Assembly (NCBI RefSeq): GCF_042671975.1
Contig: NZ_JBHXWI010000006.1
Coordinates: 61,520-85,519 of the forward strand
Origin: Rhodococcus sp. NPDC127593
GTDB taxonomy: Bacteria; Actinomycetota; Actinomycetes; Mycobacteriales; Mycobacteriaceae
Direction: 5' to 3'
Length of the DNA: 24,000 nt
The notes under the pieces are model-generated. The model ran no database searches. It was not told the DNA's origin and saw nothing but the letters and a program-made list of their open reading frames with translations. The first letter of the stretch is position 1, and the number at the start of each line of letters is the position of its first letter. A program made the position numbers and the translations under genes. Below are positions 1 to 24,000 of this stretch, one piece after another.

Positions 1-263
1 TGGGGCACCTGGGCCTGCCCCTCGACACAGTGCCGCTCGCCCACGCCCTCGCACCGTATTCGCGTCTCATCCTCGACGTCCTGCACGGCGACCGGTCTCT
101 GTTCACGCGCCCCGACGGCTTGGCGCACGTCTGGACCGTCGCCGACGCGCTGCTGCGTGACCCTCCCCCGGCCAAGCCGTACCCCGCAGGATCCATGGGA
201 CCGCCGGAGGCAGAAGACCTCGCCTCCCCCTGTGGGTGGCTGGTCACCGACTCTCCGAAATGA
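1..263 (+). CDS. zwf: glucose-6-phosphate dehydrogenase, C-terminal fragment (5' part lies outside the window)
   Basis: The frame is open from the window edge to TGA 261-263. The tail YSRLILDVLHGDRSLFTRPDGLAHVW...KPYPAGSMGPPEAEDL follows the conserved Zwf C-terminus pattern (ERLLLDV..GD..LF.R.DE..W...Y..GSWGP). The GTG at 30 in the ORF track is only the first start-like codon in frame. Confidence 0.75.
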   Translation, partial: GHLGLPLDTVPLAHALAPYSRLILDVLHGDRSLFTRPDGLAHVWTVADALLRDPPPAKPYPAGSMGPPEAEDLASPCGWLVTDSPK

Positions 264-289
264 TCACTGTCACGAGCTGAGGAACAGGC

Positions 290-535
290 ATGGACGACCA
301 CGAGATCGCCGATCGAATTCAAGCCCTCGTCGAGCAGGAGCACGAACTGCGGACACAGTTGCAGGAGGAGGGCCTGGCACCGCAGGAAGAACAGGCCCGG
401 CTGCGGGCGCTGGAAACCTCGCTCGATCAGTGTTGGGACCTCCTGCGGCGCAGACGCGCCCGCCTCCACGCCGGCGAGGATCCCGACGACGCCACGGTGC
501 GCCCCGAAGCCGAGGTCGAGGGGTACCTGCAGTAG
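290..535 (+). CDS. DUF2630-like small coiled-coil protein
   Basis: 81-aa ORF with RBS GAGGAA 5 nt upstream of ATG 290. The acidic helical N-half and the ...LDQCWDLLRRRRA...EVEGYLQ end match my recollection of the actinobacterial DUF2630 family. Confidence 0.65.
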   Translation: MDDHEIADRIQALVEQEHELRTQLQEEGLAPQEEQARLRALETSLDQCWDLLRRRRARLHAGEDPDDATVRPEAEVEGYLQ

Positions 536-542
536 TACCCGG

Positions 543-1556
543 CTACTCCGTCGCCGATTCGAGGGTGTCCGCCCTCGCCGGGGCGGGACTGGTCTTGCGG
601 AAGTCCTCGTACGCGTCGGCGAGATCCAGCACCCATCGGCGCGGCGACATGCCCTGGGGCGGCGCGATCCACTCGGTGTCGAGGACGTCCGAGGCGACCG
701 GGTCGTCGATCCAGCGGGCGAGAATCCCCGCGCGTTCGGCGGTCGATTCCGGAAGATCCTGTTCGTCCGTGTCGAGCATGCCCGCGCCCGCCTGCAGGTA
801 CAGCGCATCCATGATGTGCGCAACCGCGTCGGAGGCGCGGAGAACGGTTGTGCTCCCCTTGCCGTCGCCCTCGACCACCTCGGGGAACCGTGCTACGAGC
901 ACCGAATGCACAGTGTTCATGCGGCGCAGGTCCTGCCGTGCGCGCAGCCACGTCTCGACGAGCACCCAGACGGTGCCGACCGACACGACCACGGCCGCGA
1001 CGGTGTATGCCGACGAGGAGCCGACGGCCCATGTCTCCCCCGGCACCTCACGCACCAGTCCTACGACAGCCGCCGCCAGGACGATCGCCGATCCGACGAC
1101 GATCAGTGAGATTCCGCGGCCGAGCGGTGTCCACGCGACGTGCCGGACCCCGGTCACGACCACCGCGGCCAGCGCGATCACGATGAACACCAGCGCCGGA
1201 ACGGGATACCCACCGGCAAGCCCGATTCCGAGCACGACGGCCACGGTGTAGACGACCACGGCGACAGCGCGCAGCGCAGGACGCGGGAGTATCGGCCACA
1301 CGGAGATCGCGCCGACCGCGCTCGCGGCGGCGAACAGCGTCCACGCCAGTTCGAGGACGATCTCCGACAGCCCGACAGCCGGGGCCACCGTGTCGAGACG
1401 CCCGGCGACGTCCGGAACGGCCAACGTGGAGGCGAGGGCCGCGCTGGACACCGCCACCACCATCGCCACGCGCAGCGGCGTCGGCTGACGCGCGGCGACC
1501 CGGCCGATCCGGGCACCCGCGGCAGTCCAGACGACGAGAGAAACCAGCCAGCCCAT
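543..1556 (-). CDS. polytopic membrane protein with a soluble acidic C-terminal domain of about 110 aa (gene Z; resembles the MAB_1171c/DUF6545-type putative transporter family)
   Basis: Start chosen at ATG 1556 (MGWLVSLVVW...), which overlaps the upstream stop as TGATG. The longer 372-aa track ORF only adds an Arg-rich non-coding-looking extension. There are about 8-9 hydrophobic spans, followed by RARQDLRRMNTVHSVL...DLADAYEDFRK. The family name is recollection, not a search result. Confidence 0.7.
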   Translation of the reverse strand: MGWLVSLVVWTAAGARIGRVAARQPTPLRVAMVVAVSSAALASTLAVPDVAGRLDTVAPAVGLSEIVLELAWTLFAAASAVGAISVWPILPRPALRAVAVVVYTVAVVLGIGLAGGYPVPALVFIVIALAAVVVTGVRHVAWTPLGRGISLIVVGSAIVLAAAVVGLVREVPGETWAVGSSSAYTVAAVVVSVGTVWVLVETWLRARQDLRRMNTVHSVLVARFPEVVEGDGKGSTTVLRASDAVAHIMDALYLQAGAGMLDTDEQDLPESTAERAGILARWIDDPVASDVLDTEWIAPPQGMSPRRWVLDLADAYEDFRKTSPAPARADTLESATE

Positions 1557-2056
1557 CAGCCGATCGCCTCGTCGTAGCGGAGCACGGACACGGGAGTCCC
1601 GCGCCCTCGCATCGTGTTCAACCGGATGAGCAGCATCGACGCGAACGTCTCGGCCTCCCACTCGGCCACCTCGTCGGACGGCTGCTCGTCTTCCCGCCGT
1701 CGCGACCGCTGACTGAGCATGTAGGCGATCAGATCGTCGCCGGCTTCGAGCGTCGCGGCGACGATCTCGGCTCCTTCGTGCCGAAACACGATGTGACCCA
1801 GCTCATGCGCAAGCGTGCGGTCGAGGTCCGGCAGGCCCGGGGCCAGCACGATCACGTCCCGGTCCGGGTACGCGCGTCTCTGGCCGCACACACCGGGCGC
1901 CATCGATGTCGTGAAATCGAGTTCGATGGGACGCTGCCGTTCGCGGGCCACCGCGTCCACCACGTGCCGGAGTGACACTACTTCGGCACGGGCCGCCGCG
2001 TCACACACCGCGTCCACGGCTGCCGCGACCCGGCGATGAGATCTGTTCGCCCCCAC
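1556..2056 (-). CDS. ImmA/IrrE-type (COG2856, Peptidase_M78-like) zinc metallopeptidase, 166 aa (gene Y)
   Basis: GTG 2056 lies 8 nt after GGAGGG and 2 nt after the stop of the upstream gene. It carries the HExxH block AHELGHIVFRH and the downstream EWEAETFASMLL block typical of ImmA/IrrE peptidases. No signal peptide or TM segment is present. The rest of the 479-aa track ORF (1556..2995) is an out-of-frame reading of gene X. Confidence 0.7.
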   Translation of the reverse strand: MGANRSHRRVAAAVDAVCDAAARAEVVSLRHVVDAVARERQRPIELDFTTSMAPGVCGQRRAYPDRDVIVLAPGLPDLDRTLAHELGHIVFRHEGAEIVAATLEAGDDLIAYMLSQRSRRREDEQPSDEVAEWEAETFASMLLIRLNTMRGRGTPVSVLRYDEAIG

Positions 2057-2058
2057 GA

Positions 2059-2973
2059 CTACATCCCTCCACTCGAAGCGGACGGGAAGAATTCCGCCCG
2101 CGCGGCCGCGATGCGCGCCTGTTGTGCGCGAGCACCCTTGAAGGTCAGCGCACCCACCCCGCCGGCGCAGCACAGCAGCACGCCGACGCCACCGAGAACG
2201 GTGATCGCAGGCAACGGCTCGCTGTGGACCACGGGAACCATTCCCGGCGGCGCAGCGGCCGGATCGCCCTGGGCCGGTGCCTCCGCGGCGGACGACGGTC
2301 CGTCGCTGCTCGGTGTCTCCCCGGCAGGCCGATCCTCGGGTGCGGAACCCGCCGGACCGCTGACCCCCGGAGCTGCCGCGGCGGCGCCGGAACCGGAACC
2401 TCCGGCCGCCGCTCCCCCGGACGCCGGGGGTGCGGCAGGGCCCTCGGAGCCCGGGGCGGCAACAGCGTCGGAACCCGAGTCGTCTCCGGAACCGTCGTCG
2501 CCGGGGAAGTCGGGGCGCACGACCTTCGGTTCCCCCGCCGGCGGCAGCTGGATCGGGGGCGGAGGCGCAACCACGACACGTGATGTCGAAGGAGTCGACG
2601 TCTTCGTGGGTTCGGCAGTCCCGGACGGTTCGGTGGTCCCGGACGGTTCGGTGGTCTCGGACGGTTCGGTGGTCTCGGACGGTTCGGTGGTCTCGGACGG
2701 TTCGGTGGTCTCGCTGGGTTCCCGTGTCTCGCTGGGTTCTCCGCCACCGCAGCCGCGGCGACTCTCGCACGGCGGATGAGGATCCTGTGGCTTGCCGCCG
2801 CCGGCAGACTCCGAGGAAGCGTCGTCGCATCGACTGCTGGCGCAGTCGTGATACTGGGGATCGGCGGAGGCGTCGGACGGGAACACCGAGACGGTGACCC
2901 AGCCGAGTCCGGACAAGAAGGCCAGCGCCAGTCCGACCATGGTCAGCCTTCGAACAACACGACGCGCGCTCAC
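2059..2973 (-). CDS. secreted or membrane-anchored low-complexity repeat protein (gene X): signal/TM, two Cys pairs, EPSETT repeats, Pro/Gly/Ala/Ser linker, C-terminal TM and a basic tail
   Basis: 304-aa ORF starting at GTG 2973 (MSARRVVRRLTMVGLALAFLSGLGWVTVSVFPSDASA). An alternative ATG at 2940 has a GAAGG RBS. Motifs include CASSRC and CESRRGC, (EPSETT)n, and a C-terminal TM ITVLGGVGVLLCCAGGVGALTF followed by KGARAQQAR. The antisense + ORF 2036..2779 shares wobble positions, so GC3 cannot decide between frames. Operon context, RBS placement and membrane topology favour the minus frame. Confidence 0.6.
   Translation of the reverse strand: MSARRVVRRLTMVGLALAFLSGLGWVTVSVFPSDASADPQYHDCASSRCDDASSESAGGGKPQDPHPPCESRRGCGGGEPSETREPSETTEPSETTEPSETTEPSETTEPSGTTEPSGTAEPTKTSTPSTSRVVVAPPPPIQLPPAGEPKVVRPDFPGDDGSGDDSGSDAVAAPGSEGPAAPPASGGAAAGGSGSGAAAAAPGVSGPAGSAPEDRPAGETPSSDGPSSAAEAPAQGDPAAAPPGMVPVVHSEPLPAITVLGGVGVLLCCAGGVGALTFKGARAQQARIAAARAEFFPSASSGGM
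2606..2748 (-). repeat. 18-bp in-frame tandem repeat (coding-strand unit GAGACCACCGAACCGTCC = ETTEPS)
   Basis: Five near-perfect 18-bp units lie at 2623-2712: four are identical and the first differs at one base. One degenerate unit flanks them on the left and two on the right. All lie inside gene X. Confidence 0.9.
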
Positions 2974-3059
2974 TGTGCACCCCCCTCGTATTCACGACAC
3001 GACACCACGTCTACGGCGACGTCGCCGCTGTCATGGTATCGAGCGAACCGAGCGGAGGT

Positions 3060-3097
3060 GCTGGTGGTGCCGGTGTCGGGGAACCGGCACCACCAGC
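3060..3097 (-). other. perfect 14-bp stem-loop (possible T-tract-less terminator after the small ORF, or a 5' structure of gene X)
   Basis: gctggtggtgccgg (3060-3073), loop tgtcggggaa, ccggcaccaccagc (3084-3097). It sits in the non-coding gap between 2973 and 3236. Confidence 0.3.
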
Positions 3098-3235
3098 GGT
3101 GCCCGAGCCAGGTGGGACTCGAGCAGTTCTGAGAACCCCTGCGGGTTCGGTGTTGTCGCGTGGAGGTGCTGATCGGTCAGCGGAAGGCTGGGTTCTCCGA
3201 CGCGACCCTCGCGACTTCGGTTGGTCGGCCGGAGT

Positions 3236-3328
3236 TCACAGGACGTTCACCAGCAACATCGTCGCGGTGATGGTCGCGACCACCGTTGCCGGCTCCAAGA
3301 ACTTCGAGATCTTGTCCATTGCCTGCAT
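3236..3328 (-). CDS. 30-aa hydrophobic micro-protein (MQAMDKISKFLEPATVVATITATMLLVNVL)
   Basis: ATG 3328 is preceded by GGTGGA 5 nt upstream, and a second in-frame ATG lies at 3319. 27 of the 29 codons after the ATG end in G/C by hand count, which is genome-typical coding bias. It would form a single TM helix. The rest of the 60-aa track ORF looks non-coding. Confidence 0.45.
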   Translation of the reverse strand: MQAMDKISKFLEPATVVATITATMLLVNVL

Positions 3329-3473
3329 GTATTTCCACCCCGTGCGATCGACCCCTTGATGACCTACGGACAGTACACAGCATTCAGTTACCTTTTGGCA
3401 AATCCAAGAGCCGAGCATTCGCGCGGTGCCACGTTCTCGCTCCCCCGACGACGGCGCTCACCTGGTCCGGAAT

Positions 3474-3516
3474 GCAGAAAAGGCACTCTCTCCGAATGGA
3501 GTGAGTGCCTCTTCTG
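3474..3516 (-). terminator. intrinsic terminator downstream of tRNA-Ala
   Basis: On the minus strand the hairpin AGGCACTCACTCC-ATTC-GGAGAGAGTGCCT has a 2-nt bulge and is followed by TTTTCTG. It starts immediately after the tRNA 3' end. Confidence 0.7.
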
Positions 3517-3592
3517 TGGTGGAGCTGAGGGGAATCGAACCCCTGACCTCTTCGATGCGAACGAAGCGCGCTACCAACTGCGCCACAGCCCC
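3517..3592 (-). tRNA. tRNA-Ala (anticodon CGC), CCA encoded
   Basis: The reverse complement reads GGGGCTGTGGCGCAGTTGGTAGCGCGCTTCGTTCGCATCGAAGAGGTCAGGGGTTCGATTCCCCTCAGCTCCACCA. It folds as a cloverleaf with a G3:U70 alanine identity pair, anticodon loop TTCGCAT and T-loop GGTTCGATTCC. Confidence 0.92.
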
Positions 3593-3689
3593 GTGCGGAT
3601 CCTGCGATCCGCTCGGCAAACTCTAGCAGGCCACCCGCGGCGGGAGCGAATCGCCTACACCGACGTAGCTTTCGGCCCGATTCGCCCGG

Positions 3690-4430
3690 CTACTCACCGG
3701 CAGCTCGGCGCATCGTGGCCTGCTGCATCTGCGCGTCGTCGAAGTGTTCGAGATGGTCGAATTCGGGGTCCTCGTCGTCCACTTCGAGGACGACGGCACC
3801 CGGACGCCGCAACCGGGCCGGGATGAGGCGGAGTTCCTCGTCGCTGCGGGACTCGACACCCAACTGCGAACGGTTGAGACGCGCGGTCCGTCGACGGCGG
3901 ATCTCCTGCTCGATCTGGACCTGCCGGCGCAGATACGCCAAGTAGCCGACCAGGCCGACCACACCGGCTGCGAACGCCCACCACATCAGCGGGGAGATGA
4001 TCAGCCCGAGCGCCGCCGACATGATCGTCGCGAACACGAGCCCGAGAACTGACCGCTGGCGAAACCCGTACCGTGCCTCGCGCGCGATCGCGTCGGCCTC
4101 GGGATCGAAGCCGCCACGCCCTCGGCGCGCCGGTACGTACTCACCGACCGGTGCCCGCTCACCGTCGAATTCGTCTTCCTCTGCGTGAGTGTCCACAAGG
4201 TCCTCCGCGTCGTAGCCGTAGTGGTCCGGTACCGGTTGCCAGTACGGGTCGCTGCGGTGTCCAGCCGCGGGTCCACGCTGCACGGGACGTTCGTCACCGC
4301 GGTGCAGCACACGCGTCGCGAGTGCTGCGTCACTGGTTTGCCGAATCCGGGGGCGGTTGTTCACCAGCATCGGAACCAGGACGAAGAGCCACACGACGAC
4401 GAGCCCGATCCAGAGAAACGAGTTCGGCAT
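3690..4430 (-). CDS. glpR: divisome membrane protein of the SepX/GlpR type
   Basis: ATG 4430 lies 7 nt after GGGAGGAGG; the track's TTG at 4448 overlaps this RBS. Features are the N-terminal TM FLWIGLVVVWLFVLVPMLV, a second TM region and a charged tail. It sits next to rimJ and a MoeA-like gene, as in the conserved actinobacterial glp cluster. Confidence 0.65.
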   Translation of the reverse strand: MPNSFLWIGLVVVWLFVLVPMLVNNRPRIRQTSDAALATRVLHRGDERPVQRGPAAGHRSDPYWQPVPDHYGYDAEDLVDTHAEEDEFDGERAPVGEYVPARRGRGGFDPEADAIAREARYGFRQRSVLGLVFATIMSAALGLIISPLMWWAFAAGVVGLVGYLAYLRRQVQIEQEIRRRRTARLNRSQLGVESRSDEELRLIPARLRRPGAVVLEVDDEDPEFDHLEHFDDAQMQQATMRRAAGE

Positions 4431-4704
4431 ATTGCGACCTCCTCCCAATCGTCTACCAGCATGGATACCGCTGTTGACCCACCCAGGCTAACCGCATGAA
4501 CACGCACATCTTGGCAGACGCGCCGATCTCACCATACTCAGGTGTCACATGCGTAACGCGAAAATGTGGTGCTCGACATGCCTCGCGAAGGCATAGGGAA
4601 CGATCCGGCAAAGACTCGCCGAAAGCGGAGCCCCGGTCAGGAAGCTTTGATACCGTCAGATAACTGCCGCGTAGCTGGACGTTTGTCCATATCCACCACG
4701 GCGG

Positions 4705-5340
4705 TCACGCCCAGGTGGCTTTGCCACTCCGCACGAGCGAATCCGCCACCGTGCCGGGCACGTCCTCGACGGTCATGCCGACCAGAATGTGGTCGCGCCA
4801 CTGCCCGTCGACGTCCAGGTAGCGCTTGAGGAGACCTTCCTCGCGGAAGCCGACGTTGCGGAGCACCGCCTGGCTCGCCAGGTTCTCCGGACGCACGGTT
4901 GCCTCCACGCGGTGCAACCCCACGGGTCCGAAGGCGTGATCGAGCCCCAGCGCGAGTGCGCCCGTGGCCACCCCGAGCCCGTTGACGTCGCTGGCCACCC
5001 AGTAACCGATCCAGGCGGAGCGCAGTGCACCCCGCACCACGTTGCCGATCGTGATCTGGCCGCAGAAATTGCCGTCGAGTTCGATGGCCATCGGCAGCAT
5101 GCGACCCTTCCGGGCCTCCGACCGCAGACTGCTGCACAGTCCGGGCCATCCTGAAATATGGTGGCGCGCTTCCCAGGGCGCCTCCCCCGTCGGCTCCCAC
5201 GGTTCGAGGTGCGCACGGTCGCGGATGCGCAGACGGCTCCACGCGGCCGCGTCACGCAACCTGATGGCGCGCACGGTGACGACGCCACCCTTTACCCGCA
5301 GGGGCCCGAGATGCGGCGGCCAACCCGGATGCTGTGTCAT
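4705..5340 (-). CDS. rimJ: GNAT-family N-acetyltransferase (RimJ/RimL-like)
   Basis: 211 aa with GNAT motifs (GQITIGNVVRGALRSAWIGYWV..., GLGVATGAL, RVEATVRPENLASQAVLRNVGFREEG). The position matches rimJ in the galU-moeA-rimJ cluster. Confidence 0.75.
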   Translation of the reverse strand: MTQHPGWPPHLGPLRVKGGVVTVRAIRLRDAAAWSRLRIRDRAHLEPWEPTGEAPWEARHHISGWPGLCSSLRSEARKGRMLPMAIELDGNFCGQITIGNVVRGALRSAWIGYWVASDVNGLGVATGALALGLDHAFGPVGLHRVEATVRPENLASQAVLRNVGFREEGLLKRYLDVDGQWRDHILVGMTVEDVPGTVADSLVRSGKATWA

Positions 5341-5365
5341 CCCGTCTCACACTGTCGCGGTGTCA

Positions 5366-6625
5366 TCAGCCCCGCTGCGCCAGAAAGGCCACGTCCACCT
5401 GGTCACCGGTCCGGACCTCGGTGATCTCGGGGTCGATGAGGACCAGGCAGTTGGCCTCGGCCAACGTGGCGAGCAGGTGCGAGGACGCGCCCGGCGCCCC
5501 GCCGAGAGCTTGGACGAGGTACTCCCCCGTGGCCTCGTCGCGCATGAGCTGACCGCGGAGAAAACCCTTGCGGTGCTCGATGGACGTGATCGGTGCGACG
5601 GTGCGGGCGGTGACGACGCGTCGCATCGGCTGCCTGCGCCCCAGCGCGATGCGGATCAGCGGGCGCACCATCACCTCGAAGACCACCAGGGCGCTCACCG
5701 GATTGGACGGGAGCAGGAACGTCGGGACCTCGTCCCGGCCCAGCTGACCGAAACCCTGGACCGATCCCGGATGCATCGCGACCCGGTCGACCTCGAGGTT
5801 TCCGAGATCGGCGAGTGCGTCCCGCACATCCTCGGAGGCGCCGCCGCCGACTGCACCCGCGATGACGACGATCTCGGAACGGATCAGCTGACCTTCCACC
5901 ACCTCGCGCAGGCGACGGGCGTCGGCGTTCGCGATACCGACCCGGTTGACGTCGGCGCCGGCGTCGCGGGCGGCGGCGGCCAGCGCGTACGAGTTGACGT
6001 CGTAGACCTGACCGGGACCGGGGGTCCGGTCGACGTCGACGAGTTCGCCACCGACCGAGATGACGGACAGCCGGGGCCGGGGATGCACGAGCACCTTGTC
6101 TCGGCCCACCGCCGCCAGCAACCCCACCTGCGCGGCTCCGATGATGGTGCCTGCCCGGACTGCGACGTCTCCGGGCTGTACGTCGTCGCCGGCCCGGCGC
6201 ACGTAGTCGCCGGAGCGGACCGGCTTGTAGATCTTGACGCGGGCCCGGCCGCCGTCCGTGCGGTCGAGTGGAAGGACGGCGTCGGCGAGCGTCGGGAGCG
6301 GTGCACCCGTGTCGACCTTGACGGCCTGACGCGGCTGCAGCCGGATCGGCTGCCGCGAACCGGCCGTGACCTCACCGACCACGGGAAGCGACAGTTCGAC
6401 GGGAGCACCGTCGTCGTCGCGGATGTCGGTTCCGGCGGCCTGGACGTCGACGCTACGGACGGCATAGCCGTCGATCGCGGCCTGGTCGAAACCGGGAAGC
6501 GGACGCTCGGTGACCACCTCTTCGGCACACAGCAGCCCTTGGGCTTCGGAGATCGCCACACGGACCGGCCGCGGTGCCACCGCGGCCGCGGTCACGATCG
6601 TCTGTTGCTCCTCGACCGACCGCAA
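5366..6625 (-). CDS. glp: MoeA-family molybdopterin molybdotransferase / gephyrin-like divisome protein Glp (MoeA1-position ortholog)
   Basis: 419 aa. TTG start at 6625 lies 7 nt after GGGAGG. The N-terminus MRSVEEQQ...PLPGFDQAAIDGYAV and later blocks are typical of MoeA. It is sandwiched between galU and rimJ. Confidence 0.85.
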   Translation of the reverse strand: MRSVEEQQTIVTAAAVAPRPVRVAISEAQGLLCAEEVVTERPLPGFDQAAIDGYAVRSVDVQAAGTDIRDDDGAPVELSLPVVGEVTAGSRQPIRLQPRQAVKVDTGAPLPTLADAVLPLDRTDGGRARVKIYKPVRSGDYVRRAGDDVQPGDVAVRAGTIIGAAQVGLLAAVGRDKVLVHPRPRLSVISVGGELVDVDRTPGPGQVYDVNSYALAAAARDAGADVNRVGIANADARRLREVVEGQLIRSEIVVIAGAVGGGASEDVRDALADLGNLEVDRVAMHPGSVQGFGQLGRDEVPTFLLPSNPVSALVVFEVMVRPLIRIALGRRQPMRRVVTARTVAPITSIEHRKGFLRGQLMRDEATGEYLVQALGGAPGASSHLLATLAEANCLVLIDPEITEVRTGDQVDVAFLAQRG

Positions 6626-6644
6626 GTTCTTGCCTCCCGAGCTT

Positions 6645-7565
6645 CTAGGAATCCGTCCGCTTCAATCGGTCGATCAGCCATTCGCGCAACGATGGGCCGT
6701 ACTCGTCCATGTCCAACGCAAAGTCAACCGCAGCACGGAGGTAGCCGCCGGGATTTCCGAGATCGTGTCTCGTGCCTCGGTGCACGACGACGTGAACGGG
6801 ATGGCCTTCCTTGATGAGAAGGGCAATGGCGTCGGTGAGCTGGAGCTCGCCACCGGCGCCGGGTTCGATCCGCCGCAGCGCATCGAAGATCGCGCGGTCG
6901 AGGAGGTAGCGACCTGCGGCGGCAAACGTGGACGGCGCATCCTCGATGGCCGGCTTCTCGACCATGCCGACGACCTTGAGGACGTCCGGGTTGGTGGCGT
7001 CGGGAACCGTCTCGACCTCGAAGACGCCGTAAGCGCTCACCTGATCCTTGGGGACGTCGATGGCGCACAGGACGGTGCCGCCACGCTTGCGGCGGACCCG
7101 CGACATCGTCTCGAGCACTCCGCGCGGCATCACCAGGTCGTCCGGAAGGAGCACGGCGATCGCGTCCTCGTCGTCGTCGAGGACCGACTCCGCGCAGCCG
7201 ACCGCATGGCCCAGTCCGAGAGGCTCGTCCTGGACGACGGATTCCACCTCGAGCAGGCCGGGAGCCTTGCGCACCTTCTCGAGCAGGTGATACTTGCCGC
7301 TGGCCTCGAGCTTGCTCTCGAGAACGAGATCCTCGACGAAGTGGGCGACTACTCCGTCCTTACCCGGCGAGGTCACGATCACGAGCCGGCCGGCACCCGA
7401 ATCCGCGGCCTCTCCGGCCACGAGTTCGATACCCGGGGTATCCACGACCGGGAGCAGCTCTTTCGGCACGGTCTTGGTCGCGGGGAGGAATCGCGTACCC
7501 ATTCCCGCTGCGGGCACGACAGCCGTGCGAAAGGCGCTGGCGGTGTGCGGTGCGGCGTCTGTCAT
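6645..7565 (-). CDS. galU: UTP--glucose-1-phosphate uridylyltransferase
   Basis: Contains AVVPAAGMGTRFLPATKTVPKELLPVVD and later GalU blocks. ATG 7565 (RBS AAGGTGG just upstream) is preferred over the in-frame GTG at 7571 used by the track. Confidence 0.88.
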   Translation of the reverse strand: MTDAAPHTASAFRTAVVPAAGMGTRFLPATKTVPKELLPVVDTPGIELVAGEAADSGAGRLVIVTSPGKDGVVAHFVEDLVLESKLEASGKYHLLEKVRKAPGLLEVESVVQDEPLGLGHAVGCAESVLDDDEDAIAVLLPDDLVMPRGVLETMSRVRRKRGGTVLCAIDVPKDQVSAYGVFEVETVPDATNPDVLKVVGMVEKPAIEDAPSTFAAAGRYLLDRAIFDALRRIEPGAGGELQLTDAIALLIKEGHPVHVVVHRGTRHDLGNPGGYLRAAVDFALDMDEYGPSLREWLIDRLKRTDS

Positions 7566-7669
7566 GCCCACACCTTAACCGTGCGGACCTACTCGATAGT
7601 CACCAAGATCCTGTCGGTTACCTCCCGCAACCCGTCGGGACGCTCGCCGGTCGGCTCTAAGGTTGGGGC

Positions 7670-8248
7670 ATGCACGCACGAACGAAGGACGAGTGGCGGC
7701 AACTGGTGCTCTCCGGGCGGCGCGCGCTGACCCCCGAACGCCGCACCGCCGAGGACCGGGCGCTTGTCGCGCTCGTCACACAGGGAATCTCCTGCGGATC
7801 GACCGTCTGCGCCTACGTTCCCACCGCGCTCGAGCCGGGATCGCTGGACTTTCTCGACGCCCTCCGACAGGTCGCCGGACGCGTCCTCGTGCCCGTCACG
7901 CGCGAACCGGGTCCGCTCCACTGGTCCGAGTTCACGGGCGCGGACGGTCTCGCCGACGCGAGTTACGGCCTGCGCGAGCCGACCGGACCGGTGTGGGAAC
8001 CCGACGAGATCCGTTCGGCCGGGACCATTTTCGTTCCCGCCCTGGCCGTCGACAGGAGGGGCGTGCGCCTCGGCCGCGGCGCCGGCTTCTACGACCGGAC
8101 TCTCGGCCTCGCCGCCCCCTACACACGGCTGATCACGGTGGTCCGCGACGAGGAACTGGTATCCGAGCTGCCCGAGGACCCCCATGACGTACGTATGGGA
8201 TGGGCACTCACCCCCGGAAAGGGCCTCGTCGCGCTCGGCGAACACTGA
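7670..8248 (+). CDS. 5-formyltetrahydrofolate cyclo-ligase
   Basis: 192 aa with ...LVPVT...YGLREP...IFVPALAVDRRGVRLGRGAGFYDRTL, characteristic 5-FCL motifs. It is divergent from galU. Confidence 0.85.
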   Translation: MHARTKDEWRQLVLSGRRALTPERRTAEDRALVALVTQGISCGSTVCAYVPTALEPGSLDFLDALRQVAGRVLVPVTREPGPLHWSEFTGADGLADASYGLREPTGPVWEPDEIRSAGTIFVPALAVDRRGVRLGRGAGFYDRTLGLAAPYTRLITVVRDEELVSELPEDPHDVRMGWALTPGKGLVALGEH

Positions 8249-8353
8249 GGACGCTTCCGGCCCCGGAATAGTTCTCTGATTAGCCTTGTTGGCACTGTCG
8301 ACTGTAGAGTGCTAAAAACCTGCGGTTTGACTACACAGTGCGGAGGAACCCCG

Positions 8354-8662
8354 GTGCCCACTTACTCATATGCGTGCACGGCATGCGACAACCGTTTCGA
8401 CATCGTCCAGTCGTTCAGTGATGACTCCCTGACCGTCTGCCCCGCATGCTCGGGCAAGCTTCGCAAACTGTTCAACTCCGTCGGCATCGTCTTCAAGGGC
8501 AGCGGTTTCTACCGCACCGACAGCCGCGGCACGTCCGGCGCAGCAAGCGAGCCGGCCAAGACCGACTCCGCTCCCGCCGCGAAGTCGGAAAGTTCGTCGA
8601 CGGCCTCGTCCAGCTCTTCGAGCACCGCAACCGCCGCACCGGCCAAGGCTGCTGCCAGCTAG
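8354..8662 (+). CDS. FmdB-family zinc-ribbon putative regulatory protein
   Basis: GTG 8354 lies 7 nt after GGAGG. The N-terminus (V/M)PTYSYACTACDNRFDIVQSFSDDSLTVCPACSGKLRKLF has the CxxC...CxxC pattern, followed by a Ser/Ala-rich tail. Confidence 0.8.
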   Translation: MPTYSYACTACDNRFDIVQSFSDDSLTVCPACSGKLRKLFNSVGIVFKGSGFYRTDSRGTSGAASEPAKTDSAPAAKSESSSTASSSSSSTATAAPAKAAAS

Positions 8663-8707
8663 TTCTCGCACCTCCGCGAGTTATCCACAACTTCTCGCCC
8701 ATCCACA

Positions 8708-8740
8708 GGCGGGCCCATTCGGTGCACCCACGGGCCCGCC
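8708..8740 (+). terminator. GC-rich stem-loop after fmdB (no T-tract)
   Basis: ggcgggccc (8708-8716) pairs with gggcccgcc (8732-8740) across a 15-nt loop. Confidence 0.35.
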
Positions 8741-8759
8741 GGTCTCCTAGCGTCGAACC

Positions 8760-9473
8760 ATGTCGTTCGACCCTGTCCAGACCGGTCGCCGCCGGTCGAA
8801 CCGAGCACACCGCAGCCTGAGCCCGTCGTGGGCCGACCGGCTGTCGGACCTCGCCCATCCCGGTTGGGCCCGCACCCTCGTCGCCCGACGCGTCCTGGCC
8901 GCCGCGCTGGTCTGCCTCGCACTGGCCCTCCTCGCCCGTGGAGACCCCGACTCCGCCCGCTCCGCAGTCGTGGTGGCCGCCCGGGACCTCCAACCAGGCG
9001 TCGTTCTCACGGACGCCGACGTGGAAGTGGTGGAACTCGAAGCGGGAACCCTGCCCCACGGGGCCGTCACCGCAGTGGCGGACGTCGACGGGCGCACCCT
9101 CGCCGGACCGACCCGCGCCGGTGAAGCCCTCACCGACGTCCGGGTACTGGGCCCCCGCCTGGCCGCCGCCGCAGCCGGCATTGACGACGCCCGGATCGTC
9201 CCAGTCCGACTCGCCGACCCCGCTGTCACGGAACTTCTGCGTGAGGGCGATCGCGTCGACGTGCTCACGGTCGATCCCGCCACACCAGCGAATCCGGACC
9301 GGCGGTCCGGCGCCACCGTGCTGGCGTCCCGCGCCGTCGTGGTGTTGGTGACACCGTCCGAGAACGGGCGTGACCAGCGAGAACGCGTGGTGATGCTGGC
9401 CCTTCCGGCGTCCGAGGCCACGACGGTGGCCGCGGCATCCCTCACGAGCGCGATCACCGTGACCTTTCAGTGA
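8760..9473 (+). CDS. SAF-domain membrane protein (CpaB/RcpC-like)
   Basis: 237 aa. A basic N-terminus and one TM (VLAAALVCLALALLA) are followed by VVVAARDLQPGVVLTDADVEVVELEAGTLPHGAV, which looks like a SAF beta-clip. Confidence 0.6.
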   Translation: MSFDPVQTGRRRSNRAHRSLSPSWADRLSDLAHPGWARTLVARRVLAAALVCLALALLARGDPDSARSAVVVAARDLQPGVVLTDADVEVVELEAGTLPHGAVTAVADVDGRTLAGPTRAGEALTDVRVLGPRLAAAAAGIDDARIVPVRLADPAVTELLREGDRVDVLTVDPATPANPDRRSGATVLASRAVVVLVTPSENGRDQRERVVMLALPASEATTVAAASLTSAITVTFQ

Positions 9474-9556
9474 TCCGTCACGCGGAGCCGTACTGATCTA
9501 GTCTTTTTTGCCAGACAGTGCTGGATGACTTGCCACCCACTCGAGGAGACGTCGAC

Positions 9557-10024
9557 ATGTTCAAGGGATTCAAGGACTTCCTGCTCCGGGGGAACGTCCT
9601 CGACCTCGCCGTCGCGGTCGTAGTCGGAGCCGCGTTCACCGCCATCGTCACAGCGTTCACCAACAACGTCATCAATCCGCTGATCGCCGTTGCGGGCGGC
9701 GCCAACGATCTGGGCTGGGGTTACCAGATTATCGCCGACAACCCGGCCACCTTCATCAACATCGGCGCCGTCATCACGGCTGTGATCAACTTCGTGATCG
9801 TCGCAGCGGTCGTGTACTTCATTCTCATCGTCCCGGCCAACGCCGCGAAGAAGCGGTTCATCACCGAGCCGGCCGACAAGAAGGCCAGTGAGGCGGACCT
9901 GCTGATCCAGATCCGCGACATCCTCGAGGCCAGCCTCCAAACCGGCGGGGCGGCAGCCAGTTCCGACGGTGCGCACGCCATGCCCGCCGAGAAGGCGGCG
10001 AACCTCGACAAGACGCGCGAATAG
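9557..10024 (+). CDS. mscL: large-conductance mechanosensitive channel
   Basis: ATG 9557 follows GAGGAG. The N-terminus MFKGFKDFLLRGNVLDLAVAVVVGAAFTAIVTAFTNNVINPLIA is canonical MscL. Confidence 0.9.
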   Translation: MFKGFKDFLLRGNVLDLAVAVVVGAAFTAIVTAFTNNVINPLIAVAGGANDLGWGYQIIADNPATFINIGAVITAVINFVIVAAVVYFILIVPANAAKKRFITEPADKKASEADLLIQIRDILEASLQTGGAAASSDGAHAMPAEKAANLDKTRE

Positions 10025-10036
10025 CGTTCAGACAAC

Positions 10037-10073
10037 TCCGGGCCCGTGCAGCAGCTGCGTGCACGGGCCCGGA
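10037..10073. terminator. bidirectional terminator hairpin between mscL (+) and porin A1 (-)
   Basis: A 13-bp perfect stem, ccgggcccgtgca (10038-10050) with tgcacgggcccgg (10060-10072), encloses a 9-nt loop. CTCTTTGG follows on the + strand. Confidence 0.6.
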
Positions 10074-10092
10074 CTCTTTGGTGGAACGAATA

Positions 10093-10770
10093 TCAGCCGA
10101 TGCTGAAGGGCTGTCCCCACAGGGTGACGGTGCTGCTCACGTTGTCCGTCTCGACGGACACGTTCACGTACGACCGTGCCTGCGCGTAACCGGCGCAGCC
10201 GTTCACGCCGAGGGTCGAGTCGGCCCAGGTGACCGAACCGTCGGTACCCTCGAAGCTGTTGTATGCCGAGTGCGACTCTCCGCCGTAGGCGTCGGCCGAC
10301 TCGAGGTCGAGGATGTCGACGCTGACGGCCTCACCGGGGCCGAGGGTGATACCCGCGCTCGTGCCGCCGTCGACAGGAACCGAAACGGTACCGTCAGCAT
10401 TCACCACCGGAGTCGAGCCGGCTTCACCGCCTGCCTCCGCACCGAAGTCGACCTGGCAGGCCAGGACGTAACCCGGCTGGATGTCGGCACCGGTCGCTCC
10501 GGCGCCGTCCAGGTGGACGGAGGCCTTGCCGTTGACCCAGACGTTACGGTGCAACGGAGTCGAACCCATCGACGGCGAAACGTTCGCGCTCTCATCGGTC
10601 AGGTTCACCGTCACCACGGTGCCGTCAGCCAACGTCTGCGTGATCGAACCACCAGGCAGCGGAATGAACGTGTCGGCGCTCGCCGCACCGACGGAAAAGA
10701 AGCCCATGGTCGCGGCAGCAGCGGCACCGACCGCGGCCAGACGCACACCGTTCTTACGGTTGATGATCAT
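10093..10770 (-). CDS. MspA-family porin, paralog A1 (acidic variant)
   Basis: ATG 10770 follows GAGAGGGGAA. The signal peptide is MIINRKNGVRLAAVGAAAAATMGFFSVGAASA|DTFIPLPGG. The mature part is about 193 aa and ends TLWGQPFSIG (compare the MspA end ...TYGEPWNMN). The track's 315-aa version would overlap the upstream gene. Confidence 0.8.
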   Translation of the reverse strand: MIINRKNGVRLAAVGAAAAATMGFFSVGAASADTFIPLPGGSITQTLADGTVVTVNLTDESANVSPSMGSTPLHRNVWVNGKASVHLDGAGATGADIQPGYVLACQVDFGAEAGGEAGSTPVVNADGTVSVPVDGGTSAGITLGPGEAVSVDILDLESADAYGGESHSAYNSFEGTDGSVTWADSTLGVNGCAGYAQARSYVNVSVETDNVSSTVTLWGQPFSIG

Positions 10771-11544
10771 TGTTCCCCTCTCAGGGATAGAAACCTCGCG
10801 CACGCGAGAAAGTGGGTGGGAAGAACTGCGAAAGAGACCGAAATCAGCCGATGCTGAACGGCGCACCGTACAGAACGGTCTTCGAGTAGTCGTTGCCCAC
10901 GATCTCCACGACCGAGTACGAACGAGCCTGCGCGAATCCACCGCACTTCTGCACCTGCAGCTCCGCATCCTGGTACTGCAGCGCGTACACGCCGTCCTTC
11001 TTGATGTCCTTGCCACCCAACGGCACGTACTTGATCTCACCCGAAGCCAACGGAACCGTCAGACCCGCACTCGCCGACAACGAATCGAGACCCAGACTGA
11101 ACGACGGGTTCGCCGACAGACCGGTGATATCCACCTGGCAACCCACGATGTACCCGGTCGACACCCGCGAAACACCATGCGTCGTCGACGCATTCGTACC
11201 GTTGTAGGTACCCGCATTGTTCGTCGTCGAGTTCGCGTCCGGAACGTCGGTGACGTCCTTGATGCCCTTGACATCGGCAACGACGGTGCCCGACACCCAG
11301 GCCACACGACCGACGCCATTGGCAGCCAGCGACGGCGACGACAGAGCGCTCTCCGCAGTACGCGTCAACGTCACATTCGGACCGGCCTTCGAACCATCAG
11401 GCAGCGGGATGAAAGTATCCGCGCTCGCCGCACCAGTGGACATCAAACCGAGTGCAACAGCCGCAGCAGCACCCAGGCCTGCAATACGGGCGCCACGGCG
11501 CAGGCCGGACTTGCGGTTCTCGCTCATTCGTTCCCCTCATCAGG
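10516..11544. repeat. direct repeat copy 1 (1,029 bp, perfect)
   Basis: A block-by-block comparison with 12196-13224 found no mismatch. It covers the first 255 nt of gene A, the A-B spacer, all of gene B and 17 nt upstream of B. Confidence 0.9.
10844..11527 (-). CDS. MspA-family porin, paralog B1
   Basis: 227 aa. RBS GAGGGGAA precedes the start. The signal peptide is MSENRKSGLRRGARIAGLGAAAAVALGLMSTGAASA|DTFIPLPDG, and the protein ends VLYGAPFSIG. Confidence 0.8.
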   Translation of the reverse strand: MSENRKSGLRRGARIAGLGAAAAVALGLMSTGAASADTFIPLPDGSKAGPNVTLTRTAESALSSPSLAANGVGRVAWVSGTVVADVKGIKDVTDVPDANSTTNNAGTYNGTNASTTHGVSRVSTGYIVGCQVDITGLSANPSFSLGLDSLSASAGLTVPLASGEIKYVPLGGKDIKKDGVYALQYQDAELQVQKCGGFAQARSYSVVEIVGNDYSKTVLYGAPFSIG

Positions 11545-11663
11545 CGTGGTTGCTCCGACCTTCGGAGAAGACCTACGACCTAGCGAGGTCCAAAGTTAGA
11601 GCATTCGAGTCTGAAACGTAATATCCGGAACGGTGCATTTACGTAAGTGTTACCAGACATAAA

Positions 11664-11737
11664 GGCGCGTTATTTGCGCGTAATAGCGCATTTTTGACGC
11701 GCCAAAAATCGGGGCGCGAGTATTACCGCGCCCCGAT
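11664..11737 (-). terminator. two tandem intrinsic terminators after porin A2
   Basis: Read on the minus strand. Hairpin 1 is ATCGGGGCGCG-GTAATACT-CGCGCCCCGAT (11737-11708), followed by TTTTGG. Hairpin 2 (11703-11664) pairs GGCGCGT with ACGCGCC, contains a nested TGCGC/GCGCA stem, and is followed by TTTAT. Confidence 0.7.
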
Positions 11738-11772
11738 TCCGGGTAATTCCTACTTGTTTATGGAGAAAGCAA

Positions 11773-12450
11773 TCAGCCGATGCTGAAGGGCTGTCCCCAC
11801 AGGGTGACCGTGCTGCTGACGTTGTCGGTGCTGACGGCAACCTTGACGTAGCTGCGCGCCTGGGCGTAGCCGGCGCAACCGCTCACTCCGAGGGTCGAGT
11901 CGGCCCAGGTGACCGAACCGGTCTTGCCCGTGAACTTGTTGGCACCGGAGTGCGACTCGGCGCCGTAGGCGTCCTTCTTCTCGAGGTCGAGAATCGTGAC
12001 GTTCTTCGCCTGGCCGGGGCCGAGGGTGATTCCGGCGCCGGTGGCACCCGTGACCGGAATAGAGACGGTGCCGTCGTCGGCGACGGACGGCGTCGAGCCC
12101 GTCTTGCCGTTGGCGCTGGCACCGAAGTCGACCTGGCAGGCCAGGACGTAACCCGGGGTGATCGAGGCTCCCTTGGCTCCGGCGCCGTCCAGCGTGACGG
12201 AGGCCTTGCCGTTGACCCAGACGTTACGGTGCAACGGAGTCGAACCCATCGACGGCGAAACGTTCGCGCTCTCATCGGTCAGGTTCACCGTCACCACGGT
12301 GCCGTCAGCCAACGTCTGCGTGATCGAACCACCAGGCAGCGGAATGAACGTGTCGGCGCTCGCCGCACCGACGGAAAAGAAGCCCATGGTCGCGGCAGCA
12401 GCGGCACCGACCGCGGCCAGACGCACACCGTTCTTACGGTTGATGATCAT
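11773..12450 (-). CDS. MspA-family porin, paralog A2 (near-neutral variant)
   Basis: Same start context and the same first 84 residues as A1. The C-terminal 141 residues differ at 32 positions by hand alignment. Confidence 0.8.
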   Translation of the reverse strand: MIINRKNGVRLAAVGAAAAATMGFFSVGAASADTFIPLPGGSITQTLADGTVVTVNLTDESANVSPSMGSTPLHRNVWVNGKASVTLDGAGAKGASITPGYVLACQVDFGASANGKTGSTPSVADDGTVSIPVTGATGAGITLGPGQAKNVTILDLEKKDAYGAESHSGANKFTGKTGSVTWADSTLGVSGCAGYAQARSYVKVAVSTDNVSSTVTLWGQPFSIG

Positions 12451-13224
12451 TGTTCCCCTCTCAGGGATAGAAACCTCGCGCACGCGAGAAAGTGGGTGGG
12501 AAGAACTGCGAAAGAGACCGAAATCAGCCGATGCTGAACGGCGCACCGTACAGAACGGTCTTCGAGTAGTCGTTGCCCACGATCTCCACGACCGAGTACG
12601 AACGAGCCTGCGCGAATCCACCGCACTTCTGCACCTGCAGCTCCGCATCCTGGTACTGCAGCGCGTACACGCCGTCCTTCTTGATGTCCTTGCCACCCAA
12701 CGGCACGTACTTGATCTCACCCGAAGCCAACGGAACCGTCAGACCCGCACTCGCCGACAACGAATCGAGACCCAGACTGAACGACGGGTTCGCCGACAGA
12801 CCGGTGATATCCACCTGGCAACCCACGATGTACCCGGTCGACACCCGCGAAACACCATGCGTCGTCGACGCATTCGTACCGTTGTAGGTACCCGCATTGT
12901 TCGTCGTCGAGTTCGCGTCCGGAACGTCGGTGACGTCCTTGATGCCCTTGACATCGGCAACGACGGTGCCCGACACCCAGGCCACACGACCGACGCCATT
13001 GGCAGCCAGCGACGGCGACGACAGAGCGCTCTCCGCAGTACGCGTCAACGTCACATTCGGACCGGCCTTCGAACCATCAGGCAGCGGGATGAAAGTATCC
13101 GCGCTCGCCGCACCAGTGGACATCAAACCGAGTGCAACAGCCGCAGCAGCACCCAGGCCTGCAATACGGGCGCCACGGCGCAGGCCGGACTTGCGGTTCT
13201 CGCTCATTCGTTCCCCTCATCAGG
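12196..13224. repeat. direct repeat copy 2 (1,029 bp, perfect)
   Basis: Identical to 10516-11544. The period is 1,680 bp. Confidence 0.9.
12524..13207 (-). CDS. MspA-family porin, paralog B2 (100% identical to B1)
   Basis: The nucleotide sequence is identical to 10844-11527 at an offset of 1,680 bp. Confidence 0.8.
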   Translation of the reverse strand: MSENRKSGLRRGARIAGLGAAAAVALGLMSTGAASADTFIPLPDGSKAGPNVTLTRTAESALSSPSLAANGVGRVAWVSGTVVADVKGIKDVTDVPDANSTTNNAGTYNGTNASTTHGVSRVSTGYIVGCQVDITGLSANPSFSLGLDSLSASAGLTVPLASGEIKYVPLGGKDIKKDGVYALQYQDAELQVQKCGGFAQARSYSVVEIVGNDYSKTVLYGAPFSIG

Positions 13225-13436
13225 ATTCATGCAAGTTCCCAGCCCCGACGATCGAAGCTGAGGAGTGGTCCATTTCGGGCCCAGCGCAGTATTCGCAGCA
13301 AAGGTGTCCGCAGAGTTAACTGCGGACGACCAGTTGCCGGAATTTCGACACTAGAGACAAACCTCACAAGGAGGCTCGTCCGGGCAACGACGTGGCACCA
13401 CGCCCCGCCCTCCATCTTCGTACTGACTCGTCAGGG

Positions 13437-13465
13437 ACATTAACCCGAGCTAAGAACCTGGGCAA
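13437..13465 (-). promoter_or_regulatory. candidate sigma-A-type promoter for the B2-A2 porin operon
   Basis: On the minus strand: TTGCCC (13465-13460), a 17-nt spacer, then TAATGT (13442-13437). This would give a leader of about 220 nt. It is a pattern match only. Confidence 0.3.
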
Positions 13466-13645
13466 CGTGATCAGCTCGTGACGCAATTGTGATGTGCCTC
13501 ACAAAGTTGAAAACGAAACATTACCTACGGGTAGCCCCGCTTTGGATTCTCGTGAACGAAAGCGGCCGTACCAGTAGTTTTCCGAGCGCAATTTTTTCCG
13601 TTACTGCCGACAACACTTAGATTCATCCAGATTTCAATCAGGCGT

Positions 13646-13867
13646 CTACCCGTGATGAGGGGGAACCTGACGCCGAATCCACTCCTCGGACTCATTGCGT
13701 TTGTCCACATACTGAGATGCCTCGTCCTGTCCGCGTTCGTCCGCGGTGGTGTCGGGGAAGACGTCCCCGAAGATGCGTTCGAGCCGGGCCCTGTCGATCG
13801 GGGCCCGGCTCGGAACTGCCTGCTCGTCGGGCTCGCTGTGCGAGTCCGGCTCGTCGGAACGAGAAAT
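13646..13867 (-). CDS. small acidic protein ending ...EEWIRRQVPPHHG; no canonical start codon (tentative ATT start)
   Basis: The frame is open from 13900 to TAG 13648-13646. The translation ISRSDEPDSHSEPDEQAVPSRAPIDRARLERIFGDVFPDTTADERGQDEASQYVDKRNESEEWIRRQVPPHHG is protein-like. GGAAGG lies 8 nt upstream of ATT 13867, which is 4 nt after the moaB stop. The only ATG/GTG/TTG in frame is GTG 13708, which would give 20 aa. Confidence 0.4.
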   Translation of the reverse strand: MSRSDEPDSHSEPDEQAVPSRAPIDRARLERIFGDVFPDTTADERGQDEASQYVDKRNESEEWIRRQVPPHHG

Positions 13868-13871
13868 CGTC

Positions 13872-14432
13872 TCAGCCTTCCAGACCGGACAATTCGGAAA
13901 TCACGTGCGCCGCGAGCGGCGTCAGGGTGGCCATGCCGTCCCGGACCGCGGCGCGGGAGGAAGCGAGGTTTACCACGAGTGTGCTGCCGGACACTCCGGC
14001 GAGCCCGCGGGAGAGGCCCGCGTCGAGCGAACCGGCGGCGAGACCGGAAGACCGGAGGGCCTCCGAGATTCCAGGAATCTCGCGGTCGAGGACCTCGGCG
14101 GTGACATCGGGGGCGACGTCACGCGGCGACACGCCGGTACCGCCGACGGAGACGACGAGGTCGACGCCTCCGATGACGGCGGTGTTGAGCGCGTTGCGGA
14201 TCTCCACCTCGTCGGCCGCCACCGCCACGATGGCGTCGACGATGAAGCCGGCCTCGTTCAGCAGTTCTGTCACCAGGGGCCCGATGGAGTCCTTGCCGTC
14301 ACCGTGAGCGGTGCGGTCGTCGACGATTACCACCAGCGCGCGGCCGGCCAGCGAGGCTTCGATTTCCATGGTCCCTACCGTAGTGGCCCCGTTCAGAACA
14401 GACTCGACCTGCCCGAGAATCCCCGTGTTCAT
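13872..14432 (-). CDS. moaB: MogA/MoaB-family molybdenum cofactor biosynthesis protein
   Basis: Contains ...ALVVIVDDRTAHG...DLVVSVGGTGVSPRDVAPDV...GLSRGLAGVSGSTLVVNLASS. ATG 14432 overlaps the pepD stop (TGATG). An alternative start is ATG 14369. Confidence 0.8.
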   Translation of the reverse strand: MNTGILGQVESVLNGATTVGTMEIEASLAGRALVVIVDDRTAHGDGKDSIGPLVTELLNEAGFIVDAIVAVAADEVEIRNALNTAVIGGVDLVVSVGGTGVSPRDVAPDVTAEVLDREIPGISEALRSSGLAAGSLDAGLSRGLAGVSGSTLVVNLASSRAAVRDGMATLTPLAAHVISELSGLEG

Positions 14433-15979
14433 CAGCGGCCACCCTGTTCGGCCGTTCCGAGCGTGACGTCGACGGTCTTGGTATTGGATCCGTTCCCGTC
14501 GGTGTAGGTGATCGACACATTGTCTCCCGGTGCGTGTGAACGGATGGCGGCGATGAGCGCGTCGCCACTGGTGATGACGCGGTCGTCGACCTCGGTGATC
14601 ACCGACCCCTTCGGAATACCCGCCTTCTCCGCCGGGCTGCCCGCCGTGACCTCGACGACGGTTGCACCGTTGGCGGCGTCCTGCGACGGGACCTGGATCC
14701 CGATGACGGCCTGGGTGGCCTTGCCTGTCTTGACCAGCTCGTCCGCGATGCGCCGGGCCTGGTCGACCGGGATCGCGAAGCCGAGTCCGATGGAGCCGCT
14801 CTGCTCGCCGGCACCGGAACCGCCGATGCTCGCGATGGCGGTGTTGATGCCGATCAGCTGGCCGTCCATGTTGACGAGGGCGCCGCCGGAGTTGCCCGGG
14901 TTGATCGCCGCATCGGTCTGGAGGGCGTCGATGACGGTGTTCTGGTTGCCGGACTCGCCGCTGGTGGACACCGGGCGATTGAGCGCCGAGATGATGCCCT
15001 CGGTGACGGTCCCGGCCAGGCCGAGGGGCGACCCGATCGCCACGACCTGCTGTCCGACCTGCACGTTGCCGGACGTTCCCAGCTCGATCGGAGTGAGGTC
15101 GGTCTTGCCGTCCACCTTGATGACCGCGAGATCGGACACCGGGTCGGCGCCGACCAGCTTGGCGTCCGCCGTGCTGCCGTCCGAGAAGGCGACCGTCAGC
15201 TTGCCGCCCTTTGCTGCCGCGCCTGCCACGTGATTGTTGGTGAGGATCATGCCGTCGGACGAGATGACGATGCCGGATCCTTCTCCACCGGAACCGCCTG
15301 CCGTCGCCACCTCGATCTGGACGACGCTCGGGACCACCTTGTTCGCGACCGCCTGCACCGAACCTGCCGGTGCATTCGCGGCCGGGGTCGCGGTGTTGTT
15401 CTTGGGGGCGTCGAGGGAGTTGGTCACCGCGGCGCCGCTGCCGTTCCGGTCGGTTGCCAGGGAGCCCACGACGCCACCGATGCCACCGCTCACGAGAGCG
15501 AGCGCCACAGCGCCCACCACGATGGCGGTTCGGGCGGGACGCTTGGTCGCGGTCGCCGTCGATCCCTCCCCGGCCTGTCCGGGGCCCTGAAGGCCGGGGA
15601 ACGGGCCCTGAGGCGCCCCGTGCTGCCCGACCCCGTGCTGGGCACCCGGGTGTCCCGGAGCGCCGTGCTGGGCACCCGGGTGTCCCGGAGCGCCGTGCTG
15701 GGCACCCGGGTGTCCCGGAGCGCCGTGCTGAGGCTGCCCGAACTGCTGGGCGGGCTGCTGCGGCGCACCGTACGGATTGCCCTGGGGGTACCCGGGCGCG
15801 CCGTAGGCCTGCTGACCCATCGGACCGCCCGCGGGGTTCTGCGGAGTGGCCGGAAACTGCTCGGTCGGGTGGTAACCCGGCGTCGACTGCGGGTGGGCAG
15901 GCTGTTCGGGCCGCGCGCCCTGGTCGCCACCGGCATTGTCGCGGCTGTTGCCGTCGTGACTGTCTCGATCTTCGGTCAT
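14432..15979 (-). CDS. pepD: HtrA/PepD-type S1C serine protease with C-terminal PDZ domain
   Basis: 515 aa. A Pro/Gln/Gly-rich N-terminus and one TM are followed by ...LTNNHV..., DLAVIKV and INPGNSGGALVN (catalytic Ser), then a PDZ domain. It follows mprAB, as pepD does in mycobacteria. Confidence 0.85.
   Translation of the reverse strand: MTEDRDSHDGNSRDNAGGDQGARPEQPAHPQSTPGYHPTEQFPATPQNPAGGPMGQQAYGAPGYPQGNPYGAPQQPAQQFGQPQHGAPGHPGAQHGAPGHPGAQHGAPGHPGAQHGVGQHGAPQGPFPGLQGPGQAGEGSTATATKRPARTAIVVGAVALALVSGGIGGVVGSLATDRNGSGAAVTNSLDAPKNNTATPAANAPAGSVQAVANKVVPSVVQIEVATAGGSGGEGSGIVISSDGMILTNNHVAGAAAKGGKLTVAFSDGSTADAKLVGADPVSDLAVIKVDGKTDLTPIELGTSGNVQVGQQVVAIGSPLGLAGTVTEGIISALNRPVSTSGESGNQNTVIDALQTDAAINPGNSGGALVNMDGQLIGINTAIASIGGSGAGEQSGSIGLGFAIPVDQARRIADELVKTGKATQAVIGIQVPSQDAANGATVVEVTAGSPAEKAGIPKGSVITEVDDRVITSGDALIAAIRSHAPGDNVSITYTDGNGSNTKTVDVTLGTAEQGGR
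15631..15730 (-). repeat. 30-bp in-frame tandem repeat, about 3.3 copies (encodes GAPGHPGAQH repeats)
   Basis: 15661-15690 equals 15691-15720. 15631-15660 differs at one base, and a partial copy covers 15721-15730. All lie inside the disordered N-terminus of pepD. Confidence 0.85.
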
Positions 15980-16054
15980 CGCATCACTTCCATCTCCCGC
16001 GACCGCCCGCAGGGGGCAGTCGCACCGTCTCTGTGTACGAGAGTGCCCGGTGGG

Positions 16055-16073
16055 ACTGAGAAGGTCCTGAGAC
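16055..16073 (-). promoter_or_regulatory. MprA-box-like direct repeat upstream of pepD
   Basis: The + strand reads ACTGAGAA-GGT-CCTGAGAC, with CTGAGA at 16056 and 16067 (period 11). This is the same 8+3+8 architecture as the site upstream of mprA. It lies in the mprB-pepD spacer. Confidence 0.45.
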
Positions 16074-16102
16074 CGGCCTTTGAGTTAGCCGAGACCCTGA
16101 GA

Positions 16103-17581
16103 CTATTCCGCTTCGGGTTCACCCGGAAGGACGATCCGGATGAGCGCACCGCCCCGTTCGGAGACGTCGACGGCGATCGTGCCGCCGTGCTTGACCACCA
16201 CCTGCCTGACGATCGCCAGACCCAGCCCGGAGCCGGGCATCGAGCGCGACGCCGTCGACCGGTAGAAGCGGTCGAACACCAGCTCCCGATCCTCCTCCGG
16301 AATGCCCGGTCCCGCGTCGTCGACCGTCAGCTCGAGAAGTCCGTCGCCTGCCGGTTGCATCGCGACGCGCACCTGCTCACCGGTGGGACTCCACTTTGCC
16401 GCGTTGTCGAGCACGTTGAGCACCGCCCGCGACAATCCCGCGTGGTCGCCGTACACGAACCAGGGAACGGTGACGGCGGTGAAGTCGATCTCGTTGCGCC
16501 GGCGGCGCGCCCGCTCGAGGCTCCGTTCCACCACTTCGCTGAGATCGACTCTCTCGAAGATGGTTTCCGGTGCGTCCTCGCGGGCAAGGTCCACGAGATC
16601 GCCCACCAGCTGCGAGAGTTCCTCGATCTGCGCCACCACGTCGGTGCGCAGTTCGGCCATGTCCTCGTCCGGAATATGCGGTGCGCCAGGACGACTCGAC
16701 GCGATCAGCAATTCCATGTTGGTGCGCAACGAGGTGAGCGGCGTCCGCAGTTCGTGTCCCGCGTCGGCGACGAGCCTGCTCTGCCGCTCCCGCGATTCCG
16801 CGAGCGCCCTCAGCATCGTGTTGAAACTCTCGGTGAGCCGGGCGAGTTCGTCGTTGCCCGTCACCGGCATGGGCGTCAGGTCGTCCGTCCGTGCCACCCG
16901 TTCCGTGGCGGCGGTGAGCCGGGCGATCGGACGCAGACCGGTGCGCCCCACCGTCGTTCCGGCGGCGGCCGCGAGGACCACTCCGCACCCGCCGACGATG
17001 AACAGCACCCAGGCCAGGCGGTCCAGCACGGCGCCCGTCGGCGCCAGTCGCTGCGCGATCACCAGTGTGCTGCCGTCCTGGGTGCGCTCGGCCAGCACCC
17101 GCTGATTCTCCGCCGTCCGCAACGACGTGTCGCGCTCGCCGCGGGCCACGGACAGTTCGGGTTCACCGATGGGGACACTCGACCCCGGCGGTGTGTACGT
17201 GTCGAGGTCCGGGAAGATCAGCGCCACACTGATGTCCGTCGTGTACAGGGTCGCGCCCGCGATGTAGCGCGGATCGAACGTCACGAGATTGCTGTCGATG
17301 AGCGCCGACGCGCGGGTGCGCAGCTGGTTGTCCACATCCGCGTACAGAGCCCGCGACACCACGGCGTACGCCGCGATCGCCATGACGGCCACCGCGATGG
17401 CCACCACGGACGCAGCGAGCAGCGTCACCCGCCACCGCAACGACACCGACCGCGTCAACGGCATCGGAGGTCGCATCTCGGGCGGTAACGGAATCGGGCC
17501 TGTGGGGTACCGGGAAATGTGGTGCGAGTCGTGCTTCGCCGACCCCGACCTGTCGGCGGTCTTGTGGAACGGAACAGCCAT
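16103..17581 (-). CDS. mprB: two-component sensor histidine kinase (HAMP-HisKA-HATPase)
   Basis: ATG 17581 overlaps the mprA stop (TGATG). It has two TM segments, the H-box ADAGHELRTPLTSL, and N/G boxes (VLDNAAKWSP, DDAGPGIP, GSGLGLAIV). Confidence 0.85.
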   Translation of the reverse strand: MAVPFHKTADRSGSAKHDSHHISRYPTGPIPLPPEMRPPMPLTRSVSLRWRVTLLAASVVAIAVAVMAIAAYAVVSRALYADVDNQLRTRASALIDSNLVTFDPRYIAGATLYTTDISVALIFPDLDTYTPPGSSVPIGEPELSVARGERDTSLRTAENQRVLAERTQDGSTLVIAQRLAPTGAVLDRLAWVLFIVGGCGVVLAAAAGTTVGRTGLRPIARLTAATERVARTDDLTPMPVTGNDELARLTESFNTMLRALAESRERQSRLVADAGHELRTPLTSLRTNMELLIASSRPGAPHIPDEDMAELRTDVVAQIEELSQLVGDLVDLAREDAPETIFERVDLSEVVERSLERARRRRNEIDFTAVTVPWFVYGDHAGLSRAVLNVLDNAAKWSPTGEQVRVAMQPAGDGLLELTVDDAGPGIPEEDRELVFDRFYRSTASRSMPGSGLGLAIVRQVVVKHGGTIAVDVSERGGALIRIVLPGEPEAE

Positions 17582-18267
17582 CACGGAGGAGTCTCCCGCA
17601 GCACGTAGCCGACTCCGCGGACGGTGTGCAACAGGCGGATCTCACCGTCCGCCTCCGTCTTGCGACGCAAATACCCGATGTAGACCTCCAGCGCGTTGCC
17701 GGACGTCGGGAAGTCGTAACCCCACACCTCCTCGAGGATGCGTCCGCGGGTCAGCACCCGGCGCGGGTTGGCCATCAGCATCTCGAGGAGCGAGAACTCG
17801 GTGCGCGTCAGGCTGATGGACCGCTCGCCACGCGTCACCTCGCGAGTGACCGGGTCGAGCGTGAGGTCCTCGAACGTCATCTTCTCCGAGTCGATGCCCG
17901 GCTCCGGCGCGGCGCGGCGCAGCAGTGCACGCAGCCGGGCCAGCAACTCCTCCAGGGCGAAGGGTTTGGGCAGGTAGTCATCGGCTCCGGCGTCCAGACC
18001 CGACACCCGCTCCGACACGGAGTCGCGCGCCGTGAGGACGAGAATCGGCAGGTCGTCGCCGGTACTCCGCAGCCGTCGGCACACCTCGAGACCGTCCAGG
18101 CGCGGCATCATCACGTCGAGCACGAGCGCGTCGGGACGTGCGTTCGCCACCTTCTCGAGTGCATCGATACCGTCGACGGCCAGTTCCACCGAGTACCCGT
18201 TGAAGCTGAGAGAACGCCGCAAGGACTCCCTCACGGCGCGATCGTCGTCGACCACCAAAATGCGCAT
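17581..18267 (-). CDS. mprA: OmpR-family response regulator
   Basis: 228 aa. The receiver domain starts MRILVVDDD...[10 protein letters not shown]...LVLTARD, and the winged-helix C-terminus contains [12 protein letters not shown]...VYIGYLRRK. Gene order mprA-mprB-pepD-moaB matches M. tuberculosis Rv0981-Rv0984 as I recall it. Confidence 0.85.
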
Positions 18268-18289
18268 ACCCGACAGTTTGGCCCGATCA

Positions 18290-18308
18290 ACTGAGATATG
18301 TCTGAGAA
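18290..18308 (-). promoter_or_regulatory. MprA-box-like direct repeat upstream of mprA
   Basis: The + strand reads ACTGAGAT-ATG-TCTGAGAA, with CTGAGA at 18291 and 18302 (period 11). It lies 23 nt upstream of the mprA ATG. Confidence 0.45.
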
Positions 18309-18336
18309 GGGACCATCGAAGTGCCCTGTTGGCCAG

Positions 18337-18945
18337 TCACTCGAGGACGCGTGGACCCGGCAGACCCCAGTTCCGCCACAGCGCCAGCACCCGCAGCGCC
18401 GACGCGAACACCGTGCCCACCACCAGCGCCACATCGGTGCCCGAACCCCACTCGCTCACCGCGACCACCAGCGCCGAACCGAGCAGCGCCGGCACCGCGT
18501 AGAAGTCCCGCTGCAGCAGCAACGGGACCTCGTTCACCAGCACGTCGCGCAAGATCCCGCCGCCGATCGCCGCCGTCCCACCGATGAGGCACGACGCGAG
18601 CGGACTCGCCCCGTGGTCGAGCGCGATCACCGCGCCCGTGCTCGCGAACAGGCCCATGCCCAGAGCGTCGAGCACCAGGATCTCCCGGCGGAGTCGCCCG
18701 ACAGTCGAATGCAGGAAGAACACCAGCAACGACATGCCGAACGACGTGCCGAGGTTCGGCCAGCTACCCAGCGACGTCGGCGGATGGATGCCCAGCAGGA
18801 CGTCGCGGACGATGCCGCCACCGAGAGCGGTGAACACACCGACCACGCACACACCGAAGATGTCGAGTCGCTTCGTCACCCCAACCAGGGCGCCCGAGGC
18901 CGCGAACACCGCGATGCCCACCAGTTCCAGGATGTACAGCAGCAC
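18337..18945 (-). CDS. trimeric intracellular cation channel (TRIC/UPF0126, YadS-like) family membrane protein
   Basis: 202 aa, GTG start. Two internal repeats each carry the glycine motif (TALGGGIVRDVLLG and AAIGGGILRDVLVN). Confidence 0.75.
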   Translation of the reverse strand: MLLYILELVGIAVFAASGALVGVTKRLDIFGVCVVGVFTALGGGIVRDVLLGIHPPTSLGSWPNLGTSFGMSLLVFFLHSTVGRLRREILVLDALGMGLFASTGAVIALDHGASPLASCLIGGTAAIGGGILRDVLVNEVPLLLQRDFYAVPALLGSALVVAVSEWGSGTDVALVVGTVFASALRVLALWRNWGLPGPRVLE

Positions 18946-19014
18946 CCGCCAAGGTTCGCACGATCACCGTCACTTCCCGGCCGGGTCCCCCAATCCCAGC
19001 TTCACGGCCTTCGA

Positions 19015-19060
19015 CCCGTGAGTACTTGTTAACCGCCCGCGGTTAACAAGTACTCACGGG
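19015..19060 (-). terminator. perfect 21-bp inverted repeat with a 4-nt loop, overlapping the rpmE2 stop codon
   Basis: cccgtgagtacttgttaaccg (19015-19035) / cccg / cggttaacaagtactcacggg (19040-19060). There is no T-tract. Its function as terminator versus operator is unresolved. Confidence 0.5.
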
Positions 19061-19308
19061 CGCGTGCGCACTCCATAGCGGCGTTCGAACTTCTCGACGC
19101 GGCCCGCGGTGTCCATCACGCGCTGCGCGCCGGTCCAGAACGGGTGCGACTCGCTGGTCACGTCCACGACCACCAGCGGATAGGTGTTGCCGTCCGCCCA
19201 TTCGACGGTGCGGTCGCTGGTTACCGTGGACCGCGTGAGAAACGTGGTTCCGGTGCTCGCGTCCTGGAACACCACGGGGTGGTAGTCGGGGTGGATGTCG
19301 GACTTCAT
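19054..19308 (-). CDS. rpmE2: 50S ribosomal protein L31 type B (Cys-less, zinc-independent paralog)
   Basis: ATG 19308 overlaps the upstream stop (ATGA). The sequence [16 protein letters not shown]...[25 protein letters not shown] has no CxxC motif. Confidence 0.88.
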
Positions 19309-20570
19309 TCGTGTCCCTCTCTCGATTCGGGTTCTGCGTAGGGTGATTCGCTGCTCTCGCAGGGATCTTCGTGGAACTGCCCGAACGGGTCGGGCCACGA
19401 CCGCCATCCCGCTTCGTCCGCGAGTTCGTCGTCGGTGACGAGCGCCCACTGCAACGTGCGGTCGATCTCGGTGGGGTCGGCCGCGTGCACCAGCACCACC
19501 ATCGACGTGTGCCGGTCACCGAAGCGCTCGTTCCAGCACAGCGCGGCCATCGCGCGGCGCGCAGTCGGGACCTGTTCCTGTTCCTCCGGGGTCATCGCGG
19601 CCAGCCAGCGGTCGGCACTGGCCACCCGCAGTCCCCCACCGGCCGACTCGAGCCACAGTGCCTCGTCCGGCTGCGTCGCGACCCACACGCGTCCGCGCGA
19701 CGTGACGACACCGTCGAGGAGCACGTCCACGGCCTCGTGCAGCCGTTCCGGATGGAACGGCCGGGTGGCGGTGAACTCGACGAGCACGACGCCGCAGTCG
19801 TGGGACAGCGGCGGCTGCCCGCGCAGCAGCGGTGAGTGCGCGTGGGACGGCTCACCGCGCCGCGCGCCGGCCGGGATGTCGAGGATCAGGCGCTCGACGT
19901 CGAGCGCGTTCCCGCCCCAGACGATCGGCGCTCGAGGTGCCAGCCGGGCCAGGACGGCGTGGAGCCGGGCCTGCTGCCAGCCGTCGCCGGCACTGCCCGA
20001 CACCACCAGGGCGTCGGCGAAGTCCACCTGCCCGACCGCGACCTGCGCGACGGTGCGGTCGTCGTCCAGTGCGTCGTCGCCGGTGGCGTCGGCCAGCCAC
20101 GATGCCGCGTCGAGGCAGGTGACGACGCCGTCGACGCGAACGTCCCTCGATGCCGGACCGTCGATCTGCCCCACCACACCGGACACCGCCACGTGCTCGA
20201 CCGCCCAGCACACCGCCTCGGGCTCGAGCCGGCGGTCGAGGTGCAGCACGATGCGCTGCACCGAACTGCGGGTGTGCAGGCGGCGGAGCAGCGGGAGAAG
20301 GTCGACGCGCAGCGTGCAGGAGATGCAGCCGTGCGCCAGTTCGAGGATGCCGCGGCGCTCGCGCGGCGCCCCCGACTCCAGCGTGGTGACGGTGCGGCGC
20401 ACGACGCCTTCGTGCACGAGGTCGAGATCGTGATGCACGACGACGGTGCCTTCCCGGAGCAGCGACCGCGCCGTGTCCTCGGTGGGGCGGTTCCACCCGG
20501 ACACCAGGATCAGCGGAGTCCGGCCGTCGAGTATCTCACTCACGAGCACCCTTTCGATAACGATTGTCAT
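19305..20570 (-). CDS. COG0523/CobW-like putative zinc metallochaperone with a degenerate P-loop
   Basis: 421 aa. The N-terminus reads ...[16 protein letters not shown] where GxxGxGK[ST] is expected, and [12 protein letters not shown] replaces the CxCC motif. The C-terminal CobW-C-like region contains [19 protein letters not shown]. The start is uncertain: ATG 20570 lies inside Zur box 1, and the alternatives are GTG 20549 and GTG 20543. Confidence 0.65.
20555..20569. promoter_or_regulatory. Zur-box-like 7-1-7 palindrome, box 1
   Basis: CGATAAC-G-ATTGTCA, compared with the actinobacterial Zur consensus I recall as TGAAAAT-N-ATTTTCA. It sits at the 5' end of the COG0523-like gene. Confidence 0.55.
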
Positions 20571-20608
20571 TACGTGGACAGAACGCTACATTGGAATCAC
20601 GTCGTTGT

Positions 20609-20623
20609 CGAAAATGATTGTCA
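20609..20623. promoter_or_regulatory. Zur-box-like 7-1-7 palindrome, box 2
   Basis: CGAAAAT-G-ATTGTCA lies 54 bp from box 1 in the same orientation. It directly abuts a TAACCT -10-like hexamer (20624-20629) upstream of rpmB2. Confidence 0.6.
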
Positions 20624-20667
20624 TAACCTCTTGGGGCGCCCCCGCGAGAGGACAGAGAGGAACGCCC

Positions 20668-20904
20668 ATGTCGGCGCACTGCCAGGTGACCGGACGCCAG
20701 CCAGGATTCGGCAAGTCCGTGTCGCACTCCCACCAGCGCACCAACCGGCGCTGGGATCCGAACATCCAGAAGAAGACCTACCTCCTGCCCAGCGAGGGCC
20801 GTCGGGTCACCCTCACGCTCTCCGCAAAGGGCATCAAGACCATCGACCGGGACGGCATCGAGGCCGTCGTCGCCCGAATCCGCGCCCGCGGGGAGAGGAT
20901 CTGA
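20668..20904 (+). CDS. rpmB2: 50S ribosomal protein L28, Cys-poor (zinc-independent) paralog
   Basis: ATG 20668 follows [42 protein letters not shown]... is a canonical L28 N-terminus but carries a single Cys instead of CxxC pairs. Confidence 0.88.
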
Positions 20905-21071
20905 TGGCCGCCCGCAACGAGATCCGCCCGATCGTGAAGCTGAAGTCGACCGCAGGCACGGGATACACGTACGTGACCCGCAAGAATCGCCGCAACGACC
21001 CGGACCGCCTCGTGATGAAGAAGTACGACCCGCTCGTGCGGAAGCACGTCGATTTCCGAGAAGAGAAGTAG
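20904..21071 (+). CDS. rpmG2: 50S ribosomal protein L33, Cys-less paralog
   Basis: ATG 20904 overlaps the rpmB2 stop (TGATG). [55 protein letters not shown], 55 aa, has no Cys. Confidence 0.88.
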
Positions 21072-21083
21072 AAGACACCGCGC

Positions 21084-21389
21084 ATGGCAAAGAAGTCGAA
21101 GATCGCGAAGAACGAGCAACGCAAGATCGTCGTGGCGCGCTGGGCCGAGCGCCGCGCAGAGCTGAAGGAGACCATCCGCCGTCCGTCGAGCAGCGAAGAC
21201 GAGCGCGCCGAGGCCCGCGCGGCACTGCAGCGTCTGCCCCGCGACGCGAGTCCGGTACGATTGCGCAATCGAGACGCTGCGGATGGACGTCCGCGCGGCC
21301 ACCTGAGGAAGTTCGGGCTCTCTCGCGTGCGTGTTCGCGAGATGGCGCACCGCGGGGAGCTGCCAGGCGTCCACAAGTCGAGCTGGTAA
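21084..21389 (+). CDS. rpsN2: 30S ribosomal protein S14, long (101-aa) zinc-independent form
   Basis: [20 protein letters not shown]...[42 protein letters not shown]. Confidence 0.88.
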
Positions 21390-21398
21390 AGGAAGAAG

Positions 21399-21653
21399 AT
21401 GGCAGTCAAGAGAGCACCGTCGAAGAAGCCGCGTCCCGTCGAGGGCCGCAAGCCCAAGAAGAACCCGTTGTTCGCGGCCAAGATCGAGCACGTCGATTAC
21501 AAGGACATCAACCTCCTCCGCACGTTCATCTCGGACCGCGGCAAGATCCGTAGCCGCCGCGTCACGGGCCTAACCCCGCAGCAGCAGCGTCAGGTTGCCG
21601 TCGCCGTCAAGAACGCTCGCGAGATGGCTCTGCTGCCCTTCACGAGCCGGTAA
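21399..21653 (+). CDS. rpsR2: 30S ribosomal protein S18 paralog
   Basis: ...[53 protein letters not shown]. Confidence 0.88.
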
Positions 21654-21669
21654 CTCACGTAGGCACCGA

Positions 21670-21703
21670 AAAGGCCGCGTAATCCTCGGATTACGCGGCC
21701 TTT
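21670..21703. terminator. bidirectional intrinsic terminator between rpsR2 (+) and the DUF305 gene (-)
   Basis: aaaggccgcgtaatcc pairs with ggattacgcggccttt. T-runs follow on both strands (TTTCG on +, TTTTCGG on -). Confidence 0.75.
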
Positions 21704-21714
21704 CGTCATTCCGG

Positions 21715-22320
21715 TCAGCCGAGCGCGGCCTGCATGTCGGCGATCTCCCTCTGCTGGGCGGTCACGATGTCGGTGGCCATCTGCCTGGCCTCCGGGTTCT
21801 CACCGTCGGCGAGTTCGGCGTTCGCCATGTCGATCGCGCCCTCGTGGTGCTCGATCATCATGGTCAGCCATTGCCGGTCGAACTGCGTGCCCGACAGTGC
21901 CGTCAGTGCGTCCATCTGATCGGCCGGCATCATTCCGTCACCGTGGTTCATGCCGCGCATGCCGGACGTGTCGGACGTGTCGGACGTCGGAGCCGGTTGC
22001 CCCCACTGCTGGAGCCAGGTGGTCATCCGGTCCATCTCAGGCTGCTGCGCCGCCTTGATCGCGGCGGCGAAAGCGACCACGTCGGCGTTGTCGGTGTGGC
22101 CGGCGACCATGTCGGCCATCTCCACGGCCTGCGCGTGATGCGGGTACATCCCTCCCACGAACGCGACATCGGCGTCGTTGAACTGCGCCCTCGCTTCGAC
22201 GGCGGACGTCGATGCACCGGACGTCGCCGAGGTGCCTGCCGAGTCGGTGCCGCAGCCGGCCAGGACGAGAGCCGCGCCTGCCGCGGCGGCGATCAGGGCG
22301 GTGATGGTGGTAGTACGCAT
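21715..22320 (-). CDS. DUF305-family lipoprotein (His/Met-rich, metal-related)
   Basis: ATG 22320 follows GAGGAG. The lipobox is LVLAGCG. Two DUF305-like repeats are present (MYPHHAQAVEMADM and MIEHHEGAIDMAN), along with a Met-rich loop GMRGMNHGDGMMP. The track's 422-aa ORF is an over-extension. Confidence 0.75.
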   Translation of the reverse strand: MRTTTITALIAAAAGAALVLAGCGTDSAGTSATSGASTSAVEARAQFNDADVAFVGGMYPHHAQAVEMADMVAGHTDNADVVAFAAAIKAAQQPEMDRMTTWLQQWGQPAPTSDTSDTSGMRGMNHGDGMMPADQMDALTALSGTQFDRQWLTMMIEHHEGAIDMANAELADGENPEARQMATDIVTAQQREIADMQAALG

Positions 22321-22391
22321 GAGGAACTCCTCGAGATCGATTCGGGAAATGACAGTCGGATCCGCCGGGGCACAATGCCCCGGGCTCCCTG

Positions 22392-22802
22392 TCACACCCG
22401 CAGAATCGAGAGTTCCGCCAAAGAGAACACCGTCCACGGTGGTGGTCCGCGCCCCGACTGCACACGGTCGGCGCTCACCCGCGACCGTCGCGCGGCGGGA
22501 TCCACGGAATGCCACCACAGCAACATCACCGACGTCAGCGCGGCGATCACCACGATCACGCCGGCACACTGATGTCCGGTGAGATGGGGTTGCTCGCAGC
22601 CGTCCCCGCCGCAATCGTGGGGGTCTTCGGCGTGGGACGCGGTGACCGACGGCTGCTCGTGCGCCGCGCCGATCGCGGTCGGCGCGATCAGACTGTGCAT
22701 GAGGAGCACCCCGGCCGCGACGGCGATCAGCAGCGCGGCACGCGCCCCGACTGTGCGCCTCCGCCCGGCTGCCGTCTCCACACCGCCACTGTAACCGGAC
22801 AT
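22392..22802 (-). CDS. small two-TM membrane protein with a His/Cys-rich loop (DUF6153-like)
   Basis: Translation starts at ATG 22802 (MSGYSGG...). Order is TM1 ALLIAVAAGVLLMHSLI, loop HEQPSVTASHAEDPHDCGGDGCEQPHLTGHQC, TM2, then the end ...FSLAELSILRV. It pairs with the downstream DUF305 gene. The upstream part of the 291-aa track ORF is Arg/His-rich and looks non-coding. Confidence 0.55.
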   Translation of the reverse strand: MSGYSGGVETAAGRRRTVGARAALLIAVAAGVLLMHSLIAPTAIGAAHEQPSVTASHAEDPHDCGGDGCEQPHLTGHQCAGVIVVIAALTSVMLLWWHSVDPAARRSRVSADRVQSGRGPPPWTVFSLAELSILRV

Positions 22803-22817
22803 ACCCAGCGGGGGTAC
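22801..22817. promoter_or_regulatory. CsoR-type GC-rich pseudo-palindrome (candidate copper-repressor operator)
   Basis: ATACCCAGCGGGGGTAC has the form TACCC-N5-GGGTA. It closely resembles the B. subtilis copZA operator as I remember it (TACCCTACGGGGGTAT). It overlaps the ATG of the DUF6153-like gene. Confidence 0.4.
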
Positions 22818-22861
22818 CCGGACACGTGAGTGACAATGTGTGCCCCGGGACGCGAAAACAC

Positions 22862-23914
22862 TCACATGGGGGTGTGGGCGAGGATCTCCAGACCCTGCTG
22901 GTCGAGTCCCCCGATGGTGTCGGTGAGGATGACGAGTCCGCGGTCGTTCTCGCGGTCGAGCACGACGGTGCACTGGAAACCACCGGTCGCGCCGCCGTGC
23001 AGTGTGTAGTCGCGACCTTCGAACGGGACGATCGACCACGTCAGCGCCCGGTAGTTGTCGCCGATCCACCGCTGGTCCATGGCCGTGCTCCCGGGGACCG
23101 TGCCGTCGATGAGTGCCCGGACGTACGTCGACATGTCGTTCGCCGTGGACCGCAAACCTCCGGCCGGGGCGTACGCGTCCAGCGGCCACGGGTCCTGCGA
23201 CCTGTGCAGGACGTCGAATCCGCGGGTGACGTTCGCGGGCAGGTCGGCGGTGGTGAGCGGCATCCACGACTGCGACAGTCCGAGGGGAACCAGCATGCGC
23301 TCGCGGAGCAGCGACGGGTAGTCGGTGTGCGCGGCCGCGGCCAGCGCCTGGCCGAGCAGCGCGAAGCCGACGGTCGAGTACGAGTACGTGCCGCGGCTCG
23401 TGAGCGGCGCCGACTGCAGTTGCTGCAGCAGGGTGTCCCGGTCGTACGTGAACGGGTTGGACGCGACCACCCAGTGCCCGACGGCCACCACGGTGTCGGT
23501 GCTCATCGGGAACTGCGCCAGCCCGGACGTGTGCGACGCCAGTTCGAGCAGCGTCACGTCGCCGACCGGTGCGCCCTGCAGCGGCAGCACGTCCCCGACC
23601 TTCGTGTCCTCGCGCACCTCACCCCGGGCGACGGCGTCGGCGAACAGTTCCGCGGTGAACGTCTTGGTGACGGAACCGATCTCGAAGTCGGTGTCCTCCG
23701 TGGCCCCGAAATTCGCGAACCGGGTGCCGGCCGCGCCGATGTACGCGACGCTCGCGTTCTCGCGATAGCTGCGCCCGAGGACCTGCCCGGCGAGCGCGAT
23801 CAGTTGCGGATCCCCACTCGACGGCGGGGCCAGCGCCGACGCCACGGGAGCGGCACCCCAGGCGAGGGTCCACGCGCAGAACAGCGCACAGAGGACGGTC
23901 GTTCGACGCAGCAT
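22862..23914 (-). CDS. beta-lactamase-family serine hydrolase (secreted)
   Basis: ATG 23914 lies 5 nt after GAGGAG. The signal peptide is MLRRTTVLCALFCAWTLAWGAAPVASA. The SxxK motif FEIGSVTKTF is present. 350 aa. Confidence 0.75.
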   Translation of the reverse strand: MLRRTTVLCALFCAWTLAWGAAPVASALAPPSSGDPQLIALAGQVLGRSYRENASVAYIGAAGTRFANFGATEDTDFEIGSVTKTFTAELFADAVARGEVREDTKVGDVLPLQGAPVGDVTLLELASHTSGLAQFPMSTDTVVAVGHWVVASNPFTYDRDTLLQQLQSAPLTSRGTYSYSTVGFALLGQALAAAAHTDYPSLLRERMLVPLGLSQSWMPLTTADLPANVTRGFDVLHRSQDPWPLDAYAPAGGLRSTANDMSTYVRALIDGTVPGSTAMDQRWIGDNYRALTWSIVPFEGRDYTLHGGATGGFQCTVVLDRENDRGLVILTDTIGGLDQQGLEILAHTPM

Positions 23915-24000
23915 TGCGGCTCCTCGAGCGCGACGGAACGCGCGCACAGACGATCTCCCCGACCGGAGGCTATTGTGACCCACCCGAACGCCGAGCACTA

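Follow-up and report, generated by a model that had tools for sequence, protein, structure and literature searches.

The porin locus described here, located in a 24,000-nucleotide stretch of Rhodococcus sp. NPDC127593 DNA (the window), consists of two tandem units of MspA-family genes. Their structure is very probably the outcome of an old tandem duplication followed by repeated recombination between the copies, which homogenized about 1 kb of each unit and spared the 3′ part of the A gene. The process is of a known kind, of which this porin locus is a clean new example; no earlier description of the locus was found. It represents an unusually clean natural case of segmental concerted evolution, in which both edges of the homogenized segment have remained fixed over the history of the group and one of them lies within a gene.

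Organization of the Porin Locus

The four MspA-family porin genes of the window are all encoded on the minus strand in the order B2–A2–B1–A1, and the two-unit locus is flanked by moaB and mscL (Table 1). A sequence-only reading of this DNA had proposed two tandem two-gene MspA units, which is borne out by the open reading frames and their Pfam PF09203 matches, scoring 157 bits for A1 and 83 bits for B1 and B2 at a cut-off of 22.9 bits. The A and B types share 33% identity, and 73 nt separate the paired genes. Signal peptide features are readable in both A and B, namely a basic N-terminus, an Ala-rich hydrophobic stretch and the sequence ASA/DTF, with the B signal peptide ending between ASA and DTF.

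The pair of a B gene followed by an A gene is an invariant unit across Rhodococcus and Nocardia (about 70 loci), and such pairs were present in essentially all of 79 related loci. Exact-protein look-ups of B and A2 returned matches in the source genome and one sister strain only. As the sequence-only reading had stated, neither a transposase nor long inverted repeats flank the porin units in the window, and the involvement of a mobile element was ruled out on these grounds.

Table 1. Positions of the porin genes, the homogenized block and associated features in the window.
Feature	Position	Strand	Description
A1, type-A MspA-family porin subunit, 225 aa	10093..10770	-	ORF; Pfam PF09203 E 4.9e-46
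A1 non-homogenized 3′ part, codons 86-225	10092..10515	-	Groups with A1 of other species
Homogenized block, downstream copy	10516..11544	-	Leader/Shine-Dalgarno, whole B1, spacer, A1 codons 1-85
B-A spacer small GC hairpin, then UUUCU	10794..10809, also 12474-12489	-	Possible intra-operon attenuator or processing site (putative function)
B1, protein and DNA identical to B2	10844..11527	-	ORF; Pfam PF09203 E 2.5e-23
Sole block SNP versus second strain, 99.3% identical	11123 and partner 12803 (= +1680)	-	C->G in both copies
Inter-unit spacer U1	11545..11771	-	A2 terminator hairpin, then presumed B1 promoter and leader
A2, type-A MspA-family porin subunit, 225 aa	11773..12450	-	ORF; Pfam PF09203 E 1.2e-44
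A2 non-homogenized 3′ part, codons 86-225	11772..12195	-	Groups with A2 of other species
Homogenized block, upstream copy	12196..13224	-	17-nt leader with Shine-Dalgarno GAGGGG, whole B2, 73-nt B-A spacer, A2 codons 1-85
B2, type-B MspA-family porin subunit, 227 aa	12524..13207	-	ORF; Pfam PF09203 E 2.5e-23
U2, upstream region of B2-A2	13225..13510	-	Conserved leader; 92% conserved between species

The Identical Block and Its Edges

Positions 10516-11544 and 12196-13224 match exactly over 1,029 bp at a period of 1,680 bp, recovering the identity noted in the sequence-only reading; this is the longest exact run at the 1,680-bp offset, the next-longest being 38, 37 and 33 bp. The block begins 17 nt ahead of the B ATG and comprises the entire B gene, the 73-nt spacer and nucleotides 1–255 of A, in agreement with the content assigned to it earlier. 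The homologous alignment extends over 1,453 bp (10092-11544 versus 11772-13224), and all of its 101 differences are confined to 10129-10515; were these placed at random, the chance of a clean run of 1,029 bp would be ≤1e-52. Within the window, 312 codons and the 73-nt spacer carry zero differences, next to an A 3′ part with a dS of 0.57 and a dN of 0.21. This left flank, described earlier as diverged and gap-free, indeed aligns without gaps at 76% identity.

Beyond 11544/13224 on the right, the two copies are only 20–40% identical, which is the random level, and local and global alignments of the upstream regions beyond −17 scored no better than shuffles, so the abrupt right edge previously placed 17 nt upstream of B stands. 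The −17 edge may mark where the duplication was first joined, or else the end of a conversion tract beside non-coding DNA that has diverged beyond recognition. Both Shine-Dalgarno sites are preceded by a similar small hairpin, a hint in favor of the end of a conversion tract.

Concerted Evolution across Genomes

The window genome was compared with 11 further genomes from the R. opacus/jostii/koreensis group that also have two units. The resulting set of 12 contains five finished chromosomes (CP118321.2, CP063781.1, CP046572.1, CP070609.1 and CP076048.1), two genomes in single contigs (7.7 and 9.06 Mb), one contig with a ‘tig’-style name, and four drafts. A block reaching from −17 to about +980–1021 is present in 12/12 of these genomes; its two copies show no differences in nine and 3–11 differences in three. 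The distance between block copies within a genome has a median of 0 and a maximum of 1.1%, versus a median of 7.2% and a maximum of 9.6% between genomes. At 182 of the 198 variable block columns, the two units agree with each other in every genome.

Pairwise comparisons gave the same picture. For five of the six genome pairs examined, all differences were paired between the copies (165/165), and the sixth, koreensis versus CP118321, had 18 paired and 3 unpaired differences. The block differences between ACS1 and USK10 comprised 10 paired and 0 unpaired sites. The only SNP that separates the block of the window strain from that of its close relative (Table 1) falls on a third codon position of B, is synonymous, and occurs in both copies (positions 6405 and 4725 of the second strain).

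In a neighbor-joining tree of the block, the copies pair by genome in 12/12 cases, and the tree of the A 3′ parts splits by position into an A1 clade and an A2 clade. The inter-unit spacer U1 and the upstream region U2 are each orthologously conserved across species. Because the A 3′ parts group by position and U1 and U2 are orthologous, the duplication predates the species splits. Between species, dS ranges over 0.08–0.35 in the block and 0.06–0.49 in the orthologous A 3′ part, and this similarity indicates that the block is not simply slow-evolving.

In this comparison of orthologous loci, a check suggested in the sequence-only reading, block copies pair by genome and A 3′ parts split by position; gene conversion, the cause put forward in that reading, is the best-supported one. 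The claim that the conversion was recent held in part: conversion itself is upheld, and a single recent event is not, since homogenization continues across the species group. This pattern shows homogenization to be recurrent, with the same boundaries group-wide, rather than the trace of one recent event.

Departures from the two-unit state were also encountered. R. jostii RHA1 has a single unit composed of U2, the block and the A1 3′ part, which is the product predicted from exchange between the blocks and could also reflect assembly collapse in the 2006 genome. A Nocardiaceae MAG carries three units at the same locus, and in Rhodococcus sp. NPDC058521 the whole unit is duplicated with 100% identity over 1,393 bp. 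Ectopic conversion with dispersed B–A pairs was looked for as segments of ≥250 bp at ≥97% identity, and none were found between two WS4 loci or among the NPDC056960 loci.

Proposed Mechanism

An old tandem duplication between moaB and mscL gave rise to two adjacent B–A units, each a putative operon. We propose that homologous recombination, presumably in the form of mainly non-reciprocal gene conversion, has since repeatedly overwritten one copy from the other over a stretch of about 1 kb that opens 17 nt ahead of the B start and closes near codon 85 of A. As a result of such overwriting, new mutations in the block are either lost or copied into both units, and the block evolves as one sequence inside a genome while still diverging between genomes at a normal rate. 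Conversion stays out of the last 140 codons of A and out of both upstream regions, and the A 3′ parts and upstream regions have been distinct since before the species of the group split. The single unit of RHA1 makes it probable that the block undergoes reciprocal or unequal exchange as well.

The boundary inside A could be held in two ways. Selection may keep two functionally different A subunits, an acidic A1 and a near-neutral A2, and the divergence of about 24% may make recombination inefficient in the A 3′ part; with the present data these two causes cannot be separated. To judge from the gene sequences, the outcome would be two porins whose B subunit and N-terminal A module are the same but which differ in pore electrostatics and have different promoters.

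The Diverged Part of the A Genes

The diverged part of A encodes the end of the N-terminal rim strands, the predicted stem hairpin and the C-terminal rim; a rough alignment map combined with a fold model places it on the stem/constriction and C-terminal rim of MspA. The AlphaFold2 model of A1 has a mean pLDDT of 67, with low confidence at residues 108–145, where the stem hairpin is expected. Its top Foldseek matches in the PDB were 1UUN (MspA, E 3e-8) and 2V9U, the MspA rim domain (TM 0.85 on target, rmsd 3.8). When PDB chains were searched by sequence with A1, B and an A profile built from 13 sequences, MspA was not recovered and the only matches were spurious ones to ankyrins; the link to MspA rests on Pfam and the fold search of the A1 model. 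An hhalign comparison of the A profile with the mature MspA sequence was collinear but of low probability (8.7%) and serves as a rough map only.

The net charge of the last 140 residues is −17 in A1 and −1 in A2, a difference kept in five species; in R. spelaei the values are −12 and 0. Charge is changed at 17 of the 32 A1/A2 substitutions, with nine acidic residues lost and eight lysines gained. A2 varies by up to about 25% across species while the charge dichotomy persists. The overall dN/dS between A1 and A2 is 0.37, with no blanket signal of positive selection. The charge split, as read from the protein sequences, suggests two pores with one B subunit in common, and a contribution of selection to stopping conversion at the boundary.

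The boundary could instead be purely mechanical, the diverged 3′ part blocking heteroduplex extension with no selection required, which we regard as a serious possibility, although not the favored one. The overall dN/dS is consistent with it, and less than 60 nt past the edge the copies are already down to background identity. The longest identical runs in the diverged part, of 38, 37 and 33 bp, are close to the minimal lengths that efficient homologous recombination usually requires in bacteria. A mechanical boundary leaves unexplained, however, how the initial 3′ divergence arose beside an actively converting block, and why the charge dichotomy holds across species despite the change in A2. 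Moreover, the edge falls within about 40 bp in 12/12 genomes, at the first A1/A2-specific codon.

More tentatively, we hypothesize that the locus may constitute a modular porin system, in which conversion keeps B and the N-terminal rim of A the same and selection preserves two pore-lining A variants, with separate promoters, one of them bearing a CRP-type site. If so, either A variant would assemble with the same B partner, the conversion boundary would coincide with a functional domain border in MspA-type hetero-oligomers, and the cell could switch the charge selectivity of its outer-membrane pores with the assembly interface unchanged. The predicted interchangeable part of an MspA-type subunit would comprise the signal peptide and the first ~54 mature residues, together with the partner subunit, and the part predicted to set pore properties would be the stem hairpin and the C-terminal rim. 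This prediction may help the engineering of MspA-family nanopores and the understanding of outer-membrane permeability in biodegradation Rhodococcus.

Other Origins of the Identity

Cycles of unequal crossing-over between the blocks, from two units to one or three and back to two, are unlikely to be the main homogenizer in place of short conversion tracts. The copy-number variants noted above, with one unit in RHA1 and three in the MAG, show that unit number does change, and perfect direct repeats of 1 kb lend themselves well to this kind of exchange. Against this, the locus is intact in 12 distinct opacus-group genomes, and 11 of these have retained two units, no more and no fewer, along with the two A types and the two upstream regions. 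The differing sites in CP118321 and JACJDF01 are internal patches with identity on both sides, which short tracts or patch imports explain better than single crossovers. The two processes are not exclusive and have enzymes in common.

The assembly of the window genome is a draft in several contigs, with the locus on one of 118 kb. Where spanning reads are missing, a collapsed repeat can be threaded as a simple loop during assembly; for this reason, the window strain may have some real SNPs between its copies, or more than two units. That the mosaic as such is an artefact, with copies that truly differ somewhat or a single copy that was collapsed or duplicated by the assembler, is nonetheless highly improbable. 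The R. jostii NBRC 16295 assembly does break exactly at the block edges, but the same mosaic is present in the five finished chromosomes, the 7.7- and 9.06-Mb contigs and the ‘tig’-named contig, three assemblies do resolve a few differences between the copies, and the unique A2 3′ part and spacer, orthologous across species, prove two units. Short-read assemblies break at the perfect 1-kb repeat or collapse it (R. jostii NBRC 16295, and perhaps RHA1), which makes porin gene counts unreliable in draft Nocardiaceae genomes.

A single recent duplication, or separate recent ones lineage by lineage, with the A 3′ part diverging rapidly afterwards, has next to no likelihood. NPDC058521 shows that the locus does undergo new duplications, or conversions over the full length of a unit, yet this reading is refuted by the A1 versus A2 dS of 0.52–1.06 (five genomes), as opposed to 0 in the adjoining block, and by the A1 and A2 3′ parts and the U1 spacer, which are orthologous by position in 12 genomes and would not be recreated by independent events. 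Purifying selection alone, which the sequence-only reading had offered in the form of selection for identical B subunits, is just as implausible: B and the A N-terminus are well conserved between species (dN 0.01–0.06), but protein-level selection can neither remove synonymous differences nor keep the 73-nt spacer identical, and the same sites differ freely between genomes, with the block dS given above and 182 paired variable columns. More plausibly, selection acts oppositely, protecting the A1/A2 difference and fixing the edge of the tract.

Comparison with Known Systems

RecA-dependent gene conversion and concerted evolution are known from tufA/tufB of Salmonella, from rRNA operons, and from the esx and PE/PPE paralogues of Mycobacterium tuberculosis. 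The Rhodococcus locus resembles these classic cases in that the paralogues are identical or almost identical within a genome and diverge between genomes, synonymous sites are homogenized, and the tracts are discrete. It differs in that the tract takes in one gene completely, the intergenic spacer beside it and no more than the first third of the adjoining gene, that the boundary is conserved across a species group, and that the partners are tandem, putative operons only 1.68 kb apart.

A closer parallel is the tandem paralogue cluster lpl of Staphylococcus aureus (Tsuru and Kobayashi 2008, PMC2568036). There, too, the unit of recombination and evolution does not match ORF borders, a conserved segment is the recombination site, and a variable 3′ part, the intergenic region and the next 5′ part move together. 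In contrast, each lpl ORF has a short central conserved segment and shuffling takes place among many copies, whereas the Rhodococcus locus has two copies, a perfectly homogenized segment of ~1 kb, and a stably retained A2 3′ part and spacer.

Among two-gene porin systems, NfpA/NfpB of Nocardia farcinica are reported to form hetero-oligomeric channels (Klackta et al. 2011, cited in PMC9233653), and PorA/PorB of Rhodococcus ruber are reported as a likely operon (PMC9233653). As in these systems, each unit of the window consists of two diverged PF09203 genes in head-to-tail order, separated by a short spacer and encoding signal peptides, and from this likeness we infer that A and B may form hetero-oligomers. 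Obligate hetero-oligomers are not guaranteed, because each R. ruber subunit alone made channels in vitro (PMC9233653). The duplication of the pair, the identical B subunit in common and the charge-divergent A subunits are features of the Rhodococcus locus that are absent from the papers on NfpA/NfpB and PorA/PorB.

The tandem Msp-type porins MAB_1080/MAB_1081 of Mycobacterium abscessus fuse by recombination in patient isolates (PMC10243398). This exchange between tandem MspA-family genes yields one chimeric copy, analogous to the one-unit state of RHA1. It differs from the Rhodococcus case in being a recent within-host loss-of-function deletion, not long-term homogenization with a stable boundary.

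Spacers and Putative Regulatory Elements

A terminator hairpin follows each A gene. The one after A2 (about 11705-11740) consists of a 15-bp stem and a U-run; it was missed by a consensus terminator scan and confirmed by folding (−32 kcal/mol, z −3.0). The A1 hairpin, at about 10040-10070, was read from the sequence, and the B–A spacer contains a small hairpin only. Conservation of U1 is 84% among six genomes, where the hairpin stem has undergone compensatory changes, and U1 is not alignable to U2. When 9900-14500 was scanned against Rfam, the only matches at E ≤ 1 were two chance ones to miRNAs.

A consensus promoter scan of 9900-13950 returned no sigma-70-type site. A candidate promoter in U2 may consist of a −35 element TTGCCC at 13465-13460 and a −10 element TAATGT at 13442-13437. 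U2 also contains the palindrome TGTGA-N6-TCACA at 13488-13503, which occurs once in the window versus 0.03 expected and whose position is conserved into Nocardia.

Tandem porin units share a sharply bounded block

Self-comparison of the region, with which the repeat families agree, identified an exact match of 1,029 bp as the longest at an offset of 1,680 bp (10516-11544 = 12196-13224), the runner-up exact runs being 38, 37 and 33 bp. The homologous stretch in full spans 1,453 bp (10092-11544 vs 11772-13224), with 101 differences and zero gaps. All 101 differences lie inside 10129-10515; for randomly placed differences, such a clean 1,029-bp run has P <= 1e-52. Immediately past 11544/13224 identity is at random level, and alignment of the two upstream regions beyond the block was no better than that of shuffled sequence. 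From its upstream end, the block takes in a 17-nt stretch of leader that includes the Shine-Dalgarno sequence, then B in full, the B-A spacer (73 nt) and the first 85 codons of A. The sequence-only reading, which had reported this exact match, its gap-free diverged flank and unalignable upstream DNA, was accurate in every detail. The window sequence is identical to contig JBHXVS010000022.1 (GCA_042671735.1).

The four porin genes follow the order B2, A2, B1, A1 on the minus strand; the Pfam MspA match is very strong for the A type and clear for the B type, and A and B are just 33% identical. The AlphaFold2 model of A1 (mean pLDDT 67) has its best PDB matches in MspA (1UUN) and the MspA rim domain (2V9U), with low confidence at residues 108-145, the expected site of the membrane stem hairpin. 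Since the strong terminator hairpin after A2 is joined by a second hairpin, read from sequence, 3' of A1, the two units look like separate operons. Paired MspA-family porin genes are already known: in R. ruber they form a likely operon, and in N. farcinica their products are reported to form hetero-oligomers (PMC9233653).

Features of the moaB-mscL porin locus and its flanks (window positions)
Feature	Position	Strand	Evidence or role
mscL	9518-10024	+	flank
A1	10093-10770	minus	MspA PF09203 (Pfam), A type E 5e-46 and 1e-44
B1	10844-11527	minus	MspA PF09203 (Pfam), E 2.5e-23
A2 terminator hairpin, strong	~11705-11740	minus	-32 kcal/mol (folding)
A2	11773-12450	minus	MspA PF09203 (Pfam), A type E 5e-46 and 1e-44
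B2	12524-13207	minus	MspA PF09203 (Pfam), E 2.5e-23
moaB-type gene	13872-14432	minus	flank
HtrA/PepD-type protease	14432-15979	minus	flank

Concerted evolution across two-unit genomes

The layout moaB-(B>A)n-mscL holds across Rhodococcus and Nocardia, n being 1, 2 or 3, and its invariant unit is the B>A pair. Twelve two-unit genomes of the R. opacus/jostii/koreensis group were compared: the window, a 99.3%-identical sister strain, R. opacus DSM 44188, R. koreensis DSM 44498, WS4, T7, CP118321.2, sp. 21391, JACJDF01, WAY2, CP070609.1 and USK10. The set includes five finished chromosomes, and two further loci lie on contigs of 7.7 and 9.06 Mb. In 12/12 genomes the upstream edge of the block lies 17 nt before the B start codon (-17, with a mismatch at -16 in one), and the block ends 980-1021 nt further on, at about codon 85 of A.

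Within genomes, the two block copies show no difference in 9/12 cases and 3, 3 and 11 differences in the remaining three, mostly as short internal patches. Between genomes, the block differs by a median of 7.2% (maximum 9.6%), and its between-species dS of 0.08-0.35 is as high as that of the orthologous A 3' parts, i.e., the non-homogenised codons 86-225. At 182 of the 198 variable alignment columns, no genome has a difference between its two copies. Among six genome pairs examined, five have paired differences only (1, 10, 44, 46 and 46), and the sixth, koreensis vs CP118321, has 18 paired and 3 unpaired; the sole block difference between the window and sister strains is a synonymous C->G that both copies carry, at window 11123 and 12803. 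In the neighbour-joining tree of the block the copies pair by genome (12/12); in the tree for the A 3' part, A1 and A2 sequences form two cleanly separated clades. The inter-unit spacer U1, which carries a terminator stem with compensatory changes, is 84% conserved across species; the figure for U2, the region upstream of B2, is 92%.

Together, within-genome pairing of the block, positional clades of the A 3' parts, conservation of U1 and U2 and the paired differences show an old duplication with continuing homogenisation of a fixed segment; the locus is a textbook case of concerted evolution. The earlier proposal of recent gene conversion is supported, and extended, by the 12-genome comparison. 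We consider it very probable that recombination-driven concerted evolution explains the block. The best explanation of the pattern is that the tandem blocks would recombine by homologous recombination, chiefly as non-reciprocal gene conversion.

Two results exclude a single recent duplication: the A1 vs A2 dS is 0.52-1.06 beside a block dS of 0, and the A 3' parts and U1 are orthologous by position. Protein-level selection cannot account for the lack of differences at synonymous sites and in the spacer. As a cause of the mosaic, an assembly artefact was also rejected, since the same mosaic occurs in finished chromosomes and some assemblies resolve a few differences between the copies. For the window's own genome, a draft, exact identity and copy number are as given by the assembly and may differ somewhat in the strain itself.

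In the short-read assembly of R. jostii NBRC 16295 (L009, L010), one contig stops exactly at the block end, and a 1,397-bp contig holds the A2 3' part, the spacer and B1. Near-identical porin repeats also lie at or next to short-read contig ends in R. tukisamuensis (L017/L043, 99.1% over 660 bp) and Rhodococcus sp. NPDC059234 (L031/L044, 97.7% over 607 bp). Because contigs end at such repeats, draft Nocardiaceae genomes are likely to give porin copy numbers that are too low or otherwise wrong.

Copy-number variants and exchange between strains

R. jostii RHA1 (CP000431.1) has a single unit between moaB and mscL, in which U2 and one block are followed by the A1 3' part; two units are present in CP118321.2, a close relative with 99.7% identity in the flank. 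As the RHA1 unit is exactly the predicted crossover product, reciprocal or unequal exchange between blocks seems to occur besides conversion; the single unit is either a real crossover deletion or a repeat collapsed in the 2006 assembly. At the same moaB-mscL locus, Rhodococcus sp. NPDC058521 carries the whole B-A unit twice, with 100% identity over 1,393 bp (L064:6991-8383 and 8625-10017), through either a fresh duplication or full-length conversion. The R. spelaei group, with B paralogues 83-86% identical and grouping by position, has escaped homogenisation. Both are other states of the same process. The block tree places Rhodococcus sp. 21391 with ACS1/USK10, but in the A 3' tree its A1 lies with R. 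opacus DSM 44188, a discordance that indicates between-strain exchange within the locus in addition to within-genome conversion.

Gene conversion is a classic cause of concerted evolution. A recombination unit spanning gene borders has been described in the S. aureus lpl cluster (PMC2568036), and a tandem Msp-type porin fusion arose through recombination in Mycobacterium abscessus patient isolates (PMC10243398). Full-text searches of incomplete coverage returned no account of concerted evolution at MspA-type porin loci, in Rhodococcus or elsewhere. The process is known; the locus stands out by its unusually sharp, long-lived intragenic boundary.

The boundary inside A

A1 and A2 differ at 32/225 residues, all at residue 86 or later; from A1 to A2, nine acidic residues are replaced and eight lysines gained. 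The net charge of the last 140 residues is -17 in A1 and -1 in A2, with the same split in R. opacus and R. koreensis, -17/-16 vs -5/-4 in WS4 and T7, and -12 vs 0 in the distant R. spelaei. A2 varies between species by up to ~25% with the charge split kept. According to the model and a rough MspA alignment, the divergent part comprises the last portion of the N-terminal rim strands, the constriction-bearing stem hairpin (A1 NADG and A2 ADDG opposite MspA D90-D91) and the C-terminal rim.

In MspA-type channels, cation selectivity is set by acidic constriction residues (PMC9233653). Given this and the charge split, we infer that the two operons would make electrostatically different pores sharing one B subunit and one N-terminal A module, which yields a testable structure-function prediction. 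Selection would then remove conversion events that erase the A1/A2 difference; we give about even chances to selection on charge-divergent A subunits as what sets the boundary. As a partial alternative, a purely mechanical barrier must be taken seriously, since identical runs in the diverged part of A reach at most 38 bp. The overall dN/dS of A1 vs A2 (0.37) does not choose between selection and such a barrier.

Upstream edge, leader and neighbouring genes

The -17 edge may mark the junction left by the original duplication or, alternatively, the limit of conversion next to non-coding DNA diverged beyond recognition. Similar small hairpins lie just upstream of both B Shine-Dalgarno sites, at 11560-11580 (minus) in U1 (CUCCGAAGGUCGGAG) and at 13255-13280 in U2 (CUUCGAUCGUCGGGG); in regions without significant alignment, this likeness hints that the ancient duplication extended beyond -17.

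Conservation of U2 (13225-13510, minus) exceeds that of synonymous sites in the adjoining genes. The region contains an exact TGTGA-N6-TCACA (CRP-type) palindrome at 13488-13503 (1 found vs 0.03 expected), whose position is conserved into Nocardia, a possible -35/-10 pair, a leader of ~210 nt and, just upstream of the Shine-Dalgarno site, a leader stem-loop with compensatory changes. Rfam returned zero family matches for U2, which may be a regulated, structured porin leader.

Directly 3' of the moaB stop, a conserved coding-like stretch at ~13650-13870 (minus; ...ERIFGDVFPDTTADERGQDE...EEWIRRQVPPHHG*), absent from the list of ORFs of at least 60 aa, may encode a small unannotated protein. The HtrA/PepD-like protease carries a threefold 'HGAPGHPGAQ' repeat near 15600-15700, in its N-terminal low-complexity region; its length is 515 aa vs 495 aa in the sister strain, so the repeat copy number appears variable. 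The SAF/RcpC-like gene at 8760-9473 (+) is split in the sister strain by a 7-bp deletion at window 9162-9168, and its tblastn match is also split in R. opacus DSM 44188 and WS4; this gene may be undergoing decay in some members of the group.

Follow-up and report, generated by a model that had tools for sequence, protein, structure and literature searches.

Why would a bacterium carry the same porin operon twice in a row, with one subunit copied to the letter and the other kept in two forms of very different charge? The question is raised by a soil Rhodococcus of the jostii/opacus/koreensis group, in which four MspA-family porin genes, B-A2-B'-A1, form a 3.4-kb array. We analysed it within a window of 24,000 nucleotides, by which we mean the whole stretch of DNA under study. 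Our main reading, to which we would attach a probability of about 0.65, is that the locus is a tandemly duplicated two-gene MspA-family porin operon in which a constant B subunit partners either an acidic or a neutral A subunit, yielding two channel types.

The tuning of outer-membrane permeability in mycolic-acid bacteria is, to our knowledge, scarcely understood. Strong cation selectivity marks nearly all of the characterised MspA-type channels that we know of, and the passage of anionic nutrients across the outer membrane is left to be explained. In Rhodococcus such nutrients include phosphate, aromatic acids and bile acids, substrates typical of the genus. A conserved pair of operons differing only in the charge module of one subunit offers a simple and directly testable hypothesis. 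It may also be a natural, near-isogenic pair of channels in which vestibule and stem charge can be related to selectivity, a matter of some relevance to the engineering of MspA-type nanopores.

The array and its control regions

All four genes lie on the minus strand. Operon 1 opens with B (12524..13207; 227 aa, mature net charge -3) and continues with A2 (11773..12450), a near-neutral A-type porin subunit of 225 aa with a pI of 5.17. Operon 2 opens with B' (10844..11527), identical to B at every nucleotide, and continues with A1 (10093..10770), a strongly acidic A-type subunit, again of 225 aa, with a pI of 4.05; both A lengths are counted from the MIINRK start. The spacer from B to A is 73 nt in each operon, and the B and A subunits share 33-35% identity. 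Past the end of A1, in the gap before the convergent mscL, a GC-rich inverted repeat read from the sequence (10038..10072, CCGGGCCCGTGCA...TGCACGGGCCCGG) is likely to be a bidirectional terminator. Elsewhere in the window, a start-less open reading frame after moaB had no match in a Pfam and NCBIfam scan. Genes resembling mprAB-pepD lie in the neighbourhood and hint at a link with envelope stress.

An intrinsic terminator follows A2 at 11703..11735 on the minus strand: CGGGGCGCG-loop-CGCGCCCCG, then a U tract, with a folding energy of -31.1 kcal/mol (z = -3.2). It sits 3' of A, not 3' of B, and its stem carries compensatory changes in strains WS4 and T7. The non-coding region upstream of operon 1 (13208..13510, minus strand), a candidate promoter and/or long leader, is strongly conserved, 263 of 335 alignment columns being invariant across six genomes that differ from one another by a dS of 0.1-0.4 in coding sequence. 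Its counterpart upstream of operon 2 (11528..11702, minus strand; promoter or leader) is partly conserved in six genomes, and the interval from the A2 stop to the B' start, terminator included, has 148 invariant columns out of 269. Apart from their last 17 nt, where the ribosome-binding site lies, the two upstream regions are unrelated. A scan for the sigma-70 consensus found no promoter, and an Rfam scan of the window and the upstream regions returned tRNA only, with the operon 1 upstream region unmatched. Together with the terminator, upstream regions that are conserved yet unlike each other point to operons that are probably controlled separately, and suggest that the two channel types may be expressed under different conditions.

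Two A subunits of different charge

What distinguishes A1 from A2? Across residues 1-85 nothing does, which extends by one residue the shared N-terminus (1-84) of the original prediction; 32 of the last 141 residues differ, as that prediction had it, all between positions 86 and 207. In the DNA the change is abrupt. The first 255 nt of the two A genes, the spacers and the B genes show no difference, and the diverged 3' segments (codons 86-225 plus stop; 10093..10515 for A1 and 11773..12195 for A2, both on the minus strand) then differ at 101 positions over 423 nt, leaving 76% nucleotide identity.

Formal charge is altered by 17 of the 32 substitutions (His not counted), and at 16 of those 17 A1 is the more negative (binomial p = 2.7e-4); A125D is the sole change in the opposite direction. 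About 17 charge-altering changes running almost entirely one way had been claimed, and the claim holds. Our recount of charged residues likewise reproduces the earlier hand count exactly: residues 85-225 contain 11 D, 7 E and 1 R in A1 (net -17), and 8 D, 2 E, 8 K and 1 R in A2 (net -1). With the predicted signal peptide removed (ASA|DTF), the mature net charges are -19 for A1 and -3 for A2, beside -3 for B and -12 for MspA.

Selection on charge

Does this pattern mean anything? After a duplication, A1 and A2 could have drifted apart neutrally or under relaxed constraint, net charge being a by-product with no functional meaning. The dN/dS of 0.38 between the paralogous 3' segments (dN 0.21, dS 0.56) would fit relaxed constraint, and so would the fact that R. 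jostii RHA1 does without a neutral copy. Drift has no ready account, however, of why 16 of 17 charge changes point the same way. Nor does it explain their abundance: charge-altering changes make up 53% (17/32) of the differences between A1 and A2 and 8% (12/150) of those between orthologs of the same class, a 13-fold excess by odds (Fisher p = 3e-8, for pairs that are not independent). On these proportions the pattern is not a matter of chance.

Orthologs, moreover, keep their charge class. At least five other genomes contain an ortholog of each A 3' variant with its charge unchanged, and these orthologs are under strong purifying selection, at a dN/dS of 0.06-0.18 against 0.23-0.40 between paralogs. 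The A1 protein recurs at 100% identity in Rhodococcus sp. NPDC127530, and R. jostii has one that is 98% identical. A2 has orthologs of 96-98% identity in R. opacus DSM 44188, R. koreensis and R. jostii CP118321, and the same three genomes show a B-A(0)-B-A(-16) arrangement of charges. In strains WS4 and T7 the A charges are -4/-3 versus -16/-15, and the T7 ortholog of A1 has accumulated 26 substitutions for a shift in net charge of only 1. Across Rhodococcus, the mature charge of A-type subunits is bimodal (-15 to -20 and -1 to -3), whereas that of B-type subunits falls within a narrow range (-7 to 0).

A second Rhodococcus clade repeats the pattern with the same polarity, its neutral copy upstream and its acidic copy downstream, as here; in R. 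tukisamuensis, R. spelaei and two further strains the A charges are +1 versus -8 to -14. Per-site charge differences in the two clades correlate (r = 0.35, permutation p = 4e-4), with six charge sites in common (96, 112, 152, 158, 174 and 176), and in each clade the closest relative of either A copy is the other copy. Neutral divergence strikes us as highly improbable in the face of all this. That selection acts on charge itself is well supported by the direction of the changes, their conservation among orthologs and the parallel pattern in the second clade, as read from sequence.

The original prediction had gone further and taken the directional replacement for diversifying selection, naming a dN/dS well below 1 as the result that would count against it. 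The value is 0.38 over the whole segment and no more than 0.73 in any 30-codon window, so that positive selection finds no backing in the standard test. Selection on charge is the part of that proposal that survives; diversifying selection, as stated, is the part that is not supported. A dS of 0.56 with a dN/dS of 0.38 makes the two 3' segments old, and the divergence of A1 and A2, judged by these rates, is an old one that is currently maintained by purifying selection.

A block kept identical

If the 3' ends of the A genes are old, why is everything upstream of them identical? The homogenised block comprises 17 nt 5' of B, B itself, the 73-nt spacer and A codons 1-85, and its two copies (12196..13224 and 10516..11544, minus strand) match at all 1029 nt. 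In five genomes the block starts exactly 17 nt 5' of B and ends within A nucleotides 225-264. Synonymous divergence between the two copies is 0-0.05 inside one genome, against 0.08-0.40 among genomes. Trees tell the same story: the A C-terminal part sorts sequences from different genomes according to the position of the gene (bootstrap 92-100%), the N-terminal part according to the genome. Because the block is identical within each genome and diverged between genomes, B, the spacer and A codons 1-85 are, on this comparative evidence, being kept identical by recurrent, ongoing gene conversion. The boundary at residue 85 is then the place where repeated conversion stops and not the place where divergence originated.

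From one genome alone a quite different history could not be told apart from this one, namely one in which the whole B-A unit was duplicated recently and one 3' end was then exchanged for a foreign or distant paralogous segment, with no recurrent conversion at all. Potential donors exist, in the form of B-A loci with differently charged A subunits at four places in related genomes. Such an exchange sits badly, though, with an identical mosaic and upstream boundary in six genomes, with 3' segments that are orthologous, both of them, across those six, and with blocks that are identical or nearly so per genome yet diverged among genomes. Orthologous 3' segments together with block divergence among genomes place the homogenisation after speciation, and we give the exchange scenario very little credence.

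A more prosaic worry is that the 1-kb identical blocks, and hence the mosaic, were made by assembly software. Repeats of this sort do break short-read assemblies; a match in R. jostii NBRC 16295 starts at residue 86, at a contig end, and one in NPDC056960 starts at residue 13. The same structure is found, however, in the complete R. koreensis chromosome (9.06 Mb), in CP118321 and in a long-read ('tig') contig of R. opacus, and the blocks of CP118321 differ by 3 SNPs and so are not a collapsed consensus. An artefact is barely credible. We also considered whether CP118321 might be a re-sequenced RHA1, which would have made one of the two assemblies a collapsed one, and rejected the idea on 17 mismatches in the upstream 4.5 kb. 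RHA1 has a single unit here and lacks the neutral copy at the locus, so that copy is dispensable, at least in RHA1.

Recurrent conversion halts where the charge-difference segment of A begins, and at the same place in every genome compared. It is a clean case of concerted evolution that ends where function changes, and it shows signs that charge has evolved in parallel. This invites a more ambitious reading, in which the conversion system is itself bounded by selection: a constant module (the promoter-proximal B, the A signal peptide and the first rim strands) would be homogenised, and the A charge module shielded, the acidic/neutral split having been built or rebuilt at the same sites in parallel in two Rhodococcus clades. 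Recombination can use the identical blocks as substrates, and strains could therefore lose variants or wire them differently as well; in RHA1 the operon 1 promoter would now stand in front of the acidic subunit. Were all this true, the electrostatics of outer-membrane pores would switch at the level of the lineage. We hold the reading tentatively, as a possibility more doubtful than not.

Family, fold and stem

That these are MspA-type porins, as originally proposed, is borne out by both profile and fold. PF09203 matches A1 with 157.3 bits, A2 with 152.8 and B with 83.3 (cut-off 22.9), and the best Foldseek matches of an AlphaFold2 (AF2) model of A1 are 1uun_A (E = 2e-8) and 2v9u_A (rim domain, target-normalised TM 0.83). 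The sequence reads as having a Sec-type signal peptide, with a basic N-terminus (RK..R), an Ala-rich hydrophobic core and an ASA|DTF junction, which leaves mature chains of 193 aa for A and 191 aa for B. The rim of the A1 model is confident (pLDDT 75-95), and a helix at 8-21 is placed with low confidence.

Residues 107-122 and 128-143 alternate throughout the family, apolar at odd and polar at even positions, in the manner of an amphipathic stem hairpin. The monomer model gives stem residues 110-138 a pLDDT below 50, as expected for a barrel formed between subunits. The turn of the hairpin is NADG in A1 and, with one more Asp, ADDG in A2; acidic residues near the turn are frequent across the family, and a low-scoring hhalign alignment places A125-D126 opposite the MspA constriction residues D90-D91.

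Alignment to MspA itself calls for care. The hhalign probability for the A family against the MspA profile is 2-5%, with predicted secondary structure as the one corroboration, and hhalign did not align the B family with MspA. Neither phmmer with A1 nor hmmsearch with a 38-sequence A-type profile reached MspA among PDB sequences, and a homolog search with MspA returned only sequences of about 90% identity, so that the profile alignment was no better for it. Lining up the A-type 'LGPG' by eye with MspA 'GNGPG' was rejected for a 19-residue mismatch in C-terminal length; hhalign and predicted secondary structure concur in aligning it with MspA 'LFPG'.

Where the charge changes sit

Of the 11 substitutions in the predicted stem hairpin, 8 fall on the polar face and not on the apolar, lipid-facing side, a placement that would have told against the original prediction; every stem charge change is on the polar face or in the turn. 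In the rim, MspA D118, D134 and E139 correspond, in the poorly scoring hhalign alignment, to D152, S172 and D177 of A1 and to T152, K172 and T177 of A2. These three MspA residues are vestibule and mouth charges that were reversed in the M2 nanopore (PMC9038099). The constriction turn is predicted to be acidic in A1 and A2 alike, and so the main selectivity filter may differ little.

That shared turn is one reason to consider that the charge differences lie chiefly on the outer, surface-exposed face of the rim, and tune a surface property instead of selectivity: adhesion, interaction with cationic peptides or metals, or recognition by phage. All rim substitutions are in loops or at exposed strand positions, and about 8 of the 17 charge changes (93, 96, 147, 149, 158, 159, 203 and 207) are on the exposed rim, where either the lumen or the outer surface would suit them. 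Against this, E112S, E116K and D134T are on the polar, predicted lumen-facing side of the amphipathic hairpin, and D152T, S172K and D177T align with vestibule and mouth residues. A receptor caught in an arms race should, besides, turn over quickly among orthologs, whereas their dN/dS is low and their charge does not change. We think a surface role unlikely, though worth keeping in mind.

Two channels from one partner

Returning to our main reading, each operon would, by homology to MspA and NfpA/NfpB, furnish the mycolic-acid outer membrane with an oligomeric channel in the shape of a goblet, and by homology to NfpA/NfpB that channel would probably be an A/B hetero-oligomer. The proposal that an invariant B pairs with either A suits the layout, since the B copies are identical and each is followed, after 73 nt, by its own A. 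B would be the constant subunit (about -3) and A the charge-variable one, as A2 (-3) or A1 (-19), with the differences predicted to face the lumen in the stem and to lie on the vestibule wall and at the pore mouth. Pores containing A1 and A2 are likely to differ in electrostatics. The B+A1 channel would have a far more negative potential, prefer cations strongly and exclude anions; the B+A2 channel would be weakly selective and let anionic and neutral solutes pass better. The two may then be very different in ion selectivity. Because related species retain the same acidic/neutral pair, the bacterium probably does make pores of two electrical characters.

Comparison with known porins

The nearest structural model is MspA of Mycolicibacterium smegmatis (1UUN), a secreted protein of about 190 aa with which the subunits described here share PF09203, the fold of the rim domain, an amphipathic stem hairpin with acidic turn residues that may be equivalent, and an acidic character overall (-12 per subunit in MspA). 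They differ from it in sequence, with about 25-28% identity in the hhalign region and 16% in the Foldseek structural alignment, and in make-up: MspA is a homo-octamer, and here each operon encodes two types of subunit. In charge, A1 is more acidic than MspA and A2 far less so. M. smegmatis also has MspB, MspC and MspD, whose differences from MspA range from a few residues to 18; we know of no description of them as charge classes.

A functional analogy, and no more than that, is provided by the paralogous general porins of E. coli, which share a fold but differ in charged pore residues. OmpF and OmpC prefer cations, PhoE prefers anions, and they are expressed under different conditions. These are 16-stranded trimeric barrels of unrelated fold, however, with unlinked genes, no invariant partner subunit and no concerted evolution.

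[quoted passage not shown] They too are encoded by two adjacent same-strand MspA-family genes, the lumen of the modelled Nfp channel is strongly negative, and the A subunits are 56-58% identical to the N. farcinica MspA-family proteins P0102 and P0114. A B-type gene lies directly upstream of an A-type gene in all the complete loci we retrieved from Nocardia and Rhodococcus, often as B-A-B-A. The two A subunits of each sampled Nocardia B-A-B-A array resemble each other in charge, at about -5 to -7 with signal peptide, and in two of these arrays the A 3' ends are homogenised as well. Set against those arrays, the acidic/neutral split of A is, by sequence comparison, a Rhodococcus feature.

Rhodococcus has other MspA-family channel proteins. 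[quoted passage not shown] Their channels and those of PorARc from R. corynebacteroides are cation-selective (PMC9233653). PorARr and PorBRr belong to another subfamily (267 and 213 aa with signal peptide), and neither tandem operon duplication nor charge dimorphism is described for the three proteins in PMC9233653.

Finally, the tandem Msp-type porin genes MAB_1080/MAB_1081 of Mycobacterium abscessus recombine with each other, an in-frame fusion/deletion leaving one copy (PMC10243398). That outcome parallels the single-unit state of RHA1. There, the event is a single-gene loss of function in patients; in the Rhodococcus array, B and the 5' part of A recombine as one unit, and recombination appears as long-term homogenisation with the variable segment protected.

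Two porin units with one variable subunit

Four porin genes lie on the minus strand in the transcription order B (12524-13207), A2 (11773-12450), B' (10844-11527) and A1 (10093-10770). They form two units, B-A2 (operon 1) and B'-A1 (operon 2), in which B and B' are identical. Judged by profile, A1, A2 and B are clear MspA-family porins, matching Pfam PF09203 at 157, 153 and 83 bits (cut-off 22.9). The A start common to all homologs is MIINRK, giving 225 residues; the listed long A reading frames start farther upstream, at a GTG. A1 has a 100% identical counterpart in Rhodococcus sp. NPDC127530 and a 98% identical one in R. jostii. The array also has the same flanks as in R. jostii: mprA/mprB-like two-component genes, an HtrA-type protease and moaB; mscL, a SAF-domain gene and a folate cyclo-ligase. 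The window carries a tRNA gene as well, at 3520-3592 on the minus strand (Rfam RF00005, 69.7 bits).

A1 and A2 are the same over residues 1-85, and their 32 differences all fall within residues 86-207. The original prediction had reported a large charge difference between them, and our recount reproduced all its identity, substitution and charge figures. The last 141 residues hold 11 D, 7 E and 1 R in A1 (net -17) and 8 D, 2 E, 8 K and 1 R in A2 (net -1). Seventeen substitutions alter charge and A1 is the more negative in 16 of them (p = 2.7e-4), A125D being the sole charge substitution of opposite direction; the difference is not a chance outcome. With the signal peptide cut predicted between ASA and DTF, mature charges are -19 for A1, -3 for A2, -3 for B and -12 for MspA. 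Among database homologs, the mature charge of Rhodococcus A-type subunits is bimodal (-15 to -20 and -1 to -3, some values lying between), and that of B-type subunits runs from -7 to 0.

Repeat structure and gene conversion

The two units are offset by 1680 nt and share a 1029-nt block without any mismatch (10516-11544 = 12196-13224), which runs from 17 nt before the B start codon through B and a 73-nt spacer to A codon 85. Identity then drops to 76% in the 423-nt A 3' segments, and comparison of unit with unit found no similarity past the A stop codons or farther upstream of the block. Within each of the five jostii/opacus-group genomes analysed, the block starts exactly at -17, and its other end lies between A nucleotides 225 and 264. 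Between genomes, dS of the block regions is 0.08-0.40; in R. jostii CP118321 the two blocks differ at three synonymous sites. Identity within genomes together with divergence between them is what recurrent gene conversion leaves behind when it continues after speciation. Its upstream limit is the point where homology ends, its downstream limit the diverged A segment.

Contigs of the drafts of Rhodococcus sp. NPDC056960 and R. jostii NBRC 16295 stop inside A, at residues 13 and 86, the latter being the exact end of the identical block. Since short-read assemblies break at the repeat, the B-A-B-A array is probably under-reported in draft genomes.

R. jostii RHA1 (CP000431; positions 5022-7678 of locus L074) has one B-A unit with an acidic A, versus B-A(0)-B-A(-16) in its close relative CP118321 (L073, 3345-7678). 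The RHA1 unit combines the operon 1 upstream region, a B gene with the SNPs of unit 2, and the acidic A. It looks like the product of recombination between tandem porin units, and the pattern fits a deletion by recombination within ~170 nt of the start of the identical block; a collapsed assembly would fit the single unit too. Recombination between tandem Msp-type porin genes has been documented in M. abscessus (PMC10243398).

Selection and the history of the charge split

The original prediction went on from charge to diversifying selection, and its interpretation is supported only in part. The A1/A2 3' segments give dS 0.56, dN 0.21 and dN/dS 0.38 (Nei-Gojobori), with a maximum of 0.73 in any 30-codon window; judged by the criterion given with that prediction, pervasive diversifying selection is not supported. 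The charge observation holds, and the split is not the work of current diversifying selection. The segments are old. Closer pairs within one charge class have dN/dS of 0.06-0.18, and the 3' segment is under strong purifying selection inside each class. Charge-altering changes make up 12 of 150 differences between orthologs versus 17 of 32 between A1 and A2. The best reading of A1 and A2 is as two charge classes of a variable porin subunit that diverged long ago and have been maintained by selection, within an otherwise gene-converted repeat.

The ortholog of A1 in Rhodococcus sp. T7 (locus L005, 6001-6684) carries 26 substitutions, many in the stem, where a segment is largely replaced (...GAGVESGNLADLVTGAATSIPVTPAGSGAV...). 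Its net charge is -15, shifted by one: sequence turnover with charge kept.

Counting the signal peptide, the arrangement B-A(0)-B-A(-16) recurs in R. opacus DSM 44188, R. koreensis DSM 44498 and R. jostii CP118321, all three with the near-neutral A upstream and the acidic A downstream. Strains WS4 and T7 have -4/-3 upstream versus -16/-15 downstream; R. tukisamuensis, R. spelaei and two more strains have +1 versus -8 to -14. Both A copies are at about -5 to -7 in the Nocardia arrays sampled.

On the C-terminal segment tree the acidic copies of five genomes cluster (bootstrap 92%), as do the neutral copies of three (100%), and on the tree of the N-terminal 84 residues both copies of each genome pair together. 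The two copies of the spelaei/tukisamuensis group are mutually nearest (95%), and those of the jostii group likewise (100%); in 0 of 100 bootstrap replicates did the neutral copies of one group join those of the other. Per-site charge differences between upstream and downstream copies nevertheless correlate between the groups (r = 0.35, permutation p = 4e-4), and six sites (96, 112, 152, 158, 174 and 176) share the same polarity. Either the charge split arose twice at the same sites, or conversion affected the rest of the segment and left these sites in place; both origins require selection on charge.

Other arrays vary the theme. Nocardia asiatica and N. asteroides have B-A-B-A arrays in which A is homogenised including its 3' end (up to 100% identity) and it is the B genes that vary (73-100% identity per 60-nt bin), opposite to what Rhodococcus shows. 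Two loci (L034, L044) hold three B-A units each. Other loci of the close relatives NPDC056960 and WS4 (L007, L008, L010, L011) hold single B-A pairs, in which an intermediate or acidic A (-6 to -14) is joined to a more distant B (77-91% identical to the B of the array). The tandem pair belongs to a wider family of such two-gene porin operons.

Location of the substitutions in the porin fold

An AF2 model of A1, built on a 111-sequence alignment (mean pLDDT 73.8), predicts the rim with confidence and residues 110-138 with low confidence. In the PDB it most closely resembles MspA (1uun_A) and, at a target-normalised TM of 0.83, the rim domain of MspA (2v9u_A). Family-wide, residues 107-122 and 128-143 are apolar at odd and polar at even positions, the pattern expected of a stem hairpin with lipid-facing and lumen-facing sides and a turn at 124-127. 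Eight of the 11 stem-region substitutions lie on the polar face, including E112S, E116K and D134T; two, both conservative (A117T, V131I), are on the apolar face and one (A125D) is in the turn. All rim substitutions are in loops or at exposed strand positions, none at core positions.

Profile alignment to an MspA reference sequence (1uun_A except for the A96R crystal mutation) scores poorly (hhalign probability 2-5%), yet fits the predicted strands in both order and length. It places MspA D118 at D152 in A1 and T152 in A2, D134 at S172 and K172, E139 at D177 and T177, and D90-D91 at A125-D126 and D125-D126. MspA D118, D134 and E139 are vestibule/mouth charges; reversing them, as in the M2 MspA nanopore, changed DNA capture greatly (PMC9038099). 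The stem mapping is reasonably firm and the rim mapping suggestive; pores of A1 and A2 likely differ in electrostatics. Because the turn is acidic in both, the narrowest point may differ less than vestibule and stem.

Operon control and non-coding elements

A GC-rich hairpin followed by a U tract lies 3' of A2 (11703-11735; -31 kcal/mol, z = -3.2), with compensatory stem changes in strains WS4 and T7. The B' upstream region is unrelated to that of B save for its last 17 nt, and both are conserved in six genomes. Given this terminator-like hairpin and these unrelated, conserved upstream regions, separate control of the two operons is plausible. The ~300-nt non-coding region before the first B (13208-13510, minus strand) is invariant at 263 of 335 columns across six genomes and more conserved than the synonymous sites of neighbouring genes. 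It matched no Rfam family and showed no sigma-70 consensus; it could be either a long structured leader or densely packed regulatory DNA.

The long GC-rich inverted repeat at 10038-10072, where A1 and mscL converge, is probably a bidirectional terminator. An open frame of ~84 codons (13646-13900, minus strand; ...AETISRSDEPDSHSEPDEQAVPSRAPIDRARLERIFGDVFPDTTADERGQDEASQYVDKRNESEEWIRRQVPPHHG then stop) overlaps the stop codon of moaB in the +1 frame; across six genomes it stays open to the same stop and is conserved at the protein level. Downstream of the preceding in-frame stop it contains no ATG, GTG or TTG. It has no Pfam or NCBIfam match and is uncalled as a gene in the two R. jostii records; it could have a non-canonical start or be a MoaB frameshift extension.

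Relation to known porin systems

The B-A pairs have the same two-subunit gene organisation as N. farcinica NfpA/NfpB, which, as cited in PMC9233653, form channels only when together (Klackta 2011); modelling gives that channel a strongly negative lumen (PMC4239869). As R. ruber PorA and PorB each form channels alone (PMC9233653), an A/B hetero-oligomer in this Rhodococcus is something we infer from homology. A limited literature search found no description of a conserved acidic/neutral dimorphism of one porin subunit, of a charge-dimorphic subunit paired with an identical partner gene, or of gene conversion stopping at a charge module. The nearest functional analogy to the A1/A2 pair is the paralogous porin case of E. 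coli, OmpF/OmpC versus PhoE.
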